This document shows, piece after piece, positions 1-64,000 of a DNA stretch of 64,000 nucleotides. Source of the DNA: Ruminococcaceae bacterium UBA6416 (lineage in GTDB: Bacteria > Bacillota > Clostridia > Oscillospirales > Acutalibacteraceae); contig DJPI01000010.1 in NCBI GenBank assembly GCA_002438505.1, forward strand, positions 24,487-88,486, in the 5' to 3' direction. Under the pieces are notes generated by a model. The model ran no database searches, was not told where the DNA came from, and saw nothing but the letters and a program-made list of their open reading frames with translations. Position numbers and translations under genes: made by a program. The number at the start of each line of letters is the position of its first letter. Position 1 is the stretch's first letter.

Positions 1-866
1 TCAAGTCCGCTTTTGAATATGCAAACGAGCATTTCCATCTCAACCTTTCAAGCAGTGATATGGATCTTTCTCCGCTCGCCGTTGGCGGAACAAACACCGG
101 CGTAACAACGCTTGAAATGGCCGCCGCCTTTGCAACATTCGGAAACGGCGGAAAATATTATAAGCCCTACAGCTACTATAAGGTTCTTGACCGCAACGGA
201 AAAACGCTGCTTGACAACACAAAGAACGAGCCGGAAAGGGCAATCAAAACCGCAACGGCCAACTCCATGCTTTCAATGCTCACAAAGGCCGTCACTCAGT
301 CCAACGGTACCGGCTACGGCTCATACATTTCCGGTTTCCAGACCTTTGCAAAAACCGGAACAACGTCTGAAAACTGCGATAAGTGGTATTGCGGCGGAAC
401 TCCATACTATGTAACGGCCGTCTGGTACGGTTATGATTACCGCGCCGATTTGCACACGGGCTCGAGCAATCCCGCAAAAACCATTTTCCGCGAGGTGTTC
501 AGCACGATTCACAAAGGACTTGAAAGCAAGACCTTTGCAGACGTCATTGAAGAAACCGGCGGAGAAAAGGGAGATGCAAACATCTTTGTTTCCACCGACC
601 CTGTTGTGACCTCAGAGCTTGACACAACCGAGGATGAATCAACAACGGAAAGCACAACAAGGAACCGCACAACCGAACCGAAAACAACAAAGCCAAGGAG
701 TACAACCGAACCGACCACGGCACCGACCACGGTACCGCCGACAACGATGAATCCGCCTTCAACAAAGCCTTCAACAACCGAACCGACCACAGCTCCGACA
801 ACAACCGAACCGCCGACTTCAAAGCCGGAGCCTTCCTCATCCTCGGCTGAAGAAGGCGGCGAATAA
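1..866 (+). CDS. Class A penicillin-binding protein, C-terminal part (gene starts upstream of window) with Thr/Pro-rich tail
   Basis: Open from nt 3 in frame with ORF 60..866. Transpeptidase-type motifs LAVGGTNTGVTTLEMAAAFATFGNGG and KTG box (FAKTGTTSE). The last ~80 aa are TEPTTAPTT-like low complexity. Confidence 0.8.
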   Translation, partial: KSAFEYANEHFHLNLSSSDMDLSPLAVGGTNTGVTTLEMAAAFATFGNGGKYYKPYSYYKVLDRNGKTLLDNTKNEPERAIKTATANSMLSMLTKAVTQSNGTGYGSYISGFQTFAKTGTTSENCDKWYCGGTPYYVTAVWYGYDYRADLHTGSSNPAKTIFREVFSTIHKGLESKTFADVIEETGGEKGDANIFVSTDPVVTSELDTTEDESTTESTTRNRTTEPKTTKPRSTTEPTTAPTTVPPTTMNPPSTKPSTTEPTTAPTTTEPPTSKPEPSSSSAEEGGE

Positions 867-878
867 GGGGAAAAGAAG

Positions 879-1289
879 ATGGTGATTCTTTCTGTTGATT
901 ACGGAGATGCAAGAACGGGACTTGCCGTTTGTGACAGACTTGAGATGCTTGCCTCACCCGTTGGCGTGATTTTTGAAAAATATGAGCCGAAAGTTCTTGA
1001 ACAGGTTAAGCTTGCCGCGGAAAAGACAGGGACACAGCACATTGTTGTCGGACTTCCGCGCAACATGGACGGCTCATTCGGCGAACGCGCCGAAAAATGT
1101 GCGGCCTTTGCCGCAAAGCTGCAGGAGCTTACCGGAATTAAAACCGAAACATGGGACGAACGGCTGACAACGGTCAGCGCCCACCGTGCGCTCAATGAGG
1201 TCAATGTCCGCGGAAAAAAGCGAAAGAACATTGTTGACGCCGTTTCCGCCGTCATGATTCTTGAGGATTTTCTCAAGTCAAGAAGCTGA
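879..1289 (+). CDS. ruvX: Holliday-junction resolvase-like nuclease RuvX/YqgF
   Basis: 136 aa. N-terminus MVILSVDYGDARTGLAVCD and overall length match the YqgF/RuvX family. Confidence 0.88.
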   Translation: MVILSVDYGDARTGLAVCDRLEMLASPVGVIFEKYEPKVLEQVKLAAEKTGTQHIVVGLPRNMDGSFGERAEKCAAFAAKLQELTGIKTETWDERLTTVSAHRALNEVNVRGKKRKNIVDAVSAVMILEDFLKSRS

Positions 1290-1300
1290 AAAACGAACAA

Positions 1301-1334
1301 GGGGCTGTCGCAAAATGCGACAGCCCCCTTTCTC
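1301..1334 (+). terminator. Intrinsic terminator after ruvX
   Basis: Hairpin ggggctgtcgc-aaaa-tgcgacagcccc followed by a T-rich tract. Confidence 0.5.
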
Positions 1335-1412
1335 TGCGTTCGGCTTTCTGACCGTTTTCGGGTGCTTTGGAGCTCAGGCTTTTGAACAGTAAATAATTAA
1401 GTGCCGTGAAAC

Positions 1413-1441
1413 TTGCTTTTTTCCTGCCAATGTGATATAAT
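1413..1441 (+). promoter_or_regulatory. Sigma-A type promoter of the opp operon
   Basis: TTGCTT, 17-nt spacer, TATAAT, with a TGn extended -10 (tgtgatataat). Confidence 0.5.
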
Positions 1442-1578
1442 ACCGTATAATTACCTGCGGCAAATCAGTCGGCTGCGCCCGTGAAGAACCAAACAAAGCC
1501 TGCAGCGGGCAATTTTGGGCTTTTTGCCGTCCCGGAGAGACTTCGGAGATTATATGAAAAAACAGGAGTTGAAGATGA

Positions 1579-2496
1579 TTGGCTAAGTACATTTGCAAGC
1601 GCGTGGCTATGGGAATACTCAGCATATTCATTGTTGCCTCGCTCACATTCCTTTTGATGAACCTTGTTCCCGGCGGGCCGTTCGTTGCCGAAAAATCAAT
1701 GAGTGCGGCGGCGCAGGAAGCCCTTAACGAAAAATACGGGCTGAACAAACCGCTTTATGAGCGATATCTTACCTATATGTCAGACCTGCTTCACGGCGAT
1801 ATGGGTCCGAGCCTCAGACAAAGAGGTCGACAGGTGTCCGACATCATTTTTTCAAAGTTTCCCGTTTCGGCCAAGCTTGCCGGAATTGCCGTCACGGTTG
1901 CGCTGCTTCTCGGAATTCCGATGGGGTGCCTTTCGGCGTACAGCAGGGGAAAGTTTTTGGACAATTTCATCATTGTGCTTGCAACGTGCGGAATTGCCAT
2001 CCCGAGCTTTATCAGCAGTGTAATTTTGCTTTATACCTTCGGAAGCAAGCTGAATTTGCTGCCGACCATAGGACTGAACACCATGTCCTCATATATAATG
2101 CCCGTTACGGCTCTTGCAATTTACCCGACCGCATATATAACGCGCCTCATGCGTTCAAGCCTTCTTGATGTTATGGGTCAGGATTATATCCGCACGGCGA
2201 AGGCGAAGGGACTTTCAAACTTCAAGGTTCTTTTCAAGCACGCGCTGCGCAACGCAATTTTGCCCGTTGTCACTTATGTTGGCCCGATGCTTGCAAGCCT
2301 TATGACCGGTTCGTTCATCGTTGAAAAAATCTTCACCATTCCCGGTCTCGGCCGCGACTTTGTTTCGGCCATCAACCAGCACGACTATACCCTCATTATG
2401 GGAACAACAATAGTCCTTGCAACACTTATTATTACCGCGAACGTGATTGTTGATATTCTTTATAAAATCATTGATCCGCGCATTAAACTCAAATAA
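1579..2496 (+). CDS. oppB: Oligopeptide ABC transporter permease
   Basis: TTG start downstream of AGGAG. Multi-TM protein with an OppB/DppB-like N-terminus (MAKYICKRVAMGILSIF) and a binding-protein-dependent permease core. Confidence 0.85.
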   Translation: MAKYICKRVAMGILSIFIVASLTFLLMNLVPGGPFVAEKSMSAAAQEALNEKYGLNKPLYERYLTYMSDLLHGDMGPSLRQRGRQVSDIIFSKFPVSAKLAGIAVTVALLLGIPMGCLSAYSRGKFLDNFIIVLATCGIAIPSFISSVILLYTFGSKLNLLPTIGLNTMSSYIMPVTALAIYPTAYITRLMRSSLLDVMGQDYIRTAKAKGLSNFKVLFKHALRNAILPVVTYVGPMLASLMTGSFIVEKIFTIPGLGRDFVSAINQHDYTLIMGTTIVLATLIITANVIVDILYKIIDPRIKLK

Positions 2497-2516
2497 AGGA
2501 GCGGAAGGAAAGAAAA

Positions 2517-3554
2517 ATGAAAAAAATACCGAGTCTTCATCTTAATCCCGATGACTTTCTTTCCGCAACGGCTGACGAAAAGGAAAGTCTCGTCATAATG
2601 CGCAAAAGCACAAACTTCTGGGCTGACGGTCTGCGCAGACTGCGCAAGAACAAGATTGCAATGGTGAGCCTTGCGTTCATTCTTGTTATTGTTGTTTTTG
2701 CATACATTCTTCCGCAGTTCTGGCCGTACAGCTATGAGCAGCAGATTCAGGGAAGCGAAAACCTTGCTCCCTTTGAATACGGCATTACCGAGCAGGAACT
2801 CATTGACAAGGGGGAGAGCGTTTTTCCCCATATCTGCGGAACCGATAAGCTCGGCCGCGATTTCGCCGTCCGTCTGATGATGGGAACAAGAATCAGCCTC
2901 ACGGTCGGTCTCATTTGCGCGGCGCTTGTTCTTCTTGTCGGCGCAACCTACGGCGCGGTTGCCGGTTTTGTTGGCGGCTGGGTCGATAACATCATGATGC
3001 GTATCACCGATATCCTTTATACGATTCCGGACATTCTTTTGATAATCATTCTTTCCCTTGCGCTCAAGCCTAAGCTTGAGTCGGTTTCCGAGCTTGCCGG
3101 TTTTGAATGGATGCAGCGGGTCGGACCGAATCTGATTTCAATTTTCCTTGTTTTTGTTTTGCTTTACTGGGTCAGCATGGCGCGTATCACACGCTCTCAG
3201 GTTCTTGTTCTCAAGGAATCGGAGTATGTTACCGCGGCGCGCGCCCTCGGTGCAAACGGCTCAAGAATCATCAGAAAGCATCTTTTAACAAACTGCATCG
3301 GAACCCTCATTGTTACAACGACCCTTCAGATTCCGTCGGCAATTTTCACGGAGAGCTATCTTTCCTTCCTCGGCCTCGGCGTTGCGGCTCCAATGCCATC
3401 GCTCGGCTCGCTTGCAACGGACGCAGTTAAGGGAATGAACACCTATCCGCACCTTTTGTTCCTGCCTGCGGTGCTCATCAGCGTTGTTATTCTTGCGTTC
3501 AACCTTTTCGGCGACGGACTGCGCGATGCATTCGACCCGAAACTTAAAAACTGA
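2517..3554 (+). CDS. oppC: Oligopeptide ABC transporter permease
   Basis: 345 aa. OppC-type N-terminal extension followed by 6 hydrophobic segments. Sits next to oppB and oppD. Confidence 0.85.
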   Translation: MKKIPSLHLNPDDFLSATADEKESLVIMRKSTNFWADGLRRLRKNKIAMVSLAFILVIVVFAYILPQFWPYSYEQQIQGSENLAPFEYGITEQELIDKGESVFPHICGTDKLGRDFAVRLMMGTRISLTVGLICAALVLLVGATYGAVAGFVGGWVDNIMMRITDILYTIPDILLIIILSLALKPKLESVSELAGFEWMQRVGPNLISIFLVFVLLYWVSMARITRSQVLVLKESEYVTAARALGANGSRIIRKHLLTNCIGTLIVTTTLQIPSAIFTESYLSFLGLGVAAPMPSLGSLATDAVKGMNTYPHLLFLPAVLISVVILAFNLFGDGLRDAFDPKLKN

Positions 3555-3572
3555 CAAAGGAGGACGGGAATT

Positions 3573-4568
3573 TTGGCTGAAAAACTTTTGGAAATTAAGG
3601 ACGAAAGACTCTCGTTCTTCACCCCTGCCGGCGAGGTCAAGGCGCTCAACGGCGTCTCGCTTTCAATGGAGCAGGGAGAGGTTCTCGGAATCGTTGGTGA
3701 ATCCGGCTCCGGAAAATCCGTAACCGCATACTCGGTCATGGGTCTTACCGCGTACCCCGGAAAGCTTATTGGCGGAACAATCCGATTTAACGGCCACAAG
3801 ATTGACGAAATGAGCGAAAAGGAGTTCCGCAAAATCCGCGGAAATGAGGTTTCAATCATTTTTCAGGATCCGATGACGAGCCTTAACCCGGTTTATACAA
3901 TCGGAAACCAGATAACGGAAGTTATTCTTCTTCATACAGATAAAACAAAAAAGCAAGCCCATGAACGCGCAAAGGAGCTTTTGGAGCTTGTTGGAATCAA
4001 TGAGCCGGAAAAGCGTCTCAAGCAGCATCCCCATGAGCTTTCCGGCGGAATGAGGCAGCGCGTTATGATTGCCATTGCCCTTGCGTGCGAGCCGAAGCTT
4101 CTCATTGCGGACGAGCCGACAACCGCTCTTGACGTTACCATTCAGGCGCAGATTCTGGAGCTTATGCAGGAGCTGCGCGCAAAGCTCGGAATGAGCATCA
4201 TCATGATTACCCATGACCTCGGCGTTGTTGCCAGTATGTGCGAGAAAATTGCCGTAATGTATGCCGGTCACATTGTTGAATACGGCACCGCGGATGAGAT
4301 TTTCTATAGCCCTAAGCATGAATACACAAAAGGACTCATCAAGTCCATTCCGAAGCTTAATGCAGAAAAAATTGAGCGTCTTGTTCCCATTGAGGGTCAG
4401 CCCGTTGACCTTCTCAATCCTCCGGCCGGCTGCCCGTTTGCGCCAAGGTGTGCAAGCTGCATGAAAGTCTGTCTGCGTGAAATGCCGCCGAAAACGGAGC
4501 TTTCCGAAACGCATTACAGCCATTGCTGGCTGCTCCAGAAAGAACAGTTTGAGAAAGGGGAGGACTAA
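3573..4568 (+). CDS. oppD: Oligopeptide ABC transporter ATP-binding protein
   Basis: TTG start 9 nt after AGGAGG. Walker A GESGSGKS, signature LSGGMRQR, Walker [13 protein letters not shown], and the C-terminal oligopeptide-type Cys motif GCPFAPRC. Confidence 0.9.
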
Positions 4569-4570
4569 GT

Positions 4571-5566
4571 TTGAGTAACAACGAAAAGCTTGTTCAGATT
4601 GAACATCTCCAGCAGTACTTCCCTGCCGGCGGAAGAGGAAAAAACAAAAAGTTTGTTCAAGCCGTTGATGATGTTTCCTTTTTCATCAACAAGGGTGAAA
4701 CCCTCGGTCTTGTTGGTGAATCCGGCTGCGGAAAAACAACGGTCGGCCGAACCCTTCTGCGCCTTTATGAGCCGACCGGCGGAAGGATTATCTATGACGG
4801 AAACGTCATTTTTGACAAGGAAAAGAAAATTGCCGTCAATATGCTTCCATATCGCAGAAAGATGCAAATGGTGTTCCAGGATCCGTATGCGAGCCTTGAC
4901 CCGCGCATGACGATAGGCGATATTGTCGGCGAGGCTATTGACATCCATAAACTTGCCGCGAACAAAGCCGAGCGGCGCGAGAGGATAATCTCCCTGCTTG
5001 AAACGGTCGGCCTCAACAGTGAACACGCCAACCGCTATCCGCACGAGTTTTCCGGCGGTCAGCGTCAGCGTGTCGGCATTGCAAGAGCGCTTGCCGTCAA
5101 TCCGGAATTTATTGTTTGCGATGAACCTGTTTCCGCTCTGGACGTTTCAATTCAGGCGCAGGTTGTCAATATGTTTGAAGACTTGCAGAAAGAATTGGGC
5201 TTGACCTATCTTTTCATTGCGCACGACCTCAGCATTGTTCGCCATATCTCAAACAGAATCGGCGTTATGTATCTCGGAAAGCTTGTTGAGCTTGCGGACA
5301 GCTTTGAACTCATTGCCCACAGTGTTCATCCCTACACAAGAAGCCTCATTTCCGCAATTCCGGAGGCTGACCCCAAAACCGCGCGCGCTTCAAAGCGCAT
5401 TCCGCTCCAGGGAGACGTTCCAAGTCCGCTCAATCCGCCCAGCGGCTGCCGCTTCAGAACGCGCTGCCCTTATGCGGACGAGCTTTGCGCAAAGGAATGC
5501 CCGGCGCTCAAAGAAGTAAGCCCCGGCCATTTTGCCGCGTGTCATCACCTTGACAAGGTGAACTGA
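4571..5566 (+). CDS. oppF: Oligopeptide ABC transporter ATP-binding protein
   Basis: TTG start after GGGGAGGA. Walker [17 protein letters not shown], Walker [14 protein letters not shown]-terminal GCRFRTRCP. Confidence 0.9.
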
Positions 5567-5662
5567 TTTATTTTAGGTATTTGTTGCGCATTTTGCTTCT
5601 TACTGCGCAATGGATATATAAATTCTGGCTCAAGCCAAAAAAATCTAAAAGGAGATGCACCT

Positions 5663-7399
5663 ATGAAAACCAGAAGAATTATTTCAATCATTCTGGCCAT
5701 CGTGCTTGCTTTCTCGGCTCTTGCCTGCCTTTCCGGCTGCAACAATGGTGACGGAAACGACACAACTGCTGCCTCCGGCGAAAAGACCGATGCGGCAAAG
5801 CCCGATGGATCAAAGCCGGTTACGGTTCAGATTGGACCGAACACGGAAACTCTTGACCCGGCTCTCAACAGCGCTGTTGACGGCGGCAATATGCTCATCA
5901 CGCTGTTTGAGCCCCTGCTTATTATCGACCAGGATAATAAGGTTCAGCCCGGTCAGGCTGAAAAGTATGAAGTCAGCAAGGACGGTCTCACCTGGACTTT
6001 CACAATGCGTGACGGTCTTAAGTGGTCAGACGGCACCGAGCTCAACGCAAAGGACTTTGAATATTCCTTCAAGCGTTTGACAGACGTCGAGCTTGCCGCT
6101 CCGTATGCCGAAACCGTTATCGGTATGGTTGAAGGCTATAAGGATGCCATCGGCAATCCGGACAATGACGGCAAGACAACAACCACTCCCGACCCCGACA
6201 AGCTCAATGTTAAGGCCAGCGAGGATGGCAAGACTCTCACCGTTAAGCTTGCTTATCCGTGCTCATACTTTGACAAGCTTGCTGCTTTTGCAACTCTCAG
6301 CCCCGTTCAGAAGGCTACCGTTGAAAAGAACGGCGATGCTTGGGCAACAAAGCCTGAGACTTATGTCTGCAATGGTCCTTACATGATTGAAAAGTGGACT
6401 CCGAGTGAACGCATCGTCTGCAAGAAGAACGATAACTATAAGGGCGGCTGGGATTCTTCAAAGATCGTTACAAAGACCCTCAACTTCCTTCTTCTTGAAG
6501 ACTCAAGTGCTTCCTACACCGCATATACCGGCGGCGAAGCTCAGCTCATTAAGGACGTTCCGACCGAGGAAATTCCGAGCCTCAAGAAGGCAGAGGATGG
6601 CGGCGATTTCTATATTGACGCAAACCTTGGAACATATTACCTCAACATGAACATCAAAAAGGCTCCGTTTGACAATGTCAATGTCCGCAAGGCTCTCAAC
6701 CTTGCAATCGACCGTGAGTACATTGCAAACACCATCATGCAGGGTACCTACACTCCGGCATATAACTTTGTTGGCCCGGGCATCATTGATGCTGAGGACG
6801 GCAGCATGTTCTATGACGTTTCAGTGAAGGAAAACGGCGGAAAGACCTATATCAGCAATGACTTTGAGGCTAACCTTGAGGAAGCCAAGAAGGCTCTTGC
6901 CGAGGCAGGTTATCCCGATGGAAAGGGCTTCCCGACCATCACTTACTCAACCAACGATTCAGGCTACCATGTTGCTGTTGCCGAATACCTCCAGCAGGCA
7001 TATAAGAAGCTCGGCATCACCATGAAGATTGACAAGGTTGACTGGTCATCATTCACTCCGCAGCGCCGTGCAGGCGATTACGAAATGGCTCGTAACGGCT
7101 GGGTAATGGACTATAACGACGCTTCAAACATCATTGAGCTGTTCTATTCAACCAACGGCAACAACGATGGAAAGTATAGCAGCGAGAAGTTTGACAAAGC
7201 ATTTGACGCTTCCAAGGTTGCAGACAAGAAAGCACACTTTGCGGCTCTCCATGAGGCCGAAAAGGTTATGATGGAAGATTACGCTTGCATTCCCGTTGCT
7301 TATTACAATGACTTCTGGCTCCAGAGCCCGTCTCTTAAGGGTTCATGGCACAGCCCCTATGGTTATTGGTACCTCCAGTATGCTTACGTTGAGGGTTAA
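5663..7399 (+). CDS. oppA: Oligopeptide-binding lipoprotein (family 5 solute-binding protein)
   Basis: Signal peptide with lipobox ALACLSGC. 578 aa, a length and composition typical of OppA/DppA. Last gene of the opp cluster. Confidence 0.85.
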   Translation: MKTRRIISIILAIVLAFSALACLSGCNNGDGNDTTAASGEKTDAAKPDGSKPVTVQIGPNTETLDPALNSAVDGGNMLITLFEPLLIIDQDNKVQPGQAEKYEVSKDGLTWTFTMRDGLKWSDGTELNAKDFEYSFKRLTDVELAAPYAETVIGMVEGYKDAIGNPDNDGKTTTTPDPDKLNVKASEDGKTLTVKLAYPCSYFDKLAAFATLSPVQKATVEKNGDAWATKPETYVCNGPYMIEKWTPSERIVCKKNDNYKGGWDSSKIVTKTLNFLLLEDSSASYTAYTGGEAQLIKDVPTEEIPSLKKAEDGGDFYIDANLGTYYLNMNIKKAPFDNVNVRKALNLAIDREYIANTIMQGTYTPAYNFVGPGIIDAEDGSMFYDVSVKENGGKTYISNDFEANLEEAKKALAEAGYPDGKGFPTITYSTNDSGYHVAVAEYLQQAYKKLGITMKIDKVDWSSFTPQRRAGDYEMARNGWVMDYNDASNIIELFYSTNGNNDGKYSSEKFDKAFDASKVADKKAHFAALHEAEKVMMEDYACIPVAYYNDFWLQSPSLKGSWHSPYGYWYLQYAYVEG

Positions 7400-7445
7400 G
7401 TGATATTTTAACTTCAAAGCTAAAGCAAAAATAAAGGCTGTCCGC

Positions 7446-7484
7446 ATCTCTTTTCGGTGCGGACGGCCTTTTTCTGTAAATAAT
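7446..7484 (+). terminator. Intrinsic terminator after oppA
   Basis: ggctgtccgca ... tgcggacggcc stem followed by TTTTT. Confidence 0.7.
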
Positions 7485-7509
7485 GCGTAATATTTTTTAC
7501 ACATTTCCG

Positions 7510-7538
7510 TTGACAAACATTCACAGATACATTATAAT
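7510..7538 (+). promoter_or_regulatory. Consensus sigma-A promoter
   Basis: TTGACA, 17-nt spacer, TATAAT, about 60 nt upstream of the 7598 ORF. Confidence 0.65.
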
Positions 7539-7597
7539 TCAATTATAAGGGTGAAAGTTTCACCCGGTGTATTATAATCGAAACGGAGGATACCCAT

Positions 7598-8041
7598 ATG
7601 AAGAAAATTATTGCAGTTTTACTTTCGGTTCTGGTTCTTTTCTCTGCGCTGAGCGTTGTTTCCTTTGCCGAGGGTGAAGGCGAAGAGAAGCCCGTTTACA
7701 CAATCAAGTTTGTTGACTATGACGGAACACCGCTCGGCTCAAGACAGGTTCCCCACGGAGAAATTATCTCCGCTCCGGAAAATCCCGCAAGAGCCGAGGA
7801 TAAGGAAAACAAAATTGAATACATCTTCAAAGGCTGGTCAAGTGACGGCGGCGCAACAACATATTCCGCAAACACTCTTCCCATTGCAACGGCTGATGTC
7901 ACATACACCGCAGTTTACGCCGAAAACAAGAAGAGCGACAACCTCACCTTCTGGCAGCTTGTTGCTTCAATTTTTGCAAGAATTAATAAGATCTTTGAAT
8001 ATTTTGACAAGCTCTTTGATTTTGATTTCAAGCGTCCGTAA
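7598..8041 (+). CDS. Small secreted protein with one Listeria-Bacteroides (Flg_new-type) repeat and an aromatic amphipathic C-terminal tail
   Basis: Signal peptide MKKIIAVLLSVLVLFSALSVVSFA. YTIKFVDYDG...YIFKGWS...VTYTAVY matches the repeat pattern. The tail is LTFWQLVASIFARINKIFEYFDKLFDFDFKRP. Confidence 0.6.
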   Translation: MKKIIAVLLSVLVLFSALSVVSFAEGEGEEKPVYTIKFVDYDGTPLGSRQVPHGEIISAPENPARAEDKENKIEYIFKGWSSDGGATTYSANTLPIATADVTYTAVYAENKKSDNLTFWQLVASIFARINKIFEYFDKLFDFDFKRP

Positions 8042-8112
8042 CAACGGAAATTTTTAAATTATCGGTGGACTGCCGCATTTAGTGCGGATTAAAGAGCAAA
8101 ACCAAAAACACA

Positions 8113-8176
8113 AAAGACTATATCTCACATTTTGCAAAAAAGTCTAATGTTCTGTGAGGTATAGTCTTTGATTTTT
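8113..8176 (+). terminator. Long-stem terminator candidate
   Basis: 17-nt arms aaagactatatctcaca / tgtgaggtatagtcttt, then gaTTTTT. The loop is large. Confidence 0.4.
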
Positions 8177-8309
8177 GCAATTATCAAAAAGCATTTTGCT
8201 CTTTTAAGCGTTTTTTCCCGTTTGCAGTACCTGTGAACAGCTTTGGAACAAAGAAAACGCTTTCTGAATCTAAATGCAACAGCCCCTTTTTTGAACTGTG
8301 AGGAGAAAA

Positions 8310-8921
8310 ATGAAACAATTTTTTGCAATGTTTTCAAGAATGAAGTATATCAATCGCTGGGCGCTGATGAAAAACACGCGCAGCGAGAACCTGAGCGAGC
8401 ACAGCCTTGATGTTGCGGCAATAGCGCACGCGATTGCCATGATGAAAAATCTGCGCTTCGGCGGAAATTTGAATGCCGAACGCGCCGCCGTTCTCGGCCT
8501 TTATCACGATATGCCTGAAATTATAACCGGTGATATGCCAACTCCGGTGAAATACCACAGCAAAACGCTGCGCAAGGCTTTCAATGAGGTTGAAACCGAG
8601 GCCTGCTCACACCTTCTTTCAATGCTGCCCGATGATATGAGAGAAAGCTTCCGGCCGTACTTTTTCAAAAAAGAAGAGGATGAGTATCTTTGGAAAATTG
8701 TCAAAGCGGCGGACAAAATTTCTGCGCTCATCAAGTGCATTGAGGAGGAAAAAAGCGGGAATCATGAGTTTTCAAGCGCGCTTTCCTCAACAAAAAAAGC
8801 GATTGAAAAAATGAATCTTCCGGAGGCGGACGCTTTTCTTGAAGAATTCCTCGGGGCATACAGCCTCAATCTTGACGAGCAGAGCATCTGTGTTTCTCCG
8901 GCCGGAGAAAGTTCAGAATAA
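8310..8921 (+). CDS. HD-domain 5'-deoxynucleotidase (YfbR-like)
   Basis: MKYINRWALMKNTRSENLSEHSLDVA...LYHDMPEIITGDMPTPVK matches the YfbR-type HD hydrolase pattern. I prefer ATG 8310 (AGGAG upstream) over GTG 8298. Confidence 0.75.
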   Translation: MKQFFAMFSRMKYINRWALMKNTRSENLSEHSLDVAAIAHAIAMMKNLRFGGNLNAERAAVLGLYHDMPEIITGDMPTPVKYHSKTLRKAFNEVETEACSHLLSMLPDDMRESFRPYFFKKEEDEYLWKIVKAADKISALIKCIEEEKSGNHEFSSALSSTKKAIEKMNLPEADAFLEEFLGAYSLNLDEQSICVSPAGESSE

Positions 8922-9029
8922 TTAATTCAGAAAAAATTAATTGCTTTTTTCAGAAAGCACCTGTATAATAAAAGACACTATCTTTGCAAAAAGCCGGAAG
9001 GCTTCTTGCGGTATTAAGGAGTTGTAGAA

Positions 9030-10808
9030 ATGGAACCTATTAAGGTTGATTTTACCGGCGGAAACGGAGCCGGAAAAGGAAAGGGCAGCGGCAAGGACGC
9101 CTATCTTTCCCCATCAAAGGCCGGACTCAAAACCGTCATTTCCGTCATCGGAACCGTTATCGGAGCCGTTATTGCGTATTACTTTATGCTTCCGCCGCTC
9201 AATTTCAAGAGCACCGAGCTTTATTTCTTTCTCGGCATTGTTGCGGTGATTTATCTTGCTTTTCAGGTTGTCCTCTCCGGCGTAATCATGAAACCGGAGT
9301 ACACAAAATATGTTAAAAAGCAGGCTGTTGTTCCCGGAATAATCATTGGTGCGCTCGCTGTTGTTGTCGGCGTTGGAATGCTGTTTTCTTCGGTTGTTTT
9401 TCGCGCCTCGTCATACAGCAAGATTATCTCCGTTTCCGAGGATAAGACTTTTTCAAGCGATATCAAACAGGCGGACTTCAAGTCTGTTCCCGTTCTTGAC
9501 ACCGCTGCCTCTGCCGCGCTTGCAACCCGTACCCTCGGCGACCTTGCTTCAATCAACAAGGAATCGCAGTTTGAGGTTGCGCCGCAGTTCACTCAGATCA
9601 ACTATAAGAATTCTCCCGTCCGCGTTGGAACGCTTGCATACGGCGATATCTTCAAGTGGTTTAAAAACACAAAAGAGGGTATGCCCGGATATATCATTGT
9701 TGACATGGTTACCCAGAAAACGGAGTTTGTAATGCTCAAAGAGGGCAGCTATATCCGCTACTCCACCGAGGAGCATTTTTCAAAGTATCTCATGAGGCAC
9801 GTCCGCTTTGCCTATCCGACCTATATTTTTGATGAGCCGCACTTTGAAATTGACGAGCAGGGCAGGCCGTTCTGGCTTTGTCCGGTACTTGATAAGACAA
9901 TAGGCCTCTTTGGCGGAACCGATGTTAAGGGCGTTGTTATTGTTGACGCAATCACGGGTGAATGCAATGAGTATTCGCTTGAAACAATCAAAAACGATAA
10001 GTCCTTCCAGTGGATTGACGGAATCTATTCAAATGACCTGCTTGTTGAGCAGTATAACTATTACGGAAAATATGCCGGCGGCTTCATCAACTCGATTATT
10101 GGCCAGGAGGGCGTCCGCGTTGCAACCGAAGGCTCGAACTTCCTTGCCCTCAACGATGACGTTTATATGTATACCGGCGTAACCTCGGTCAGCAACGACC
10201 AGGCAATCATCGGCTTTGTTCTTGTCAACATGAGAACAAAGGAAGCAAATTTCTATGAAATCTCCGGCGCAAAGGAGTATTCCGCAATGAGCTCCGCCGA
10301 AGGTCAGGTTCAAAACTATAAATGGACGGCAACATTCCCGATTCTTCTTAACATCAGCGGTCAGCCGACCTATTTCATGTCTCTCAAGGACGATGCAAGC
10401 CTTGTTAAGCATTACGCAATGGTAAATGTTCAAAACTATCAGGTTGTTGCAACGGGAAAGACCATTGCCGAATGCACTGAGAATTATGTTAATCTCCTTG
10501 CTCAGAGCAATATCAACATCAAGGTCGATATTGACAAAATCAAGGATGACACGGACAAGAACGAACCGAGTACCGATAAGCCTGCGGAAAAAACAACGGT
10601 TACCGTCAAGGGCACCGTTTCAGACATCAGAACGGCTGTCATGGGCGGAGAAAGCTATTACTTCATAAAGCTTGAAAAGGGCAAGACCTATTACAAGGTT
10701 GCTGCCTCGGAAAATGAGGCTGCGGTCATTCTCAACACGGGTGACAGTGTTTCACTCACCTATCAGAAAGGTGAAAGCGGAAGCGTCATTGCCGCCAAAC
10801 TCGGATAA
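9030..10808 (+). CDS. Membrane protein of unknown function (Gly/Lys-rich N-terminus, 3 TM segments, large extracytoplasmic domain)
   Basis: AAGGAG RBS. GGNGAGKGKGSGKD, then three hydrophobic helices, then ~450 aa with no motif I recognise. Confidence 0.6.
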   Translation: MEPIKVDFTGGNGAGKGKGSGKDAYLSPSKAGLKTVISVIGTVIGAVIAYYFMLPPLNFKSTELYFFLGIVAVIYLAFQVVLSGVIMKPEYTKYVKKQAVVPGIIIGALAVVVGVGMLFSSVVFRASSYSKIISVSEDKTFSSDIKQADFKSVPVLDTAASAALATRTLGDLASINKESQFEVAPQFTQINYKNSPVRVGTLAYGDIFKWFKNTKEGMPGYIIVDMVTQKTEFVMLKEGSYIRYSTEEHFSKYLMRHVRFAYPTYIFDEPHFEIDEQGRPFWLCPVLDKTIGLFGGTDVKGVVIVDAITGECNEYSLETIKNDKSFQWIDGIYSNDLLVEQYNYYGKYAGGFINSIIGQEGVRVATEGSNFLALNDDVYMYTGVTSVSNDQAIIGFVLVNMRTKEANFYEISGAKEYSAMSSAEGQVQNYKWTATFPILLNISGQPTYFMSLKDDASLVKHYAMVNVQNYQVVATGKTIAECTENYVNLLAQSNINIKVDIDKIKDDTDKNEPSTDKPAEKTTVTVKGTVSDIRTAVMGGESYYFIKLEKGKTYYKVAASENEAAVILNTGDSVSLTYQKGESGSVIAAKLG

Positions 10809-10829
10809 CGGTTCAACTTGCAAAAAAAA

Positions 10830-10855
10830 GGAGCTGTTGCGGCTGCAACGGCTCC
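10830..10855. terminator. Bidirectional terminator between convergent genes
   Basis: ggagctgttgc-ggct-gcaacggctcc hairpin flanked by an A8 run (read as a T-run on the minus strand) and ttgcttt on the plus strand. Confidence 0.65.
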
Positions 10856-10890
10856 TTGCTTTATATTGTGGAAATTTAAATATCTGCAAA

Positions 10891-11019
10891 TCACTTAACC
10901 GATTCAATAAACGTGCTCACAAGCGGCGCACCCTCTTGGGAAAGAACGGCTGCGGACGATGAACCGAAAAACAAAAGCATTGAAATCAGCATTGCCGTAA
11001 CACGTCTCAGACGCTTCAT
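10891..11019 (-). CDS. 42-aa micro-ORF encoding a signal-peptide-bearing small peptide
   Basis: MKRLRRVTAMLISMLLFFGSSSAAVLSQEGAPLVSTFIESVK. GGAGGA lies 6 nt upstream of the ATG. Basic n-region, hydrophobic core and SSA-A cleavage-like site. A strong terminator follows the stop codon. Confidence 0.5.
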   Translation of the reverse strand: MKRLRRVTAMLISMLLFFGSSSAAVLSQEGAPLVSTFIESVK

Positions 11020-11143
11020 TCGCATTCCTCCTTTTTCACTTTTTTATAAGTATATGCAGGTGAACATTAAATATAGCTTAACTCAAGTCTTTGAGAGGGA
11101 AAGCACAGCGATAATTTGCATTTTGTTAATAAATTTAATGAGC

Positions 11144-11172
11144 TTGAAAAACCGAAAAAAATAGGTTATAAT
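11144..11172 (+). promoter_or_regulatory. Sigma-A promoter of the sulfatase operon
   Basis: TTGAAA, 17-nt spacer, TATAAT. Confidence 0.55.
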
Positions 11173-11203
11173 CAAAGCATATCAAGATTTTGGAGTGTGA
11201 GGA

Positions 11204-13213
11204 ATGAAAAAAACAGTTGAATTTGAAAAAGGCAAAAAGGTCTTTCCGGTTATTATTGCAATAATCGGCGCAGCTCTTGCGGCGGCTCAGATCATAACGC
11301 GGCTCAATTTTGTTTCCGTTCTGTGCGTTGGTTATTGCTGCATTGTTTCGGCGCTTATGCTGATTTCGCTGATATTCAAAAAGAAAGTCTATCTTTTCAT
11401 GCTTCTGGGCTATGCTTTTTCCTTTGGAGGCCTCACCGTTTTTCATATTGTTTTTGGTGCGGACTCCGGCTTTGGTGCGTTTTCAAGCGGCCTTGCCGGT
11501 TGGTCGAGCGCCGCTCATCCGCTTCTTTCCGGGGAGGGGAGCTTTTTCCTGCGCCTTTGCGGAAATCTTCTGCTTTCCCTGCCTGTGATAATCAGCTTCT
11601 TCCTGCTTGTCCTTTTTTCAAAAAAGAGCTTTAAAAAAGAAAGGGCGAAAAACGCCCTCTGCTCATTTTTGAGCCTTCTTCTTGTTGGCTCCTCCGTTGC
11701 GAGTGTTCTTTTCATGAACATGAGAACAAAGCCGGTGACCGAACGGCTTTGGGAGGGCGAGGAGGATTACCTCAAAGGCGTTGACAAAGCGCAGAAAAAC
11801 AGTCCAAATGTTCTTTTTGTTCTTATGGATGACCTCGGATACGGCGATGTTTCGCTCAACGGCGCAATATATGAAACGCCGAATATTGACTCAATAGGCG
11901 AAAACGGACTTAATTTTGAAAACTTTTATTCAAGCTATTCGGTTTGCTCACCCGCCCGCTTTGCCGCAATGACAGGACGCTATCCTTACAGAGGCTATGC
12001 GGACAATGTTGTTTATCCGACAATTTCAACCGTTTCGCCCTTTGCGCAGACGCGGATTTTTAACAGCATTGAAATGGGCAATAACACCGACGGAATGCTC
12101 GGAGACGAAATTACCGTTGCGGAGGTTTTTAAGGCCGCCGGATACTCAACCGGTCTTTTTGGAAAATGGCATCTCGGTGATTACGGTGAGTATCTTCCAA
12201 CAAACCAGGGCTTTGATTATTTTTACGGCAGTCACCACGTCAATGACATGACACCGTTTTACCATGTCCGCGAGGAGGGCGGCGAATACACCATTGCCCA
12301 CGGAACGGATGAGCTTAAAGATCAGTCGAAGGCGACCGGCTGGATAAACGAGGAAATTACCGATTGGATAACCGAAACCGTAACAAAAAAGGACGAACCT
12401 TTCTTTGCCGTTTACACCTCTCCGTGGCCGCACGCACCGGTTTTTGCCGGTGATGAGTTCAAGGGCTCAACGGGAATGGGTACATATGTTGACTGCATCA
12501 ATGAATTTGACGCCGGACTCGGAAAGCTGTTCACAACGCTTGATGAGCTTGGTGTTCTTGAGGACACGATAATTGTTTTCACAAGTGATAACGGCCCGGC
12601 GCTTGAAGGCTCGGTCAATGAGCTGCGCGGCGGAAAGTATCTTGCCTATGAGGGCGGCCAAAAGGTTCCGTTCATGCTCCGGTGGGACAATAACAACGGT
12701 CTGTTCAAAGCCGGAGAAACAAGAAAACAGAGCGCAACTCTTGTTGACCTTTTCCCGACCCTGCTTTCCCTTTGTTCAATAACCGGAAACGGTAAGGACG
12801 GATATCTTCCATCGGATCGCGTCATTGACGGCGTTTCAATGCTGCCGCTGATTAAAAATGACAGTGTTATCCACACCGAAAAAACGCCGATTCTCCATAT
12901 GAAACGCAAGGACATCAAGGCCATTCAGTATACCGTTGAAACCTCCGAGGTTAAAAAGCTTTATCCTGATTATAACTATGATGTGCTGAACAAGAACAAG
13001 CAAATAACATTCAAATATTTTGACCGCATTCAAAACGATAACTCCGCGTTTTTTGATAAGTTCCGCAAAAACTGGCTGCATATTCTGACCGATGACAGCG
13101 GTGAAAACTATAACCGTTCCGGAGTCTATCCGCTTGTTGCGGAAAAGATGCACGCAAGGCTTGATGAAATTCAGACCGATTTTGAAAAGAATCCGAGAGG
13201 TATAATTAAGTAA
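11204..13213 (+). CDS. Membrane-anchored Cys-type (formylglycine) sulfatase
   Basis: About 170 aa N-terminal with ~5 hydrophobic segments. The sulfatase domain follows, with NVLFVLMDDLGYGD and the FGly motif CSPARFAAMTGR. Confidence 0.8.
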   Translation: MKKTVEFEKGKKVFPVIIAIIGAALAAAQIITRLNFVSVLCVGYCCIVSALMLISLIFKKKVYLFMLLGYAFSFGGLTVFHIVFGADSGFGAFSSGLAGWSSAAHPLLSGEGSFFLRLCGNLLLSLPVIISFFLLVLFSKKSFKKERAKNALCSFLSLLLVGSSVASVLFMNMRTKPVTERLWEGEEDYLKGVDKAQKNSPNVLFVLMDDLGYGDVSLNGAIYETPNIDSIGENGLNFENFYSSYSVCSPARFAAMTGRYPYRGYADNVVYPTISTVSPFAQTRIFNSIEMGNNTDGMLGDEITVAEVFKAAGYSTGLFGKWHLGDYGEYLPTNQGFDYFYGSHHVNDMTPFYHVREEGGEYTIAHGTDELKDQSKATGWINEEITDWITETVTKKDEPFFAVYTSPWPHAPVFAGDEFKGSTGMGTYVDCINEFDAGLGKLFTTLDELGVLEDTIIVFTSDNGPALEGSVNELRGGKYLAYEGGQKVPFMLRWDNNNGLFKAGETRKQSATLVDLFPTLLSLCSITGNGKDGYLPSDRVIDGVSMLPLIKNDSVIHTEKTPILHMKRKDIKAIQYTVETSEVKKLYPDYNYDVLNKNKQITFKYFDRIQNDNSAFFDKFRKNWLHILTDDSGENYNRSGVYPLVAEKMHARLDEIQTDFEKNPRGIIK

Positions 13214-14292
13214 TGCCGCCGCTTTCAATAATGATTAAACCGGCCTCAAGCCTTTGCAACCTCAGGTGCAGATATTGCTTTTACTGCGATGTTGCGGAAA
13301 ACCGGGAAGTTTTCACCTTCGGAATGATGACAAAAGAGACGGCGGAAAGTCTCATCAAAAGCGCACTCGAATTTGCAAACGGAGAAAGCGTTGCTTTTGC
13401 CTTTCAGGGCGGTGAGCCGCTTCTTGTCGGACTTGACTATTTCCGCTTTTTTGTCTCCTGCGTTGAAGGAAACAATAAAAAAGGCTCGCGGATTTTTTAC
13501 TCGGTGCAAACCAACGGAACCCTCATCACGGATGAATGGTGCAAGTTTTTCCGTGAGAATGAATTTCTTGTTGGTCTGAGCCTTGACGGCGACCGGGAGG
13601 GAAACCGCTTCCGCGTTGATTCAAAAGGGAACAATGCGTATTTTAAAATTCTCAAGGCCGCCGAAAAGCTTAAGAAGCATTCCGTGGAGTTCAACATTCT
13701 TGTTGTCCTCACTGCCCTTTGTGCAGAGCGGTGCGAAAAGGTGTATAAATATTTCCGTGACAACGGCTTTAAGTATCTCCAGTTCATACCGTGCCTGCGG
13801 CCGTTCGGTGATGAGAGCGAAAGCGAGCTTTACATGACGGAAAAGCAGCACGCCGAATTTCTTGTTAAGACGTTCAATCTTTATGTCAAGGACTTTGTTC
13901 GCGGAAATTATGTCAGCATCCGCCTTTTTGACAACTGGGTGAGAATGTTCCTCGGCGAAAAGCCGGAGCAATGCGGCCTTTGCGGCCATTGCACACACCA
14001 GCTTGTTGTTGAGGGAAACGGAAACCTTTATCCCTGTGACTTTTTTTGCACCGATGAATGGCTGCTTGGAAACATTGAAACCGTTTCGGTTGAAGCGGCT
14101 CTCACCGGAAAAAGGGCGCAGAAATTTATCCGTGAGAGTCTTGAAGTTGATGAAAGGTGCAAAAGCTGCCGCTTTTTTTCAATGTGCCGCGCTCAAGGCT
14201 GCAAGCGGCAAAAGGTTCATGCGGATTACTGCTTTTCTTACTGGACATTTTTTTCATCCTGTCTTCCTTTGTTTCGTGTGTTCGGAAAATAA
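13213..14292 (+). CDS. Anaerobic sulfatase-maturating enzyme (radical SAM / SPASM)
   Basis: CNLRCRYC (CX3CX2C) near the N-terminus. C-terminal Cys clusters CGLCGHC, CDFFC, CKSCRFFSMCRAQGC. The ATG overlaps the sulfatase stop (TAATG). Confidence 0.8.
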   Translation: MPPLSIMIKPASSLCNLRCRYCFYCDVAENREVFTFGMMTKETAESLIKSALEFANGESVAFAFQGGEPLLVGLDYFRFFVSCVEGNNKKGSRIFYSVQTNGTLITDEWCKFFRENEFLVGLSLDGDREGNRFRVDSKGNNAYFKILKAAEKLKKHSVEFNILVVLTALCAERCEKVYKYFRDNGFKYLQFIPCLRPFGDESESELYMTEKQHAEFLVKTFNLYVKDFVRGNYVSIRLFDNWVRMFLGEKPEQCGLCGHCTHQLVVEGNGNLYPCDFFCTDEWLLGNIETVSVEAALTGKRAQKFIRESLEVDERCKSCRFFSMCRAQGCKRQKVHADYCFSYWTFFSSCLPLFRVFGK

Positions 14293-14374
14293 TCACAAAT
14301 AAGGAAAAAAGGATATCCTGCATATGCAAAAGAATAAAGAATTATTAAATTTTTAATTTTTCTTGAACAATCTA

Positions 14375-14403
14375 TTGACATTATATAAAATCAGTTGTAG
14401 AAT
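14375..14403 (+). promoter_or_regulatory. Near-consensus sigma-A promoter of micro-ORF 1
   Basis: TTGACA, 17-nt spacer, TAGAAT. Confidence 0.6.
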
Positions 14404-14486
14404 AGCAAATGATGATTAAGGTTTGTTGGCTTATGTCAATGCACTTTTTTCAGCGCTGAAAATTATTAAAGAGGGAGGACAGACAC

Positions 14487-14579
14487 ATGGACGCAAAGAC
14501 GTTTTTTGAAAAGTTTGAAGTTATCTATAAGGCCATCTGGAAATTCCTTTATGCCACCATCCTTTCAGACCTTAAATAA
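14487..14579 (+). CDS. 30-aa aromatic amphipathic micro-protein (paralog 1)
   Basis: MDAKTFFEKFEVIYKAIWKFLYATILSDLK. GGAGG lies 8 nt upstream of the ATG. It has its own promoter and terminator. Confidence 0.55.
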   Translation: MDAKTFFEKFEVIYKAIWKFLYATILSDLK

Positions 14580-14595
14580 TTGACGAAAAAAAGTG

Positions 14596-14629
14596 AGGCT
14601 GTCACTCAAGTGGCAGCCGTCTTTTTTTT
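14596..14629 (+). terminator. Intrinsic terminator of micro-ORF 1
   Basis: ggctgtcac-tcaa-gtggcagcc hairpin followed by a T8 run. Confidence 0.7.
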
Positions 14630-14742
14630 GCCTGGATGCTGTGGCGAAGTTGAGAACCGGATGCTTTCAATTCGTGATTCTTCCCCGGCTTCCGGTTATG
14701 GCATATGATTTTCTGTATGCAACTAAAATTGTTAAAAAATTG

Positions 14743-14771
14743 TTGACATTTCAAACTTTTAGTGATATCAT
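14743..14771 (+). promoter_or_regulatory. Sigma-A promoter of micro-ORF 2
   Basis: TTGACA, 17-nt spacer, TATCAT, preceded by a TGn extended -10. Confidence 0.6.
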
Positions 14772-14836
14772 AGCATCGAGATTGGGAACGATGAGAATCG
14801 TTTCACTTGAATTAATTTATATGGAGGAACATTATC

Positions 14837-14962
14837 ATGAAATTCACATGGGAAGATTTTGAAAAGCTTTGGCAGGCACTTTGGAAGAACATTTATCTCT
14901 TCTTGAGCCATTTCGGCATTGAAACTCCGATCGGCTCCGAAGAGAGCCGCTCGCTTGACTAA
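14837..14962 (+). CDS. 41-aa aromatic amphipathic micro-protein (paralog 2)
   Basis: MKFTWEDFEKLWQALWKNIYLFLSHFGIETPIGSEESRSLD. GGAGG lies 9 nt upstream of the ATG. It shares the FEK...A[IL]WK.[IL]Y core with paralog 1. Confidence 0.55.
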   Translation: MKFTWEDFEKLWQALWKNIYLFLSHFGIETPIGSEESRSLD

Positions 14963-14986
14963 TTTAAGATTTACTTTTTGAAGCCG

Positions 14987-15027
14987 CGTTCCCTTTTGCT
15001 TTTTGCCAAAGGGGACGTTTTTTTGGA
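14987..15027 (+). terminator. Intrinsic terminator of micro-ORF 2
   Basis: cgttcccttttg ... caaaggggacg stem followed by T7. Confidence 0.65.
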
Positions 15028-15028
15028 A

Positions 15029-15058
15029 TTGACAAACACGGGTGAATTTTGATAGAAT
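15029..15058 (+). promoter_or_regulatory. Sigma-A promoter
   Basis: TTGACA, 18-nt spacer, TAGAAT, with a TGn extension. Confidence 0.55.
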
Positions 15059-15088
15059 GATTTATATTGAAGAAAGGAGAATGATTTC

Positions 15089-16024
15089 ATGAAGAGATTT
15101 TTCAGCCTTTTGCTTTCGCTGGTTATGATTTTTTCTGCTCTTTCGCTTGTCTGCTTTGCGCAGGTGGGTGACGCCGTTCCGTTTAAGAACAGTCAGTATT
15201 TTGAATGCGGTGATTATTCGCTCCATTACAGAACATATGGCGACAGCCGTTCCTGCCGCGCAAAAGTGATGCTGCTCCACGGATTTGGGCTTTCCTCCGC
15301 CTCGCTTGAGGGTATTGCTTCTCAATATGAAAAAGAAGGTTATTTTGTTGTTACTCCGGACGTTCCGAATTTTGGCTATTCGAGCCGTGAGACAGACAAA
15401 ACCGCTCTCCTCTCGCGTGAGGAACTGATTTTTGCGCTGATGGAGCAGTACGGCGGAAAATGGATAGTCGGCGGACATTCAATGGGCGGCGGAATTGCGC
15501 TCAATGTTGCGCTTGACCACCCGGAAAAGGTGACGGGACTTGTTCTTTTTGCGCCGCAGACGAGTACCGAGGCTGTGGGTACTGTTTCAAAAATTATGAG
15601 AAGCAAGGTCATGCAGACCGTTTTTGGCGCAATCATCGGACTTATCAAGCCGTTTCCGAGCCTCGTCCGTCCGCTTGTTGCGGTCAGCTTTTCGGATATA
15701 AAGTTTGCAAAAAGCTATGACATTTCAAGAATTTCCGCTCCTCTTGCGCTCAGCGGAACGGGTGCCGGAATGGCAATAATGGCCTCCCACACACGAGGCA
15801 CCGATCTTGAGGCGCTCCATAAGCTGGGTATTCCGGCTGTCATTATCACCGCCGAAAATGATTTGGTTGCAAACAAAAAGAATTTAAAGAACATCTTAGA
15901 TTTTGCACCCGTTCAAACGAGTGTATATTGCGTTCAGAGCGGCGGTCACATGATGATGGAATATGACCCGGAGAATACGGCAGCGCTCACTTTGCCCGTG
16001 ATGGAAAAAATGGTTGCTGCGTGA
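15089..16024 (+). CDS. Secreted alpha/beta-fold hydrolase
   Basis: Signal peptide MKRFFSLLLSLVMIFSALSLVCFA. Nucleophile elbow GHSMGG. HG oxyanion region (MLLHGFG). Confidence 0.75.
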   Translation: MKRFFSLLLSLVMIFSALSLVCFAQVGDAVPFKNSQYFECGDYSLHYRTYGDSRSCRAKVMLLHGFGLSSASLEGIASQYEKEGYFVVTPDVPNFGYSSRETDKTALLSREELIFALMEQYGGKWIVGGHSMGGGIALNVALDHPEKVTGLVLFAPQTSTEAVGTVSKIMRSKVMQTVFGAIIGLIKPFPSLVRPLVAVSFSDIKFAKSYDISRISAPLALSGTGAGMAIMASHTRGTDLEALHKLGIPAVIITAENDLVANKKNLKNILDFAPVQTSVYCVQSGGHMMMEYDPENTAALTLPVMEKMVAA

Positions 16025-16104
16025 CTTGATTTTTTCGGAATACGGTGATACAATTAATAGGATATTTTGGTCATTGCCGGACGTGGGCGAAAGGGGCGAT
16101 TATT

Positions 16105-16485
16105 ATGCACTTGCAGGAATCGGGAGAAATGTATCTTGAAACGATTCTTATTCTTTCAAAACAGCAAACGAATGTCCGCTCGCTTGACGTTGCGGATTAC
16201 ATGGGTTTTTCAAAGCCTAGCGTCAGCCGTGCCGTTGGTCTGCTCAAAAGCGGAGAGTACATCACCGTTGACGGCAACGGGTATCTCACCTTGACAGAGA
16301 AAGGGCGCGGTGTCGCGGAAAAGATTTATGAGCGCCACACCGTTTTGACGGAAATTCTGGTTCGTCTCGGTGTTGACAGGGATATCGCCCTTGAGGATGC
16401 CTGCAAGATGGAACACGTCATCAGCGATGAATCCTTTAATGCGATTAAAGCGCACATCGAAAGCGAAAAGAACGCGGCGCGCTGA
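16105..16485 (+). CDS. DtxR/MntR-family metal-dependent transcriptional regulator
   Basis: MYLETILILSK...VADYMGFSKPSVSRAVGLLKSGEYI is the winged-HTH, followed by a dimerisation region. There is no SH3-like domain. I prefer ATG 16105 (RBS AAAGGGG). Confidence 0.75.
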   Translation: MHLQESGEMYLETILILSKQQTNVRSLDVADYMGFSKPSVSRAVGLLKSGEYITVDGNGYLTLTEKGRGVAEKIYERHTVLTEILVRLGVDRDIALEDACKMEHVISDESFNAIKAHIESEKNAAR

Positions 16486-16499
16486 AATTTAACATAATT

Positions 16500-16550
16500 A
16501 ACCAAAACCGCATTTTTGCCAAAACGGCAGATGTGCGGTTTTGGTTTTTT
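16500..16550 (+). terminator. Intrinsic terminator
   Basis: accaaaaccgca ... tgcggttttggt stem followed by a T-run. Confidence 0.7.
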
Positions 16551-16605
16551 GCTGCACGGCCTTTTTTCAAAAAGGCTAAAAATTTGTAAAATTTGAAAAT
16601 AGTGC

Positions 16606-16634
16606 TTGCTTTATAACACGGAATATTGTATAAT
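16606..16634 (+). promoter_or_regulatory. Sigma-A promoter
   Basis: TTGCTT, 17-nt spacer, TATAAT. Confidence 0.5.
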
Positions 16635-16663
16635 TGTTGTAACTTCATTAAGGAGGTATTTCA

Positions 16664-18664
16664 ATGAAAATGGCGATTAAAAATGCTAAGAAAACACTCG
16701 CGGTTCTTTTGAGCGTTCTTATGCTCTGCTCATTTGGCGCTGTGTTTGTCGGCGCCGAGGGCGCAATCAAATGGGAAACCGCACCGGACGGATATTCGCT
16801 CACAGTTCCGAAAAGTGAAACCGATGTTGAAACTCTCACTCTCCCCGTGGCAACGGCTGAGGGCATTGAGGGCGCGGTCAGCTATGAGCTTGTTATTTTG
16901 AACGGTGAAAATGAAACAGCCGTTCAGGCGGAAGTTTTCAGCTTTAAAACAGACAATCCGGAAATTAAAGTTGGCAACAACATTAAAAATTATGTTTCAA
17001 ACAATGACATTGACAGAGACGGAAGCATCATTCTCGGCATGAGAGCTTCCTGCGGAGAAGTCAAGTCCGACCTCTGCCTCATAAAAATTGAAAATGTTAA
17101 GGTCAAGGCAACTTTCAGCTATATAAACAAAAAAGCTCAAGAAGCCAACAAGGAAACCGAGGTCTTTTACGGCACGTCCGCAAAGAGCTTTGCGGACGGA
17201 ATTGACGACCGTGAAGAAGTTGAAAATGATGAGTTCTTCCATTATGATTTCAAGGGCTGGGTAGCTATGGACGGCTCTGAGTCCACCGTTGAAAATGTTA
17301 TTAAAGATACTGTTTTTGCCCCTTCAATCGTTTCTGAGGCTCATACTTGGGTTAAAGATGAAGAGAACAGCAAAGAAAAGTCCTGCACCGAGGGCGGCGT
17401 ACTTGCTGAAATTTGCAGTGTGTGCGGTGAAACAAGAACCACGGACATTCCTGCCGGCCATGATTGGGTCGAGGAAGCGCCCGGCGTTCCGGCAACCTGC
17501 ACTAAGGACGGAAAAACCGCTTCCAAGGTTTGCAAAAAGTGCGGCGCAAAAGAGGAGTCTCAAGTAATCCCCAGCAAAGGCCACACTCCCGTTGATGACC
17601 CGGCAACACCGGCAACCTGCACTGAGCCTGCAAAAACCGCAGGAAGCCATTGCGCGGTTTGCAAAGAAGTTTTAGTTGAGCAGAAGAATGTCGGTGAGGC
17701 ACTCGGCCACGACAAGGTTCAGCATGACGCAAAGGCTCCCACCTGCACAGAAGTCGGCTGGGATGCATATGAAACCTGCTCACGCTGCAGCGAGTACACA
17801 ACCTATGTTGAAAAGGCAGCTCTCGGCCATCTCATTGACGAAACAGACGAGAGCACAAAAATTGAAGCCGTCTCTGCAACCTGCTTGGCCGCCGGTCGCA
17901 CAGAGGGCTATAAGTGCAAGCGTGAGGGCTGCGATTACACAACCTGCAAGACTATTGAAAAGCTCCCGCACACAAAGACCGAAGTTAAGGAAGCCGTTTC
18001 TGCAACCTGCACCAAAACCGGCCTCACCGAGGGATACACCTGCTCGGTTTGCCATACGGTTGTTGTTCAGGAAGTTGTTCCCATGATTCCCCACACCGAA
18101 GTTATCATTCCGGCTGTTCCTGCAACCTGCACCAAAACCGGCCTCACCGAGGGCAAAAAGTGCTCCGTTTGCGAAACTGTAACCGTTCGTCAGGAGGTTG
18201 TCCCCGCTCTTGACCACGATTGGAAGGTTACCAAAAAGGGTACTCCGGCAACCTGCACCGAAAAGGGCATTTCCGATGAAAAAACGTGCCTGCGCTGCAA
18301 GGCTGTTGAACCTCAGGCGGAGCTTGAGCCTCTCGGCCACAAACTTGTCACAGAATACGGCAGAGATGCAACCTGCCTTGAGGACGGACTGACCGATAAG
18401 ATTTTCTGCTCAAGGTGCAATGAGGTCATTCAAAAGGCAGAAGTAATTCCGAACCTTGGCGGACATAAGGATCTTGACAATGACGGCTTCTGTGATCACT
18501 GCGGAGCGGTTGTTGAAAAGCCGCAGCCCGGAAACCAGTGTGGCTGCATGTGCCATAAGGACGGCTTTGTCGGCTGGCTGTGGAAGAGTATTCTTTGCCC
18601 GATCTGCAAGTTCCTCGGCATTGAACAGGACTGCGCTTGCGGAATCAAGCATTGGACAAAATAA
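16664..18664 (+). CDS. Secreted Cys/His-rich repeat protein with a distinctive C-terminal Cys/His plus aromatic-helix tail
   Basis: Signal peptide. A Listeria-Bacteroides-like segment (FFHYDFKGWV). About 9 tandem modules [AP]TC[TL]xxGx5-6CxxCx13-17H. The tail is CGCMCHKDGFVGWLWKSILCPICKFLGIEQDCACGIKHWTK. Confidence 0.6.
   Translation: MKMAIKNAKKTLAVLLSVLMLCSFGAVFVGAEGAIKWETAPDGYSLTVPKSETDVETLTLPVATAEGIEGAVSYELVILNGENETAVQAEVFSFKTDNPEIKVGNNIKNYVSNNDIDRDGSIILGMRASCGEVKSDLCLIKIENVKVKATFSYINKKAQEANKETEVFYGTSAKSFADGIDDREEVENDEFFHYDFKGWVAMDGSESTVENVIKDTVFAPSIVSEAHTWVKDEENSKEKSCTEGGVLAEICSVCGETRTTDIPAGHDWVEEAPGVPATCTKDGKTASKVCKKCGAKEESQVIPSKGHTPVDDPATPATCTEPAKTAGSHCAVCKEVLVEQKNVGEALGHDKVQHDAKAPTCTEVGWDAYETCSRCSEYTTYVEKAALGHLIDETDESTKIEAVSATCLAAGRTEGYKCKREGCDYTTCKTIEKLPHTKTEVKEAVSATCTKTGLTEGYTCSVCHTVVVQEVVPMIPHTEVIIPAVPATCTKTGLTEGKKCSVCETVTVRQEVVPALDHDWKVTKKGTPATCTEKGISDEKTCLRCKAVEPQAELEPLGHKLVTEYGRDATCLEDGLTDKIFCSRCNEVIQKAEVIPNLGGHKDLDNDGFCDHCGAVVEKPQPGNQCGCMCHKDGFVGWLWKSILCPICKFLGIEQDCACGIKHWTK
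18000..18153 (+). repeat. Intragenic tandem duplication (120-bp period)
   Basis: Perfect 34-nt copy ctgcaacctgcaccaaaaccggcctcaccgaggg at 18000..18033 and 18120..18153. The gcaacctgc (ATC) core recurs about 9 times across 17490..18370. Confidence 0.85.
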
Positions 18665-18680
18665 CTGGACATAAAAATTT

Positions 18681-18713
18681 GCGGTGCGCCCGAACAGGAC
18701 GCACCGCTTTTTT
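18681..18713. terminator. Bidirectional terminator (convergent with tarJ)
   Basis: gcggtgcg ... cgcaccgc hairpin, with T6 on the plus side and an A/T run on the other side. Confidence 0.6.
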
Positions 18714-18736
18714 GATTGAATCAATCGGTGTTTATA

Positions 18737-19762
18737 TTACTTTTCCCACTTCATAACGGTCTTTCCGAAAGCCTTCTTTGTGTCAAGCTCAAAGGCCTCT
18801 GTCATGTCCTTGATTGAGCGCACAGTTTTAACAATGCCAACCATGTGGGAGAGATATTCAATAATTTCCGGATACTTGTCATACATCTCAACGGTTTTGA
18901 CAAAGTCAACGCGTCCGCTGCGGCTGCTTCCGAACATCCTCAGACCCTTTTCAAGAATCATCCTTGTGTTGATTGGAACGGGGTACTCGGAAACGCCGAG
19001 GATTGAAATTGTTCCCTCGGGGTTGATATAGTCAATAATCTGGTTGATTGCAACCTGAGAACCGTTTCCGCCAACGCATTCAAATGCGTGGTCAATTTGC
19101 ATATCGTCCGGAATTTCCGTTGTCAGGAATGTTTCATCAACAAAGGTGAAGTCTGCAAGCTTTTTCGGAACAACGCCGAAAACATAAACCTTGGTTTTCG
19201 GAAAGAACTTCTTGAGGAAGATGCAAGTCATATAGCTGAGGTTTCCATCGCCCCAAACGCCGATGACGTTGCGCCTCTTGTGGGCAATTTTGTCAAAACG
19301 TGAAATTGCGTGAACACCGACCGAAACCATCTCCGTGAAAGCGGCAATTTCGTTTGGAATACTTTCCGGAAGAAGAACAAGGCGGTCTGCCGGAGTCTGA
19401 ACATATTCCTGCATGAAGCCGTCAAAGCCGCTTGCGCGGAACTTGCTTGAGCGCAGATAGTTTTCGGCAATGATGTCATCCTTTTCAAAAGGCGTGTTGG
19501 GAACCATAACAACCCTGTCTCCGGGCTTGAAAGAACCGTCCGGAGCATAGACAACCTCGCCGATACCCTCGTGAATGAGAGCCATCGGAAGCTTTTTTGC
19601 AAGAACCTTTGCATCGCGCGTACCTTGAAAGTATCTTTGGTCGGCGTTGCAAATTGAAAGATAGGTCGGTTTAACAATAATATCGGGAGAGAAGATATCA
19701 ATTTCATTGAAGGCAATTTCAATCTTCCTCGGCTGCGTCAGTCTGTAAACTGTATTAAGCAT
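18737..19762 (-). CDS. tarJ: Ribitol-5-phosphate (ribulose-5-P) dehydrogenase, MDR Zn-ADH family
   Basis: 341-aa medium-chain dehydrogenase fold (LIHEGIGEVV, GVWGDGNL). Immediately downstream of the IspD-like cytidylyltransferase, as in tarIJ. Confidence 0.65.
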   Translation of the reverse strand: MLNTVYRLTQPRKIEIAFNEIDIFSPDIIVKPTYLSICNADQRYFQGTRDAKVLAKKLPMALIHEGIGEVVYAPDGSFKPGDRVVMVPNTPFEKDDIIAENYLRSSKFRASGFDGFMQEYVQTPADRLVLLPESIPNEIAAFTEMVSVGVHAISRFDKIAHKRRNVIGVWGDGNLSYMTCIFLKKFFPKTKVYVFGVVPKKLADFTFVDETFLTTEIPDDMQIDHAFECVGGNGSQVAINQIIDYINPEGTISILGVSEYPVPINTRMILEKGLRMFGSSRSGRVDFVKTVEMYDKYPEIIEYLSHMVGIVKTVRSIKDMTEAFELDTKKAFGKTVMKWEK

Positions 19763-19789
19763 TGTTTTTTTCCTTTCGTGTCATGCCGC

Positions 19790-20503
19790 TCAGTCGGCAA
19801 TTTCCTCGTCAAGGAGGGCTTTTGCAACTCTGAGGTCATACGGATAGGTGATTTTGATGTTGTGAACCTCGCCCTGAACGAGGTGGACAGGATAGCCTTT
19901 CATGCTGAAAATTTTGCAGGCATCGGTGAGAATGCTCTTTTCGTCCTCGGTAAGACTTTCATAAAGCTCCTTAAGCTTTTTCGCTTTGAATGCCTGCGGA
20001 GTCTGACCTTGATAAAGGCGGTTTCTGTCAGGAATGGAGCTGATTGTTTCTTTGTCAATGCTTTCAACAATGGTGTCCGTTGCCGGAACAACAGTGTCCG
20101 TTGCGCCGAACTCAAGCGCCGCGTCAATGTTCTCGTCAATGATTCGCGCGGAAACAAAGGGACGAACCGCGTCATGGGTAACAATGACAGTTTCCTCGTC
20201 AAGACCATCGGTCTCTTCAATATAGCGAACGGCGTTCATGATGGTCTCGTTCCTTGTTGAACCGCCCTTGAGAACAAGAACGCGATCATTTTCAGGCAGA
20301 TGCTTTGCAAGAATGTTTTTTGTGTAGCTGACCCACTGGTCGGGGCAGAGAATGATGACCTTTTTGAATGCACTGTTGACATAAAATTTTTCAACCGTGT
20401 GAACAATGATGGGCTTGTCCTTGAGCGTCAGATACTGCTTCGGCTTTTCAAGGTTTCCCATTCTGCTGCCGATTCCGCCGGCGGCGATTACTGCATATAA
20501 CAT
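19790..20503 (-). CDS. tarI: D-ribitol-5-phosphate cytidylyltransferase (IspD family)
   Basis: MLYAVIAAGGIGSRMG...KQYL... is an IspD/TarI-type N-terminus. 237 aa. Confidence 0.75.
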   Translation of the reverse strand: MLYAVIAAGGIGSRMGNLEKPKQYLTLKDKPIIVHTVEKFYVNSAFKKVIILCPDQWVSYTKNILAKHLPENDRVLVLKGGSTRNETIMNAVRYIEETDGLDEETVIVTHDAVRPFVSARIIDENIDAALEFGATDTVVPATDTIVESIDKETISSIPDRNRLYQGQTPQAFKAKKLKELYESLTEDEKSILTDACKIFSMKGYPVHLVQGEVHNIKITYPYDLRVAKALLDEEIAD

Positions 20504-20567
20504 TTTTTCACCTCAAAAATTAGTTTTAATTAAATTTGCGGAGTTAAAGTTAAATTAATAACAATTT

Positions 20568-20596
20568 ATTTTACCCCATATCACGCGTTTTGTCAA
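20568..20596 (-). promoter_or_regulatory. Sigma-A promoter of tarIJ
   Basis: Minus strand: TTGACA, 17-nt spacer, TAAAAT. Confidence 0.55.
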
Positions 20597-20766
20597 CTTA
20601 AAGTGGTCGCTGATTGAGCGCAGAATGGCTGCAAGACATATGCACGGCTCAAAACTATGAATTTTCGTATAATAAGGAAATATTTTTCCGAAACTTACTT
20701 GAGTATGGGCTTGTTTTAGTATATAATAATATATCAAACTTTGCTTTGGATTATCATATGATTTGA

Positions 20767-21819
<1,053 letters not shown>

Positions 21820-21896
21820 CCGGAAGGCTTTTTCGGTTACAAAGACTTTGAGAAAGGAACGGTAGGGGTCTTTGCCTTTATCCGTGTTTTGAAAAA

Positions 21897-22760
21897 ATGC
21901 GAAGGTTTTTAAAAAGCACACGGTTCAAAGCTTTTGTGCTTGTGATTTGCGCGCTGCTTGTCGGGGCAATCCTTGCCTCGGTTTCTTCAAGCGCTTCATC
22001 GCCGTTCACAAGTGTTGTTTCGGTTGTTTTTTCGCCGCTTCAAAAGCTTTCCGGCCGTGTTGCGGACAAATTTGAATGGTTCACATCCTCATTTGCCCGT
22101 GTTTCAACATATAAAAGTGAAAACGAGCAGCTGCGCGATAAAATTGCCGAGTATGAAAAGCAGCTTGCCGATTATGATGAAATGAAACAAAAAATAGTGT
22201 CATATGAGGATATGCTCGGCGTGAAAGAAGCAAACCCGGAAATTGAGCTTTGTCGCGCCGATGTTATCGGCACGGACAGCGCAGACTTGTTCTCTTCTTT
22301 GACGATTGACAAGGGCAGCAGTGACGGCATTTCGGTCAACGACCCGGTTGTCAGCGGTAATTATATTGTTGGAATAATCAAAAAAGTCAATCCGAATTAC
22401 AGCGTTGCCCAGTCGATTCTGAACCCTGCGCTCAACATCAGTGCGATTGAAAGTGAAACGCGCGAGACGGCCTATGTTACAACAACGCCGGAGCAGTCTC
22501 TTCAGGGAAAATGCATTTTTGCAGGTCTTGAAAGAACAACCTCAATTTCTCCCGGCGGAGTGATACTCACGTCCGGCATAGGCGGAATTTATCCGAAGGG
22601 CTTTATAATTGGAACTGTTACTCAGGTTTGTGACAGCGAAACCGACCTGACAAGCTATGCCATTGTGAATCCGGGTGTTGCGATTGACGGACTTGAAGAC
22701 GTTTTTGTTATTACGTCTTTCAAAGGTCAGGGTGTTGAACAGATTGAACGGGAGGACTGA
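21897..22760 (+). CDS. mreC: Rod-shape-determining protein MreC
   Basis: N-terminal TM segment, coiled coil (ENEQLRDKIAEYEKQL), beta-rich C-terminal domain. Position follows mreB. Confidence 0.85.
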   Translation: MRRFLKSTRFKAFVLVICALLVGAILASVSSSASSPFTSVVSVVFSPLQKLSGRVADKFEWFTSSFARVSTYKSENEQLRDKIAEYEKQLADYDEMKQKIVSYEDMLGVKEANPEIELCRADVIGTDSADLFSSLTIDKGSSDGISVNDPVVSGNYIVGIIKKVNPNYSVAQSILNPALNISAIESETRETAYVTTTPEQSLQGKCIFAGLERTTSISPGGVILTSGIGGIYPKGFIIGTVTQVCDSETDLTSYAIVNPGVAIDGLEDVFVITSFKGQGVEQIERED

Positions 22761-22765
22761 AAGAC

Positions 22766-23305
22766 GTGAAAACGGCACTTTCAAGCTATAAAAAAAGCAT
22801 GTACATAAGAAGAACGCTCCTTGCCCTTTTTGTTGTTGCAACCGCGCTTTTTCAAAACACAAAGGGCGCGTTACCAGAGCTTCACGGTGTGCGTGCAATG
22901 CCTCTTGCGGTGCTTGTTGCCGTAATTGCGCTTTTTGAGCGCAGCTTTGCCGGGCTTGCGTTCGGCTTTCTTTCCGGCGTGCTTTGGGATTTCTCCCTTG
23001 CGGACGGAGACGGCTTCTTTGCCGTTTTGCTCTGCCTTATCGGATTTATTTGCGGCGCGGCATCGAGCTTCTTCTTGCGCAATAACATTTTTTCCGCGCT
23101 GTTTGTCTCGTTTGCTTCGGCTCTTGTGACGATTGGCTCATATTGGTTTTTCTTTTTGTTTTTGAAGGGCTATGACCCGTCGGCAAAGCTCCTTTTGAGC
23201 TTTTATCTTCCCTCCTGCTTTTATACGCTCCTTTTTGCACCGATATATTATTATTTGATACGCTCGCTCAAAAAGGCTCTTGACGGACCGAAAAGGCTTG
23301 CTTAA
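22766..23305 (+). CDS. mreD: Rod-shape-determining protein MreD
   Basis: GTG start. 179-aa polytopic membrane protein following mreC. Confidence 0.75.
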   Translation: MKTALSSYKKSMYIRRTLLALFVVATALFQNTKGALPELHGVRAMPLAVLVAVIALFERSFAGLAFGFLSGVLWDFSLADGDGFFAVLLCLIGFICGAASSFFLRNNIFSALFVSFASALVTIGSYWFFFLFLKGYDPSAKLLLSFYLPSCFYTLLFAPIYYYLIRSLKKALDGPKRLA

Positions 23306-23347
23306 AGGCAATTTTAAATTACATTAAAGAAAGGACGGCCGCATTTT

Positions 23348-25375
23348 ATGAGAAGAAAAGTCAGCAAAAAAAGGAATACGGCTGTTGTTGTTTTGATAAC
23401 TCTTGTTTTTGCCGCATTCATTTTTAAGCTTTGGAACATTCAGGTTGTTTCCGCGGGCAACGCAAGGCAGGCTGCCGTGAAGGGTGTTGAGATTGATGTT
23501 GAGCCTGTCAGAGGTGAAATTCTTGACAGTGACGGAAACACCCTTGCAACAAGCAGACAGGTGCGGACGGTTGTTTTCAATTATTTCACCTTTCCCTCAT
23601 CCGGGGAGAGCGAAAAGCGCAGCCAAATCATCTCCGAGCTTCTCACGCTTTTTGACCGCGCGGGGGCAAAATGGATTGATGAACTTCCGATTAAAGTGAA
23701 CAAAAAAGGAAAGCTTGTTTTTGCAAAAGGCAAGGAGAACGAGGTCTCGTATCTGCGCTCTGCTGCCTTCCTTGACTTGAACCCTTATGCAACGGTGGAA
23801 AACTGTTTTGACGCCCTTGTTCAAAAATACTCGCTCGAAAGTTATCCGCTGCGCGAGGCAAGGAACATTGCCTCGGTCTATTATTCGATGGTGAAAGACG
23901 GCTTCAATTCAACAACACCGTATGTTTTTGCAAAGGATATTTCTGCTGCTCTTGCCTCGGATATCAAGGAAAAAAGCGATGTTTTTACCGGCGTTGATGT
24001 TCAGGTGAAGTCTGAGCGTGAGTATCCGGACGGAACGCTTGCTGCCCATCTGCTCGGCATTGTCGGCTCAATCAGCGCCGAGGAGTATGAAGCGAAAAAG
24101 GAGAGCGGATATTCGCTCAACGACACCATCGGTAAAAACGGAATTGAATATACCTATGAATCGAATCTTCGCGGCGAAAAAGGAAAAAAACGCATCATCT
24201 CCGACTCTGATGGTAATACCACGGAAAAATATATCACACTTCCGAAAAACGGAGACACTGTCATTCTCACAATACGCAAAGATATTCAAAAGACGGCGCA
24301 GGACGCGCTTGAAAAGCTCATTCTTGATTTTAAGGCGGATAACGCAAATGTCACAGGCGGCTCCGTTGTTGTTATGGATACCAAAAACAACGATATCCTT
24401 GCCTGTGCCAGTTATCCGACATATGACCTTTCAAAATATTCAAAAAACGCTTCAAAGCTCAACACCGACCCGAACAAGCCGCTTTGGAACCGTGCTCTCA
24501 TGAGCACCTACACGCCGGGTTCAACAATTAAGCCTGCGGTTGCAATGGCCGGCCTTGAAGAAAAAATTATTGACAAAGACACCATTGTGACCTGCACCGG
24601 GGTCTATACCCATTACAAGGACTATCGTCCGACCTGTACCGGAGTTCACGGAAGCTTGAATGTTGTTTATGCGCTTTACAACAGCTGCAACATCTTTTTC
24701 TATGAAACCTCGCGTTTGCTTGGAATTGAAAAGCTCAACGATTATTTCACAATGTTCGGCCTCGGTGAGGAAACGGGCGTTGAAATCGGCGAATCAAAGG
24801 GTATTGTTGACTCCGTTGAATTCAGAACGGAAAAGGGCGAGCTTTGGACGCCCGGTCTCACAATTCAGGCCGGTATCGGCCACGGAGACAACCAGTTCAC
24901 TCCGATTCAGCTTTGCTCATACGCTTCCGTTATTGCAAACCGAGGCGTCCGCCACAAGGCACACTTTGTCAAATCAATAATGAAATCCGATTACAGCGAA
25001 ACCGTATATACGGCGCAGGATCAAATTCTTTCAAAGGCGAATTTCAGCGATAAAAACTGGAACCTTGTCTATGAGGGTATGCTTCTTGTTGGAACAGAAA
25101 GCTATGCGGACTTTTCCGGCGTGCCGGTCAAGGTTGCCGCAAAAACCGGAACAACAACGGTTCAAAAGGCCGGAAACGGAAAAAAAGAAAAGAACAACGG
25201 TCTCATCATTGCCTTTGCGCCGTATGACGATCCGCAGATTGCGGTTTCCGTTGTTGTTGAGGGCGCAACAAGCGGCGGTTCAACGGCTCCCGTTGCCGCG
25301 GCGATAATGGAGCAGTATTTTGCCGCCTCGCAGGGCGAAAAGTCTGCGCAGACCGAGGGTGTACTGCTTGAATAG
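23348..25375 (+). CDS. mrdA: Class B penicillin-binding protein 2 (elongasome transpeptidase)
   Basis: N-terminal TM anchor. Active-site boxes STIKP, SCN (YNSCNIFF), KTGTT. Position follows mreBCD. Confidence 0.88.
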   Translation: MRRKVSKKRNTAVVVLITLVFAAFIFKLWNIQVVSAGNARQAAVKGVEIDVEPVRGEILDSDGNTLATSRQVRTVVFNYFTFPSSGESEKRSQIISELLTLFDRAGAKWIDELPIKVNKKGKLVFAKGKENEVSYLRSAAFLDLNPYATVENCFDALVQKYSLESYPLREARNIASVYYSMVKDGFNSTTPYVFAKDISAALASDIKEKSDVFTGVDVQVKSEREYPDGTLAAHLLGIVGSISAEEYEAKKESGYSLNDTIGKNGIEYTYESNLRGEKGKKRIISDSDGNTTEKYITLPKNGDTVILTIRKDIQKTAQDALEKLILDFKADNANVTGGSVVVMDTKNNDILACASYPTYDLSKYSKNASKLNTDPNKPLWNRALMSTYTPGSTIKPAVAMAGLEEKIIDKDTIVTCTGVYTHYKDYRPTCTGVHGSLNVVYALYNSCNIFFYETSRLLGIEKLNDYFTMFGLGEETGVEIGESKGIVDSVEFRTEKGELWTPGLTIQAGIGHGDNQFTPIQLCSYASVIANRGVRHKAHFVKSIMKSDYSETVYTAQDQILSKANFSDKNWNLVYEGMLLVGTESYADFSGVPVKVAAKTGTTTVQKAGNGKKEKNNGLIIAFAPYDDPQIAVSVVVEGATSGGSTAPVAAAIMEQYFAASQGEKSAQTEGVLLE

Positions 25376-25530
25376 GGCAAGAAAAATCTGTAACGAAAAG
25401 GCTTGCATTTTTTATGCGGAACAAGCAAGCGCCGATATTCCGGAAAATGCCTCGTGAAACTTGACGGGAGACATTTCGCCGGAACTTTGGCCTGAAAATT
25501 ATTCGGCAACAACTTAACTAAGGAGGAAAC

Positions 25531-26250
25531 ATGGCAAGAAAAATTGTTTTTGCGTCCGGAAAGGGCGGGGTCGGGAAAACAACTCTGACCGTTGCGGTCG
25601 GAAAAGCTCTCGCCGGATACGGCCAGAGGGTTCTACTGGTTGATTTTGACAATCTTCGCGGCATTGATTTGCTTGCCGGCGCGTCTGAGGCGGTTGTTTA
25701 TGACTGGGGAGACGTTCTTCTTGACCGCTGCGCGGCTTTTGAGGCTATATACAAGGCAGATTCTTTGAGCATAATGTCCTGTCCGCGCAAGTACGGTGAC
25801 GCCACGCCGAAAAAGATTGCAAATCTTATCAAAAGTATCGAAAAAAACTTTGATTATATTCTTTTTGATTCACCGGCCGGTATCGGCCGCGGAATGCACC
25901 TTGCCGCAGCGGCGGCAGACAAGGGCGTTCTTGTTGCAACGCCGGATTACGTCTGCGTCCACGGCGCTTTTGCCGCTGCCGATGAGCTTTTTGAAAGCGG
26001 AATCGGTGAGGTCAGAATGATAATTAACCGCGCCGTTAAAAAGGATATGCGGCGCAAAAGGATGCTTAATGTTGATGCAATGATTGACTCGGCCGCCGTT
26101 CAGCTGCTCGGAATCGTTCCGGAGGATCCGCACCTTCACCTCGGCTCAATGGGCGTTTCGGTTTATCAGCCCGGTCAGGTGTCACACAGTGCAATAAGCA
26201 ATATTGCAAGAAGGTTAAACGGAGAGAATGTTCCGCTGAACTTTACATAA
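25531..26250 (+). CDS. MinD/ParA-family P-loop ATPase (short, orphan)
   Basis: Deviant Walker A SGKGGVGKTT and Walker B DYILFDSPAG. 239 aa with no C-terminal amphipathic membrane-targeting helix. There is no adjacent minC or minE. Confidence 0.7.
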   Translation: MARKIVFASGKGGVGKTTLTVAVGKALAGYGQRVLLVDFDNLRGIDLLAGASEAVVYDWGDVLLDRCAAFEAIYKADSLSIMSCPRKYGDATPKKIANLIKSIEKNFDYILFDSPAGIGRGMHLAAAAADKGVLVATPDYVCVHGAFAAADELFESGIGEVRMIINRAVKKDMRRKRMLNVDAMIDSAAVQLLGIVPEDPHLHLGSMGVSVYQPGQVSHSAISNIARRLNGENVPLNFT

Positions 26251-26467
26251 TATCGGCAACAAATTTGTCAATATTTTTGGATTTTGCTTGAATTTTCGGC
26301 TCTCTTTTGGTAGAATAAACAAAAGGACTCTATACGCACCACCGGAAAAGCGCTTTCCCCTTTGCTTTGGCGCTGCATTGACATACTGAAGGAGACATCC
26401 CGTTTTGGAATGTTTGCCTTTGAATACATGGGGAAACATGAATTACTTTTAGGGAGAAGATGAATTA

Positions 26468-26869
26468 ATGAACATTGCACTCATTGCGCATGACGCAAAA
26501 AAAGAGCTTATGACTCAGTTCTGCATTGCATACTGCGGAACGCTCAGCAAGCACAATCTCTGCGCCACAGGAACAACCGGAAAGCTTGTTTCGGAAGCAA
26601 CGGGATTGAATATTGTTAAATTTCTTGCCGGATTTCAGGGCGGAGAGGAACAGATTGCAGCAAGGATTGCCTGCAATGAGATTGACCTTCTCCTCATCTT
26701 CCGCGATCCGCTCAATCCTAAGCCCGGCGAGCCGAACGAGGCAAACCTTCTCAGGCTTTGCGACGTTCACAATATCCCGGTTGCAACAAACATTGCAACG
26801 GCTGAGGCTCTCATTCACGCGCTTGAGCGCGGCGACCTTGACTGGCGTGATATTGTTAACCCGAAATAA
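26468..26869 (+). CDS. mgsA: Methylglyoxal synthase
   Basis: [15 protein letters not shown]...ATGTTG...DPL...HNIPVATN is canonical MgsA. 133 aa. Confidence 0.92.
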
Positions 26870-26934
26870 TTTTTCCGACTTTTTCAACTTGACTTGTTCT
26901 TTGCCGCTTGCGGCGGCTTTTAAAAGTGAATAAA

Positions 26935-27160
26935 CAAAGGCTATGACTGAAAAGAGTAACCAGCCAAAAGCGCTCAGAGAGGGAGGCGTATTGCTGAAAG
27001 CTTCCTGCGTTCTTTTTCGGGTGAAGACATTCACGAGCCGGCTTTTATGCCCGTCTGCCGCGTTAAGGCTTTTGAGCGGGGCGCATTGGCGTCCAATCTG
27101 GGTGGTACCGTGGAGCGTTGCTTCATCCCTGAAAGTATGGGTGAAGCGGCGCTTTTTTTA
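26935..27160 (+). promoter_or_regulatory. T-box leader (tRNA-sensing riboswitch) with terminator, upstream of hisS-aspS
   Basis: Conserved T-box sequence aatctGGGTGGTACCGtgg at 27095..27113. AGAGA-type element at 26975..26985. AGUA/GAA specifier-loop elements. Terminator hairpin 27114..27152 plus T7. Confidence 0.8.
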
Positions 27161-27195
27161 TCATATAAACAACTAAACACATATCGGAGGTAAGT

Positions 27196-28545
27196 ATGGC
27201 ACTTATTACAAAATCAATCAAGGGCACTCAGGACGTTCTTCCGTCTGAAAGCCACAAAGTCCGCTTTGTTGAGCAGACCGCTCTTGAAATTGCAGGGAAC
27301 TGCGGCTTTCGTGAAATCAGAATTCCTGTTTTTGAACACACTGAGCTTTTTCAGCGCGGAGTTGGTGACACAACCGATGTTGTTCAAAAAGAAATGTATA
27401 CCTTCCTTGATAAAGGCGGCCGTTCAATAACTCTGCGTCCTGAGGGTACGGCAGGCGTTGTTCGTTCATATCTTGAAAACGGACTTTCCAATGAACCAAT
27501 GCCGCAGAAGCTTTGCTATCTTGTTTCCTGCTATCGCTATGAAAAGCCGCAGGCAGGCAGATTGCGCGAGTTCCATCAGTTCGGCCTTGAATGCATCGGA
27601 ACCGCCTCTCCGGCCGCGGACGCCGAGGTCATCAGCGTTGCAAACGATATTTTTAACTATCTCGGAATTACCGGCCTGAAGCTTGAAATCAACTCCATTG
27701 GCTGTCCGGAATGCCGTAAGGAGTATCACAAGGCGCTGCATGATTACTTTGAAAGCAGAAAAAGCGAGCTTTGCAACACTTGCCTTGAAAGGCTTGACCG
27801 CAACCCAATGAGAATTCTTGACTGCAAAAGTCCCGTCTGCTCGGAAATTGCAAAGGGCGCACCCAAGGTTCTTGATTTTCTCTGTGATGACTGCAAGGCG
27901 CATTTTGAGTCGGTTCAAAGCTATCTCAAGGCAATGGGAATTGAGTTCACGGTCAATCCGACAATCGTCAGAGGGCTTGATTATTACACAAGAACCGTTT
28001 TTGAGTTTGTTTCAACCGGAATCGGAGCTCAAGGCACGGTTTGCGGCGGCGGACGCTATGACGGCCTTGTTGAAGAAATTGGCGGCGCCCATACGCCGGC
28101 GCTCGGTTTTGCAATCGGCATTGAAAGGCTTATGCTGCTCATGGAAAGTCTGAAGCTTCCGTTCCCGGAGAGTTCAAAGTGTGAGCTGTATATTGCAACA
28201 ATGGGTGAAAAGGCAAGCCTTGAAGCGGCAAAAATTGCATCCGCACTCAGACATGAGGGCTGTGAGGTTCAATATGACGTTGTCGGACGCTCGGTCAAGG
28301 CGCAAATGAAATATGCAAACAAGCTCGGCGCGGCGTTCACCGTTGTTCTTGGAGACAGCGAACTTGAAAGCGGTGTTGTCAGACTCAAGAATATGGAAAG
28401 CGGAGAGGAAACCGAGGTTGCGCTTGAAAGTTTTGAAGAAGCGTTCATGCGCGCTTCCTTGAGCGAAAGCCTGAAGGGACTTGAAGACCTCGGTGTTGAC
28501 ACGGACATTGACATTGAAGAACTTATGAAAAGCAAATTATTCTAA
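27196..28545 (+). CDS. hisS: Histidyl-tRNA synthetase
   Basis: Class II aaRS motifs (RPEGTAGVVR, YRYEKPQAGRLREFHQ, GGGRYDGL). Confidence 0.95.
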   Translation: MALITKSIKGTQDVLPSESHKVRFVEQTALEIAGNCGFREIRIPVFEHTELFQRGVGDTTDVVQKEMYTFLDKGGRSITLRPEGTAGVVRSYLENGLSNEPMPQKLCYLVSCYRYEKPQAGRLREFHQFGLECIGTASPAADAEVISVANDIFNYLGITGLKLEINSIGCPECRKEYHKALHDYFESRKSELCNTCLERLDRNPMRILDCKSPVCSEIAKGAPKVLDFLCDDCKAHFESVQSYLKAMGIEFTVNPTIVRGLDYYTRTVFEFVSTGIGAQGTVCGGGRYDGLVEEIGGAHTPALGFAIGIERLMLLMESLKLPFPESSKCELYIATMGEKASLEAAKIASALRHEGCEVQYDVVGRSVKAQMKYANKLGAAFTVVLGDSELESGVVRLKNMESGEETEVALESFEEAFMRASLSESLKGLEDLGVDTDIDIEELMKSKLF

Positions 28546-28568
28546 TTAAATTACCAGAGGTGTAAAAA

Positions 28569-30353
28569 ATGGATACAATGACAGGACTCAAAAGAACCGG
28601 CTATTGCGGTTCATTCAGCGCAAAGAATATCGGCGAGACCGCCGTTGTCTGCGGCTGGGTGCAAAAGCAGCGTGACCTCGGTTCGCTCATTTTTATTGAT
28701 TTGCGAGACAGAACGGGAATTGTTCAGCTTGCTTTTGACGACCACACGGAAAAGAGCGTTTTTGAAAAGGCGTTCACCGTTCGCAGCGAGTATGTTTTGA
28801 TGGCAAAAGGTGTTGTTCGTGAACGCTCCTCAAAGAACCTTGACATCCCGACGGGTGAAATTGAAATTGACGTTTCAGATTTGCGCATCCTCGGCGAGAG
28901 CGAAACGCCGCCGTTTGATATCATTGAAAACTGCCCGACGAGTGAGCTGACAAGACTCAAATACCGTTATCTTGACCTGCGCCGCCCGGATCTTCAAAGG
29001 AATATCCTCATGCGCCACAGGATAACAAAAATCACGCGCGATTATTTTGACGAAAACGGCTTTGTTGAAATTGAAACTCCGATGCTTATCAAATCAACGC
29101 CCGAGGGCGCAAGAGACTTCCTTGTTCCCTCAAGAATCCATAAGGGCAGCTTTTATGCTCTTCCGCAATCACCGCAGCTTTATAAGCAGCTTTCAATGGT
29201 TGCCGGCTTTGACCGCTATATGCAGATTGCGCGCTGCTTCCGCGATGAGGATCTGCGCGCCGACCGCCAGCCCGAGTTCACTCAAATTGATGTTGAAATG
29301 AGCTTTGTTGAAATGGAGGACGTCCTTTCAATGATTGAGGGCTTCATGAAGAAGCTGTTCAAAGAAGCGCTCGGCGTTGACATCAACGAAAAGCTTCCGC
29401 GTTTGACATATAAAGAAGCAATGGAGCGTTACGGTTCCGACAAGCCGGATACGCGCTACGCGATGGAAATTTTTGACCTTGCCGATGAGGTTAAGGACTG
29501 CGGCTTCGGCGTGTTCTCCTCCGCCGTTAAAAACGGCGCAAGGGTTTGCGGAATCACCGCCAAAAAAGCATACTCTGTTCTCACAAGAAAAGAGATTGAC
29601 AAACTCACTGAGTTCGTCAAAGGCATTGGCGCAAAGGGCATTGCCTGGATAAGATATGCCGAGGACGGAACGGTTGCTTCATCTTTTGCAAAGTTCATGA
29701 CCGAGGATGAGCTTAACGCAATCAAAGAAAAAGCCTCTGCCGAAAACGGAGACGTTGTTCTCATCATTGCGGACAAGGAGCGCGTCACCCTCCCCGTTCT
29801 TGGTGCGCTGCGCCAGAACATTGCAAAGAAGCTCGGCATCATTCCGCAGGACAAATATAATCTTTTATGGATCGTTGAATTCCCGTTCTTTGACTGGGAT
29901 GATGAGCTTGGCCAGTTTGTTGCAATGCACCACCCGTTCACCGCTCCGCTTGAGGAATGTCTGCCGTATCTTGAAAGCGACAAGGCAAACGTCAGAGCAA
30001 CCGCATATGACCTTGTTCTCAACGGAATTGAGCTTGCCAGCGGTTCAATCAGAATCACTGACCCCGAACTTCAGAAGAGGATTTTTGAGCTTCTCGGCCT
30101 TTCCGATGAAGAAGCATATGAAAAGTTCGGCTTCCTCACTGATGCGTTCAAATACGGCGCACCGCCGCACGGCGGCATCGGTATCGGCCTTGACAGACTG
30201 TGTATGCAGCTTATGCGCCTTGACACTCTGCGCGATGTCATTGCTTATCCGAAGGTTCAGAACGCGAGTGAGCCGATGACCGAATGCCCGGCTGTTGTTG
30301 ACAATGAGCAGCTTCTTGAGCTTGGCATTGAAACCGTTCAGGAAAATAAATAA
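28569..30353 (+). CDS. aspS: Aspartyl-tRNA synthetase
   Basis: OB-fold N-terminus (GWVQKQRDLGSLIFIDLRDRTG). QSPQLYKQ, FRDEDLRADRQPEFTQ and GIGLDRL motifs. Confidence 0.95.
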   Translation: MDTMTGLKRTGYCGSFSAKNIGETAVVCGWVQKQRDLGSLIFIDLRDRTGIVQLAFDDHTEKSVFEKAFTVRSEYVLMAKGVVRERSSKNLDIPTGEIEIDVSDLRILGESETPPFDIIENCPTSELTRLKYRYLDLRRPDLQRNILMRHRITKITRDYFDENGFVEIETPMLIKSTPEGARDFLVPSRIHKGSFYALPQSPQLYKQLSMVAGFDRYMQIARCFRDEDLRADRQPEFTQIDVEMSFVEMEDVLSMIEGFMKKLFKEALGVDINEKLPRLTYKEAMERYGSDKPDTRYAMEIFDLADEVKDCGFGVFSSAVKNGARVCGITAKKAYSVLTRKEIDKLTEFVKGIGAKGIAWIRYAEDGTVASSFAKFMTEDELNAIKEKASAENGDVVLIIADKERVTLPVLGALRQNIAKKLGIIPQDKYNLLWIVEFPFFDWDDELGQFVAMHHPFTAPLEECLPYLESDKANVRATAYDLVLNGIELASGSIRITDPELQKRIFELLGLSDEEAYEKFGFLTDAFKYGAPPHGGIGIGLDRLCMQLMRLDTLRDVIAYPKVQNASEPMTECPAVVDNEQLLELGIETVQENK

Positions 30354-30376
30354 AACTTTTTATTAACGCACTATTA

Positions 30377-30421
30377 ACAGATGTTAAATGTTCTTTGGAA
30401 TGTTTGACATCTGTTTGTTTT
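30377..30421 (+). terminator. Terminator after aspS, overlapping the next promoter
   Basis: aacagatgttaaa ... tttgacatctgtt stem plus T-rich tail. TTGACA in the 3' arm plus TATAAT 16 nt downstream form a promoter. Confidence 0.5.
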
Positions 30422-30494
30422 AAGCTATAATTAAAGTTAGCAGTGGGTACCCGGAACGCCCTTTGGGTTCCGGTGCTCAAAAAGAAGAGAAAAA

Positions 30495-31889
30495 ATGTTC
30501 AGAAAGGGGATCGTTATGATTTCATTCAAAAACTTCGGAAGGACGCTTCTTTCCGTTGTTGCTGCTGCTTTTTATGTTGTTCTTTCCTTTGTCAGTGTCG
30601 GCGGAGGAAAGCAGGAGCTTCCCGTAACGCCGAAAGACTTTGAACCGGTGATGCGCTTTGCCGTTTGCAGCGATGTTCACTTCAAAAACGACAATGAGCT
30701 TGAGGCCAAGGGTGAAGCGGCCGGCGAGGAATATGAAAAGTATCTTGAAGAAGTTGACGTTCCGCCGCAGAGGCTCACCGCACTGCTCAAAACGGCATAT
30801 GATTACTCCGAAAGCTATGACGGCTATAAGGGACTTGATGCAGTTGCCGTTGTTGGAGATTTCACAAACAAGGGCGCACCGGAGCAATACGAAGCATTCA
30901 ACAAGGTCTTTAAGGAAAACCTCAAGGCCGGAACGCAGAAAATTGTTTGCAGCGGAAACCATGAGTATTATCTGTACCGCAAAAATGACAGAACCGAGGG
31001 CTCGTGCGTTTATGAAAAATATGAGGGCAGTCTTAACAGTCATTATGTGATTAACGGCTATCACTTCATTTCCGTTTCATATGACGAAAAAGTTGAAACA
31101 TATCTCAAATCCGGTGCATGGCTCAAGAAGGAGCTTGACAAAGCCGTTGCAGACACGGGAGACAAGCCGATTTTTGTTTTTCAGCACCCGGCGCCGCTTT
31201 TGACAATTTATGGCGCAACAAAATGGGGCGACCCGGTGATTCCGGCAATCCTCAGCGCATATCCGCAGGTTGTTGACTTTTCTGGTCATTCGCATTATCC
31301 GATGAATGACCCGCGCTCAATCTGGCAGGGAACCTTTACCGCTCTCGGCTGCGGCTCACTTGCATATTTTGAAACCGAGCTTGACACCATTGCCGGAAAC
31401 TTCCCCGGCGATACCACTAAGGCTGCGCAGTATTATATTGTTGAAGCGGACAAGGACTGGAACCTCAGAATCCGGTCATATGACCTTCTCACAAGCCAGT
31501 TCTTCACCGAATATTATCTCACGGGTCTTGCCGAAAAGAACTATCCTTACTCATATCAAAACCTCAGACAGCATGACACCGCACCTGTTTTTGAAAACGG
31601 CGGAAACATGAAGGTTACACTTAACAAGAACGGTGAGAGCGTTCTCACTTTTGACGGAGCCAAGGCAAGGTTTGTTACCGAAAGCTATAAGGTTACTTTG
31701 AGCAGCGGCGCGAAAATTGTTGCCGAGGACAACTTCTCCGGAAAGTATATGTATCTTTTTGAAGATGACAAATATGAGGTCAACCTCGGAAAGCTTGAAA
31801 GCGGAAAAAAATACACCGTTTCCGTTTATGCGCTCAGTGCGTTTGCAAAGACTTCAAAGCTCTTGAATCTTTCCTTCACGGCTGAGTAA
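30495..31889 (+). CDS. Membrane-anchored calcineurin-like metallophosphoesterase
   Basis: N-terminal TM segment. Motifs CSDVHF, VVGDFTNKG, SGNHEY, GHSH. An alternative start is ATG 30516 (RBS AAGGGGA). Confidence 0.75.
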   Translation: MFRKGIVMISFKNFGRTLLSVVAAAFYVVLSFVSVGGGKQELPVTPKDFEPVMRFAVCSDVHFKNDNELEAKGEAAGEEYEKYLEEVDVPPQRLTALLKTAYDYSESYDGYKGLDAVAVVGDFTNKGAPEQYEAFNKVFKENLKAGTQKIVCSGNHEYYLYRKNDRTEGSCVYEKYEGSLNSHYVINGYHFISVSYDEKVETYLKSGAWLKKELDKAVADTGDKPIFVFQHPAPLLTIYGATKWGDPVIPAILSAYPQVVDFSGHSHYPMNDPRSIWQGTFTALGCGSLAYFETELDTIAGNFPGDTTKAAQYYIVEADKDWNLRIRSYDLLTSQFFTEYYLTGLAEKNYPYSYQNLRQHDTAPVFENGGNMKVTLNKNGESVLTFDGAKARFVTESYKVTLSSGAKIVAEDNFSGKYMYLFEDDKYEVNLGKLESGKKYTVSVYALSAFAKTSKLLNLSFTAE

Positions 31890-31900
31890 AACAAACAATC

Positions 31901-31938
31901 AAACCGCACGTTCGTCTTTTTGAACGTGCGGTTTTTGT
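31901..31938 (+). terminator. Intrinsic terminator
   Basis: aaaccgcacgttc ... gaacgtgcggttt stem followed by a T-run. Confidence 0.7.
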
Positions 31939-31978
31939 CATTCGCGCTTTCCTGACTGCATAAAGATTTAAAAGGCAG

Positions 31979-33034
31979 GTGAGAGCGGTGGTGTTCAGAA
32001 TCAAATATAAAAACGCAGTATTTCTCGGTCTTCTTTTTGCCGCAATCGGAATTGCCGTGGGGCTTGCTTTCTCTTTTGTTCAGGCAAAGGAGGAAAAGGC
32101 TGAGAAGGCATATATAAAATGGGTGGAGTTCAACGCAAGCCTCAATGCACTTGAGGACACAATGGAGCTTGACATTAAAACACATGATTCACTTTATCAT
32201 ATAAGCTGGATAGACTCACTTTCATATCTTGCGGTCAAAAACGGAAACAACTGGAGCGGATATAAAAAGAAAGACCTTCAAAAAATGCTTGATACACTCG
32301 GAGACAGCAATACCATTGAGGATCTTGTTGGAGAAAACAAGTATTATTCATATTATAAAGAGACGTTCACGGCGGTTCTCGGAGGTCTGCTTGGAGAATA
32401 TGAACGGCAGCTTCCGGACAAAAACGGCGGAAAAACCGCACGCTCCGGTTACGGCCTTGTTGCATACAGTCCGATTGCGGAGGGCTTCTCATACAGACAT
32501 TATGATGACTTCGGCTCCTCCCGTTCATATGGCTACCGCAGAAGTCACCTCGGGAATGACCTTCTCGGCAATGTTGGAACACCGATTGTTGCGGTTGAGG
32601 GCGGAGAGGTTGAGTGCATCGGCTGGAACCAATATGGCGGCTGGCGCCTTGGAATACGCTCGTTTGACAAAAAGCGCTCATATTATTACGCACACCTTCG
32701 CAAGGATCATCCGTATCACAAGGATATTAAGCAAGGCTCGCTTGTCAAGGCCGGGCAAGTGATTGGTTATATGGGAATGACCGGGTATTCAACCAAGGAA
32801 AACGTCAACGGAATGAGTGTTCCTCACCTGCATTTCGGCTTGCAGCTCATTTTTGATGAGAGTCAGAAGGAGGGCACAAACCAGATTTGGCTCGATGTTT
32901 ATAAGCTTGTCAAGCTGCTTTCAAGAAACCGTGCAACCGTTATCAAGGATGCCAAAAGCAAGGATTACTTCAGAAAGTATGACATCATTGACAAGCGCTA
33001 TCCGCAGGAACTGCAAAAGTTTTCGGTTGATTAA
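31979..33034 (+). CDS. M23-family (LytM-type) metallopeptidase with N-terminal TM anchor
   Basis: HLGNDL, GTPIVAVEGGEV, and GMTGYS...PHLHFGLQ match the HxxxD / HxH M23 motifs. Confidence 0.8.
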   Translation: MRAVVFRIKYKNAVFLGLLFAAIGIAVGLAFSFVQAKEEKAEKAYIKWVEFNASLNALEDTMELDIKTHDSLYHISWIDSLSYLAVKNGNNWSGYKKKDLQKMLDTLGDSNTIEDLVGENKYYSYYKETFTAVLGGLLGEYERQLPDKNGGKTARSGYGLVAYSPIAEGFSYRHYDDFGSSRSYGYRRSHLGNDLLGNVGTPIVAVEGGEVECIGWNQYGGWRLGIRSFDKKRSYYYAHLRKDHPYHKDIKQGSLVKAGQVIGYMGMTGYSTKENVNGMSVPHLHFGLQLIFDESQKEGTNQIWLDVYKLVKLLSRNRATVIKDAKSKDYFRKYDIIDKRYPQELQKFSVD

Positions 33035-33043
33035 TGCAAAAAG

Positions 33044-33080
33044 CAGCCGCACGCTCTTTTGAAGGGGTGTGCGGCTGTTT
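33044..33080. terminator. Bidirectional terminator between convergent genes
   Basis: cagccgcac ... gtgcggctg stem flanked by A-run and T-run. Confidence 0.6.
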
Positions 33081-33093
33081 AATTCACTCGGTT

Positions 33094-35334
33094 TCACCTC
33101 AGCGTCTGAACCTGAAGCGCGGAAACAAGCTCGGCCGAAAGCTTGTCAAGCTGCTCCTGAGACGGATTGGCACTGATTTTTTCAAGCTTTTTGTCATATT
33201 CGGCGTGCGTTGACTCGTCCGTTTTTGAAAGCAGATAATAGAACGTGTCAGTATAAATGCCCATATAAGGCGAAAAAGTTTTTTTGCCCCAGACCGCGCA
33301 GCCGTCTGAACTGTTTCCGGTGAAGCAGAGCGTACCCTCGGAAAGCTCCCTATCCCAGGCAAGAACGGGATAGATTGTAAATCTCTTTCCGTCAAGCTCA
33401 ATTTCAAACGAGTCATTATCTTTTTTTGAAAAATAAAGGTCGGAAAGTGCGCGTGAAGAGGCAATATCATTTTGACTTATCGTTACACCGTTAAAGAAGG
33501 AAACAACCTGTGAGCTGCTGCAGGAAAGGGCAGTGTAATCACTTTTATTCGCTCCTTTGTCAAAGACAACAACGTCCCAGTTTCCGAACATATGCTTCAT
33601 TGCAACGCCGTTTTCAATTTTCTCTCCGGCATACGGTTCGGGAACAAGAAGCGGACAGCCGCTTTTTGTCCACTTGATTTGGCGCAATTCAAGGCTCGGA
33701 AGCGCATCAACGGAAAGCTCCTTCCGGTTTGCCTCGGTCTGGCCGGCCAAGAGAGTTCCATCCGCCTTGAAATATAGCTGCGACTGGAAAGCCATTAGAT
33801 ATTTTCCGTCCTCGGTTTTGATGACGCACGGGCTTCCGGGTGAGGCTTTGCCGGTGCTTGTGTATGAAACTTTTCCGTTTCTGCTTTGAGTGAAGTTGTA
33901 ACCGGCAGCAAGAAGCTCGCCTTTTGAATACTGATTGAGCTTTTTTGAACCGGAAAATTCAGAAAGGCTGTTTCCGCTTTCGTCAAGATAAGGGCCGTCA
34001 ATTCTTTTGCTTTTTGCCGCCCTGATTTCATAGTTCTTTTCTTCAACTCCGTAAGTGAGGAAAAGATAGTAATATCCGTCATGACAGAAAATTTCAGGCG
34101 CACAAACAAGGCTTCCGTCATTTTTTGAAAGCGAGGGAACCGAGCCGGGCTTTGCAATCAAAACGCCGGTATGAAAATCGCGTCCGCCGTATTCATGAAC
34201 GGTAGAAATTTTTTCACCGGCAGAATTGAGGCTGCTGCTTGTTTTAAGAAGGCCAGTGTCTTTGTCAAGCTCAAGGAGATAGATGCCGCCGTTTATTGTG
34301 TCCTTACCGAAATACGAACCGTAGGCAAGATACATTTTTCCCTCATCAGTCAGGATAACTGACGGGTGAACGGCGTTGCTTTCATCGTAATGTGCTTTTT
34401 CGCTCTCCGTTTTTCCGTCTGAAAGCTTTTCACCTTTGTGATAGCCGCAGGTTGAAACAACAAGGCCGACTTCCGTCCACTTTTTGCTTTTGACAGAGGA
34501 CTCAAGGTCGTTTGTTGAAACGCAGAAAATTGCCGATTCATTCGCGTCTTGCGTTTTTGAAAGCGAAAAGTAAAGATAATATGTATCTCCGACTTTGACA
34601 ATGTCCGGCGCAAGGGGAGTTCTGTCGCAAAGAACGGAGGAGTAGGAAAGGCTGGTGCCGTATCCGTGAGCCTTTGACCAATTATAAACGCATTTAAACT
34701 GCGAAAAATCCATAACCTCGTTCGATTCGGCCGAAACGGGAGAGTCAAAATATGTTGTTCGGCTTGTCCAGTTGATAAGATCCTTTGAACGCGCAACTGC
34801 GTTGTCTGAGCCGAAGGCATAATAATATCCGCTCTTTTCGTCAAAGATTATGCTCGGGTCGCGGAAATTATAGGCTCCGGCAGAGCCGAGATACTCGGTG
34901 CTGCAAAGCGGAGAAATTTCCGGCTCATCCGGATAGTTGAGAGCACCGGTGCCGGTTTCGGCTTTCGGTCTTGTTCCCTTTTTAAAGGTTGCAATGACGT
35001 TGCTGTTCTTTTTAACCTTGAAGCGGTACTGGAGCATCCTCACATCGGCCGTGACATCGGCGCCGTTAACGGTGAGGGTGTCAAGCGTATAATATGAAGT
35101 TTCCGTGCGTTCGGGGTTGATGTTGATTGTCAGCGTTTCGTTCGCCTTGCAGGTGACGCGATACTTGCTGTCTTTTCCGACTGCCTCGGCATTGTTCACA
35201 CTGAGCATTCCGTGCTCATAGCTTTCGATAAAAACCTGATACTCAAAGCTGTGAATGAATTTGAAATATACACCGACAAGCGATGCAGCAAGCACCAGCG
35301 CAATGGAAAAAAACAAAAGGAATTTTTTAAACAT
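33094..35334 (-). CDS. Glycoside hydrolase family 43-like protein (membrane-anchored, multi-domain)
   Basis: N-terminal TM segment. YNFRDPSIIFDEKSGYYYAFGSDNAVARSKDLINWT resembles a GH43 beta-propeller blade 1. 746 aa. Confidence 0.6.
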   Translation of the reverse strand: MFKKFLLFFSIALVLAASLVGVYFKFIHSFEYQVFIESYEHGMLSVNNAEAVGKDSKYRVTCKANETLTININPERTETSYYTLDTLTVNGADVTADVRMLQYRFKVKKNSNVIATFKKGTRPKAETGTGALNYPDEPEISPLCSTEYLGSAGAYNFRDPSIIFDEKSGYYYAFGSDNAVARSKDLINWTSRTTYFDSPVSAESNEVMDFSQFKCVYNWSKAHGYGTSLSYSSVLCDRTPLAPDIVKVGDTYYLYFSLSKTQDANESAIFCVSTNDLESSVKSKKWTEVGLVVSTCGYHKGEKLSDGKTESEKAHYDESNAVHPSVILTDEGKMYLAYGSYFGKDTINGGIYLLELDKDTGLLKTSSSLNSAGEKISTVHEYGGRDFHTGVLIAKPGSVPSLSKNDGSLVCAPEIFCHDGYYYLFLTYGVEEKNYEIRAAKSKRIDGPYLDESGNSLSEFSGSKKLNQYSKGELLAAGYNFTQSRNGKVSYTSTGKASPGSPCVIKTEDGKYLMAFQSQLYFKADGTLLAGQTEANRKELSVDALPSLELRQIKWTKSGCPLLVPEPYAGEKIENGVAMKHMFGNWDVVVFDKGANKSDYTALSCSSSQVVSFFNGVTISQNDIASSRALSDLYFSKKDNDSFEIELDGKRFTIYPVLAWDRELSEGTLCFTGNSSDGCAVWGKKTFSPYMGIYTDTFYYLLSKTDESTHAEYDKKLEKISANPSQEQLDKLSAELVSALQVQTLR

Positions 35335-35361
35335 TTCAAAAAAAGCTCCTTCCGGGTATTA

Positions 35362-35922
35362 TTACTCAACCGTGAGAGAGGAAATAATGTTTGAATAAAT
35401 TGACACCGCGCCGGAGAAAAAGTTCTTTTTGACAATTTCAACCTGAGACGCATCCGCAACAAAAACCGTGAGACTCATCAGCTGAATCCCAACGTCGTTA
35501 ACGCGGAAGGTGACGTAATATCCGCCGTCCTTTTCCTCGGTAATAACATCACACTCGCTTTTGATTTTTTCGCGTGTAAGAACGGCGAGGGCGGCGCTGA
35601 CCGCTTTTTCGCGTATTGAGCGCGGAAGGGAGCGCTCAATGGTTGAAACCTCATATTTGGCTTTATGAGTGATTGTGAAGATTTCATCCTTTTCGCCAAG
35701 CTCGGAAAGGACGGTTCCGTTCTTAACAAGTTCATTAAGCGCCTCGTTGACCTCAAAGTAGTTGGCAATGGGGTACTCCTGAAGAATATCGTTAATCTGC
35801 GAGCGCGAAAGGCTACGGTCAACCATTTTGAGCAAATAGCACAAAAGCAGCTTAATCTCTGATTTTTCCCTGAGACCGCCGGGAGCAATGCCCTCGCTGA
35901 AAGTTTCGTTTTGCTGTTCCAT
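35362..35922 (-). CDS. DUF4364-like (PadR-like winged-helix) protein
   Basis: IKLLLCYLLKMVDRSLSRSQINDILQEYPIANYFEVNEALNELVKNGTV resembles the clostridial DUF4364 family, recalled from memory. Confidence 0.45.
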   Translation of the reverse strand: MEQQNETFSEGIAPGGLREKSEIKLLLCYLLKMVDRSLSRSQINDILQEYPIANYFEVNEALNELVKNGTVLSELGEKDEIFTITHKAKYEVSTIERSLPRSIREKAVSAALAVLTREKIKSECDVITEEKDGGYYVTFRVNDVGIQLMSLTVFVADASQVEIVKKNFFSGAVSIYSNIISSLTVE

Positions 35923-36127
35923 TGTTTGTAATCCTCCGAAAATGCCTTTGTCAGGTTTTTAGAATATATACAATTATATATATTTTAACACAAGAAAAAC
36001 ATAAAATAAAGACAAATGATAAAATTCATCCATATTTTCCGCGGCCGCTTGACAGAAAACGTGTATGCGTTTAAAATTAAGTAACTGCCGGTTAATTGAC
36101 ATAGATTCTGCTTCGGAGGGATTCTTA

Positions 36128-36832
36128 ATGACAAATAAATATTCAACCGTTCTTTTTGACGCCGATAACACACTATTTGATTTTGACATGGCGGAGCACC
36201 GCGCCCTTGAGCGCGCGCTGACTGAAGCCGGTGTGAACTTCACAGATGAAACAGCGGCTCTTTACAGCAAAATCAACCTTTCATACTGGCGTGCCTTTGA
36301 GCGCGGAGAGGTCACAAAAGCCGTTTTGCGCACGGCGCGGTTCAAGGATCTTTTTGAAAAAATCGGGTTTGAAAAAAAGGTCGACCTTTCCTCTCTTGCA
36401 GACAGCTATCTTTCCTATCTCGGAGAGGGAGCGTTCCTTCTTGACGGCGCGCTTTATCTTTGTCAAAGGCTTAAAGAGGAGGGCTATGAGGTTGACATAA
36501 TCACGAACGGAGTGACCGCAACGCAAAAAAGCCGCCTCAAAAAAAGCGGGCTTGACAAAATTGTTGACAAAGTGTTTATCTCTGAGGAGATAGGCGTTCA
36601 AAAGCCGTTTCCGGCTTTTTTTGAGTATGTTTTTGAAAATATTGACGAAAAGAATAAGGCAAGAATTGTTGTTGTCGGCGATTCATACGGCTCAGACATC
36701 AAAGGCGCGTGTGCGGTTGGGCTTGACTGCGTTTGGTTCAACCGGCTGAAAGAGGAAAATTCTCTTTCACTTCCGGTGACCAAGGAGATTGAAAGCCTCA
36801 GCGAGCTGTTTGAATTTTTTGGACTGGAGTGA
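36128..36832 (+). CDS. HAD-IA hydrolase (YjjG-like nucleotidase family)
   Basis: Motif I LFDADNTLFDF. TNG (motif II region). VGDSYGSDIKGA (motif IV). I prefer ATG 36128 (RBS GGAGGGA). Confidence 0.75.
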   Translation: MTNKYSTVLFDADNTLFDFDMAEHRALERALTEAGVNFTDETAALYSKINLSYWRAFERGEVTKAVLRTARFKDLFEKIGFEKKVDLSSLADSYLSYLGEGAFLLDGALYLCQRLKEEGYEVDIITNGVTATQKSRLKKSGLDKIVDKVFISEEIGVQKPFPAFFEYVFENIDEKNKARIVVVGDSYGSDIKGACAVGLDCVWFNRLKEENSLSLPVTKEIESLSELFEFFGLE

Positions 36833-36840
36833 AAAAACAA

Positions 36841-36871
36841 CGGCGGTCGGGTTCCCGGCCGCCGTATTTTG
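36841..36871 (+). terminator. Intrinsic terminator after the HAD gene
   Basis: cggcggtcggg-ttc-ccggccgccg hairpin followed by tatttt. Confidence 0.6.
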
Positions 36872-36981
36872 TGTCCTGCGCTTGTTACAGCCGATGGCGA
36901 AAGCAGACCGATGCTGTCATAGTAATGCAGTGTGCGCACACTGACGCCGGAAATTTTGCTGACTTCATGAATGGGCTTCAT
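36865..36981 (-). pseudogene. MerR-family regulator remnant (N-terminal HTH only, ~39 codons)
   Basis: A GGAGGG RBS then MKPIHEVSKISGVSVRTLHYYDSIGLLSPSAVTSAGH. Similarity stops where the frame runs into the HAD-gene terminator and then the antisense of the HAD CDS. Confidence 0.6.
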
Positions 36982-37032
36982 TCTCTTTCCCTCCTGTGCA
37001 AGAAAAGAATACACTATGACGCAACGTCAAAG

Positions 37033-37263
37033 TCAAGCGGTTTTCAAAAATTTATTCGGACATTCTTTTTTAATTTCAAGAATGTCTTTTGGAATCTCAC
37101 TTTCCGCCATATTGAGCGGATAAGAGCAGGTGCCACCCTTTTTTGCCGTTTCATAAAACCAATGCTTATAATTGAGAGTGTCAAGTGTTTTTTTGAGCTG
37201 TTCAATCTGTTCAAGAACGTCAAACATTGGCACGGCGCAAAAAAGGACAGTTGGTTTTCTCAC
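37033..37263 (-). pseudogene. Probable MerR-family regulator remnant (C-terminal coiled-coil/effector part only)
   Basis: LEQIEQLKKTLDTLNYKHWFYETAKKGGTC...EIPKDILEIKKE resembles the C-terminus of clostridial MerR proteins, recalled from memory. No HTH can be encoded in the 95 nt upstream. Confidence 0.4.
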
Positions 37264-37358
37264 ATAGCTTTTGAAATTCCGGGCACCGATTGCAGCACAG
37301 AATGGTGCGAAGAAGTGTCCGACAGTGAATATGACTTGCTTTAAGGAGGTTTTATAAA

Positions 37359-37685
37359 ATGAAAAAGGTTACGGCAGGCCACGATGCTTTGGGAAGCTTT
37401 GCTCCAAAGTTTGCTGAACTTAATGACGATGTGCTTTTTGGCGAGGTTTGGTCAAGGGAGGACAAGCTTTCTCCGCGCGACAGAAGCCTTATCACGGTTG
37501 CGGCGCTGATGTCCGCCGGAATTCTTGACGGCTCACTTAAGTATCACATTTCACACGCAAAGGAAAACGGCGTAACAAAACAGGAAATGGCTGAGGCACT
37601 CACTCACCTTGCTTTTTATGCAGGCTGGCCAAAGGCGTGGGCGGCGTTCAATATGGCGAAAGAAATATATGAAGCTGATGAATAA
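37359..37685 (+). CDS. Carboxymuconolactone decarboxylase (AhpD-like) family protein
   Basis: 108 aa. LSPRDRSLITVAALMSAG...EMAEALTHLAFYAGWPKA is typical of the CMD family. Confidence 0.8.
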   Translation: MKKVTAGHDALGSFAPKFAELNDDVLFGEVWSREDKLSPRDRSLITVAALMSAGILDGSLKYHISHAKENGVTKQEMAEALTHLAFYAGWPKAWAAFNMAKEIYEADE

Positions 37686-37751
37686 ATGCAGACTTACTCA
37701 CAATATTGTTTGACGCTTTAAAAATATTTTTGTGCAATTTTTATTAATTAG

Positions 37752-37780
37752 TTGACAGAACAGAAATAATACGCTATAAT
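37752..37780 (+). promoter_or_regulatory. Perfect-consensus sigma-A promoter
   Basis: TTGACA, 17-nt spacer, TATAAT. Confidence 0.65.
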
Positions 37781-37792
37781 TGAATAAATCGA

Positions 37793-37834
37793 CCGCTGAT
37801 TAATCTTAATTAAAAATTAGTCAGCGGTTTTTTT
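37793..37834 (+). terminator. Promoter-proximal intrinsic terminator in the leader of the 37878 gene
   Basis: 12-bp stem ccgctgattaat / attagtcagcgg (one G-U pair), 11-nt loop, T7 run. It starts ~12 nt after the -10 box. Confidence 0.65.
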
Positions 37835-37877
37835 AAAAAAACGCGGCTTTAAAAGGCTGTTAAGGAGGAAATTTTGC

Positions 37878-39845
37878 ATGAAGAAAACAACAAAAAAACT
37901 CGTTTCTCTTTTCCTTGCGGTGCTTATGCTGATGTCGTGCTTCGGCGCATCGGCTGCGGCGCAGGAAATTGAAACAACCCTTCCGGTTGTTGAGCTTGAA
38001 GGGACCGAAATGAAGCTCGGTGAGAAGTATCCGATTGACATTGATGACTTCTTAGGAAAGTTTATTCCGGAAAAAAGCGGCCTTTATGAGGTTTATGCTT
38101 TTAACGCCGGTCTGAATGCCTATAACAGCAGCGGCTGGTTTGAGGGTGAAACCGAAACTGGAAGCATACTCAAGGACGATGTGCTGTTCTATTGCGAAAA
38201 ACAATTCCTTGAGCTTGAAAAAGGAAAGACCTATGCTTTTTCCTGTTATAGCTTGGAGGAAGATTATGATGCGTACGTGACGGTAAATTTCGTTTGCGCT
38301 CATGAAAATCAGGAAGAAAAGGCTGCCGTTGAGGTGACCTGCGGTATCGGTTACACCGCAGGCGTATATTGCAATGACTGCAAAAGGTGGTTGAGCGGCC
38401 ATACGGCTGTTTTTAAACCGCATACCGATAAAAACGGCGACCATATCTGTGATGTTTGCAAGAAGGAAAGCCTCGACTCATACGGTGATATTGTTGACAG
38501 AAACGGCAAAAAGAACGCAAGCTATAAGCTTTTCTCAGACGGAGAGCTTGTTGTTTCCGGCACCGGTGAGGTGAAATGGTTCAGCGTTTATGCTCTTGAT
38601 AACGAGGATATCTGCCTGAATGAAAAGGTCAAAAAAATCATTGTTGAAGAGGGCATAACATCTCTTGGCTATAAAGCTTTTTACGACTTTAAATTTGTTG
38701 AATCCGTCTCGCTTCCGGAAAGTCTTGAAGCCATTGAAGAGCCGGGTCGGCTCATTGACAGCTCAGCCTTCAAAAAATTTGAGGTTTCGCCGAAGAATAA
38801 AGCATTCAGTGCCAAAGACGGCGTGCTTTTCAGCAAGGACAAAAAGGTTCTTCTTGCCTATCCCGGCGGAAAGACCGAAAAAAGCTACACCGTTCCTCAG
38901 GAAGTTGAACGCATTGGAGAACGCGCGTTCCGCTATGCCTCTGACCTTGAAGCATTGAATCTTCCGGAGAGTCTGCGCTTTGTTGGCAGTTTGGCATTCC
39001 CGGAGCATATGGAAAAAACCGAGGGCTGCGTGAAGTATGTCGGCTCTGTTGCAGTTGGAACGCAAGAAACCGATGAAGGAGAACTTCCGAGCGTTATCAG
39101 AGTCAGAAAGGGCACAAAAATTCTTGCCGAATATGCTTTTGAGGATGCTGATGTTAGAGGTATTGCTCTTCCGGAAGGACTCATTTCAATCTCTAACGGT
39201 GCTTTTGAAACCTTGGGAGTAAGCAGCATTATTCTTCCGCAGACCGTGAAGTATATTGAGGACGGCGCTTTTTCCCAGTGCTACATTAACAACCTCGTTG
39301 TTCCGGCATCGGTTGAATATTTTGGAGATAACGGCTTCAAAAATCTTGAAGCGATAGCTTTCCTTAACTCGAACTGCAAAATCGGAGCATTGTACAACGG
39401 TTATGCCTTCATTGAGGACGGTTCTTTCCCGGTTGAGCTTATTGCAGGCTTCAGCGGCTCAACGGCTGAAAAGAGTGCAAAGGAAAACGGCGCAATGTTT
39501 GCTGCTCTTGATGAGGGTCATGAACACGTCTATTTCTGCACGGCATATGATTACGAAACCTGCACAAAGGACGGAAAGGTTGTCTATTCCTGCCCCTGCG
39601 GAAAGAGCGCACCTATGGAGGAAATTATCCCTGCCTCACATTCATGGGACGAGGAAAGCGTTGACGCGGTAAGCGGAAAGGCTCATTATGTTTGTGTTGA
39701 TTGCGGCGCAGAAAAGGATGTGCAGTGCTCCTGCATCTGCCATAAAGGCGGAATTTATAAATTCTTCTATAAGTTTGTCAGCATTTTCTGGAGGCTGTTC
39801 AAGATAAAACAATGCTGCGATTGCGGCATGATTTTGCATTATTAA
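37878..39845 (+). CDS. Secreted BspA-type leucine-rich-repeat protein with CCCH modules and the Cys/His plus aromatic-helix C-terminal tail
   Basis: Signal peptide. LRR_5-like repeats (ITSLGYKAF, VERIGERAF..LNLPESL, ISISNGAF, IEDGAF). C-x-C modules. The tail is CSCICHKGGIYKFFYKFVSIFWRLFKIKQCCDCGMILHY. Confidence 0.65.
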   Translation: MKKTTKKLVSLFLAVLMLMSCFGASAAAQEIETTLPVVELEGTEMKLGEKYPIDIDDFLGKFIPEKSGLYEVYAFNAGLNAYNSSGWFEGETETGSILKDDVLFYCEKQFLELEKGKTYAFSCYSLEEDYDAYVTVNFVCAHENQEEKAAVEVTCGIGYTAGVYCNDCKRWLSGHTAVFKPHTDKNGDHICDVCKKESLDSYGDIVDRNGKKNASYKLFSDGELVVSGTGEVKWFSVYALDNEDICLNEKVKKIIVEEGITSLGYKAFYDFKFVESVSLPESLEAIEEPGRLIDSSAFKKFEVSPKNKAFSAKDGVLFSKDKKVLLAYPGGKTEKSYTVPQEVERIGERAFRYASDLEALNLPESLRFVGSLAFPEHMEKTEGCVKYVGSVAVGTQETDEGELPSVIRVRKGTKILAEYAFEDADVRGIALPEGLISISNGAFETLGVSSIILPQTVKYIEDGAFSQCYINNLVVPASVEYFGDNGFKNLEAIAFLNSNCKIGALYNGYAFIEDGSFPVELIAGFSGSTAEKSAKENGAMFAALDEGHEHVYFCTAYDYETCTKDGKVVYSCPCGKSAPMEEIIPASHSWDEESVDAVSGKAHYVCVDCGAEKDVQCSCICHKGGIYKFFYKFVSIFWRLFKIKQCCDCGMILHY

Positions 39846-39866
39846 AAACGGAAAGGGGAAAAAGCA

Positions 39867-41495
39867 ATGAAAAAGTTTAAAAGTGCTCTTGCGTTGCTTC
39901 TTTGCGCGCTGATGCTTCTGCCGACTCTTTCTGCCGGTTTGGCTTTTGCGGTGGGGGATGTCTATCCCGAAAGTGAGCATTATTACAGCAACAATTATTA
40001 CAACGAGTGGGTATATACATATCCGAAAGAGGCTGAGGGTCTTTTTGTAACATTTTCAAAAAAGACAAAGACCGAACGCGCGGACAATTTTTACGGCATC
40101 AGCTTTAAAAGCGATGAAGGAATCAGCCTTGGGGATGTTACAGATCTTTGGCAAACTAGGAAAATTGGCGACTATATCTCAATTTTTGATAAGAACAACA
40201 ATCTTATCGATGTCTATCAAGGTGACGAGCTTTCCGGTGAGACTGTGTACATTCCCGGAAACACTTTTAAAATTTCCCTGACAACGGACTCGTCCGTAAC
40301 CGCATACGGCTTTTCAATCGACAGAATTTCAGATACTGTTCCGGAAGATACCGTTGGTGTGCTTTATGACTTTGGAAACGGTGAGATTAAAACCGATATC
40401 TTTGACTTTGACTATCTGGAAAAATATTACACGCGCTATGATGAGGAAAGTGAAGATTGGATTCTTACCGCGCCTTTGAGCCCGTACTGGTGTGGATACA
40501 CAACAGATTCCGGCGCCGTAATCGGCTGGGAAGCGGAGGATAAAACAGTTTATTCCTATGCTGTTGAGGGCGGTGCTTACAGTATTCATGCGGAGGAAAA
40601 AGTTTTCCCGGTTGACAGTGAAAAAGGCGGAATTTATCGCTTCACCGCGGTCAAAACTCCTGTTATGCTTCAAAAAGAAGATGTCTATAGCTTCACAAAC
40701 AGCTCTGAATATTTTTCTGTTGACGGCAACGGCGGCTATTACATGACCAAGGAAAGCTATCTGCGCCTTGTTGCGAGCGCCTGCATCATTCACTCGGTCG
40801 GCCCGCTTGCGCTCCCGGCTTCGGTTCTTTCAACCGTTTTGATAGGTTATCCGCAAATGCAGTGGAACGGTTCTTGCATCGGCTTCACATCAACCGTCTG
40901 TCTCCAGAAGAAAGGCATTCTTGACGTTGTTAAAACCGTAAATCAGGACGGTGCAAAATGTATCAATGACTTAAAGCCGACAAAGGAGCTTATCAATCTG
41001 ATAAACTACTATAACGGCCAAGCCTCGCTTACAACGGTCACCAAGAACAAAGCGAACAGAAAAACTCCGAAGGAATTTTCAAGACAGCTTAAAAAGATGT
41101 TTGAAAGCGTTTGCGCCGGAAATCTTGTTCTCATGGAATTTATGCAGCTTGGCGGCAATGAAGGTCTTTATCACGGCTTTGCTCTCACCGGCGGTTACAC
41201 CGATGAAAACGGAAATCACGTTTTGTTCTATTATGATGACAACGATCAAGAATACGGCAGTGAGGGAATATGCTCCGTCTGCTATATTGCTCCGGACTTT
41301 TCGGAGATTTATACCGGAGATTACGGTGCGCTTGAAACAATTCTCTGGACGGATGAGTTTGAGGGATACAAGTCTATCGATATAAACTCAAAGAGCATTA
41401 ATCCGTCTTATTATTGGAAAGAATATATCAAGCACATTGTTGAAATTTTCAAAGAGTGGCTTGAGTTCTATCTCTTTGGTGCACTTAAAAAGTAA
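39867..41495 (+). CDS. Secreted protein: CUB-like beta-sandwich plus possible papain-like cysteine peptidase domain
   Basis: Signal peptide. ESEHYYSNNYYNEWVY...DYISIFD...GNTFKISLTTDSSVTAYGFSIDRI is the CUB-like pattern. Candidate Q/C/H residues lie in QMQWNGSCIGF and GLYHGFALTGG. Starts 22 nt after the 37878 gene. Confidence 0.45.
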   Translation: MKKFKSALALLLCALMLLPTLSAGLAFAVGDVYPESEHYYSNNYYNEWVYTYPKEAEGLFVTFSKKTKTERADNFYGISFKSDEGISLGDVTDLWQTRKIGDYISIFDKNNNLIDVYQGDELSGETVYIPGNTFKISLTTDSSVTAYGFSIDRISDTVPEDTVGVLYDFGNGEIKTDIFDFDYLEKYYTRYDEESEDWILTAPLSPYWCGYTTDSGAVIGWEAEDKTVYSYAVEGGAYSIHAEEKVFPVDSEKGGIYRFTAVKTPVMLQKEDVYSFTNSSEYFSVDGNGGYYMTKESYLRLVASACIIHSVGPLALPASVLSTVLIGYPQMQWNGSCIGFTSTVCLQKKGILDVVKTVNQDGAKCINDLKPTKELINLINYYNGQASLTTVTKNKANRKTPKEFSRQLKKMFESVCAGNLVLMEFMQLGGNEGLYHGFALTGGYTDENGNHVLFYYDDNDQEYGSEGICSVCYIAPDFSEIYTGDYGALETILWTDEFEGYKSIDINSKSINPSYYWKEYIKHIVEIFKEWLEFYLFGALKK

Positions 41496-41504
41496 AAAAT
41501 AAGA

Positions 41505-41550
41505 ACGGCCGGAATTTTCAGCAGTTACTGCAAATTCCGGCCGTTTTTTT
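41505..41550. terminator. Bidirectional terminator (convergent with serA)
   Basis: aacggccggaattt ... aaattccggccgtt stem flanked by A6 and T7. Confidence 0.7.
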
Positions 41551-41560
41551 AAATTGCTTG

Positions 41561-42733
41561 TTAATCCATGATGACTCTGACTCTGATAATGCCGTCAATG
41601 CTTGAAAAAAGCTTTTCAAAGTCGGTGTCCTTTTCGCCGAGGCTGATGTCAACAATGGTATATGCCATGTCCTTCTTGGCCTTGTTCAAAAGGTTTTCAA
41701 TGTTATATCCCTCGTTTGCAACGGCCGATGAAATGTTTGCAATCATGTTTGGAATATTTTTATGGATGATGCAAAGGCGGCAGTTTGTTTCGCGCACGGT
41801 GGAAACATTCGGAAAGTTAACTGAGTTTCTGATGTTTCCGTTTTCAAGGAAGTCAAGAAGTTCGTCTGCCGCGCTGACTGCACAGTTTTCCTCCGACTCC
41901 GGCGTTGAGGCGCCGAGGTGAGGAATTGCAATAACGCTTTTCTGTCCGATAAGCTGCGCACTCGGAAAGTCTGTGACATATGAAGAAACTTTTCCGTCTT
42001 CAAGCGCTTCAAGAATGTCTCTGTCATTCACAAGGCCGCCGCGAGAGAAGTTCATGATTCTCACTCCGTCTTTCATCATTGAAAGCGCGTTCTTGTTAAT
42101 CATGTTCCTTGTTGAATCAAGCAGAGGAACGTGAATTGTGATGTAATCGCAGGAGGAGAAAATCTCCTTAAGACTTTGCGCGTGTCTGATTGAGCGCGAA
42201 AGGTGCCATGCGGATTCAACGGAAAGGAACGGATCATAACCGAGAACATCCATGCGAAGCTGTTTTGCCGCGTTTGCAACAAGAACGCCTATCGCGCCGA
42301 GGCCGATAACGCCGAGCGTTTTTCCCTGAAGCTCGGGGCCGGCAAAGTTGCTTTTTCCTTTTTCAATGAGCTTTGAAAGCTCCGGTTCGTCCTTAACGGT
42401 CTCCACCCATTCGATTGCGTCAACAATTTTTCTTGATGAAAGGAGGAGGCCTGCAAGAACAAGCTCCTTAACGGCGTTTGAATTGGCGCCGGGGGTGTTG
42501 AAAACAACAATGCCCTTTTCGCTGCAAAAATCAACCGGAATGTTATTGACCCCGGCTCCGGCTCTTGCAACGGCCTTGACGGAGGCCGGAAACGGAAATT
42601 CATGCATATCAGCCGAGCGGACAAGAACCGCGTCAGGGTCTTTCACAGAATCGCCGCAGGTATAACCCCTTTTTTCAAGGTGGCAGAGTCCGGCTTCAGA
42701 AATTTTGTTGAGAGTCAAAATATTCCTGCTCAT
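41561..42733 (-). CDS. serA: D-3-phosphoglycerate dehydrogenase (with C-terminal ACT domain)
   Basis: 2-hydroxyacid dehydrogenase NAD motif GVIGLGAIG. 390 aa. Overlaps serC by 4 nt. Confidence 0.88.
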   Translation of the reverse strand: MSRNILTLNKISEAGLCHLEKRGYTCGDSVKDPDAVLVRSADMHEFPFPASVKAVARAGAGVNNIPVDFCSEKGIVVFNTPGANSNAVKELVLAGLLLSSRKIVDAIEWVETVKDEPELSKLIEKGKSNFAGPELQGKTLGVIGLGAIGVLVANAAKQLRMDVLGYDPFLSVESAWHLSRSIRHAQSLKEIFSSCDYITIHVPLLDSTRNMINKNALSMMKDGVRIMNFSRGGLVNDRDILEALEDGKVSSYVTDFPSAQLIGQKSVIAIPHLGASTPESEENCAVSAADELLDFLENGNIRNSVNFPNVSTVRETNCRLCIIHKNIPNMIANISSAVANEGYNIENLLNKAKKDMAYTIVDISLGEKDTDFEKLFSSIDGIIRVRVIMD

Positions 42734-43815
42734 GCGTTTTCCTCCTCAAATTTTTTCATGAAGGCAACAAGCTTTTCAACGCCCTCAAGCGGCATTCCGT
42801 TGTATACGGAAGCTCTCATTCCGCCAACGGTGCGGTGGCCTTTGATGTTGACAAAGCCGTTTTCAGCGGCCTGCTTCACAAACAGCGCGTCAAGGTCTGC
42901 GTTTCCGGTGACAAACGGAATGTTCATCAGTGAGCGATCCTCTTTTGCGGTGGTACCTTTGAAAAGCTTTGAGGAATCAAGGAAGTCATAGATGAGTCTT
43001 GCTTTTTGTTCGTTGAGTTTTTTCATGCTTTCAAGGCCGCCGATTTCGTTCTTGAGCCATTCAAACATGAGCTTGCACATATAAATTCCGTAGCAGGGCG
43101 GAGTGTTATAGAGCGACTTGTTTTCCGCATGAATTTTATATTTGAACATTGTTGGTGTGATATCCATCGGTTCGCCGATCAAATCCTCGCGGATGATGAC
43201 AACCGTCACTCCGGCAGGACCCATGTTCTTTTGCGCACCGGCAAAAAGCAGGCCGAATTTTGAAACGTCAATCGGCTGTGAAAGAATGAAGGAGGAGATA
43301 TCGGCAACAAGGGGAACCGAACCTGTGTCCGGAAGGGAGGGAAACTTTGTTCCGTAAATTGTGTTGTTGAGGCAGATGTAAACATAGTCCGCATCACTGT
43401 CAAACATTGATTTGTCCGTTTTCGGAATATATGAATAGGTTTTGTCCTCAGAGGAGGCAACAATTCTTGCTTCTCCGTATCGCGCAGCCTCCTGAAAAGC
43501 CTTTTTTGCCCACTGTCCGGTTATGATGAAATCGGCCTTTTTGCTTTTGGTCATCAGGTTCATCGGTATCATTGAAAACTGCGAGGAGCCGCCGCCCTGG
43601 AGAAAAAGAACTTTATAATTATCGGGAATATTCATCAATCCTCTCAAAAGGCTTTCCGCTTTGTCAATTATCGACTGGAAAACCTTTGAACGGTGAGACA
43701 TCTCCATAACCGACTGACCGCTGCCTTCATAATCAAGCATTTCGCTTGCTGCTTTTCTGAGTACGGCTTCGGGCATCATTGACGGACCGGCCGAAAAATT
43801 GAATACTCGTGACAC
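42730..43815 (-). CDS. serC: Phosphoserine aminotransferase
   Basis: GTG start. MSRVFNFSAGPSMMPEAVL and the AGAQKNMGPAGVT PLP-lysine region are canonical for SerC. Confidence 0.92.
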   Translation of the reverse strand: MSRVFNFSAGPSMMPEAVLRKAASEMLDYEGSGQSVMEMSHRSKVFQSIIDKAESLLRGLMNIPDNYKVLFLQGGGSSQFSMIPMNLMTKSKKADFIITGQWAKKAFQEAARYGEARIVASSEDKTYSYIPKTDKSMFDSDADYVYICLNNTIYGTKFPSLPDTGSVPLVADISSFILSQPIDVSKFGLLFAGAQKNMGPAGVTVVIIREDLIGEPMDITPTMFKYKIHAENKSLYNTPPCYGIYMCKLMFEWLKNEIGGLESMKKLNEQKARLIYDFLDSSKLFKGTTAKEDRSLMNIPFVTGNADLDALFVKQAAENGFVNIKGHRTVGGMRASVYNGMPLEGVEKLVAFMKKFEEENA

Positions 43816-43830
43816 TTTGAAACACCTCTT

Positions 43831-43919
43831 GAAAAAAGATTATTCCACCGCAGAACCGGCCGGAGCCGTCAGGCGGTGTAATTGAAAAAAGTATACTACA
43901 TACTATGAAAGTGTGTCAA
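43831..43919 (-). promoter_or_regulatory. serCA promoter plus leader hairpin with T-run
   Basis: Minus strand: TTGACA, 18-nt spacer, TATACT (43919..43890). Then the caccgc...gcggtg hairpin (43878..43846), followed by aataatcTTTTTT. Confidence 0.45.
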
Positions 43920-44092
43920 TGTTGAAAACAACGGAAAGTTTTGATATTCGGCCACAATTTTTGTTATCGCGCACAAAAGCGTTCAAATAATGTGCAGGCG
44001 TTCGTTATATGAATAAATTGGGGTCTTTTCTTTTTTTTGAATGTGTGATAAAATAGCTGTGTGTTCAAAATTAACAATGGGAGGTTCTTGGA

Positions 44093-45685
44093 ATGAAAAG
44101 GATTGTTTCGCTTTTTGCCGCGCTGGTTTTGGTTCTTTCGGTCGGTTTGTGCACCGCTGCGCAGGCGGCAGAGGTTACATATTCGCTCACAACGGAGGAA
44201 CAGGACATCTTCCTCGGAAAAACCTATAAAAGAAAGATTAAAACAGTGCCGGCTGGTGCGAACACTTCTTCCGCCCTCTGGTTCAGCAGTGATGAAAGCG
44301 TTGCGTCCGTTGATCCGGACGGAACCGTTCGCGCCCGGTCGCAGGGCAATGCAACAATAATGGTTGAAATTGAAGGCTGCACTTTCAGCTATAAAGTCCG
44401 AGTTGTTGCGCCGTTTTTAAGCTGCCGAACCAAGTCGCTTTATCTCGGGCAGCAATATACACTTGAGGTTAACGGCGGAAGCGGAAAAACAACGTGGAAA
44501 TCAAGCAACAAAAAGGTTGCCTCTGTTAATAAAAAGGGCGTTATCACGGCGCGCAAGCCCGGAAAAGCAACTGTTACCGTAACAAGGAACGGCGTTTCAA
44601 TGCAGTGCAAGGTCACCGTTTTGAAGCCTGCGTTCAAAAAAACGTCTGTCAATCTTCAGGTTGGCGGAAAAACAAGGCTGCGCATTAACGGCGGAACTGA
44701 GAAGGCAAAATGGAAAAGCTCAAATCCTGCCGTTGTAACGGTTAATTCAAACGGAACGCTGCGCGGAAAAAAGATCGGCAAAGCAACTGTTACCGCAACG
44801 CTCAACGGTTACAAGCTCTCCTGCAAGGTCAATGTTTATACTCATATGCTCAGCCGTTCCTCACTCACGCTTGAGGCCGGTGATTCCCAAAAGCTCACCG
44901 TGACCGGCGGCAGCGGAAAGGTCACTTGGAAAAGCAGTAACCCGAAGATTGCAGCGGTGAACGCAAAAGGTGTTGTCACCGGAAAAAACGCCGGAACCGC
45001 AAAAATCACAGCAATCAAAAACGGTTTCAAGCTCAACTGCAAGGTTACGGTCAGAGTGACAAGCCTTTCCGCGCCCGCCGGTAAGGAGAACATTGTTGAA
45101 GCGTACTGCGAGGCTGTGAACAAGACGAAGGCGGCGAAGAAATTTAAGCTCACTGTTTCAAATGATCCGACATTCCACATAACAAGAGCGACCGACACAA
45201 AGAACAAAATTGTTTTCACTCTCATGCTTGAAATGTTTTTCAGGGATGCGGAAAACAGCTACACTTTCAAAGACGGACTCACCGAAAAGGGGAACAAGCC
45301 CACGGCGTTCATTCCACCGCTTTTCCAATCCTGCAGTCTTGACAGCGCCGGTGTTGCAAGTGCATCGGCCAAAAAGGACGGCAACGGTTACATTATTAAA
45401 ATGAAGCTGAACAAGGAGAAGGCGCATTTCAGCGGAACCGGAAGCAACACAAGTGTATACAACAAAGCCGTTTCAAAACCGCTGAATCTTTCGGTTTATC
45501 AGATTGCGGATGATGAGGATCTTGCTAAAATCACAATAACCTATACCGGAACCGAGGTCACCGCAAGAGTTGACAACCGCGGAAGGCTCACAAATCTGAC
45601 GGTCATTGCTCCGCAAACATTCAGAGCCGACACAAACTTCTCTGCTGATATTACAACAAGGGACTATTACGTTTTCAAGTATTAA
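44093..45685 (+). CDS. Secreted protein with ~5 bacterial Ig-like group 2 (Big_2) repeats and a C-terminal domain of unknown function
   Basis: Signal peptide. Repeated ...W.SSN..VA.V...G.V.....G.ATVT... units (5 copies). Confidence 0.7.
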   Translation: MKRIVSLFAALVLVLSVGLCTAAQAAEVTYSLTTEEQDIFLGKTYKRKIKTVPAGANTSSALWFSSDESVASVDPDGTVRARSQGNATIMVEIEGCTFSYKVRVVAPFLSCRTKSLYLGQQYTLEVNGGSGKTTWKSSNKKVASVNKKGVITARKPGKATVTVTRNGVSMQCKVTVLKPAFKKTSVNLQVGGKTRLRINGGTEKAKWKSSNPAVVTVNSNGTLRGKKIGKATVTATLNGYKLSCKVNVYTHMLSRSSLTLEAGDSQKLTVTGGSGKVTWKSSNPKIAAVNAKGVVTGKNAGTAKITAIKNGFKLNCKVTVRVTSLSAPAGKENIVEAYCEAVNKTKAAKKFKLTVSNDPTFHITRATDTKNKIVFTLMLEMFFRDAENSYTFKDGLTEKGNKPTAFIPPLFQSCSLDSAGVASASAKKDGNGYIIKMKLNKEKAHFSGTGSNTSVYNKAVSKPLNLSVYQIADDEDLAKITITYTGTEVTARVDNRGRLTNLTVIAPQTFRADTNFSADITTRDYYVFKY

Positions 45686-45811
45686 GCAGTCGCTACTGGC
45701 GATGAGGTTTCTCATCGGATTATAGCTGACAACGCATTGCTTGCTGCGTGAGGCGGCGGAAAATATACCGTCGGGATTTGCGCTCCCATCCAGTTATTGC
45801 TACCTAATATT

Positions 45812-45846
45812 AAAGGCTGTTCCGGATTGTTTTGGAACAGCCTTTT
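45812..45846 (+). terminator. Intrinsic terminator
   Basis: aaaggctgttcc ... ggaacagcctttt. Lies about 125 nt after the stop codon. Confidence 0.7.
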
Positions 45847-46016
45847 ACTTTTGTTCCATTGGCTTGACAAATTCCGCCAATGCGGTATAATATACTTTCA
45901 GGAGACAGGAAAAATTCAACCGGTGCCGGATGATGCGGACAAAATCTTATTCTTTGTATATTTCAGCCGGCTTCGGTGTCAGAATAACATATAAAACGAA
46001 AGGAAGTTTTTAATAT

Positions 46017-46766
46017 ATGGACATGACTTCTCTCAGGCCGAATCCCGAAAAAAAGCTTAAAATAACCACCGATTGGGGAACCTTCTGCCGTTTTCCCGTT
46101 AAGACAAAGGTTGTTTATAAAGGTGACGTTCTCACTGACATCATGGACGAATATGTTATGCCGTTCATCAAAGAGGGCGACATGATTTTCATCAGCGAAA
46201 AAATCGTTGCCATAAGCCAGGGCAGGGCATTTGATATTGACGACATTAAGCCCTCGCGCCTTGCAAAGCTCCTTTGCAAGTTCGTCTATAAATCACCTTA
46301 CGGAATCGGACTTGGAAGTCCGTGGACAATGGAGCTTGCACTGCGCGATGTTGGCGCACCGAAAATTCTTTTTGCGGCTTTTTGCTCTGCGGTAACAAAG
46401 CCGTTCGGCATCAGAGGTGTGTTCTATAAAATTGTTGGCGAAAAAGCCCGCGCGATTGACGGCCCGTGCGATTGCACCCTTCCGCCGTATAACCACTATG
46501 CAAAGCTTGCACCGTTCAAGCCAAACGATGTTGCCGCCGACCTTGAAAAACACACCGGCTGCAAGGTTGTTGTTATGGACGCGAATGATATCGGCAGAGA
46601 AATCCTCGGAAGAAGCGATGAAGCGCTTGAAATTGATTTTTGCAAGGCTGTTTTTGAGGACAACCCCCTTGGTCAAAGCTCTCAGCAGACGCCGATTGCA
46701 ATCGTCCGCAAGGAAGAAAACACGACTGACGATATTCTTCCGGAAGATGCTCCCGCTGAAGAATAA
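46017..46766 (+). CDS. CofE-like (F420-0:gamma-glutamyl ligase fold) protein
   Basis: GDMIFISEKIVAISQGRA resembles the CofE-like family, recalled from memory. 249 aa. Confidence 0.45.
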   Translation: MDMTSLRPNPEKKLKITTDWGTFCRFPVKTKVVYKGDVLTDIMDEYVMPFIKEGDMIFISEKIVAISQGRAFDIDDIKPSRLAKLLCKFVYKSPYGIGLGSPWTMELALRDVGAPKILFAAFCSAVTKPFGIRGVFYKIVGEKARAIDGPCDCTLPPYNHYAKLAPFKPNDVAADLEKHTGCKVVVMDANDIGREILGRSDEALEIDFCKAVFEDNPLGQSSQQTPIAIVRKEENTTDDILPEDAPAEE

Positions 46767-46778
46767 TGATTATTATCA

Positions 46779-46817
46779 AAAAAGCTGTTACGAAACATCT
46801 GCTTCGTAACAGCTTTT
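46779..46817. terminator. Bidirectional terminator
   Basis: aaaaagctgttacgaa ... ttcgtaacagctttt. Confidence 0.7.
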
Positions 46818-46831
46818 GCGTTTTACTTAAG

Positions 46832-48031
46832 TTACTTAAGATTGTAATCTTTCATGTAATCGTTGATTTTTTGAACCGGATCAAGGAAAACGCTGACGGA
46901 TTCATCATGGTTGAGCGTGTCAATAATGAATGCGCAGTATTTTGACATATCAACATTTCCGTGCCACTCTCTGTCAATGAGCTCTTCCGGAGTGTAGACA
47001 AGGTTTGTTGTGAAAATCTTGTTGAAAAGTCCCTCTTTATAAGCCTCATCAAAGCGCTCAAGGCCGGAGGTGAAAAGGCCGAAGGTTGCAAAAACAAAAA
47101 TCCTTTTTGCCTTAAGGCCTTTGAGCTGGCGGCAGACATCAATGATGCTGTCTCCGCTTGAAATCATGTCATCAACAACAATAACATCCTTGCCTTCAAC
47201 ATTGTCTCCGAGGAATTCGTGCGCAAGAATCGGGTTGCGGCCGTTGACAACTCTTGAGTAATCGCGGCGCTTATAGAACATTCCAAGCTCAATTCCGAGA
47301 ACCTGTGAATAATAGACGCAACGGCTCATTCCGCCTTCATCGGGAGAGATCATCATGGTTCTTTCGGGGAGAAATTTGATGTCGTTATTAACGCTTTTTG
47401 CAAGAGCTTTAATCATCTGATAGGTTGGTGAAACGCTTTCAAAGCTGATTCTTATTGCGTTTTGAACCCTCGGGTCGTGGGCATCAAAGGTGATGATGTT
47501 TGAAACGCCCATGTTTTCAAGCTCCTGCAAAGCGAGCGCACAGTCGAGTGATTCCCTTGCGGAGCGCTTGTGCTGTCTGCCCTCATAAAGCATCGGCATG
47601 ATGACAGTGATTCTTCTTGCCTTTCCTGCACAGGCGGAGATAACTCTTTTAAGGTCGGCAAAATGATCGTCAGGACTCATCGGAATGTCAAGCGGCTTTC
47701 CGTCTGCGTCCTTGATGTCATACATCCGGTATGTTACACTGTAATTAAAGCAGTCGGCAATAATAAAAAGGTCATATCCTCTGATGGTCTCGCAAACAAC
47801 GCCCTTGCCTTCACCGGTTGAAAAACGCGGAAGCAAAACATCAATGAGATATGATTCCTTCTGATAGCCTTCAAAATATATTGAGTTTTTGTGTTCGGAC
47901 TTAACCTCTCTGCGGCAGCCGACAATATAGTCGTTAATTTTCTGCGCAAAGGCCTCGCTGCCCCTCATGGCAATAATTCCAAGGCGTCCCTGGGGAACGC
48001 TGGTCACTCCGTCTCGGTTCAAAGATGACAT
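46832..48031 (-). CDS. prs: Ribose-phosphate pyrophosphokinase family protein (long form)
   Basis: PRPP-binding loop VIVVDDMISSGDS. RITVIMPMLYEGRQHKR. I prefer ATG 48031 (RBS AGGGGG). Confidence 0.8.
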   Translation of the reverse strand: MSSLNRDGVTSVPQGRLGIIAMRGSEAFAQKINDYIVGCRREVKSEHKNSIYFEGYQKESYLIDVLLPRFSTGEGKGVVCETIRGYDLFIIADCFNYSVTYRMYDIKDADGKPLDIPMSPDDHFADLKRVISACAGKARRITVIMPMLYEGRQHKRSARESLDCALALQELENMGVSNIITFDAHDPRVQNAIRISFESVSPTYQMIKALAKSVNNDIKFLPERTMMISPDEGGMSRCVYYSQVLGIELGMFYKRRDYSRVVNGRNPILAHEFLGDNVEGKDVIVVDDMISSGDSIIDVCRQLKGLKAKRIFVFATFGLFTSGLERFDEAYKEGLFNKIFTTNLVYTPEELIDREWHGNVDMSKYCAFIIDTLNHDESVSVFLDPVQKINDYMKDYNLK

Positions 48032-48058
48032 AATAAATACCCCCTGAAAATCTCTCTT

Positions 48059-48133
48059 AAAAAGCCGGGCGGACAACACTGTCCGCCAAAAATGATACAA
48101 ATTAATTCTACTGTTTTAAGCGTGAGATAGCAA
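48059..48133 (-). promoter_or_regulatory. prs promoter plus GC-rich leader hairpin
   Basis: Minus strand: TTGCTA, 17-nt spacer, TAGAAT (48133..48105). Then ggcggaca-gtgt-tgtccgcc (48087..48068), followed by cggcTTTTT. Confidence 0.45.
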
Positions 48134-48238
48134 TAGATATGCCGAAACTTGTCAGCAAAAATAAAATTTTGTCAAAGAATTTTATTTAGCACAATATAAC
48201 AAAAAAGCGAAAAAGGTCGGTTATCACCGCAAAGCATA

Positions 48239-49405
48239 TCAGCTATAGCTTGATTCGGTGGTTATAACCGCATAATAATTTTCGTTCTGCTCTCTGATTT
48301 TTTCGCTCAAGAGTTCTTTTGTTTGTCTTTCGGAATATTTAAAGTCAAACGGAATAACAAGGTCAAAGATAAGGTTTGTGTGGGTTGGACCGTCAACAAC
48401 CCTGAAGTCATGAATCTGGAGCGCCGGGTCAATTTCACGGCACCGGGCGGTAACAAGAGAGTGGAGCTCGTCAACCCGTTCATCGTTAACAACAAGCGGA
48501 TCCATATGAATAACAAGCTGAATTGAAAACTTTTTCAAAACCTCGCGTTCAATGAGGTCAATGGTGTCATGTGCTTTAAGAATGTCAACGGTTGAGGGAA
48601 CCTCTGCATGGACGGACGCAAAGAATTTTGAAGCACCATAGGAGTGAATAACAAGGTCATGAATTCCGATTATGCCGTCATGACTCAAAATGAATGAGCG
48701 CAAGGAATCAACAAGCTCCTTTGAGGGCGGAGTACCGAGCAGGATTCCAATGGTCTCCTTTAGTATCCCGAGGCCGGAATACATTATGAAAAGCGCAACA
48801 ACAATTCCGAAAACGCCGTCAACCGGGAAAGACGTAAATTGAGAAAGAATGAGCGCAAGCAGCGTTGAGGCGGTTGCTGCGGTGTCGCTTATGCTGTCTG
48901 CAACAACGGCGCTCATTGCCGGAGAGTCGATTTTTTTTCCGAGATAGCGGTTGAAAAGCGCAAGCCAGATTTTTCCGCCGATTGAAAGCAGCAGAACGGC
49001 GCACGCCGCCCATGAAAAGACGGATGGCTCGGGATTTTTGATTTTTTCAATCGAAGATTTGATGAGCTCAAGGCCCATCATTTCAACAATGAAGCCAACA
49101 ACGAGTGCGGCAACATATTCAATCCTGCCGTGGCCGAACGGATGCTCCTTGTCCGGCTTTGCACCGGCCATTCTGAAACCGACGAGCGTGACAACATTTG
49201 AACCGGCGTCCGAGAGGTTGTTGAGCGCATCACCGGTGATTGCAATACTGTGGCTCGCCGTTCCGATTATGAACTTTGCAGTGGCAAGAAGAACATTGAC
49301 AATTATTCCCGCAATTCCGCTGAGCATTCCGTATCTTTCACGCACAACGGCGCTGTGGGTTCTTTCGCTGTCTTTAACAAACAGCCGGACAAGTTGCTTG
49401 AACAT
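48239..49405 (-). CDS. Cation diffusion facilitator (CDF) family metal efflux transporter
   Basis: HSIAITGDALNNLSDAGS and EHPFGHGRIEY are CDF signatures. I prefer ATG 49405. Confidence 0.85.
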   Translation of the reverse strand: MFKQLVRLFVKDSERTHSAVVRERYGMLSGIAGIIVNVLLATAKFIIGTASHSIAITGDALNNLSDAGSNVVTLVGFRMAGAKPDKEHPFGHGRIEYVAALVVGFIVEMMGLELIKSSIEKIKNPEPSVFSWAACAVLLLSIGGKIWLALFNRYLGKKIDSPAMSAVVADSISDTAATASTLLALILSQFTSFPVDGVFGIVVALFIMYSGLGILKETIGILLGTPPSKELVDSLRSFILSHDGIIGIHDLVIHSYGASKFFASVHAEVPSTVDILKAHDTIDLIEREVLKKFSIQLVIHMDPLVVNDERVDELHSLVTARCREIDPALQIHDFRVVDGPTHTNLIFDLVIPFDFKYSERQTKELLSEKIREQNENYYAVITTESSYS

Positions 49406-49468
49406 CGGCAAAACCTCGCAATAGCAGCGCACGCCTGCAAGGTGCAAGCGTGCAAAATTAATAACTGA

Positions 49469-50389
49469 TTATTTTTCAACAATGTGAACATCGAGCTGAT
49501 CATACGGAATGTTGATTTTGTTTTTGTCAAAGGCAAGCTTAACACTCTCCTGCATTGCAAAATATACATTCCAGTAATCGGCGTTGAGACACCAGAGCCT
49601 GACGGTCAGCTCAACCGCGCTTGCACCGTGGGAGTTGACATAGACAACCGGCGCCGGATCCTGAAGGACGGCGGAATTCTGTGTTGCCGTTTCAAGGATA
49701 ACGGACTTTGCTTTTGTGATGTCATCGTCATAGCCTATTGAGAACGTCAGATCAACGCGGCGCTCTTTTTCGGCCGAGTAGTTGACAATGTGGTTTTTGG
49801 TCAGATCGGAGTTTGGAATAATAATGCGTTTGTTGTCTGCGGTTGTGATTATTGTGTTCATGAAGCGTATTTCCGAAATGTTTCCGGCAAGGCCGCCAAC
49901 TTCAATAAAATCGCCGTTTTTGAACGGGTGGTTGAGAAGAATCTGAACACCGCTTGCGCATTGGGCAACACTGTCTTGAAGGCCGAGGCCGATTGCAACG
50001 CCGACGGCACTGAACGCGGCAAGGATTGAGGTGATTTTGATGAACATTGAAAGCGCCGTGAGGAAGAAAATCAGCTTCACAAAAGCGGAAATCATCCGCG
50101 CAATGAACTTATAAACCGTTGGGTCAACATTCTGTGACTTCATGGCCTTTGTTGCAAGCTTTGAAATCAGCCTTGAAAGCCAGATTCCGAGGATGATGAT
50201 AACAACGGCGATGATGATTGTTGGAAGCTTATCGAAAAATTTGTTAACAAGGTCCCATTTTTTCCAAAGAGAACTGAAGTTTCGGACGGCTTCCTCGGGA
50301 TTCACGAACTGACCGCTCGCGTCAAGAAGGGGATTGGTGGTGGACTCGGCTTTTTCAATGCCAAGCTCCAGAAGTCTGAGTCCGGTCAA
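49469..50389 (-). CDS. mscS: Small-conductance mechanosensitive channel (MscS family)
   Basis: Three TM segments followed by PFKNGDFIEVGGLAGNISEIRFMNTIITTADNKRIIIPNS. Confidence 0.85.
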   Translation of the reverse strand: MTGLRLLELGIEKAESTTNPLLDASGQFVNPEEAVRNFSSLWKKWDLVNKFFDKLPTIIIAVVIIILGIWLSRLISKLATKAMKSQNVDPTVYKFIARMISAFVKLIFFLTALSMFIKITSILAAFSAVGVAIGLGLQDSVAQCASGVQILLNHPFKNGDFIEVGGLAGNISEIRFMNTIITTADNKRIIIPNSDLTKNHIVNYSAEKERRVDLTFSIGYDDDITKAKSVILETATQNSAVLQDPAPVVYVNSHGASAVELTVRLWCLNADYWNVYFAMQESVKLAFDKNKINIPYDQLDVHIVEK

Positions 50390-50513
50390 TTTTTAACACT
50401 CCTTTGCTTTTTTGAAGTCTTTCATATATTAACATAGTACGTCTGAAAAATAATAATCGTTCGGAAAAATCAGAACGATTAGCCGAGGGTAAATACACAA
50501 AGGCAAAAATAAT

Positions 50514-50542
50514 AAAAGGGAACCGGCGCGCGGTTCCCTTTT
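50514..50542. terminator. Palindromic terminator downstream of hydA
   Basis: aaaagggaaccg-gcgc-gcggttccctttt. Confidence 0.65.
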
Positions 50543-50549
50543 GCGGTGA

Positions 50550-52301
50550 TTATTTGGTGAACATCGGCCTCTTGACATATGAGGTGTGGAGAATTTCATG
50601 AGCCTTGTGGCTGTTCGGCTCGCCGAGGAATTCTTTGTAAACCTCCTTAACGTCCTCGCTTTCGTGGCTCTTGCGGTGCGGGCGGCTCTTGTCGTTTTCA
50701 TAAAGAGCGTTTGCTCGCAGATTTTTATAGTCAACAAAGTTGCGGACGGAAGCCGGCTGAACGGGTTGACCGCCGCCGTTGATGCAGCCGCCGGGGCAGC
50801 CCATGATTTCAACAAAGATGTAATCGGCCGAGCCGTCCTTGATTTTATCCATAAGAACCTTTGCGTTCTTTGTTCCGCTTGCAACTGCAACCTTAACGTC
50901 CAAGTCGCCAAGTTTATATGAAGCTTCCTTGATGCCTTCCATTCCGCGAACATCGGTGAACTCAACGCTTTCAAGCTCTTTTCCGGTGATAACTTCCGCC
51001 GCGGTACGCAGTGCTGCTTCCATAACGCCGCCGGTTGCACCGAAAATAACCGCTGCGCCGGTGCCTCTGCCGAGAGGTGCGTCCGGTTCTTCGTCGGGCA
51101 GTGAGGTGAACTTGATTCCGGCGCCCTTGATCATTCTTCCAAGCTCTCTTGTTGTGAGAACAATGTCAACATCGGAATAGCCGCTTGCGCTTTCATCGTC
51201 TCTTGAACATTCAAACTTCTTTGCCGTGCAGGGCATTACGGAAACGGAAACAATGTCTTTCGGGTCAATGCCGTTCTTTTCGGCGTAATAGGTCTTGATG
51301 ATTGCGCCTTGCATCTGCTGCGGAGATTTGCAGGAGGAAAGGTGGTCAAGCTCTGTCGGATAATAATGCTCGCAGTACTTGATCCAGCCGGGTGAGCAGG
51401 AGGTGATCATCGGAAGAACGCCGCCGTTTTTAACGCGGGAGAGAAGCTCGGTTGCCTCCTCCATGATTGTCAGGTCGGCGCCGAAGTTTGTGTCAAAAAC
51501 CTTGTCAAAGCCAAGACGGCGCAAAGCGGCAAAAAGCTTTCCGGTAACATCTGTTCCAATGGGCATATTGAAGCATTCACCGAGTGTTGCTCTGACGGCC
51601 GGGGCAGCCTGAACAACAACGTGCTTTGTCGGGTCATTAAGTGCGTCCCAAACCTTTTGGGTGTCGTCTTTTTCATAAAGAGCACCGGTCGGGCAGTTGA
51701 CAATGCACTGGCCGCAGGAGATGCATGAGGTTTGAGCAAGGTCAAGCTCAAAGGCTGAACCGATGTGGGTGTCAATACCTCTTGCGTTTGCACCGATAAC
51801 GCCGATTCCCTGCTCGTTGCAGGCCGCAACGCAGCGGCGGCAGAGGATGCACTTGTTGTTGTCGCGAACCATGTGAGCGGCGGAGGTGTCAAGCTTATAG
51901 ACGGGCTTAAAGCCGTCAAGAATACCCTCATCATCAATTCCGTATTCAAGGCAGAGCTTTTGAAGCTCACACTTCTGGTTGCGGACGCAGGAGAGACACT
52001 TTCTTTCGTGGGTTGAAAGGATGAGCTCAAGCGTTCTTTTTCTTGATTCACGAACCTTTTTGGTGTTGGTGAAAATCTCGGTTCCTTCTCTTTCAATCGG
52101 ATATACACACGCGGCAACAAGCGAGCGCGCGCCCTTGACCTCAACAACGCAGAAACGGCAGGCGCCGATTTCGTTGATGTCTTTAAGGAAGCAGAGGGTG
52201 GGAATTTCAATTCCAACCTGATGAGCTGCTTCAAGAATGGTCGTACCGTAGGGAACGGTACAGGACATTCCGTTGATTTTAATGTTAAGCATATTTTCCA
52301 T
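50550..52301 (-). CDS. hydA: [FeFe]-hydrogenase catalytic subunit (bifurcating HydABC type)
   Basis: N-terminal 2Fe-2S and 4Fe-4S Cys motifs. H-cluster motifs MPCTAKKFE and EIMGCPGGCINGGGQP. The L1 motif reads TSCSPGW. Confidence 0.88.
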   Translation of the reverse strand: MENMLNIKINGMSCTVPYGTTILEAAHQVGIEIPTLCFLKDINEIGACRFCVVEVKGARSLVAACVYPIEREGTEIFTNTKKVRESRKRTLELILSTHERKCLSCVRNQKCELQKLCLEYGIDDEGILDGFKPVYKLDTSAAHMVRDNNKCILCRRCVAACNEQGIGVIGANARGIDTHIGSAFELDLAQTSCISCGQCIVNCPTGALYEKDDTQKVWDALNDPTKHVVVQAAPAVRATLGECFNMPIGTDVTGKLFAALRRLGFDKVFDTNFGADLTIMEEATELLSRVKNGGVLPMITSCSPGWIKYCEHYYPTELDHLSSCKSPQQMQGAIIKTYYAEKNGIDPKDIVSVSVMPCTAKKFECSRDDESASGYSDVDIVLTTRELGRMIKGAGIKFTSLPDEEPDAPLGRGTGAAVIFGATGGVMEAALRTAAEVITGKELESVEFTDVRGMEGIKEASYKLGDLDVKVAVASGTKNAKVLMDKIKDGSADYIFVEIMGCPGGCINGGGQPVQPASVRNFVDYKNLRANALYENDKSRPHRKSHESEDVKEVYKEFLGEPNSHKAHEILHTSYVKRPMFTK

Positions 52302-52315
52302 TATCCCGTACCTCC

Positions 52316-54124
52316 TTATTCTTTAACAATGGCTTTGAAGCGGCAAACGCCCTCGCAGGCACCGCACTTGACGCACTTGTTTGCGTCAATTTCAAAAGCA
52401 GCAAGTTTCTTTCCGGGTGCAACGTAATCGGTTCTTGAAATTGCCGACGCCGGGCACTGCTTTGCGCACATTCCGCAGCCGAAGCACTTGTCCTTGATAA
52501 CCTTGTAAGTCAAAAGGTCTTTGCAGACGCCGGCCGGGCACTTTTTGTCAACAACGTGAGCAAGATATTCGTTGCGGAAGAACTTGAGCGTTGCAAGAAC
52601 AGGGTTGGGAGCGGTCTGGCCAAGGCCGCAAAGCGAGTTCTCTTTAATGTAATAGCAAAGCTCTTCAAGCTTGTCAAGATCCTCAAGCGTACCCTTGCCT
52701 GAGGTGATTTTATCAAGCATTTCAAGAAGCCTTCTTGTTCCAACGCGGCAGGGGGTGCATTTTCCGCAGCTTTCGTCAACGGTGAAATGAAGGAAAAATT
52801 TTGCAATGTCAACCATGCAGTTGTCCTCGTCCATAACGATGAGTCCGCCGGAACCCATCATGCAGCCGATAGCCGTGAGGTTGTCATAGTCTATCGGAGT
52901 GTCAATGAGCGAGGCCGGAATGCAGCCACCGGACGGGCCGCCGGTCTGAGCCGCCTTGAACTTCTTTCCGTTCGGAATTCCGCCGCCGATTTCCTCAATG
53001 ATTTCGCGCAGCGTTGTTCCCATCGGAATTTCAACAAGGCCGGTGTTCGCAATTTTTCCGCCGAGAGCGAAAACTTTTGTTCCCTTTGATTTTTCGGTAC
53101 CCATTGAGGCAAAGAACTCAGCGCCTTCACGGATAATGGTCGGAATGTTTGCAAAGGTTTCAACATTGTTTTCCGTTGTCGGCTTTGCAAAAAGTCCTTT
53201 AACCGCCGGATAGGGAGGACGGGGTCTCGGCTCGCCGCGGTTGCCTTCAATCGAGGTCATGAGCGCGGTTTCCTCGCCGCAGACGAATGCGCCCGCGCCG
53301 AGTTTGACGTGAAGGTCAAAGTCAAAGCCGGAACCGAAGATGTCCTTTCCGAGCAGACCCATTTCTCTTGCCTGCTCAATGGCAATTTTGAGTCTCTTGA
53401 CGGCGATGGGATATTCGGCGCGGACATATATGTAGCCCTCGGTTGCTCCGGTTGCATAGCCGCAGATTGTCATTGCCTCAACAATGCAGTGCGGGTCGCC
53501 CTCAAGAACACTTCTGTCCATGAAAGCACCGGGGTCGCCCTCATCGGCGTTGCAGACAACATATTTCTGGTCGGCCTTGTTCGCCGCGGTGAAGCTCCAT
53601 TTGAGGCCGGTCGGGAATCCGCCGCCGCCTCTTCCGCGCAGGCCGGAGTCCTTAACAATTTGAATAACCTGTTCGGGAGTCAGCTCGGTCAGGCATTTTG
53701 CAAGAGCCTGATAACCGTCATATGCGATATATTCGTTGATGTCCTCGGGGTTAATTACGCCGCAGTTGCGCAGGGCAATTCTGTGCTGCTTTTTGTAAAA
53801 CTGAGTTTCCTTGAGCGGCTTGACCTCCTGGCCGTGAACGGTCTCATCATAAAGAAGGCGCTTGACCATGCGGCCTTTGAGAAGATGCTCTTCAACAATT
53901 TCCGGAACGTCCTCAACCTTGACTTCCGAATAAAAGCAGCCTTCGGGATAAACAATCATAATCGGGCCGAGAGCGCAAAGACCAAAGCAGCCGGTGCGGA
54001 TGACCTTGATTTCATTTTCAAGTCCCTGTGCCTTAATTTCCCTTTCAAGAGCTTCAATAATTGCCGGTGAGTTTGAGGAAGTACAGCCGGTACCGCCGCA
54101 AACAAGCACATGTGAACGATACAT
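52316..54124 (-). CDS. hydB: NuoF-like flavoprotein subunit of bifurcating hydrogenase
   Basis: GRGGGGFPTGLKW (FMN/NADH site). The ESCGKCTPCR 4Fe-4S motif. C-terminal 2x[4Fe-4S] ferredoxin motifs. Confidence 0.88.
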   Translation of the reverse strand: MYRSHVLVCGGTGCTSSNSPAIIEALEREIKAQGLENEIKVIRTGCFGLCALGPIMIVYPEGCFYSEVKVEDVPEIVEEHLLKGRMVKRLLYDETVHGQEVKPLKETQFYKKQHRIALRNCGVINPEDINEYIAYDGYQALAKCLTELTPEQVIQIVKDSGLRGRGGGGFPTGLKWSFTAANKADQKYVVCNADEGDPGAFMDRSVLEGDPHCIVEAMTICGYATGATEGYIYVRAEYPIAVKRLKIAIEQAREMGLLGKDIFGSGFDFDLHVKLGAGAFVCGEETALMTSIEGNRGEPRPRPPYPAVKGLFAKPTTENNVETFANIPTIIREGAEFFASMGTEKSKGTKVFALGGKIANTGLVEIPMGTTLREIIEEIGGGIPNGKKFKAAQTGGPSGGCIPASLIDTPIDYDNLTAIGCMMGSGGLIVMDEDNCMVDIAKFFLHFTVDESCGKCTPCRVGTRRLLEMLDKITSGKGTLEDLDKLEELCYYIKENSLCGLGQTAPNPVLATLKFFRNEYLAHVVDKKCPAGVCKDLLTYKVIKDKCFGCGMCAKQCPASAISRTDYVAPGKKLAAFEIDANKCVKCGACEGVCRFKAIVKE

Positions 54125-54136
54125 TTTGTTACCTCC

Positions 54137-54508
54137 TTATTTTGCAACGGCTCCGACCGTGTATTCAACCACGGGCTTTCCGTTGACGATGTGTTCAACA
54201 ACAACCTTTGCAGCCTTTTCCGCGGTCATGTTGACGTAAGTGACCTTTTCCTTTCCCGGCTCAAGAACCTCAACAATGGGTTCATACTGGCACATACCGA
54301 TGCAGCCGGTCTGTGAAACGGTGACATGGGAAAGATTTCTCTTTGAAATTTCTTCAGTGAATTTGTTCATAACGGGTCTTGCGCCCGCGGCAATTCCGCA
54401 GGTTGCCATTCCGACGACGATTCTTGTAACCTCGGTTGAATCGTCTCTTGCGGTCATTTTAGCCTTTGCGGCATCTCTGAGAGCCATAAGCTCTTCAATA
54501 CTTTTCAT
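54137..54508 (-). CDS. Thioredoxin-like [2Fe-2S] ferredoxin (HndB-like)
   Basis: VVGMATCGIAAG...GCIGMCQYEP. GGAGG lies 9 nt upstream of ATG 54508. Confidence 0.7.
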   Translation of the reverse strand: MKSIEELMALRDAAKAKMTARDDSTEVTRIVVGMATCGIAAGARPVMNKFTEEISKRNLSHVTVSQTGCIGMCQYEPIVEVLEPGKEKVTYVNMTAEKAAKVVVEHIVNGKPVVEYTVGAVAK

Positions 54509-54617
54509 AATTTTGTGCACCTCCGTTAAATGCAAGTCTTTTAAGGTAACCGATGATTGAATTGAAAAAAACAGATATCCCGTCAGGGCTTTTTCTCCTC
54601 GGTCAATCGGCGGTCAC

Positions 54618-55151
54618 TCAGACGTTTGTGTTTTCATTGATGTATTCGGTCAGCCATTGAGCAATGCTCGGCTCGGAAAGCGGAACATCTCCGAGAATTT
54701 CTTTAAGCTTTCTTGTGTCAAGCGAAAACTCATGCTCGTCTTTCCTGAAGTTATAGACAAAGTCGATGTGAGTGTTCATTGTGACGAGAGTGACAATGGT
54801 GCTCGTCATATCGCCAAGGGGAGTGAAGTCAATATTATCGGTTTTGAAAACCGCTTTGACCTTTGTTCCCTTTCCAACCTCGCTTTCGATTGAAAACGAG
54901 CCGCCGGTCATTTCCGCCGCCATTTTGAAAAGCGGAACGCCGAGGCCGACCTTCCTTGTTGTTCGCGTTGTGAAAAACGGGTCGCGGACAGCCGAAAGCT
55001 GTTCCTTTGTCATTCCCTTACCGTTGTCGGCAACGGTAAGAACAAGTTCGTGCAGCGCAGTTTTTTCATTCACCTCGATTGTAACGAGGCTCGAGTTCGC
55101 AGCAATCGAGTTTTGAGCGATGTCAAGAACATTGAGTGAAAGCTCGCGCAT
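54618..55151 (-). CDS. Histidine-kinase-like ATPase (HATPase_c) domain protein within the hydrogenase operon
   Basis: LNVLDIAQNS (N-box-like), DNGKGM (G1), GLGVPL (G2). There is no sensor or DHp domain. Its start overlaps the hydC stop. Confidence 0.7.
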   Translation of the reverse strand: MRELSLNVLDIAQNSIAANSSLVTIEVNEKTALHELVLTVADNGKGMTKEQLSAVRDPFFTTRTTRKVGLGVPLFKMAAEMTGGSFSIESEVGKGTKVKAVFKTDNIDFTPLGDMTSTIVTLVTMNTHIDFVYNFRKDEHEFSLDTRKLKEILGDVPLSEPSIAQWLTEYINENTNV

Positions 55152-55645
55152 TACTGATATTTTTCAAGGATGCCCTTGACGTCCGCCGCAGTGATTTTTC
55201 CGTAAACATCATCGTTGACCGTTATAACCGGTGCAAGGCCGCAGGCGCCAATGCAGCGGCAGGCAGTGAGTGAGAAGCGGCCGTCCGGGGTGCATTCCTC
55301 GGCACCGATTCCGAGCTGAGCGGAAAGCTCGTCAAGAATTTCCTGGGAGCCTTTAACGTAACAGGCGGTTCCGAGGCAGACGGAAATTGCGTATTCGCCC
55401 TTCGGTGAAAGGGCGAATTGGGCATAGAATGTTGCAACGCCGTATACCTTTTCAAGCGGAACACCCATTCCATCGGCAATCATCTGCTGAACTTCAAACG
55501 GAAGGTAGCCGTAAATTTCCTGGGCAACCTGCATAACGTGCATCAGCTGGCTGTTGTCTCCCGTGCATTGAGCGATGACCTGTTTCAGCTTTTCTTCCTG
55601 CTCCTTAGTCCCCGAAAAAGGAATTCTGCTGATTTTTTTGAGCAT
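55151..55645 (-). CDS. hydC: NuoE-like [2Fe-2S] subunit of bifurcating hydrogenase
   Basis: SVCLGTACYVKG...CRCIGACGLAP matches the NuoE-type Cys pattern. Confidence 0.85.
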   Translation of the reverse strand: MLKKISRIPFSGTKEQEEKLKQVIAQCTGDNSQLMHVMQVAQEIYGYLPFEVQQMIADGMGVPLEKVYGVATFYAQFALSPKGEYAISVCLGTACYVKGSQEILDELSAQLGIGAEECTPDGRFSLTACRCIGACGLAPVITVNDDVYGKITAADVKGILEKYQ

Positions 55646-55850
55646 TGAATTTTATCCTCCTTTAACGGCATGGCGCCGTCAGAATAAATTGATAAGCCTA
55701 TGATCGAATTAAAAATGCTCACATAAACCCATACTATAACATAATATCACAAATTTACAAAAAAATCTATAGTTTTCTTATCTTTATATCGGCCTTCGTG
55801 CATCGGGCGCTTGCAGGGTGCCGCCGGACGATTATTAATTATTATTTGTA

Positions 55851-55880
55851 TTGACTTTGTATGAAAAAATATAGTAAAAT
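55851..55880 (+). promoter_or_regulatory. Candidate mgtE promoter
   Basis: TTGACT, 18-nt spacer, TAAAAT. Confidence 0.4.
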
Positions 55881-55926
55881 AGCAAAAGACGCAATTTTGC
55901 AATTATTACAAAGGAGGTGGGTCTGC

Positions 55927-56001
55927 ATGGATACGGACGGTAACCCTAAAGGGCGATTATGTATTAAAAATCCAACTTCCGGCGCAGACCCGCGTTCATG
56001 A
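55927..56001 (+). CDS. Candidate 24-codon leader peptide (uORF) in the mgtE leader
   Basis: AGGAGGTG then 9 nt then ATG. Encodes MDTDGNPKGRLCIKNPTSGADPRS. The stop abuts a 9-bp hairpin arm. Confidence 0.35.
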   Translation: MDTDGNPKGRLCIKNPTSGADPRS

Positions 56002-56019
56002 CTGCGCCGGTGAAAGACG

Positions 56020-57405
56020 GTGCATATTATGGACGAACACGTTTTTGAAAACCTGCGTTCTCTTGTTGAAAAGCATCAGTATAAGGCATTAAGGGACGAG
56101 CTTGTTGACATGGCGTATCCGGACATTGCGGAGTTCATCATGAGCATTGATGAACCGCAAACCTCGGTCACCATTTTCAGAATCCTTCCGAAGGACAGCT
56201 CGGCTGACGTTTTTGCTTATCTTGATACCGACCGCCAGGCGGAAATTATTGAGCTTTTCACGGACAGAGAAATTGAACGGCTCATGGACGACCTTTTTGT
56301 TGATGACGCCGTTGACCTTCTTGAGGAGGTTCCGGCCTCCGTTGTCAAGCGTATTCTTGAAAACACGGATAAGGAAACAAGAGAAGTTATCAACCGGCTG
56401 CTCGAATACCCGGACAATTCCGCCGGAAGCGTGATGACCATTGAGATGGTTGAATTGCATGACCGGCTGACGGTCGGCGAGGCTATTAAAAATATCCGCC
56501 GGACGGGTGTTGACAAGGAGACGATTTATACCTGCTATGTTATTGACGACAAGCGCCACCTTGTTGGAACAATTCCTTTGCGGCGGCTTATTCTCAACGA
56601 TGAGGACGTCTTGCTGACGGAGATTATGTCAGATGATGAGCAGCTCATCTATGTGCGCACCCTTGATGACCAGGAAGAGGTTGCCTCCATTGCAAAAAAA
56701 TATGACCTTCTGAGTGTTCCGGTTGTTGATAAGGAAAACCGCCTTGTCGGCATCATCACGATCGATGATATCGTTGACATTATCGATGATGAGGCAACGG
56801 AGGACTTTGAAAAGATGGCGTCGTTGCGTCCGTCTGAGGACGAATATCTCAAAACCAATGTTCTCACCCTTGCAAAAAACCGTATGCCGTGGCTGCTGAT
56901 ACTTATGATTTCCTCAACATTTACCGGTCAGATAATTGAAGGGTTTGAAAATCAGCTTGCCGCAATCGCGGGACTCACGGCCTGCATTCCAATGCTCATG
57001 GGTACGGGCGGAAATTCCGGCTCCCAGGCCTCAACCCTCATTATTCGCGGTCTTGCGCTCGGTGAGATCAAAATTCGCGATTACTTCCGCGTTCTTTGGA
57101 AGGAAGTGCGCGTTTCGGTCATTTGCGGAGTGGTGCTTGCTCTTGCAAACTGGATAAGAATGCTCATTTTGAGATATGTTACCGGCGGAGACACAAGCAA
57201 CAGCGTTATTCTTGTTGTCTGCCTCTCGCTTCTTTGCGTTGTAATGGTTGCAAAAATGATGGGCTGCACTCTTCCCATTATTGCAAAGCTTTTGAAGCTT
57301 GACCCGGCGCTCATGACCGGACCTGTTATGAGCACGGTTGTTGACGCGGTTTCGCTTCTCATATACTTTGCGCTGACAACGGCGTTTATCACAAAAGGAC
57401 AGTAA
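56020..57405 (+). CDS. mgtE: Magnesium transporter MgtE
   Basis: MgtE N-domain, two CBS domains, and a TM domain with GTGGNSGSQAS and PVMSTVVDAVSLLIYF. The start is GTG 56020 or ATG 56029. Confidence 0.92.
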   Translation: MHIMDEHVFENLRSLVEKHQYKALRDELVDMAYPDIAEFIMSIDEPQTSVTIFRILPKDSSADVFAYLDTDRQAEIIELFTDREIERLMDDLFVDDAVDLLEEVPASVVKRILENTDKETREVINRLLEYPDNSAGSVMTIEMVELHDRLTVGEAIKNIRRTGVDKETIYTCYVIDDKRHLVGTIPLRRLILNDEDVLLTEIMSDDEQLIYVRTLDDQEEVASIAKKYDLLSVPVVDKENRLVGIITIDDIVDIIDDEATEDFEKMASLRPSEDEYLKTNVLTLAKNRMPWLLILMISSTFTGQIIEGFENQLAAIAGLTACIPMLMGTGGNSGSQASTLIIRGLALGEIKIRDYFRVLWKEVRVSVICGVVLALANWIRMLILRYVTGGDTSNSVILVVCLSLLCVVMVAKMMGCTLPIIAKLLKLDPALMTGPVMSTVVDAVSLLIYFALTTAFITKGQ

Positions 57406-57421
57406 AAGGAGGAATTACACT

Positions 57422-59191
57422 TTGTTCAAAAGATTCCTGTCATTCATCAAGGGTTATCGCATTCTGACGATACTCACACCTGTCATGGTTTTTCTTGATG
57501 TTGTTATTGAGCTCCAGATTCCAAAAATCATGGGCGAGCTTATAACAATGCTTTATTTAACGGAAAATCCGGACTTTGCGCATGATGTGCTCAACAAAAA
57601 GCTGCTTCAAATGCTCGGCCTTTGCGCACTGACTCTCCTTGTCGGTTACATCGCTTCAAGGTGCTCCGCAATAGCAAGCATGGGATTTTCGGCGAATATG
57701 CGCTCTGCGCTGTTCAACAAAATTCAGGACTTTTCGTTTGAAAATATCGACAAGCTCAAAATCTCCTCGCTCATCACAAGAATGACGAGCGATACCTCAA
57801 GAATCTCCAGCGTATTCAGCAGCATTATCGTAACCTTCGTCAGAGGACCGTTCCTCCTTATTCTTGCGCTTAAATATTCGCTTGAAATCAGCCGCGACCT
57901 TTCAAAAATCTTCATCTTCTGCGTTCCGGCAATCATTGTTTTGCTTGTCATTCTCGGCATTGCAGCCGTTCCGCTTTTCAGAAGGCTTTTGAAAGTTACG
58001 GATGACTTCAACTCAACGCTGCGCACAAACATCAACGGAATCCGCGTTGTCAAGTCTTTTGTCCGCGAGGATTATGAAAAGGAAAAGTTTGAAAAGGTCA
58101 ATGATGCGCTTGTTCAAACCAGCATCAGGGCGCAAAAGATTGTGCTTTACATCGCTCCGCTGCTTATGCTTGTCATATACGGCTGCATGGTTGCCGCCTT
58201 GTTCATGGGCAGTCGCATCGTTATCAGTGACACCCTCGCCGGAATCAGCGGTGGTCTTGAGGTTGGCCAGATAACAACCTTTACCTCATACATCTCTCAG
58301 GTTCTCTCCTCACTCATGACAATTCTCATGGTGTTCGTCACCATTGCAACGGCAAAGGCCTCCGTTGAAAGAATCGGCGAGGTTTTTGCTCAGGAGCCGG
58401 TCACAAACGATGAGAACGGAGACGAAAATCTCCTTGTTCGGGACGGAAGCGTTGAGTTCAAAAACGTCTCCTTCAAGTATGAGCCCGAAGCGGTTAAAAA
58501 TGTTCTTGAAAACATCAACATTAAAATCAATAGCGGAGAAACAATCGGCATCATCGGTTCAACCGGTTCGGCCAAGTCATCGCTGGTTCAGCTCATTCCG
58601 CGCCTTTATGATGCAACCGAGGGAGAGGTTCTGGTTTCCGGCCATAATGTCAAGGAATACAAATTTAAAAACCTCAGGCAGGAGGTTTCAATCGTTCCGC
58701 AGCAGAGTGTGCTTTTCTCCGGAACAATCAAGGACAATCTCCTTTGGGGTGATTTTTCCGCAACCGATGAAGAAATTATTGAAGCGGCCAAGGCGGCTCA
58801 GGCTCATGACTTTATAATGGAAAAGGAAAAGGGCTATGACACCGAGGTCGGCCAAGGCGGAGGCAATGTTTCCGGCGGCCAGAGGCAGCGCCTTTGCATT
58901 GCAAGAGCAATCCTCAGAAAGCCGAAGATTCTTATTCTTGACGATTCAACGAGCGCCGTTGACACCGCAACGGACGCAAAAATCAGAGAGGCGCTCAAAG
59001 GTGAAAAATTCAAGGAAACAACAAAAATCATCATTGCCCAGCGTATAACGTCAATCATGAACGCAGACAGAATCATCGTTCTTGAAAAGGGAAGAATCTG
59101 CGGAATGGGTACTCATGACGAGCTTGTTAAAACCAATGAAGTATATAATGAGATCTTTGTTTCTCAGCAGGAAGGAGTGCTTGCGCAATGA
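57422..59191 (+). CDS. Heterodimeric ABC exporter subunit (degenerate catalytic site: Walker B followed by Asp)
   Basis: TTG start. 6 TM segments plus NBD. Walker A GSTGSAKSS, signature VSGGQRQR, and Walker B ILILDD (Asp where the catalytic Glu is expected). Confidence 0.85.
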   Translation: MFKRFLSFIKGYRILTILTPVMVFLDVVIELQIPKIMGELITMLYLTENPDFAHDVLNKKLLQMLGLCALTLLVGYIASRCSAIASMGFSANMRSALFNKIQDFSFENIDKLKISSLITRMTSDTSRISSVFSSIIVTFVRGPFLLILALKYSLEISRDLSKIFIFCVPAIIVLLVILGIAAVPLFRRLLKVTDDFNSTLRTNINGIRVVKSFVREDYEKEKFEKVNDALVQTSIRAQKIVLYIAPLLMLVIYGCMVAALFMGSRIVISDTLAGISGGLEVGQITTFTSYISQVLSSLMTILMVFVTIATAKASVERIGEVFAQEPVTNDENGDENLLVRDGSVEFKNVSFKYEPEAVKNVLENINIKINSGETIGIIGSTGSAKSSLVQLIPRLYDATEGEVLVSGHNVKEYKFKNLRQEVSIVPQQSVLFSGTIKDNLLWGDFSATDEEIIEAAKAAQAHDFIMEKEKGYDTEVGQGGGNVSGGQRQRLCIARAILRKPKILILDDSTSAVDTATDAKIREALKGEKFKETTKIIIAQRITSIMNADRIIVLEKGRICGMGTHDELVKTNEVYNEIFVSQQEGVLAQ

Positions 59192-61302
59192 GTGAAAAAA
59201 CTCCCGCTTTCGGCGTTGAAACTGCCGAATCACCGGAAAAAGAAAACACTGCGGCCGCTCCGGAAAGCACTGAGCAAAAAAACGAGGAAGCCGCAAACGA
59301 TACTCCGGCGAGCAAAAAAGAAAAAAAGAAAAAAGCTAATAAAGAAAAGCTCGAAAAAACAAAAAAAGGCAAAAAAGACGAAAAGGACGAAAAAGAGCTC
59401 ACCGAGGAGGAAAAGAAAGAGCTTGAGGAAAAAAAGAAAAGGAAGCCGAAGAACACCAAAAAGGCTGCAAGGCGGCTTCTCGGTTATATTGCGGCGCAGA
59501 AAAGATGGCTGGTTGTTGTTGCCTTTCTTGTTGTTTTGACAACGATAATCGGTGTTCTTTCAACCCTTGCAATGCAGCCGATTTATAAAACTCTTGAGGA
59601 AGTCATCAAAACAAAGAGCATTTCCGGCTCGGACGCAATGGCGGAAATTGTTAAGTGGATTCTTGTAACGAGTGTTGCATATGCAATCTCGGCAATTTTA
59701 AGCTTCCTTTACACAAGAATTTTGCTTTCAACCTCTTTGAGGGTTGTTGCAAACCTCAGGCGTGACCTTTTCAACCATCTTCAGCATCTTCCGGTCAGCT
59801 ATTTTGACAAGCGCAAAACCGGTGAGATTATGAGCCACTTCACAAGCGATGTTTCAAACATCAGTGACCTTGTCAGCAGCGATTTTCCAAGCATAATCTC
59901 CTCAACAATTTCGGCCGTCATGACTATAACTATTATGATAATCATGAGCTGGAAAATTACGCTCACAATCACTTTTGCAATAGCGCTCATGATGTTTGTT
60001 GTCATGATAATCACCTCAAAATGCGCTCCGCTTTTCAAAAAAGCGCAGCAGGCGACCGCCGAATGCAACGGTTACGTTGAGGAATACGTCAGAGGTATCA
60101 AGGCGGTCAAAATTTTCTGCTATGAGGACAGAAGCAAAAAGCAGTTTGCGTTTTTGAATGAAACGCTGAGAAAGACGGGCGTGAAGTCGAACATTATCGG
60201 CGGCCTTATGGGTCCTCTTCTTTCGATGATAATGAGAATTAACTATGCCATTGCGCTCTCTTTCGGCGTCTGGCTTGTTCTCAATGGTCAGATGCAGCTT
60301 CCCTCGCTTATCACATATCTGAGCTATGCACAAAACTACGGTTCGCCCATTGCCTCCATTGCCGGAAGCTACAACGCTTTCATTGCTGCTCTTGCCGGTG
60401 CGGAAAGAATTTTTGAAGTTCTTGATACCGATGTTGAAACCGATGAGGGCAAGGTTACCCTTGTCAAAATCATCAAAAACCAGATGGGTGAAGAAAGCGA
60501 AAGCGATGAGGGTGCGCTTTACTGGAAAGTTCCCGATGATGAAAGCGGAAAGGTTTCCTATGTTCCCGTTCGCTGTGATATTGACATTAAGGATGTCACG
60601 TTCTCATATGTTGAGGGAACGCCCGTTCTCAAACACGTTTCAGCCCACGCAAACAGCGGTGAAAAGCTTGCCTTTGTCGGCTCGACCGGTGCGGGCAAAA
60701 CCACTATCACAAACCTCATCAACCGTTTCTATGATGTTCAGGACGGTGTGATCACCATTGACTCGATACCAATAAACAACATTAAAAAGTCCTCTCTGCG
60801 TTCGTCAATGGCATTTGTTCTTCAGGATTCCAGACTCTTCCCCGGAACAATCAAAGAGAACATCCGCTACGGAAAGCTTGACGCAACTGATGAGGAAATT
60901 GTTGCCGCGGCAAAGCTTGCGAATGCGGCATCGTTCATTGAAAAGCTTCCGGAAGGATATGACACGGAGCTTAACGCGGACGGCGTCAACATCAGTATGG
61001 GTCAGGCTCAGCTTTTGAACATTGCGCGGACCGCCATTGCCGGAAAGCCGCTTCTGGTTCTGGATGAGGCAACAAGCTCAATCGACACAAGAACCGAGCG
61101 CCTTATTGAAAAGGGCATGGATAAGCTCATGGCTGACAAGACCGTTCTTGTTATTGCGCACCGGCTTTCAACAGTCCGCAACTCCGAAAACATTATTGTT
61201 CTTGAGGGCGGAGAAATTATTGAAAGCGGCAATCATGATGAGCTTATTGCGCTTGGCAAAAAGTATTATCAGCTTTATACCGGTGCGTTTGAAATGACTT
61301 GA
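59188..61302 (+). CDS. Heterodimeric ABC exporter subunit with a ~95-aa Lys/Glu-rich N-terminal extension
   Basis: ATGA overlap with the upstream gene. Walker A GSTGAGKTT, Walker B LLVLDEATS, degenerate signature ISMGQAQ. The N-terminus is KKEKKKKANKEKLEKTKKGKKDEKDEKELTEEEKKELEEKKKRKPK. Confidence 0.85.
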   Translation: MSEKTPAFGVETAESPEKENTAAAPESTEQKNEEAANDTPASKKEKKKKANKEKLEKTKKGKKDEKDEKELTEEEKKELEEKKKRKPKNTKKAARRLLGYIAAQKRWLVVVAFLVVLTTIIGVLSTLAMQPIYKTLEEVIKTKSISGSDAMAEIVKWILVTSVAYAISAILSFLYTRILLSTSLRVVANLRRDLFNHLQHLPVSYFDKRKTGEIMSHFTSDVSNISDLVSSDFPSIISSTISAVMTITIMIIMSWKITLTITFAIALMMFVVMIITSKCAPLFKKAQQATAECNGYVEEYVRGIKAVKIFCYEDRSKKQFAFLNETLRKTGVKSNIIGGLMGPLLSMIMRINYAIALSFGVWLVLNGQMQLPSLITYLSYAQNYGSPIASIAGSYNAFIAALAGAERIFEVLDTDVETDEGKVTLVKIIKNQMGEESESDEGALYWKVPDDESGKVSYVPVRCDIDIKDVTFSYVEGTPVLKHVSAHANSGEKLAFVGSTGAGKTTITNLINRFYDVQDGVITIDSIPINNIKKSSLRSSMAFVLQDSRLFPGTIKENIRYGKLDATDEEIVAAAKLANAASFIEKLPEGYDTELNADGVNISMGQAQLLNIARTAIAGKPLLVLDEATSSIDTRTERLIEKGMDKLMADKTVLVIAHRLSTVRNSENIIVLEGGEIIESGNHDELIALGKKYYQLYTGAFEMT

Positions 61303-61330
61303 TTTTATAAGAGCATCCGTATGCATAAAG

Positions 61331-61373
61331 ACCGTCTGCTGCAGCTTTTGCGGCGGACGGTTTCGGCTTTTTT
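61331..61373 (+). terminator. Terminator after the ABC exporter operon
   Basis: accgtctgc ... gcggacggt stem, then ttcggcTTTTTT. Confidence 0.5.
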
Positions 61374-61449
61374 CAGTTCACAGCGCTTTTTGTGCGGCGT
61401 CTCTTTATCAACAATTATTTGCTTCACTGTGGAAGATGTCCTTTTTTCG

Positions 61450-61478
61450 TTGACAGCGGCCGTGTTCGGTGATAAAAT
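61450..61478 (+). promoter_or_regulatory. Sigma-A promoter
   Basis: TTGACA, 17-nt spacer, TAAAAT. Its position argues against ATG 61482 as the start codon. Confidence 0.55.
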
Positions 61479-61511
61479 TAAATGGAAATTCGATATAAGG
61501 AAAATAAAGAA

Positions 61512-62126
61512 ATGGAAAAAATCAAAAAAACTGTATTCACTAAACCGCTTTGCCTGTCCTTTTTGATTGCCGGCTTTGTGTATGGCCTTGTTCTTCCCTG
61601 GTGTTGGGGAAACAACCCTTTTGACGCGCTTGGAACTCTTAGTATACTCTGTGAGGACAGGAAATTTTTCTTTTGGATATGGGTTGTTCTTGTTGGTGGC
61701 GCATATTTTCTCAATGTGAATTACGCCTATATTAAATATAATGATAACAGTAAGTTTTTACGCGTTTTGAGCGTGTTGACATTTGTTGGCTGCTGCGCAA
61801 TAGCGCTTTCTTTGAAGCATGACGTTCAAACATGGAATCCAAAGCGCATTGTTCATTGGATTGCAACGGGTGTTTATATTGCTTGTGTTGCGCTGTCTGT
61901 TTTTATCTTTTTGATTCGGAACAGAAAAATATACAAGGGGTTTAACCTTCTCTCTGTCTTAACACTGCTCATAGTTGCGGTGATTCCGCTGTGGTTGCTG
62001 ATTTTTGGAAAAAGCGCAATGATGGAAATGCTTCCGAACGCTCTTTTTCAAATTATGCTGTTTGTAATGAATTTTGTGATGCAGCCCCGGAAATGCACTG
62101 GTAACAGCATTGCGGATAAGAATTAA
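61512..62126 (+). CDS. Polytopic membrane protein of unknown function
   Basis: About 6 hydrophobic segments and no recognised motif. I chose ATG 61512 because it lies downstream of the predicted transcription start. Confidence 0.55.
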   Translation: MEKIKKTVFTKPLCLSFLIAGFVYGLVLPWCWGNNPFDALGTLSILCEDRKFFFWIWVVLVGGAYFLNVNYAYIKYNDNSKFLRVLSVLTFVGCCAIALSLKHDVQTWNPKRIVHWIATGVYIACVALSVFIFLIRNRKIYKGFNLLSVLTLLIVAVIPLWLLIFGKSAMMEMLPNALFQIMLFVMNFVMQPRKCTGNSIADKN

Positions 62127-62185
62127 ATTTTTGACTGAATACTTGAGACTCTTAAAAACAACAAAAAAGTTTAGAGAAGTGATAT

Positions 62186-62802
62186 ATGGATGACAAGCTT
62201 GTAAAATAGGCAATGGAAATTCAAAGTCTTGCTCAGGCCGGACTGACCTATGGAAAAGATAAGTTTGACCTTGAAAGATACGAACGACTGCGCGAAATAT
62301 CCGCGGAAATGATGGCTTATAAAACCGACCTTCCGATTGAAAAAGTCAAGGAGCTTTTTTGCGGTGAAACCGGATATCAGACGCCGAAGGTTGATACCCG
62401 TGCGGCGGTTTTCAAGGAAAACAAAATTCTTCTTGTCCGCGAAAACAACGGAAAATGGTCACTTCCGGGCGGTTGGTGCGATTTTGACCAATCAGTCGGC
62501 GCAAACACCGTTAAGGAAACGCTTGAGGAGGCCGGGGCTGACGTGAAGCCGGAAAAACTCATTGCCGTTCAGGACAGAAACCTCCATAACTCACCGCCAT
62601 ATGCTTACGGAGTGATTAAAATTTTTGTTCTTTGCTCATATATCGGCGGAAGCTTTTGCAAAAACATTGAAACAACGGAAAGCCGCTTCTTTTCAAAAGA
62701 AGAACTTCCGGATAACTTTGCAAACGAAAAAACACAAAAGAGCAGGCGCTCATGTGCTTTGAAGCGAATGAAGCGGAAAACTGGAAAACAATTTTTGACT
62801 GA
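62186..62802 (+). pseudogene. NUDIX hydrolase (with Nudix_N-type N-terminal domain) disrupted by an in-frame TAG and a 1-nt deletion in an A-run
   Basis: ATG 62186 encodes MDDKLVK, then TAG at 62207 where W is expected, then AMEIQSLAQAGLTY. The Nudix box is GGWCDFDQSVGANTVKETLEEAG. After A6 at 62727..62732 the -1 frame reads KNTKEQALMCFEANEAENWKTIFD* and ends at 62802, just before the terminator. Confidence 0.65.
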
Positions 62803-62811
62803 TCAACAAAA

Positions 62812-62845
62812 AACGCCGTCCGGAGCTTTGTTTCCGGGCGGCGTT
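62812..62845. terminator. Bidirectional terminator between the NUDIX gene and hslO
   Basis: aaacgccgtccgga ... tccgggcggcgtt. Confidence 0.65.
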
Positions 62846-62852
62846 GCTATAA

Positions 62853-63731
62853 TCATTTGCTTGCTTTTTTCAAAAGCTCTTTGATATCGCTTGACGTGAA
62901 AACATACTTTTTATCGCAGAAGCGGCAGCAGACTTCTGTTTTCTCGTCCTCGGCCATGCTCATAAGCTCCTCCTTGCCTGTGCTTATGAGTGCGCTTTCA
63001 ACGCGCTGCCTTGAGCAGTTGCATTTATAAACGGGGGAGGCGGTGTCAAGAACTTCAAGCTCAAAACCGGAAAGTGCATGGCGGCAGATTTCCTCCGGAG
63101 TCATGCCCTTTTCAATGAGGGTGGTGACGGGCTCAATTCCTGCGATTGAGCGTTCAACTTTTTCAATCGTGTCCTCCATGGCGGTCGGAAGAAGCTGGAT
63201 GATGAAGCCGCCGGCGGCTTTGATTGAAAGGTCGGGATTGACAAGCACGCCGAGGGCGCAAACGGTCGGTGTCTGCTCGCTGACCGCAAAGTATGATGTG
63301 ATATCCTCGGCAATTTCTCCGCTGACAATCGGAGTCTGGCCAATGTACGGCTCCTTGAGTCCGAGGTCTTTGATAACGGTAACATAGCCGTCCGTTCCGA
63401 CCGCTCCGGCAACATCAAGCTTTCCTTTTTTATTGAGCGGAATTTCAACAACAGGGTTTTGAATGCAGCCGCGGACGTTGCCCTTTGAGTCGGAAACGGC
63501 CATCACCGTTCCGGCTTTTCCTTTTCCGTTGATTTTGAGGGTGAGCGAATCGTTTTCTCCCTTGAGTGCGCTGCCCATGAGGGAGGCTGCCGTGAGCAGT
63601 CTGCCCAGCGCGGCAGAGGTGACAGCGGAGGTTTTGTGAATTCTTTCCGCCTCGCTCACAATATCGGTTGAATTGACAGCCATGACGGTGAGCGTTCCGT
63701 CAACGGAAATGCATCTGACGAGTTTTCCCAT
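62853..63731 (-). CDS. hslO: Redox-regulated chaperone Hsp33
   Basis: 292 aa. C-terminal zinc centre CNCSRQR...CCRFCDKKY (CxC...CxxC). An Hsp33-like N-terminal domain. Confidence 0.9.
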   Translation of the reverse strand: MGKLVRCISVDGTLTVMAVNSTDIVSEAERIHKTSAVTSAALGRLLTAASLMGSALKGENDSLTLKINGKGKAGTVMAVSDSKGNVRGCIQNPVVEIPLNKKGKLDVAGAVGTDGYVTVIKDLGLKEPYIGQTPIVSGEIAEDITSYFAVSEQTPTVCALGVLVNPDLSIKAAGGFIIQLLPTAMEDTIEKVERSIAGIEPVTTLIEKGMTPEEICRHALSGFELEVLDTASPVYKCNCSRQRVESALISTGKEELMSMAEDEKTEVCCRFCDKKYVFTSSDIKELLKKASK

Positions 63732-63804
63732 TCTTTATACCCGTTTGCGGCAGGCGAGCGCCGCTCCTTTCTATAATATAGTATAATATGAATACTTAGT
63801 AATA

Positions 63805-64000
63805 TCAGACAAACTGCGTTCCGTGCTTTTTGCAGACAAAGACGGCGCGTTCGCTGTTTTCTTTTATCGGCTCTTTTGTCATATCGTCATAGATTCCGAC
63901 AACCTCAAACCGGAATTGCTCAAGCGTTTTTTTGAGAAAGTCCAACTCATATCCGCGCTCAAAAAATTCTTCGCTGTATCGGACATAGATGTCCTCTTCC
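63805..64000 (-). CDS. 3' end of a gene continuing beyond the window (possibly a methyltransferase-like C-terminus)
   Basis: The minus-strand frame is open from the window edge to TGA at 63805..63807: ...EEDIYVRYSEEFFERGYELDFLKKTLEQFRFEVVGIYDDMTKEPIKENSERAVFVCKKHGTQFV*. Confidence 0.4.
   Translation of the reverse strand, partial: EEDIYVRYSEEFFERGYELDFLKKTLEQFRFEVVGIYDDMTKEPIKENSERAVFVCKKHGTQFV

Follow-up and report, generated by a model that had tools for sequence, protein, structure and literature searches.

ORF1 (14487..14579) and ORF2 (14837..14962), two micro-ORFs on the + strand of the window (the whole 64-kb stretch of DNA that was analysed), were shown by sequence comparison to be types A and B, respectively, of a conserved and independently transcribed micro-protein family restricted to the Oscillospirales. 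That both are expressed coding genes can be regarded as nearly certain, and their transcription-unit signals (near-consensus sigma-A promoter, 5'-terminal hairpin, GGAGG and intrinsic terminator) were shown to be of a kind suited to very high expression. The family was previously unnamed, and no searched library places the peptides. By analogy, they would most likely form an abundant amphipathic peptide system comparable to the PSM-beta peptides of Staphylococcus, rather than a cationic pore-forming bacteriocin, a toxin–antitoxin module, a RiPP or a regulatory RNA. The mechanism proposed below, a hetero-oligomer acting at the cell envelope, is tentative; the statement as a whole, coding family and mechanism together, is held with a little less than even confidence.

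The peptides, MDAKTFFEKFEVIYKAIWKFLYATILSDLK (ORF1, 30 aa, net charge +1) and MKFTWEDFEKLWQALWKNIYLFLSHFGIETPIGSEESRSLD (ORF2, 41 aa, net charge -3), were recovered from the sequence and the ORF list exactly as the first-pass annotation had given them. It had also described each micro-ORF as an independent, strongly signalled transcription unit, and the promoter and terminator scan bore this out in every part. ORF1 follows a sigma-A promoter at 14375..14403 (TTGACA-17-TAGAAT) and ORF2 one at 14743..14771 (TTGACA-17-TATCAT with the upstream TG extension), both scoring 11/12 and, like the other features of this paragraph, located on the + strand. Directly 5' of the -35 box of ORF1 lies an A/T-rich element (14362..14374, CTTGAACAATCTA), a candidate UP element or regulator site. 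The 5' UTR of ORF1 (14411..14486) carries a perfect palindrome, TTTTCAGCGCTGAAAA, at 14447-14462, present as a single copy in the 64-kb window, and GGAGG at 14474-14478, 8 nt before the ATG. That of ORF2 (14779..14836) folds into a 5'-proximal 8-bp hairpin (14785-14804) and has its GGAGG at 14823-14827, 9 nt before the ATG. Each unit ends at its own intrinsic terminator: a 9-bp G+C-rich stem (hairpin 14597-14618) followed by T8 for ORF1 (14597..14629), and a 9-bp stem (hairpin 14990-15015) followed by T7 for ORF2 (14990..15024). The predicted transcripts are ~220 and ~250 nt long and structured. A third near-consensus promoter (15029..15058, TTGACA-18-TAGAAT with TG) belongs to the gene of a secreted alpha/beta-hydrolase (15089..16024), so that ORF2 is not the leader of that gene. 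Promoter-like sites in the 1.3-kb region number 10, against 2.2 +/- 1.5 in shuffled sequences. With 12 sites of at least 11/12 in the 64-kb window, consensus promoters are no rarity in this genome, so that promoter strength by itself does not set these units apart.

Much of this layout recurs in relatives. In the alignments of upstream regions, the A/T-rich element showed little or no variation, in contrast to the promoter spacer and the UTR; its sequence is TTTGAACAAAGTA in the nearest genera, and the clades linked to c0, a secreted Cys-rich protein (see below), have TTTGAATAAACTA. Promoters of 11/12 equivalent to that of ORF1 occur in the related loci L021, L023, L031 and L040, the last of which also has hexamers, spacing and TG extension identical to those of the ORF2 promoter. 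Among the window-clade loci aligned or matched, the palindrome is invariant between variable flanks, with a single substitution in the L011 group as the sole departure. In a sister clade ~9% diverged from the window (the 91% clade), the ORF1 terminator hairpin is kept in spite of 9 substitutions, and the ORF2 UTR stem shows one pair changed from A-U to G-C. Overall, promoters of 11-12/12, GGAGG and terminators recur in ~20 genomes, the UTR length is fixed at 50-54 nt in the c0-linked clades, and the 5' hairpin covaries in other genera, with compensatory changes in 5/6 pairs across 22 A/A2/B transcription units.

Selection was assessed against the 91% clade and against deeper relatives. Divergence from the 91% clade is 0 in the promoters, 0.042 in ORF1 and 0.011 in the ORF2 core, against 0.18-0.23 in the spacers; the DNA beside the ORF1 promoter differs by 18% and the spacer just 5' of the ORF2 promoter by 23%. 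ORF1 has 4 synonymous and 0 non-synonymous changes (Sd = 4, Nd = 0), with a pS of 0.235 equal to that of the flanking genes (0.23-0.33). The ORF2 core (codons 1-30) has 0-1 substitutions, and in its tail pN is about equal to pS. In this closest comparison, no synonymous change was observed in the ORF2 core against ~3.6 expected, which raised the possibility of constraint at the nucleotide (RNA) level. That explanation was rejected because synonymous sites saturate at greater divergence: in deeper pairs, the pS of the micro-ORFs is 0.25-0.71 (0.5-0.7 in 7/8 comparisons) against 0.52-0.72 in the flanks, and the pN of the helix is 0.11-0.26. Loss of the reading frames in relatives, which the first-pass annotation had named as the outcome that would tell against coding, was not found; the frames are kept across genera under purifying selection on the protein. 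Start codon, frame and GGAGG are conserved in every relative, and neither stop nor frameshift variants of ORF1 or ORF2 were seen among 20 same-species loci. By the same test, the 89-aa ORF at 14593..14862, earlier dismissed as an artefact, is one indeed: strain L002, which is 99.9% identical, has a frameshift in it, and the 91% clade has stop codons within it.

An exhaustive profile search together with a word search recovered more than 20 distinct homologous micro-proteins; the word search with ORF2 as a single sequence returned its own cluster only. A degenerate DNA-pattern scan of 185,579 species genomes gave 40 loci, of which 24 are true family loci, all in gut Oscillospirales-type MAGs; the other 16 lack a family ORF and are chance or unrelated matches. 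Two to three ordered micro-ORFs are present in 20/23 surveyed loci, with A or A2 first, B next, and then C or D. A and B are bicistronic in 7 genomes (gap 42-58 nt) and have their own promoters in the other 13 (gap 165-273 nt). The family peptides are 28-42 aa long, without leader peptide or TM segment, with an aromatic share of 13-26% by type; on the whole they are acidic, with type means of 4.2-5.4 for pI and of -1.5 to -6.1 for net charge, ORF1 itself being at +1. The earlier statement that the peptides belong to no named family was upheld by searches of Pfam, NCBIfam, PADLOC, PHROGs, PDB sequences, plasmids and phages, none of which gave a match. A full-text literature search for the FEKFE motif returned nothing relevant, and the supplements of gut smORF papers contained no family motifs. 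Rfam 15 gave no match at gathering score over the micro-ORF cassettes of the window and 19 related loci. A Gut-1 RNA match lies ~430 nt off the cassette of one related locus and is absent from the other loci.

The paralogy of ORF1 and ORF2, proposed from a shared core, had to be demonstrated with profiles and shuffled controls because BLASTP finds no alignment between them. ORF1 scores 20.8 bits against an HMM built from type B only (best of 2000 shuffles, 11.9), and ORF2 scores 32.4 bits against one built from type A only (best shuffle, 9.6). Alignment of the subfamilies with hhalign gave a probability of 98.6% (E = 6e-16) for type A with B and of 89.9% for type A with C. The compositional claims of the first-pass annotation also hold: 7/30 residues of ORF1 and 8/41 of ORF2 are aromatic, both peptides lack Cys, and neither has a signal peptide, a hydrophobic N-region, a cleavage site or a TM segment. 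The conserved motif begins as early as residues 2-8, and the maximal Kyte-Doolittle mean over 19 residues is 0.83 (ORF1) and 0.66 (ORF2), compared with 2.24 for the toxin Fst, so that no segment is of TM grade. The amphipathic helix suggested earlier for each peptide is likewise predicted by AlphaFold2, as a single helix with pLDDT of 88.7 for ORF1 (residues 3-29) and 73.6 for ORF2 (residues 5-26, followed by a Phe-Gly cap and a disordered acidic tail). The hydrophobic moments (muH) of 0.57 and 0.52 are comparable to those of PSM-alpha3 and delta-toxin. Invariant residues gather on one helix face, which in ORF1 is F7-F10-E11-W18-Y22, common to 20 type-A sequences, and the opposite face is variable. 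The aromatic stripe reads F..FE...W...W..LY in type A and F...Y/W..LW..IY.....FG in type B. Residue 2 is Ala or Thr in many type A members, which would permit ordinary cytosolic Met removal.

The genes around the family loci include a sulfatase, an anaerobic sulfatase maturase (anSME), hydrolases, c0, UvrC and PcrA, and those downstream vary between genomes. In the neighbour survey, c0 lies directly upstream in 14 loci, or 16 with the c0-tail HMM matches in L028 and L064, and divergent c0 homologs chosen independently were followed by family micro-ORFs in 3/3 cases. Since it is absent from the window lineage, c0 cannot be an obligatory partner. A secreted alpha/beta-hydrolase or lipase adjoins ~11 loci, including that of the window. 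No candidate partner gene is conserved across all loci. Among the 168 neighbouring ORFs within +/-4.5 kb of 29 loci, there was neither an ABC transporter ATPase (Walker A plus LSGGQ) nor an immunity-like gene. The neighbouring secreted Cys-rich proteins c0 and c7 have amphipathic tails at the C-terminus, and an origin of the peptides from these tails, or mimicry of them, was considered; the idea was dropped, as hhalign gave a probability of 18% at most.

In the mechanism that we tentatively favour, translation would yield each peptide already mature, as a single amphipathic alpha-helix, with the invariant aromatic stripe serving as a packing surface. Through this stripe, A and B, joined by C or D where present, may build a hetero-oligomeric bundle of helices or attach to a hydrophobic interface, and the variable acidic tails may keep the assembly soluble. 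Large amounts of the peptides would then be active at the cell envelope or a lipid-water interface, possibly having left the cell by a non-classical route. Such a site of action appears most likely because most of the neighbouring genes encode secreted envelope proteins and the gene architecture is like that of staphylococcal psm-beta. PSMs are peptides of 20-25 or ~44 aa with one amphipathic helix, exported by a dedicated Pmt-type ABC transporter and accumulating extracellularly. Like ORF1 and ORF2 as predicted, the Staphylococcus PSMs, especially PSM-beta1/2 (44 aa), and delta-toxin are translated in the mature form, lack a signal peptide and fold into one amphipathic alpha-helix (muH 0.48-0.66, versus a predicted 0.52-0.57 here). 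Their genes, too, are tandem paralogs in very short transcription units, strongly expressed in Staphylococcus and predicted from the expression signals to be so here, and PSM-beta peptides are likewise near-neutral to acidic. However, there is no sequence similarity, since Pfam, which includes the PSM families, gives nothing; neither PSM-alpha, PSM-beta nor delta-lysin was matched at E <= 1 in Pfam plus NCBIfam. Moreover, the present taxon is an uncultured gut Oscillospirales, and its micro-protein family is far more aromatic, with invariant E/F/W/Y positions and acidic disordered tails. Against the PSM-beta-like reading it must be said that membrane-active peptides are mostly cationic, unlike these acidic ones, and that no transporter ATPase was found nearby. 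The staphylococcal pmt transporter is itself unlinked to the psm genes.

A specific protein partner would account for the invariant E, F, W and Y identities no less well than a generic interface. Intracellular docking, in which the aromatic/acidic face binds and modulates one cellular protein (for instance an envelope-biogenesis or secretion factor), is the rival to be taken most seriously, albeit an unlikely one. Modulation by docking is the mode of many bacterial small proteins. Preservation of these identities on one helical face across genera would be expected from it, and the lack of a signal peptide and of a nearby transporter, as well as the Ala/Thr at residue 2, are consistent with a cytosolic location. 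However, regulatory small proteins are rarely retained as 2-4 paralog types, each with its own maximal promoter, and no candidate partner is common to all loci. A multi-peptide leaderless bacteriocin permeabilising the membranes of competitors is very unlikely, although the resemblance in layout is close. Leaderless bacteriocins are unmodified, 30-44 aa long and encoded side by side as 2-4 homologous peptides that act together (PMC6131525), and the family's leaderless, Trp/Phe/Tyr-rich amphipathic helices of 28-42 aa in 2-4 tandem paralogs match that list. Aureocin A70, garvicin KS and the cereucins, and the two-peptide enterocins L50 and DD14, are similarly leaderless, often Trp-rich and encoded as adjacent homologs. 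Yet class IId peptides, of 30-50 aa, are strongly cationic (pI ~10-11, net charge +3 to +8; PMC6131525) and accompanied by export and immunity genes, whereas the family is acidic, neither an ABC transporter nor an immunity-like gene occurs among the 168 neighbouring ORFs, and the sequence libraries gave no match.

The unusual aromaticity of the peptides would suit RiPP precursors carrying, for example, cyclophane cross-links, and a radical SAM/SPASM gene (13213..14292) does end 195 nt 5' of ORF1. In NCBIfam the encoded enzyme has secondary matches to maturases that form cyclophanes (DynA with 178 bits, DarW, AmcB), and with 378 bits it falls short of the anSME equivalog cutoff of 441. However, anaerobic sulfatase maturase models are by far its best matches (378 and 327 bits), the start of its gene and the stop of a Cys-type sulfatase gene with a CSPAR motif overlap, and the two genes always occur together. 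The enzyme adjoins only 6/29 surveyed loci, all of one lineage, in place of the conserved peptide–maturase co-occurrence that defines such systems; with the peptides' own promoters and terminators and no protease or exporter nearby, modification by it is highly improbable. A similar verdict, with slightly lower probability, applies to type I toxins repressed by antisense RNAs, which the first-pass annotation had put forward only as something to check and which found no support. The Firmicutes toxins Fst, TxpA and BsrG are similar in size (~30-40 aa) and likewise come from a short monocistronic transcript that ends at a terminator of its own; the C-terminal tail of Fst is acidic, as in type B, and weak minus-strand promoter-like hexamers (9-10/12) are present at 14605-14576 and 14439-14412. 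In contrast to ORF1 and ORF2, such toxins have a TM helix, are paired with an overlapping antisense RNA and keep their ribosome-binding site sequestered. In the folds, the site is not stably sequestered; the only antisense candidate reading into ORF1 has its -35 destroyed in the 91% clade, no antisense terminator was found, and maximal constitutive signals conserved in ~20 genomes are the opposite of toxin repression. The least probable of all is that the ORFs are incidental to non-coding or dual-function sRNAs, or to attenuating leaders of the hydrolase gene. The short, structured transcripts and the missing synonymous changes in the ORF2 core would fit such RNAs, but at depth the synonymous sites are as saturated as in flanking genes with amino acids conserved, frame, start codon and GGAGG persist in every relative, and Rfam is silent. 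The hydrolase gene, moreover, has its own promoter behind a strong terminator, and other genomes have different genes at that place.

Within the favoured PSM-beta-like reading, a bolder and rather improbable version is that gut Oscillospirales (Acutalibacteraceae and relatives) mass-produce a hetero-oligomeric, leaderless, acidic, aromatic and amphipathic A/B/C/D peptide set which is released without a signal peptide and acts outside the cell. Such peptides could be an anionic PSM analogue in surface or lipid-interface remodelling, partners of c0 and secreted lipases, or formyl-peptide ligands of host receptors. If so, they would represent a new class of abundant commensal effector peptides missed by current annotation and proteomics pipelines. 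Apart from any particular function, most annotation pipelines discard genes of this length, and this family, whose expression signals are among the strongest in its genomes, is maintained by purifying selection as ordered sets of several genes in gut bacteria that are common but uncultured. It thus offers a clean test case for the role of acidic amphipathic micro-proteins, and its cassettes (UP-like element, consensus promoter, 5' hairpin, GGAGG) are ready-made strong expression parts for engineering Oscillospirales. If abundance matches the signals, the peptides would be among the most transcribed and translated products of these organisms and would appear in gut data as unannotated 'intergenic' metatranscriptome peaks and unmatched metaproteome spectra. 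Useful tryptic markers in such spectra would be FEVIYK and FLYATILSDLK from ORF1, and FTWEDFEK, LWQALWK and NIYLFLSHFGIETPIGSEESR from ORF2.

ORF1 (14487..14579, 30 aa) and ORF2 (14837..14962, 41 aa), the twin plus-strand micro-ORFs, are conserved coding genes. Reading positions 14200-15200 of the window and listing all ORFs of at least 25 aa returned the same peptides and coordinates as the first-pass annotation, and both peptides are present as called proteins in public assemblies. The locus recurs in the NCBI MAG GCA_002404495.1 and in many gut metagenomes, its recovered copies splitting into a ~100%-identical and a ~91%-identical clade. When the alignment of these two clades was broken down by segment, divergence was 0.18-0.23 in the intergenic spacers, the ORF2 UTR and the ORF2 tail, 0.042 in ORF1 and 0.011 in ORF2 codons 1-30, with 0 of 29 nt changed in each of the two promoters. 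All four ORF1 substitutions were synonymous (pN = 0), and the ORF1 pS of 0.235 matched that of the flanking radical SAM (rSAM) and hydrolase genes (0.23-0.33); in the ORF2 tail, pN was about equal to pS. Frame conservation was also seen in four more distant genomes: the micro-ORF pS was 0.25-0.71 (0.5-0.7 in 7 of 8 comparisons), broadly equal to the saturation of the flanking genes (0.52-0.72), and the helix pN was only 0.11-0.26. Since the synonymous sites are saturated as in the flanks while the helix pN stays low, selection acts on the protein rather than on the RNA. The 89-aa ORF at 14593..14862 is an artefact, as previously considered: it is frameshifted in a near-identical strain and runs into stop codons in the 91%-identical clade. 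Length polymorphism in the ORF1 terminator T-run (14622-14629; T8 in the window, T7 in the 99.9%-identical locus L002) is by itself enough to make or break the spurious ORF of 83/89 aa that gene finders call.

An exhaustive search of 1.84 billion representative proteins with a profile of ORF1 and ORF2 yielded seven further micro-proteins that share the motif and are 28-57 aa long. A word-indexed search with the enlarged alignment brought the total to 21, none of them with a Pfam domain or a name. At the DNA level, the back-translated pattern FE.FE..[WY]...W...Y, scanned over one genome per species (185,579 species), matched 40 loci. A family ORF was present in 24 of these, all of them Oscillospirales-type gut MAGs (labelled Acutalibacteraceae, Oscillospiraceae, Ruminococcaceae, 'Clostridia', 'Eubacteriales' or 'Faecalibacterium sp.') from samples of humans, deer, goats and horses; the remaining 16, from other lineages and without a family ORF, were discarded as chance or unrelated matches. 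The family was absent from the plasmid and phage collections and left no trace in the gut smORF supplements searched. The peptides could not be placed in any named family at first reading, and every library searched leaves them unnamed.

When the surroundings of each pattern match were scanned for small ORFs preceded by a ribosome-binding site, the genes proved to be arranged in ordered tandem sets. ORF1 belongs to type A (MAEFFEKFE.IWQ.LWAYLYKV...), which has an alternative first gene, A2 (MDWDTIKAVLAEIVAYFK..., 30-32 aa). ORF2 belongs to type B (M.FE.FE.MYA.LWEFIY..LAIFGIEKDE.GNL; in the window's lineage, MKFTWEDFE.FW.ILW.NIY.FFSHFGFDTPLDPEE). A third gene is often present, of type C (MDAFFEKIEEIL.WI..FI..., 34-42 aa, with a very acidic tail) or, alternatively, type D (MNLWDTIVNMFGLNHLVELIEWIKSIFA, 28-30 aa). 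These additional types (A2, C and D) occur, among other places, at L024 5448-5555, L030 2055-2147 and 2451-2555, L029 5656-5742 and L053 6398-6523 (related loci from other genomes), and the window has no C, D or A2 micro-ORF. The claimed paralogy of ORF1 and ORF2 was confirmed by composition-preserving shuffles and by hhalign, which shows types A and B to be homologous with 98.6% probability (E = 6e-16). Type C is probably a homolog of A as well (89.9%), and hhalign found no sequence link of D or A2 to the other types. Type D ends in LIEWIKSIFA, reminiscent of the terminal IIEWIKKHI in enterocin L50A.

The near-consensus promoters assigned earlier to both micro-ORFs scored 11/12 each in a consensus scan (TTGACA-17-TAGAAT at 14375 for ORF1; TTGACA-17-TATCAT with TG at 14743 for ORF2, plus strand), as did that of the next gene (TTGACA-18-TAGAAT with TG, 15029-15058, plus strand), whereby three 11/12 plus-strand promoters lie inside 700 nt. 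The same scan counted 10 promoter-like sites in the micro-ORF region versus 2.2 ± 1.5 in shuffles. Only 12 promoters across the 64-kb window reached at least 11/12, and just two, those of ORF1 and ORF2, were followed by a micro-ORF. The GGAGG Shine-Dalgarno sequence stands 8 nt (ORF1) and 9 nt (ORF2) before the ATG, and the terminator scan found a plus-strand hairpin with T-run after each gene, as had been described (14597-14618 + T8 and 14990-15015 + T7). Across 23 surveyed loci, most transcription units had a TTGACA-17-TATAAT promoter at 11/12 or 12/12 (9-11/12 for C and D units), GGAGG located 7-9 nt ahead of the start codon and a strong terminator; clades linked to the secreted protein c0 (see below) keep the -10 box and the ATG a constant 50-54 nt apart. 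With an A-B gap of 42-58 nt, the promoter and the terminator are common to the two genes (7 genomes), and with a gap of 165-273 nt (257 nt in the window) both genes have separate ones. The 100 nt upstream of A, A2 and B are stereotyped across genera, in the order TTTGAATAAACTA-TTGACA-N17-TATAAT, 5'-proximal hairpin, A/U-rich stretch and GGAGG; A2, C and D each have their own strong promoter, 5' hairpin and terminator. The 5'-proximal hairpin covaries, with compensatory changes in 5 of 6 pairs (22 sequences), and an equivalent 8-bp hairpin lies at 14785-14804 in the ORF2 mRNA, one pair of which changes from A-U to G-C in the 91% clade. 5'-terminal hairpins are known mRNA stabilisers in Firmicutes. 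Judged by these combined signals, the predictions point to very high and probably constitutive expression. The ORF1 5' UTR also contains a perfect 16-nt palindrome, TTTTCAGCGCTGAAAA (14447-14462), found a single time across the 64 kb of the window. Among the window-clade loci aligned or matched, it does not vary in the window, L021, L023, L031, L033, L040 and L060 and differs by one substitution in the L011 group; the UTR around it is variable. The c0-linked clades lack this palindrome, a candidate operator or protein-bound RNA hairpin.

The aromatic content and the lack of Cys and of a TM-grade segment were all as first described, and the proposed amphipathic helix was borne out by AlphaFold2 runs with family alignments, which predicted a single helix in each peptide: one continuous helix over residues 3-29 in ORF1 (mean pLDDT 88.7), and residues 5-26 followed by a low-confidence tail in ORF2 (mean pLDDT 73.6). 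The hydrophobic moments (0.57 and 0.52, respectively) equal those of PSM-alpha3, delta-toxin and leaderless bacteriocins. By column statistics, the invariant residues all fall on one helix face (type A: F7, F10, E11, W18, Y22, plus W/Y14 and L21; type B: F8, L15, W16, I19, Y20, F26, G27), and opposite-face positions switch freely between E, K, Q and A. As a family the peptides are acidic, with a mean pI of 5.4 (A), 4.3 (B), 4.2 (C) and 5.0 (D) and a mean net charge from -1.5 (D) to -6.1 (C).

Upstream of the micro-ORFs in the window lie a membrane-anchored Cys-type sulfatase (11204..13213, 669 aa, multi-TM N-terminal domain, CSPAR motif) and an rSAM/SPASM gene (13213..14292) whose start overlaps the sulfatase stop. 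The best NCBIfam match of the latter is the anaerobic sulfatase maturase (anSME) at 378 bits (equivalog cutoff 441), with 327 bits against TIGR03942 (cutoff 349), and it is therefore a divergent anSME just short of the naming thresholds. Right after the ORF2 terminator, the 15029-15058 promoter drives a secreted alpha/beta-hydrolase (15089..16024), followed by a DtxR-family repressor gene and a secreted Cys-rich repeat protein (16664..18664, 666 aa, repeated C..G....C..C modules) without a Pfam or NCBIfam match. This protein has homologs near micro-ORFs in 4 loci and ends in C.C.CHKDG-(amphipathic aromatic helix)-FLGIE..C.CG..HW; to the eye its tail resembles type B peptides, against an hhalign value of just 7%. 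Clustering of neighbours in 29 loci placed the sulfatase/rSAM pair upstream solely in the window's lineage (6 loci), to which rSAM genes near micro-ORFs are confined, and the hydrolase downstream, in synteny, in 5 loci. Other genera have secreted lipase-like neighbours (Lip_C in 3 loci, a second alpha/beta-hydrolase-like family in 3), and no ABC-type ATPase was found among 168 neighbouring ORFs.

The commonest neighbour is c0, a secreted protein of 155-240 aa that contains 14-17 Cys and ends in an amphipathic tail. In 14 loci (e.g., L027 4328-4828, L029 4327-4800, L049 4394-4981) it is the direct upstream neighbour on the same strand, and c0-tail HMM matches in L028 and L064 raised the total to 16. 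Where present, it always immediately precedes the micro-ORF set. It comprises a Sec signal peptide, a Cys domain (CHCC..CP...CC.EC.G..PC.C.C.CC), an acidic linker and the conserved tail F..GFQAILKRISD.FD..FDAIFEFLRLDEILG. With no Pfam or NCBIfam match, c0 represents an unnamed family with at least 54 clusters, and in the reverse test 3 of 3 divergent homologs looked up had 2-3 family micro-ORFs next downstream. A solitary Cys-containing type A subtype, MQAFFEKFEAFWQQLWEVLYKYCPWLQGTKK, follows c0 in L035, L046, L048, L050 and L064 (MAGs labelled 'Faecalibacterium sp.' or Ruminococcaceae); it has weak promoters (8/12), in contrast to the rest of the family, and 2-3 of these loci have a membrane Ser/Thr-kinase-like protein upstream. 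In L053, a Gut-1 RNA (RF01706; 7373-7444, minus strand; 62 bits, above the gathering score) lies ~430 nt upstream of the micro-ORF set, where other genomes have c0; it was found in only this one of 19 loci.

Overall, the micro-ORFs are retained as ordered heterotypic sets with strong expression signals, and each peptide is predicted to form a single amphipathic helix that has one aromatic face of invariant residues. The peptides would be made in large amounts without processing and might bind one another by way of this face, A and B being encoded on one bicistronic mRNA in the closely spaced arrangement. Because the linkage to secreted proteins persists, their site of action may be the cell envelope or a hydrophobic interface. 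A serious rival is intracellular docking on a specific partner, which is favored by the conservation of residue identities beyond mere hydrophobicity; the persistent secreted neighbours speak for the envelope. Other explanations fared worse. Leaderless bacteriocins carry the opposite charge to these peptides, whose neighbourhoods also contain neither export nor immunity genes. The type I toxin model raised in the first-pass annotation failed, as no antisense RNA, TM helix or sequestered ribosome-binding site was found. A RiPP precursor was rejected since the neighbouring rSAM gene encodes an anSME linked to its sulfatase and is missing from most loci, an RNA-only role was ruled out by synonymous saturation, and attenuation of the next gene by the micro-ORFs' own terminators and the independent downstream promoter.

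For peptides acting at the envelope or an interface, the nearest functional analogue would be leaderless amphipathic peptides of the PSM-beta/delta-toxin type, although PSM families show no sequence match. The first-pass finding is real and its reading is supported. Tandem leaderless amphipathic micro-peptides are a kind already known; the family itself is unnamed in the libraries searched and is set apart by its acidity, extreme aromaticity, identity-level conservation, multi-type sets and stereotyped maximal expression cassette.

No Rfam family or tRNA was found in the whole window. Its 12/12 promoters include one within 37752-37840, where a long hairpin with T-run follows almost at once, ahead of a secreted-protein gene, and which could be an attenuator or give a very short transcript. 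The one at 7510 has a 5' hairpin and a secreted-protein gene downstream, and those at 30404 and 45864 are both followed by protein-coding ORFs, the former beginning with a hydrophobic N-terminus.

What the first reader, a model, noticed from the sequence alone, without database searches (positions are those of the whole stretch)
18539..18664. Shared C-terminal module CxCxCHKxG - aromatic/Lys helix - CxCGxxH[WY] on two otherwise different secreted proteins
The last ~40 aa of the 16664 protein are CGCMCHKDGFVGWLWKSILCPICKFLGIEQDCACGIKHWTK. The last ~40 aa of the 37878 protein (nt 39726..39845) are CSCICHKGGIYKFFYKFVSIFWRLFKIKQCCDCGMILHY. The two align without gaps. Both have CxCxCHKxG, then 21-22 mostly aromatic, hydrophobic or Lys residues, then CxCG-x2-3-H-[WY] at the extreme C-terminus. 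The upstream parts of the two proteins differ: one is a CCCH repeat array and the other a BspA-type LRR. So this behaves like a portable C-terminal module. It is not any cell-wall or membrane sorting signal I can name. It has no LPXTG, SLH, GW, choline-binding or dockerin pattern, and no classical hydrophobic stop-transfer plus basic tail. Candidate roles are a metal-clamped amphipathic membrane anchor, an acylation site, or a recognition tag for a dedicated sorting or processing system.
Basis: partly seen in the sequence, partly recalled or inferred. Interest (0 to 1): 0.7.

Follow-up and report, generated by a model that had tools for sequence, protein, structure and literature searches.

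The report
Cys/His-clamped C-terminal tail on surface proteins
Two secreted proteins in this window end in the same 40-residue tail, made of a cysteine/histidine cluster, a greasy lysine-lined helix and a second cluster; this tail occurs on well over a thousand different surface proteins of uncultured gut Clostridia, matches no catalogued domain, and most likely holds these proteins on the cell envelope.

Summary
Both ORFs (16664..18664 and 37878..39845) end in the described tail.

- **Size of the family.** A profile of six tails finds 1765 protein clusters (50% identity level) at E<=1e-3 among 1.84 billion proteins. Almost all top matches end at the last residue.
- **Canonical form (38 aa).** C-x-[C/H]-x-C-H-K-x-G, then an 18-residue aromatic/Lys amphipathic helix, then C-x-C-G-x-x-H-[Y/W]-COOH.
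- **Likely metal ligands.** Seven Cys/His positions are invariant, and one of them swaps Cys for His, which points to a metal (probably Zn).
- **Carriers.** They are Sec-exported LRR, transglutaminase-like, Ig-like, lectin and wall-hydrolase proteins. All genome hits are gut MAGs named Acutalibacteraceae, Oscillospiraceae or Clostridia, often with several copies per genome.
- **No database match.** Nothing matches in Pfam-A, NCBIfam, PDB sequences or PDB folds.
- **Not a classical sorting signal.** It has no transmembrane segment and no basic end, and 117 loci show no recurrent neighbouring enzyme.

Best reading (about 45%): a metal-clamped, in-plane amphipathic anchor that keeps exported proteins on the anionic membrane or envelope. 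The rivals are a tag for an unknown sorting enzyme and a dockerin-like docking module. It is an undescribed family within a known functional kind, and its function is untested.

The parts
16664..18664 (+). Gene 1: secreted 666-aa protein with a signal peptide, an N-terminal domain, about 11 H..C..C..C units and the tail
   Evidence: ORF. It is 100% identical to database protein P0001, and orthologues P0002-P0021 keep the tail. No Pfam or NCBIfam family matches.
16664..16756 (+). Predicted Sec signal peptide of gene 1 (MKMAIKNAKKTLAVLLSVLMLCSFGAVFVGA|EG)
   Evidence: Read from the sequence: a basic N-region, a hydrophobic core and VGA. The cleavage site is inferred, not computed.
18464..18505 (+). 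Last H-x-D-x-D-x-D-G-x-C-D-x-C-G unit (HKDLDNDGFCDHCG), just upstream of tail 1
   Evidence: One search gives the sequence. A CxxC unit lies within 32 aa upstream of the tail in 98 of 147 family members.
18539..18661 (+). Tail 1 (41 aa), the divergent 'GIEQ...HWTK' subtype of the family
   Evidence: Profile match of 38.9 bits over the full model. The tail is 78-95% identical among orthologues whose bodies are 49-81% identical.
18539..18556 (+). Tail 1, N-terminal Cys/His cluster CGCMCH
   Evidence: Family positions 1, 3, 5 and 6 are invariant C, C/H, C and H.
18566..18616 (+). Tail 1, amphipathic helix FVGWLWKSILCPICKFL
   Evidence: AlphaFold2 places a helix at model residues 39-55; the 10-residue blocks covering the tail have mean pLDDT 87, 93, 93 and 82. 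Hydrophobic moment.
18632..18655 (+). Tail 1, C-terminal cluster CACGIKHW (a small hairpin), followed by TK and the stop codon
   Evidence: The model has beta bridges at residues 59-60 and 66-68.
37878..39845 (+). Gene 2: secreted 655-aa protein with a signal peptide, BspA-type LRR, three CCCH-type units and the tail
   Evidence: ORF. LRR_5 at E=3.8e-26. CCCH-type units align with those of gene 1.
37878..37961 (+). Predicted signal peptide of gene 2 (MKKTTKKLVSLFLAVLMLMSCFGASAAA|QE). LMSC could also be read as a lipobox.
   Evidence: Read from the sequence. The cleavage site is inferred. Only 10 of 102 family members have a lipobox-like string.
39726..39842 (+). Tail 2 (39 aa), close to the canonical 38-aa form
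   Evidence: Profile match of 51.2 bits, E=1.2e-8.
39726..39743 (+). Tail 2, N-terminal Cys/His cluster CSCICH
39753..39800 (+). Tail 2, amphipathic helix IYKFFYKFVSIFWRLF
   Evidence: AlphaFold2 places a helix at model residues 40-55. Hydrophobic moment is 0.69 over 18 residues.
39816..39842 (+). Tail 2, C-terminal cluster CDCGMILHY, followed directly by the stop codon
   Evidence: The model has bridges at residues 60 and 67.

Best explanation
The two tails belong to a large, uncatalogued family of autonomous C-terminal modules of about 38 aa. These modules sit on Sec-exported surface proteins of gut Oscillospirales, mostly Acutalibacteraceae.

**Shown**
- The module lies strictly at the C-terminus.
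- It is attached to many unrelated passenger domains.
- It occurs several times per genome.
- It is under stronger constraint than the protein bodies.

**Inferred (Zn binding about 70% likely)**
- The seven invariant Cys/His residues (C1, C/H3, C5, H6, C31, C33, H37) bind metal, most likely one or two Zn.
- This would clamp both ends of the central 17-18-residue helix into a small fold.

**Inferred (anchoring about 45% likely)**
- The helix has a wide aromatic/aliphatic face, a narrow stripe of 3-4 Lys/Arg, no acidic residues, and Trp/Tyr at the boundary between the two faces.
- After export it would lie in the plane of the outer leaflet of the cytoplasmic membrane, or against another anionic envelope layer such as lipoteichoic acid.
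- That would keep the passenger protein on the cell surface without a transmembrane segment, covalent attachment or cleavage.
For: **Family and position**
- 1765 clusters at E<=1e-3; nearly all of the top 150 matches end at the last residue.
- The DNA pattern used in the genome scan did not specify a stop codon, yet 92 of 97 confirmed tails are followed directly by one.
- The window tails match a profile built without them.

**Metal binding**
- Seven Cys/His positions are invariant, and position 3 is His in 71 and Cys in 58 of 129 canonical tails.
- A Cys-to-His swap fits a metal ligand and does not fit a disulfide.

**Helix**
- AlphaFold2 gives the same layout for both tails, with block-mean pLDDT 87-93 across most of tail 1 and 76-86 across most of tail 2.
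- The top covarying pairs are 10-14, 15-22, 19-22, 15-19 and 18-22. These are i+3, i+4 and i+7 spacings, as expected in a helix.

**Amphipathicity**
- Median hydrophobic moment is 0.59, against 0.22 for shuffled helices; no shuffle reaches the real median.
- The helix has a median of 3 Lys/Arg, 0 Asp/Glu and 6 Phe/Trp/Tyr in 18 residues.

**Exported, with no other anchor**
- 85 of 102 full-length carriers have a signal peptide by a simple heuristic. Only one has another strongly hydrophobic segment (P0146, residue 54, near an N-terminus that looks mis-called).
- Only 10 of 102 have a lipobox-like string.

**Surface-type cargo**
- LRR_5 in 31 of 66 carriers, plus transglutaminase-like, Big_2, lectin, cohesin and peptidoglycan-hydrolase domains.

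**Same position as known anchors**
- Homologous CCCH-repeat proteins from other bacteria end in a transmembrane segment plus basic tail, or in a dockerin.

**Constraint**
- The tail is 78-95% identical where the bodies are 49-81% identical.
Against: - No experiment and no metal-containing model exists. I had no access to model coordinates, so I do not know which residues share a metal or whether the hydrophobic face is exposed.
- Residue identity is highly conserved (F13, I17, F21, L24, F25, N28). Lipid partitioning alone would not need this, so the pattern also fits a specific protein partner.
- A peripheral helix may be a weak anchor for proteins of up to about 2400 aa.
- The module is strongly associated with an upstream CxxC unit (98 of 147), so part of it may serve folding rather than anchoring.
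- A co-occurring enzyme elsewhere in the genome is not excluded.
Confidence: 0.45

Rival explanations
1. The tail is a recognition tag for a dedicated, still unknown sorting or processing enzyme. This enzyme would play the role of sortase, exosortase, rhombosortase or myxosortase, or be a Cys-modifying or acylating enzyme. It would cleave or modify the tail and attach the protein to lipid or wall.
For: - The tail meets the general hallmarks used to discover such signals: strict C-terminal position, several carriers per genome, otherwise unrelated carriers and a narrow lineage range (criteria from bioRxiv 10.1101/2023.06.07.544157).
- The four formerly orphan signals for which that paper proposes processing enzymes also have invariant Cys residues.
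Against: - The tail lacks the transmembrane segment. The best 19-residue window scores a median +8.4 kcal/mol, against -0.2 to -4.9 for real C-terminal anchors of homologues.
- It lacks the terminal Arg/Lys cluster and ends in H-[Y/W].
- No recurrent neighbouring gene appears in 117 loci, and the window holds no candidate enzyme.
- All 38 residues, up to the last one, are conserved. That is unusual for a segment that is discarded.
Confidence: 0.2
2. The tail is a small metal-dependent docking or oligomerisation module, analogous to a dockerin. It would bind a specific receptor protein or polymer on the cell surface, or bundle with other tails, and would not bind lipid.
For: - Residue-level conservation along one helix stripe is high.
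- AlphaFold2 predicts a compact fold with confidence.
- Homologous CCCH-repeat proteins carry dockerins at the same position.
- One carrier has a cohesin domain.
Against: - No candidate receptor was found.
- No recurrent neighbour gene appears.
- The helix composition (6 aromatic residues, 3-4 Lys/Arg, no acidic residues, hydrophobic arc of about 220 degrees) is typical of interfacial membrane helices.
Confidence: 0.2
3. The tail is only the terminal capping unit of the extracellular CCCH (zinc-ribbon-like) repeat arrays. Its role would be structural, with no targeting function.
For: - 98 of 147 tails have a CxxC unit within 32 aa upstream.
- Both window proteins have such units just before the tail.
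- 89 of 102 full-length carriers have at least one CxxC in the body.
Against: - 18 of 147 tails follow a Pro/Thr/Asp/Glu-rich linker, and at least 9 more follow the end of a different domain (HFSxY...VDE).
- 13 of 102 carriers have no CxxC in the body at all.
- Most CCCH-array proteins lack the tail and end in other anchors, and they score <=6 bits against the tail profile.
- The amphipathic helix has no counterpart in the repeats.
Confidence: 0.1
4. The resemblance between the two tails is chance similarity between Cys-rich ends, or recent paralogy limited to this genome.
For: Only 35% identity between the two tails.
Against: Searches show significant, full-length and strictly C-terminal matches to a family of more than 1700 clusters in about 80 species-representative assemblies.
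Confidence: 0.01

Closest known systems
C-terminal amphipathic-helix membrane anchors of exported enzymes (E. coli PBP5/PBP6 type; from my own knowledge of the literature)
   Same: - Both sit on a Sec-exported protein with no transmembrane segment.
- Both are a terminal helix of about 18 residues with a high hydrophobic moment, thought to lie in the membrane interface.
- Neither is cleaved.
   Different: - No homology.
- The PBP anchors have no Cys/His clusters and are not a conserved, portable sequence family.
- Here the helix is flanked by seven invariant metal-type ligands, and its sequence is conserved across thousands of unrelated carriers.
Tripartite C-terminal sorting signals (LPXTG/sortase, PEP-CTERM, GlyGly-CTERM, and the Cys-containing MYXO-, JDVT-, Synerg- and CGP-CTERM; bioRxiv 10.1101/2023.06.07.544157)
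   Same: - Extreme C-terminal position.
- Many unrelated carriers per genome.
- Restricted to a lineage.
- Invariant Cys residues.
   Different: - The tail has no transmembrane helix and no basic terminal cluster.
- No cognate enzyme was found.
- No NCBIfam model matches.
Small zinc-binding modules that touch membranes (C1 and FYVE domains) and zinc knuckles or ribbons in general (from my own knowledge)
   Same: - A short module held together by Cys/His ligands.
- Cys and His are interchangeable at a ligand position.
- The exposed surface is aromatic and basic.
   Different: - No sequence or fold match.
- The ligand spacing is different: CxCxCH ... CxCGxxH.
- The module is extracellular and bacterial.
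- Most of it is a single long helix.
Dockerin, and Gram-positive wall-binding modules (SLH, LysM, choline-binding, GW/SH3b, WxL)
   Same: They occupy the same C-terminal position on similar surface proteins. Homologous CCCH-repeat proteins end in dockerins.
   Different: No Pfam match of any tail to these families. The tail is far shorter, and its composition is different.

Membership tests
Tripartite C-terminal sorting signals (sortase/exosortase/rhombosortase/myxosortase type) | Located at the extreme C-terminus of exported proteins | tested here: met
   Nearly all top matches end at the last residue. 92 of 97 tails are followed directly by a stop codon. 85 of 102 carriers have a signal peptide.
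Tripartite C-terminal sorting signals (sortase/exosortase/rhombosortase/myxosortase type) | Several carriers per genome that share no other homology | tested here: met
   There are two in this window. By my count, at least 25 assemblies have 2-3 loci each, although the scan was cut short. Architectures are diverse.
Tripartite C-terminal sorting signals (sortase/exosortase/rhombosortase/myxosortase type) | A hydrophobic transmembrane segment follows the signature motif | tested here: not met
   The best 19-residue window has a median of +8.4 kcal/mol (W1 +5.9, W2 +9.7). True C-terminal transmembrane anchors of homologues score -0.2 to -4.9. The scale values were taken from memory of Hessa et al. 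2005.
Tripartite C-terminal sorting signals (sortase/exosortase/rhombosortase/myxosortase type) | Arg/Lys cluster at the very end | tested here: not met
   The canonical end is C-x-C-G-x-x-H-[Y/W]-COOH.
Tripartite C-terminal sorting signals (sortase/exosortase/rhombosortase/myxosortase type) | A cognate processing enzyme that is adjacent or co-occurs | tested here: inconclusive
   No recurrent neighbour appears in 117 loci of up to 8 kb, and none is in the window. Whole-genome phylogenetic profiling was not possible with these tools.
Tripartite C-terminal sorting signals (sortase/exosortase/rhombosortase/myxosortase type) | Match to a curated sorting-signal HMM (NCBIfam/TIGRFAM) | tested here: not met
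   None of 82 tails gives a meaningful hit at E<=1. The window tails give none at E<=10.
C-terminal amphipathic-helix membrane anchors (PBP5 type) | Terminal helix of about 18 residues with a high hydrophobic moment and a basic polar face | tested here: met
   Helix predicted by AlphaFold2. Covariation at i+3, i+4 and i+7. Median moment 0.59 against 0.22 for shuffles, with 3 Lys/Arg and 0 Asp/Glu.
C-terminal amphipathic-helix membrane anchors (PBP5 type) | Carrier is exported and has no other membrane anchor | tested here: met
   (heuristic signal-peptide, transmembrane and lipobox checks).
C-terminal amphipathic-helix membrane anchors (PBP5 type) | Demonstrated binding to membrane | not testable with these tools
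   This needs liposome binding or cell fractionation.
Zinc-binding mini-domains (zinc knuckle, zinc ribbon, C1-like) | At least four invariant Cys/His residues, with Cys and His interchangeable at a ligand position | tested here: met
   C1, C5, H6, C31, C33 and H37 are invariant. Position 3 is His 71 / Cys 58.
Zinc-binding mini-domains (zinc knuckle, zinc ribbon, C1-like) | Sequence or fold similarity to a described zinc domain | tested here: not met
   Pfam gives only scattered single hits at E>=0.009. PDB sequences give 0 hits. Foldseek's best E-values are 2.7 and 0.59.
Zinc-binding mini-domains (zinc knuckle, zinc ribbon, C1-like) | Metal actually bound | not testable with these tools
   This needs metal analysis of the recombinant tail, or a structure.
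Dockerin and Gram-positive wall-binding modules (SLH, LysM, CWB, GW, WxL) | Match to the family profile | tested here: not met
   No such Pfam hit on the tails. No family is shared by all 66 full-length carriers.

The most novel reading that the evidence does not exclude
The tail is the substrate signal of a new, lineage-specific protein-sorting or Cys-modification system of gut Oscillospirales. It would be the first C-terminal sorting signal built from a metal-binding mini-domain and an amphipathic helix instead of a motif, a transmembrane segment and a basic cluster. A dedicated enzyme encoded elsewhere in the genome would recognise it.
Probability: 0.2. Interest if true: 0.85.

Novelty: new variant of a known kind. 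Interest (0 to 1): 0.66.

Why it matters
- **Unstudied surface proteins.** Acutalibacteraceae and related Oscillospirales are abundant but almost entirely uncultured gut bacteria. How they display LRR adhesins, lectins, transglutaminase-like enzymes and wall hydrolases is unknown.
- **A practical handle.** A single 38-aa signature marks well over a thousand such proteins, so it can be used to list their surface proteomes.
- **A gap in the catalogues.** Pfam and NCBIfam have no model for it and could add one.
- **A possible new retention principle.** If the anchoring model is right, this is a compact, cleavage-free way to hold proteins on the cell: a metal-clamped in-plane helix. It could also be used to display proteins on anaerobes.
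- **A possible new pathway.** If it is instead a sorting tag, it points to an undiscovered sorting pathway in Gram-positive bacteria.

Tried and rejected
**Searches that failed for technical reasons**
- The word-indexed protein search with tails alone found nothing or almost nothing (none; five short proteins), because the index cannot handle 40-aa queries. The exhaustive HMM search replaced it.
I used a degenerate 113-nt DNA pattern instead.

**Searches that came back empty**
- Pfam and NCBIfam on the tails and on the full proteins gave no family for the tail.
- The profile search of PDB sequences and Foldseek on both models gave nothing significant.
- Literature searches by sequence words and by topic found no description of the tail. 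The Haft preprint on Cys-containing sorting signals describes different, tripartite domains.
- Clustering the neighbours in 117 loci found no recurrent partner. The largest non-carrier cluster is ABC-transporter-like and occurs in 7 loci.

**Ideas rejected**
- Phage origin: only one IMG/VR contig carries the pattern.
- The radical SAM/SPASM gene at 13213..14292 as a tail maturase: it lies next to a sulfatase-family gene, so I read it as a sulfatase maturase.
- The DtxR-type regulator upstream of gene 1 as a functional link: it is not kept next to the distant orthologue P0090.
- Transmembrane reading of the helix.
- Lipoprotein anchoring as the general rule.
Full report
**1. The observation**

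ORF 16664..18664 (+, 666 aa) and ORF 37878..39845 (+, 655 aa) both start with a Sec-type signal peptide. They end in ...CGCMCHKDGFVGWLWKSILCPICKFLGIEQDCACGIKHWTK* and ...CSCICHKGGIYKFFYKFVSIFWRLFKIKQCCDCGMILHY*.

A six-frame scan finds CxCxCH only at 18539 and 39726. BLASTP aligns the two tails at E=4e-5.

Two details of the finding need correction.
- Lining up the CxCG...H end requires two one-residue indels.
- Protein 2 is not free of the CCCH-type units of protein 1. It has them just before the tail and near residue 160-195.

**2. It is a large family**

Orthologues of protein 1 (P0002-P0021) and a 39%-identical relative (P0090) keep the tail. The tail is 78-95% identical where the bodies are 49-81% identical.

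A profile of six tails was searched exhaustively against 1.84 billion cluster representatives. It returned 1765 proteins at E<=1e-3 and 26 at E<=1e-10, and in nearly all of the top 150 the match ends at the last residue.

129 of 147 of these tails are exactly 38 aa long: C-x-[H71/C58]-x-C-H-K-x-G-[F/I]-x-G-F-[I/F]-[Y/W]-K-I-x-R-x-F-W-K-L-F-x-x-N-x-x-C-x-C-G-x-x-H-[Y118/W11].

An HMM built from 127 canonical tails, without the window proteins or their orthologues, scores protein 2 at 51.2 bits and protein 1 at 38.9 bits. These correspond to E=1.2e-8 and 8.5e-5 for 1.84e9 sequences. 97 Cys-rich CCCH-repeat proteins without the tail score <=6 bits. Cysteine richness therefore does not explain the match.

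**3. Distribution**

- All hits are metagenome-assembled genomes. Most are named Acutalibacteraceae; the rest are Candidatus Fimenecus, Oscillospiraceae, Ruminococcus sp., 'Clostridia bacterium' and similar.
- They come from human, goat, sheep, cattle, deer and chicken gut. None is an isolate.
- At least 25 assemblies contribute 2-3 loci each (my count).
- 92 of 97 regex-confirmed tails are followed directly by a stop codon.
- Only one viral contig carries the pattern.

**4. Carriers**

Of 102 full-length carriers, 85 have a signal peptide by a simple heuristic. Only one has another strongly hydrophobic segment (P0146, near an N-terminus that looks mis-called), so in practice the carriers have no other membrane anchor. 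Ten have a lipobox-like string.

Pfam on 66 carriers gives:

| Pfam family | Carriers |
|---|---|
| LRR_5 | 31 |
| LRR_8 | 17 |
| Transglut_core | 6 |
| Flg_new | 5 |
| DUF6273 | 5 |
| Big_2 | 3 |
| Lectin_C | 3 |
| cohesin, peptidase C1, Amidase_5, NlpC/P60 and others | 1 each |

No family is shared by all carriers.

What lies just upstream of the tail varies:
- 98 of 147 have a CxxC unit within 32 aa, typically H-x-D-x-D-x-D-G-x-C-D-x-C-G.
- 18 have a Pro/Thr/Asp/Glu-rich linker.
- 9 have the end of another domain (HFSxY..VDE).
- 22 have something else.

13 of 102 full-length carriers have no CxxC in the body at all.

**5. Anatomy**

Seven Cys/His positions are invariant, and position 3 alternates between Cys and His. 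This is the behaviour of a metal ligand, not of a disulfide partner. Seven ligands could hold one Zn plus spare residues, or two Zn with a bridging thiolate.

AlphaFold2 with family alignments gives the same layout for both window tails:
- a turn at C-H;
- a helix of 16-17 residues (model residues 39-55 and 40-55);
- a small hairpin around CxCG..H.

The 10-residue blocks covering the tail have mean pLDDT 87, 93, 93 and 82 for tail 1, and 76, 86, 84 and 67 for tail 2.

The helix is supported independently by covariation. The strongest pairs are 10-14, 15-22, 19-22, 15-19 and 18-22.

Across 215 distinct tails the helix shows the following:

| Property | Value |
|---|---|
| Median hydrophobic moment | 0.59 |
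| Same, shuffled helices | 0.22 (no shuffle reaches 0.59) |
| Lys/Arg per 18 residues (median) | 3 |
| Asp/Glu (median) | 0 |
| Phe/Trp/Tyr (median) | 6 |

By helical-wheel inspection, the basic residues and Gly12 fill an arc of about 100 degrees. Trp/Tyr15 and Trp22 sit at its edge. This is my own reading.

The helix is not a transmembrane segment. Its best 19-residue window has a median of +8.4 kcal/mol, against -0.2 to -4.9 for real C-terminal anchors of homologous proteins (scale values taken from memory).

**6. Comparison with known families**

- None of 82 tails has a meaningful hit in Pfam-A or NCBIfam.
- The profile has no hit among PDB sequences.
- Foldseek finds nothing significant for either model; the best E-values are 2.7 and 0.59.
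- Full-text searches found no description of the tail.
- The classical C-terminal sorting signals, including the Cys-containing ones, are defined by a motif, a transmembrane segment and an Arg cluster (bioRxiv 10.1101/2023.06.07.544157). The last two features are absent here.

**7. Genomic context**

117 loci show no recurrent neighbour. The window has no sortase, rhomboid or CPBP-type gene.
- The radical SAM/SPASM gene at 13213..14292 follows a sulfatase-family gene and is best read as its maturase.
- The DtxR-type regulator upstream of gene 1 is not kept next to P0090.
- Homologous CCCH-repeat proteins of other bacteria carry a transmembrane segment plus basic tail, or a dockerin, at the position of the tail. 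This supports an anchoring role by analogy of position.

**8. Mechanism**

Shown: this is an autonomous, strictly C-terminal, strongly constrained module on exported surface-type proteins.

Inferred: the Cys/His residues bind metal, probably Zn, and clamp the ends of the helix. The aromatic face with its Lys stripe then binds the anionic membrane interface or envelope and retains the protein without cleavage. I put this at about 45%.

Rivals:
- a tag for an unknown sorting or modifying enzyme (about 20%);
- a docking or oligomerisation module (about 20%);
- a structural cap of the CCCH arrays (about 10%);
- chance (about 1%, refuted).

**9. Verdict**

The module is an uncatalogued family and a new structural variant within the known class of C-terminal surface-retention modules. 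Its function is untested. Interest is moderately high.

Noticed in passing
window 39867..41495 (+): A 542-aa secreted protein with no Pfam hit starts 22 nt after gene 2. It ends in a Cys-free amphipathic stretch rich in aromatic residues, Lys and Glu (...SYYWKEYIKHIVEIFKEWLEFYLFGALKK). It may be another C-terminal helix anchor without the metal clamp.
   Followed up: partly
window 16664..18538 (body of gene 1): About 11 repeats of an H..C..C..C unit (zinc-ribbon-like) have no Pfam or NCBIfam model. Yet 7005 of 8000 scored database candidates are homologous at E<=1e-3. This is a very large extracellular repeat family that seems poorly catalogued.
   Followed up: partly
window 18464..18505, and family-wide: The unit just before the tail is often H-x-D-x-[D/N]-x-D-G-x-C-D-x-C-G. 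This is a DxDxDG calcium-loop-like motif fused to CxxC. A CxxC unit lies within 32 aa of the tail in 98 of 147 members.
   Followed up: partly
window 16045..16485 (+): A DtxR/MntR-family metal-dependent regulator lies directly upstream of the Cys/His-rich gene 1. The pairing is not kept next to the distant orthologue P0090.
   Followed up: partly
window 11204..14292 (+): A membrane sulfatase-family protein (LtaS-like architecture) is followed by a radical SAM/SPASM protein, probably an anaerobic sulfatase-maturase pair.
   Followed up: no
window 18737..20503 (-): A Zn-type alcohol dehydrogenase and an IspD-like cytidylyltransferase resemble TarJ/TarI (CDP-ribitol synthesis). This suggests the organism makes teichoic-acid-type anionic polymers, which the basic tail could bind.
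   Followed up: no
cluster of gene 2: The 90% cluster of protein 2 contains a 50-aa partial protein, WP_253926846.1, labelled Klebsiella quasipneumoniae and lying on a 398-bp contig. This is most likely contamination of that assembly.
   Followed up: no
L118 (IMG/VR contig IMGVR_UViG_3300029705_006902), 23-135 and 4610-4722 (-): This is the only viral-collection contig with the tail pattern, and it carries two copies 4.6 kb apart. It may be a prophage region or a misclassified bacterial contig.
   Followed up: no
family tails, positions 15, 19 and 22: Two alternative residue sets covary on one helix face: Y15/R19/W22 against W15/N19/N22. This suggests a packing or cation-pi constraint, either within the helix or between helices.
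   Followed up: partly
P0222 (1738 aa), residues 1576-1615: This is the only top hit where the match is internal and lacks the CxCxCH cluster (CPKCGQVHNKDFLDKIKGFFHKLTYRIENLFKK). It is a possible distant relative with a different metal motif.
   Followed up: no
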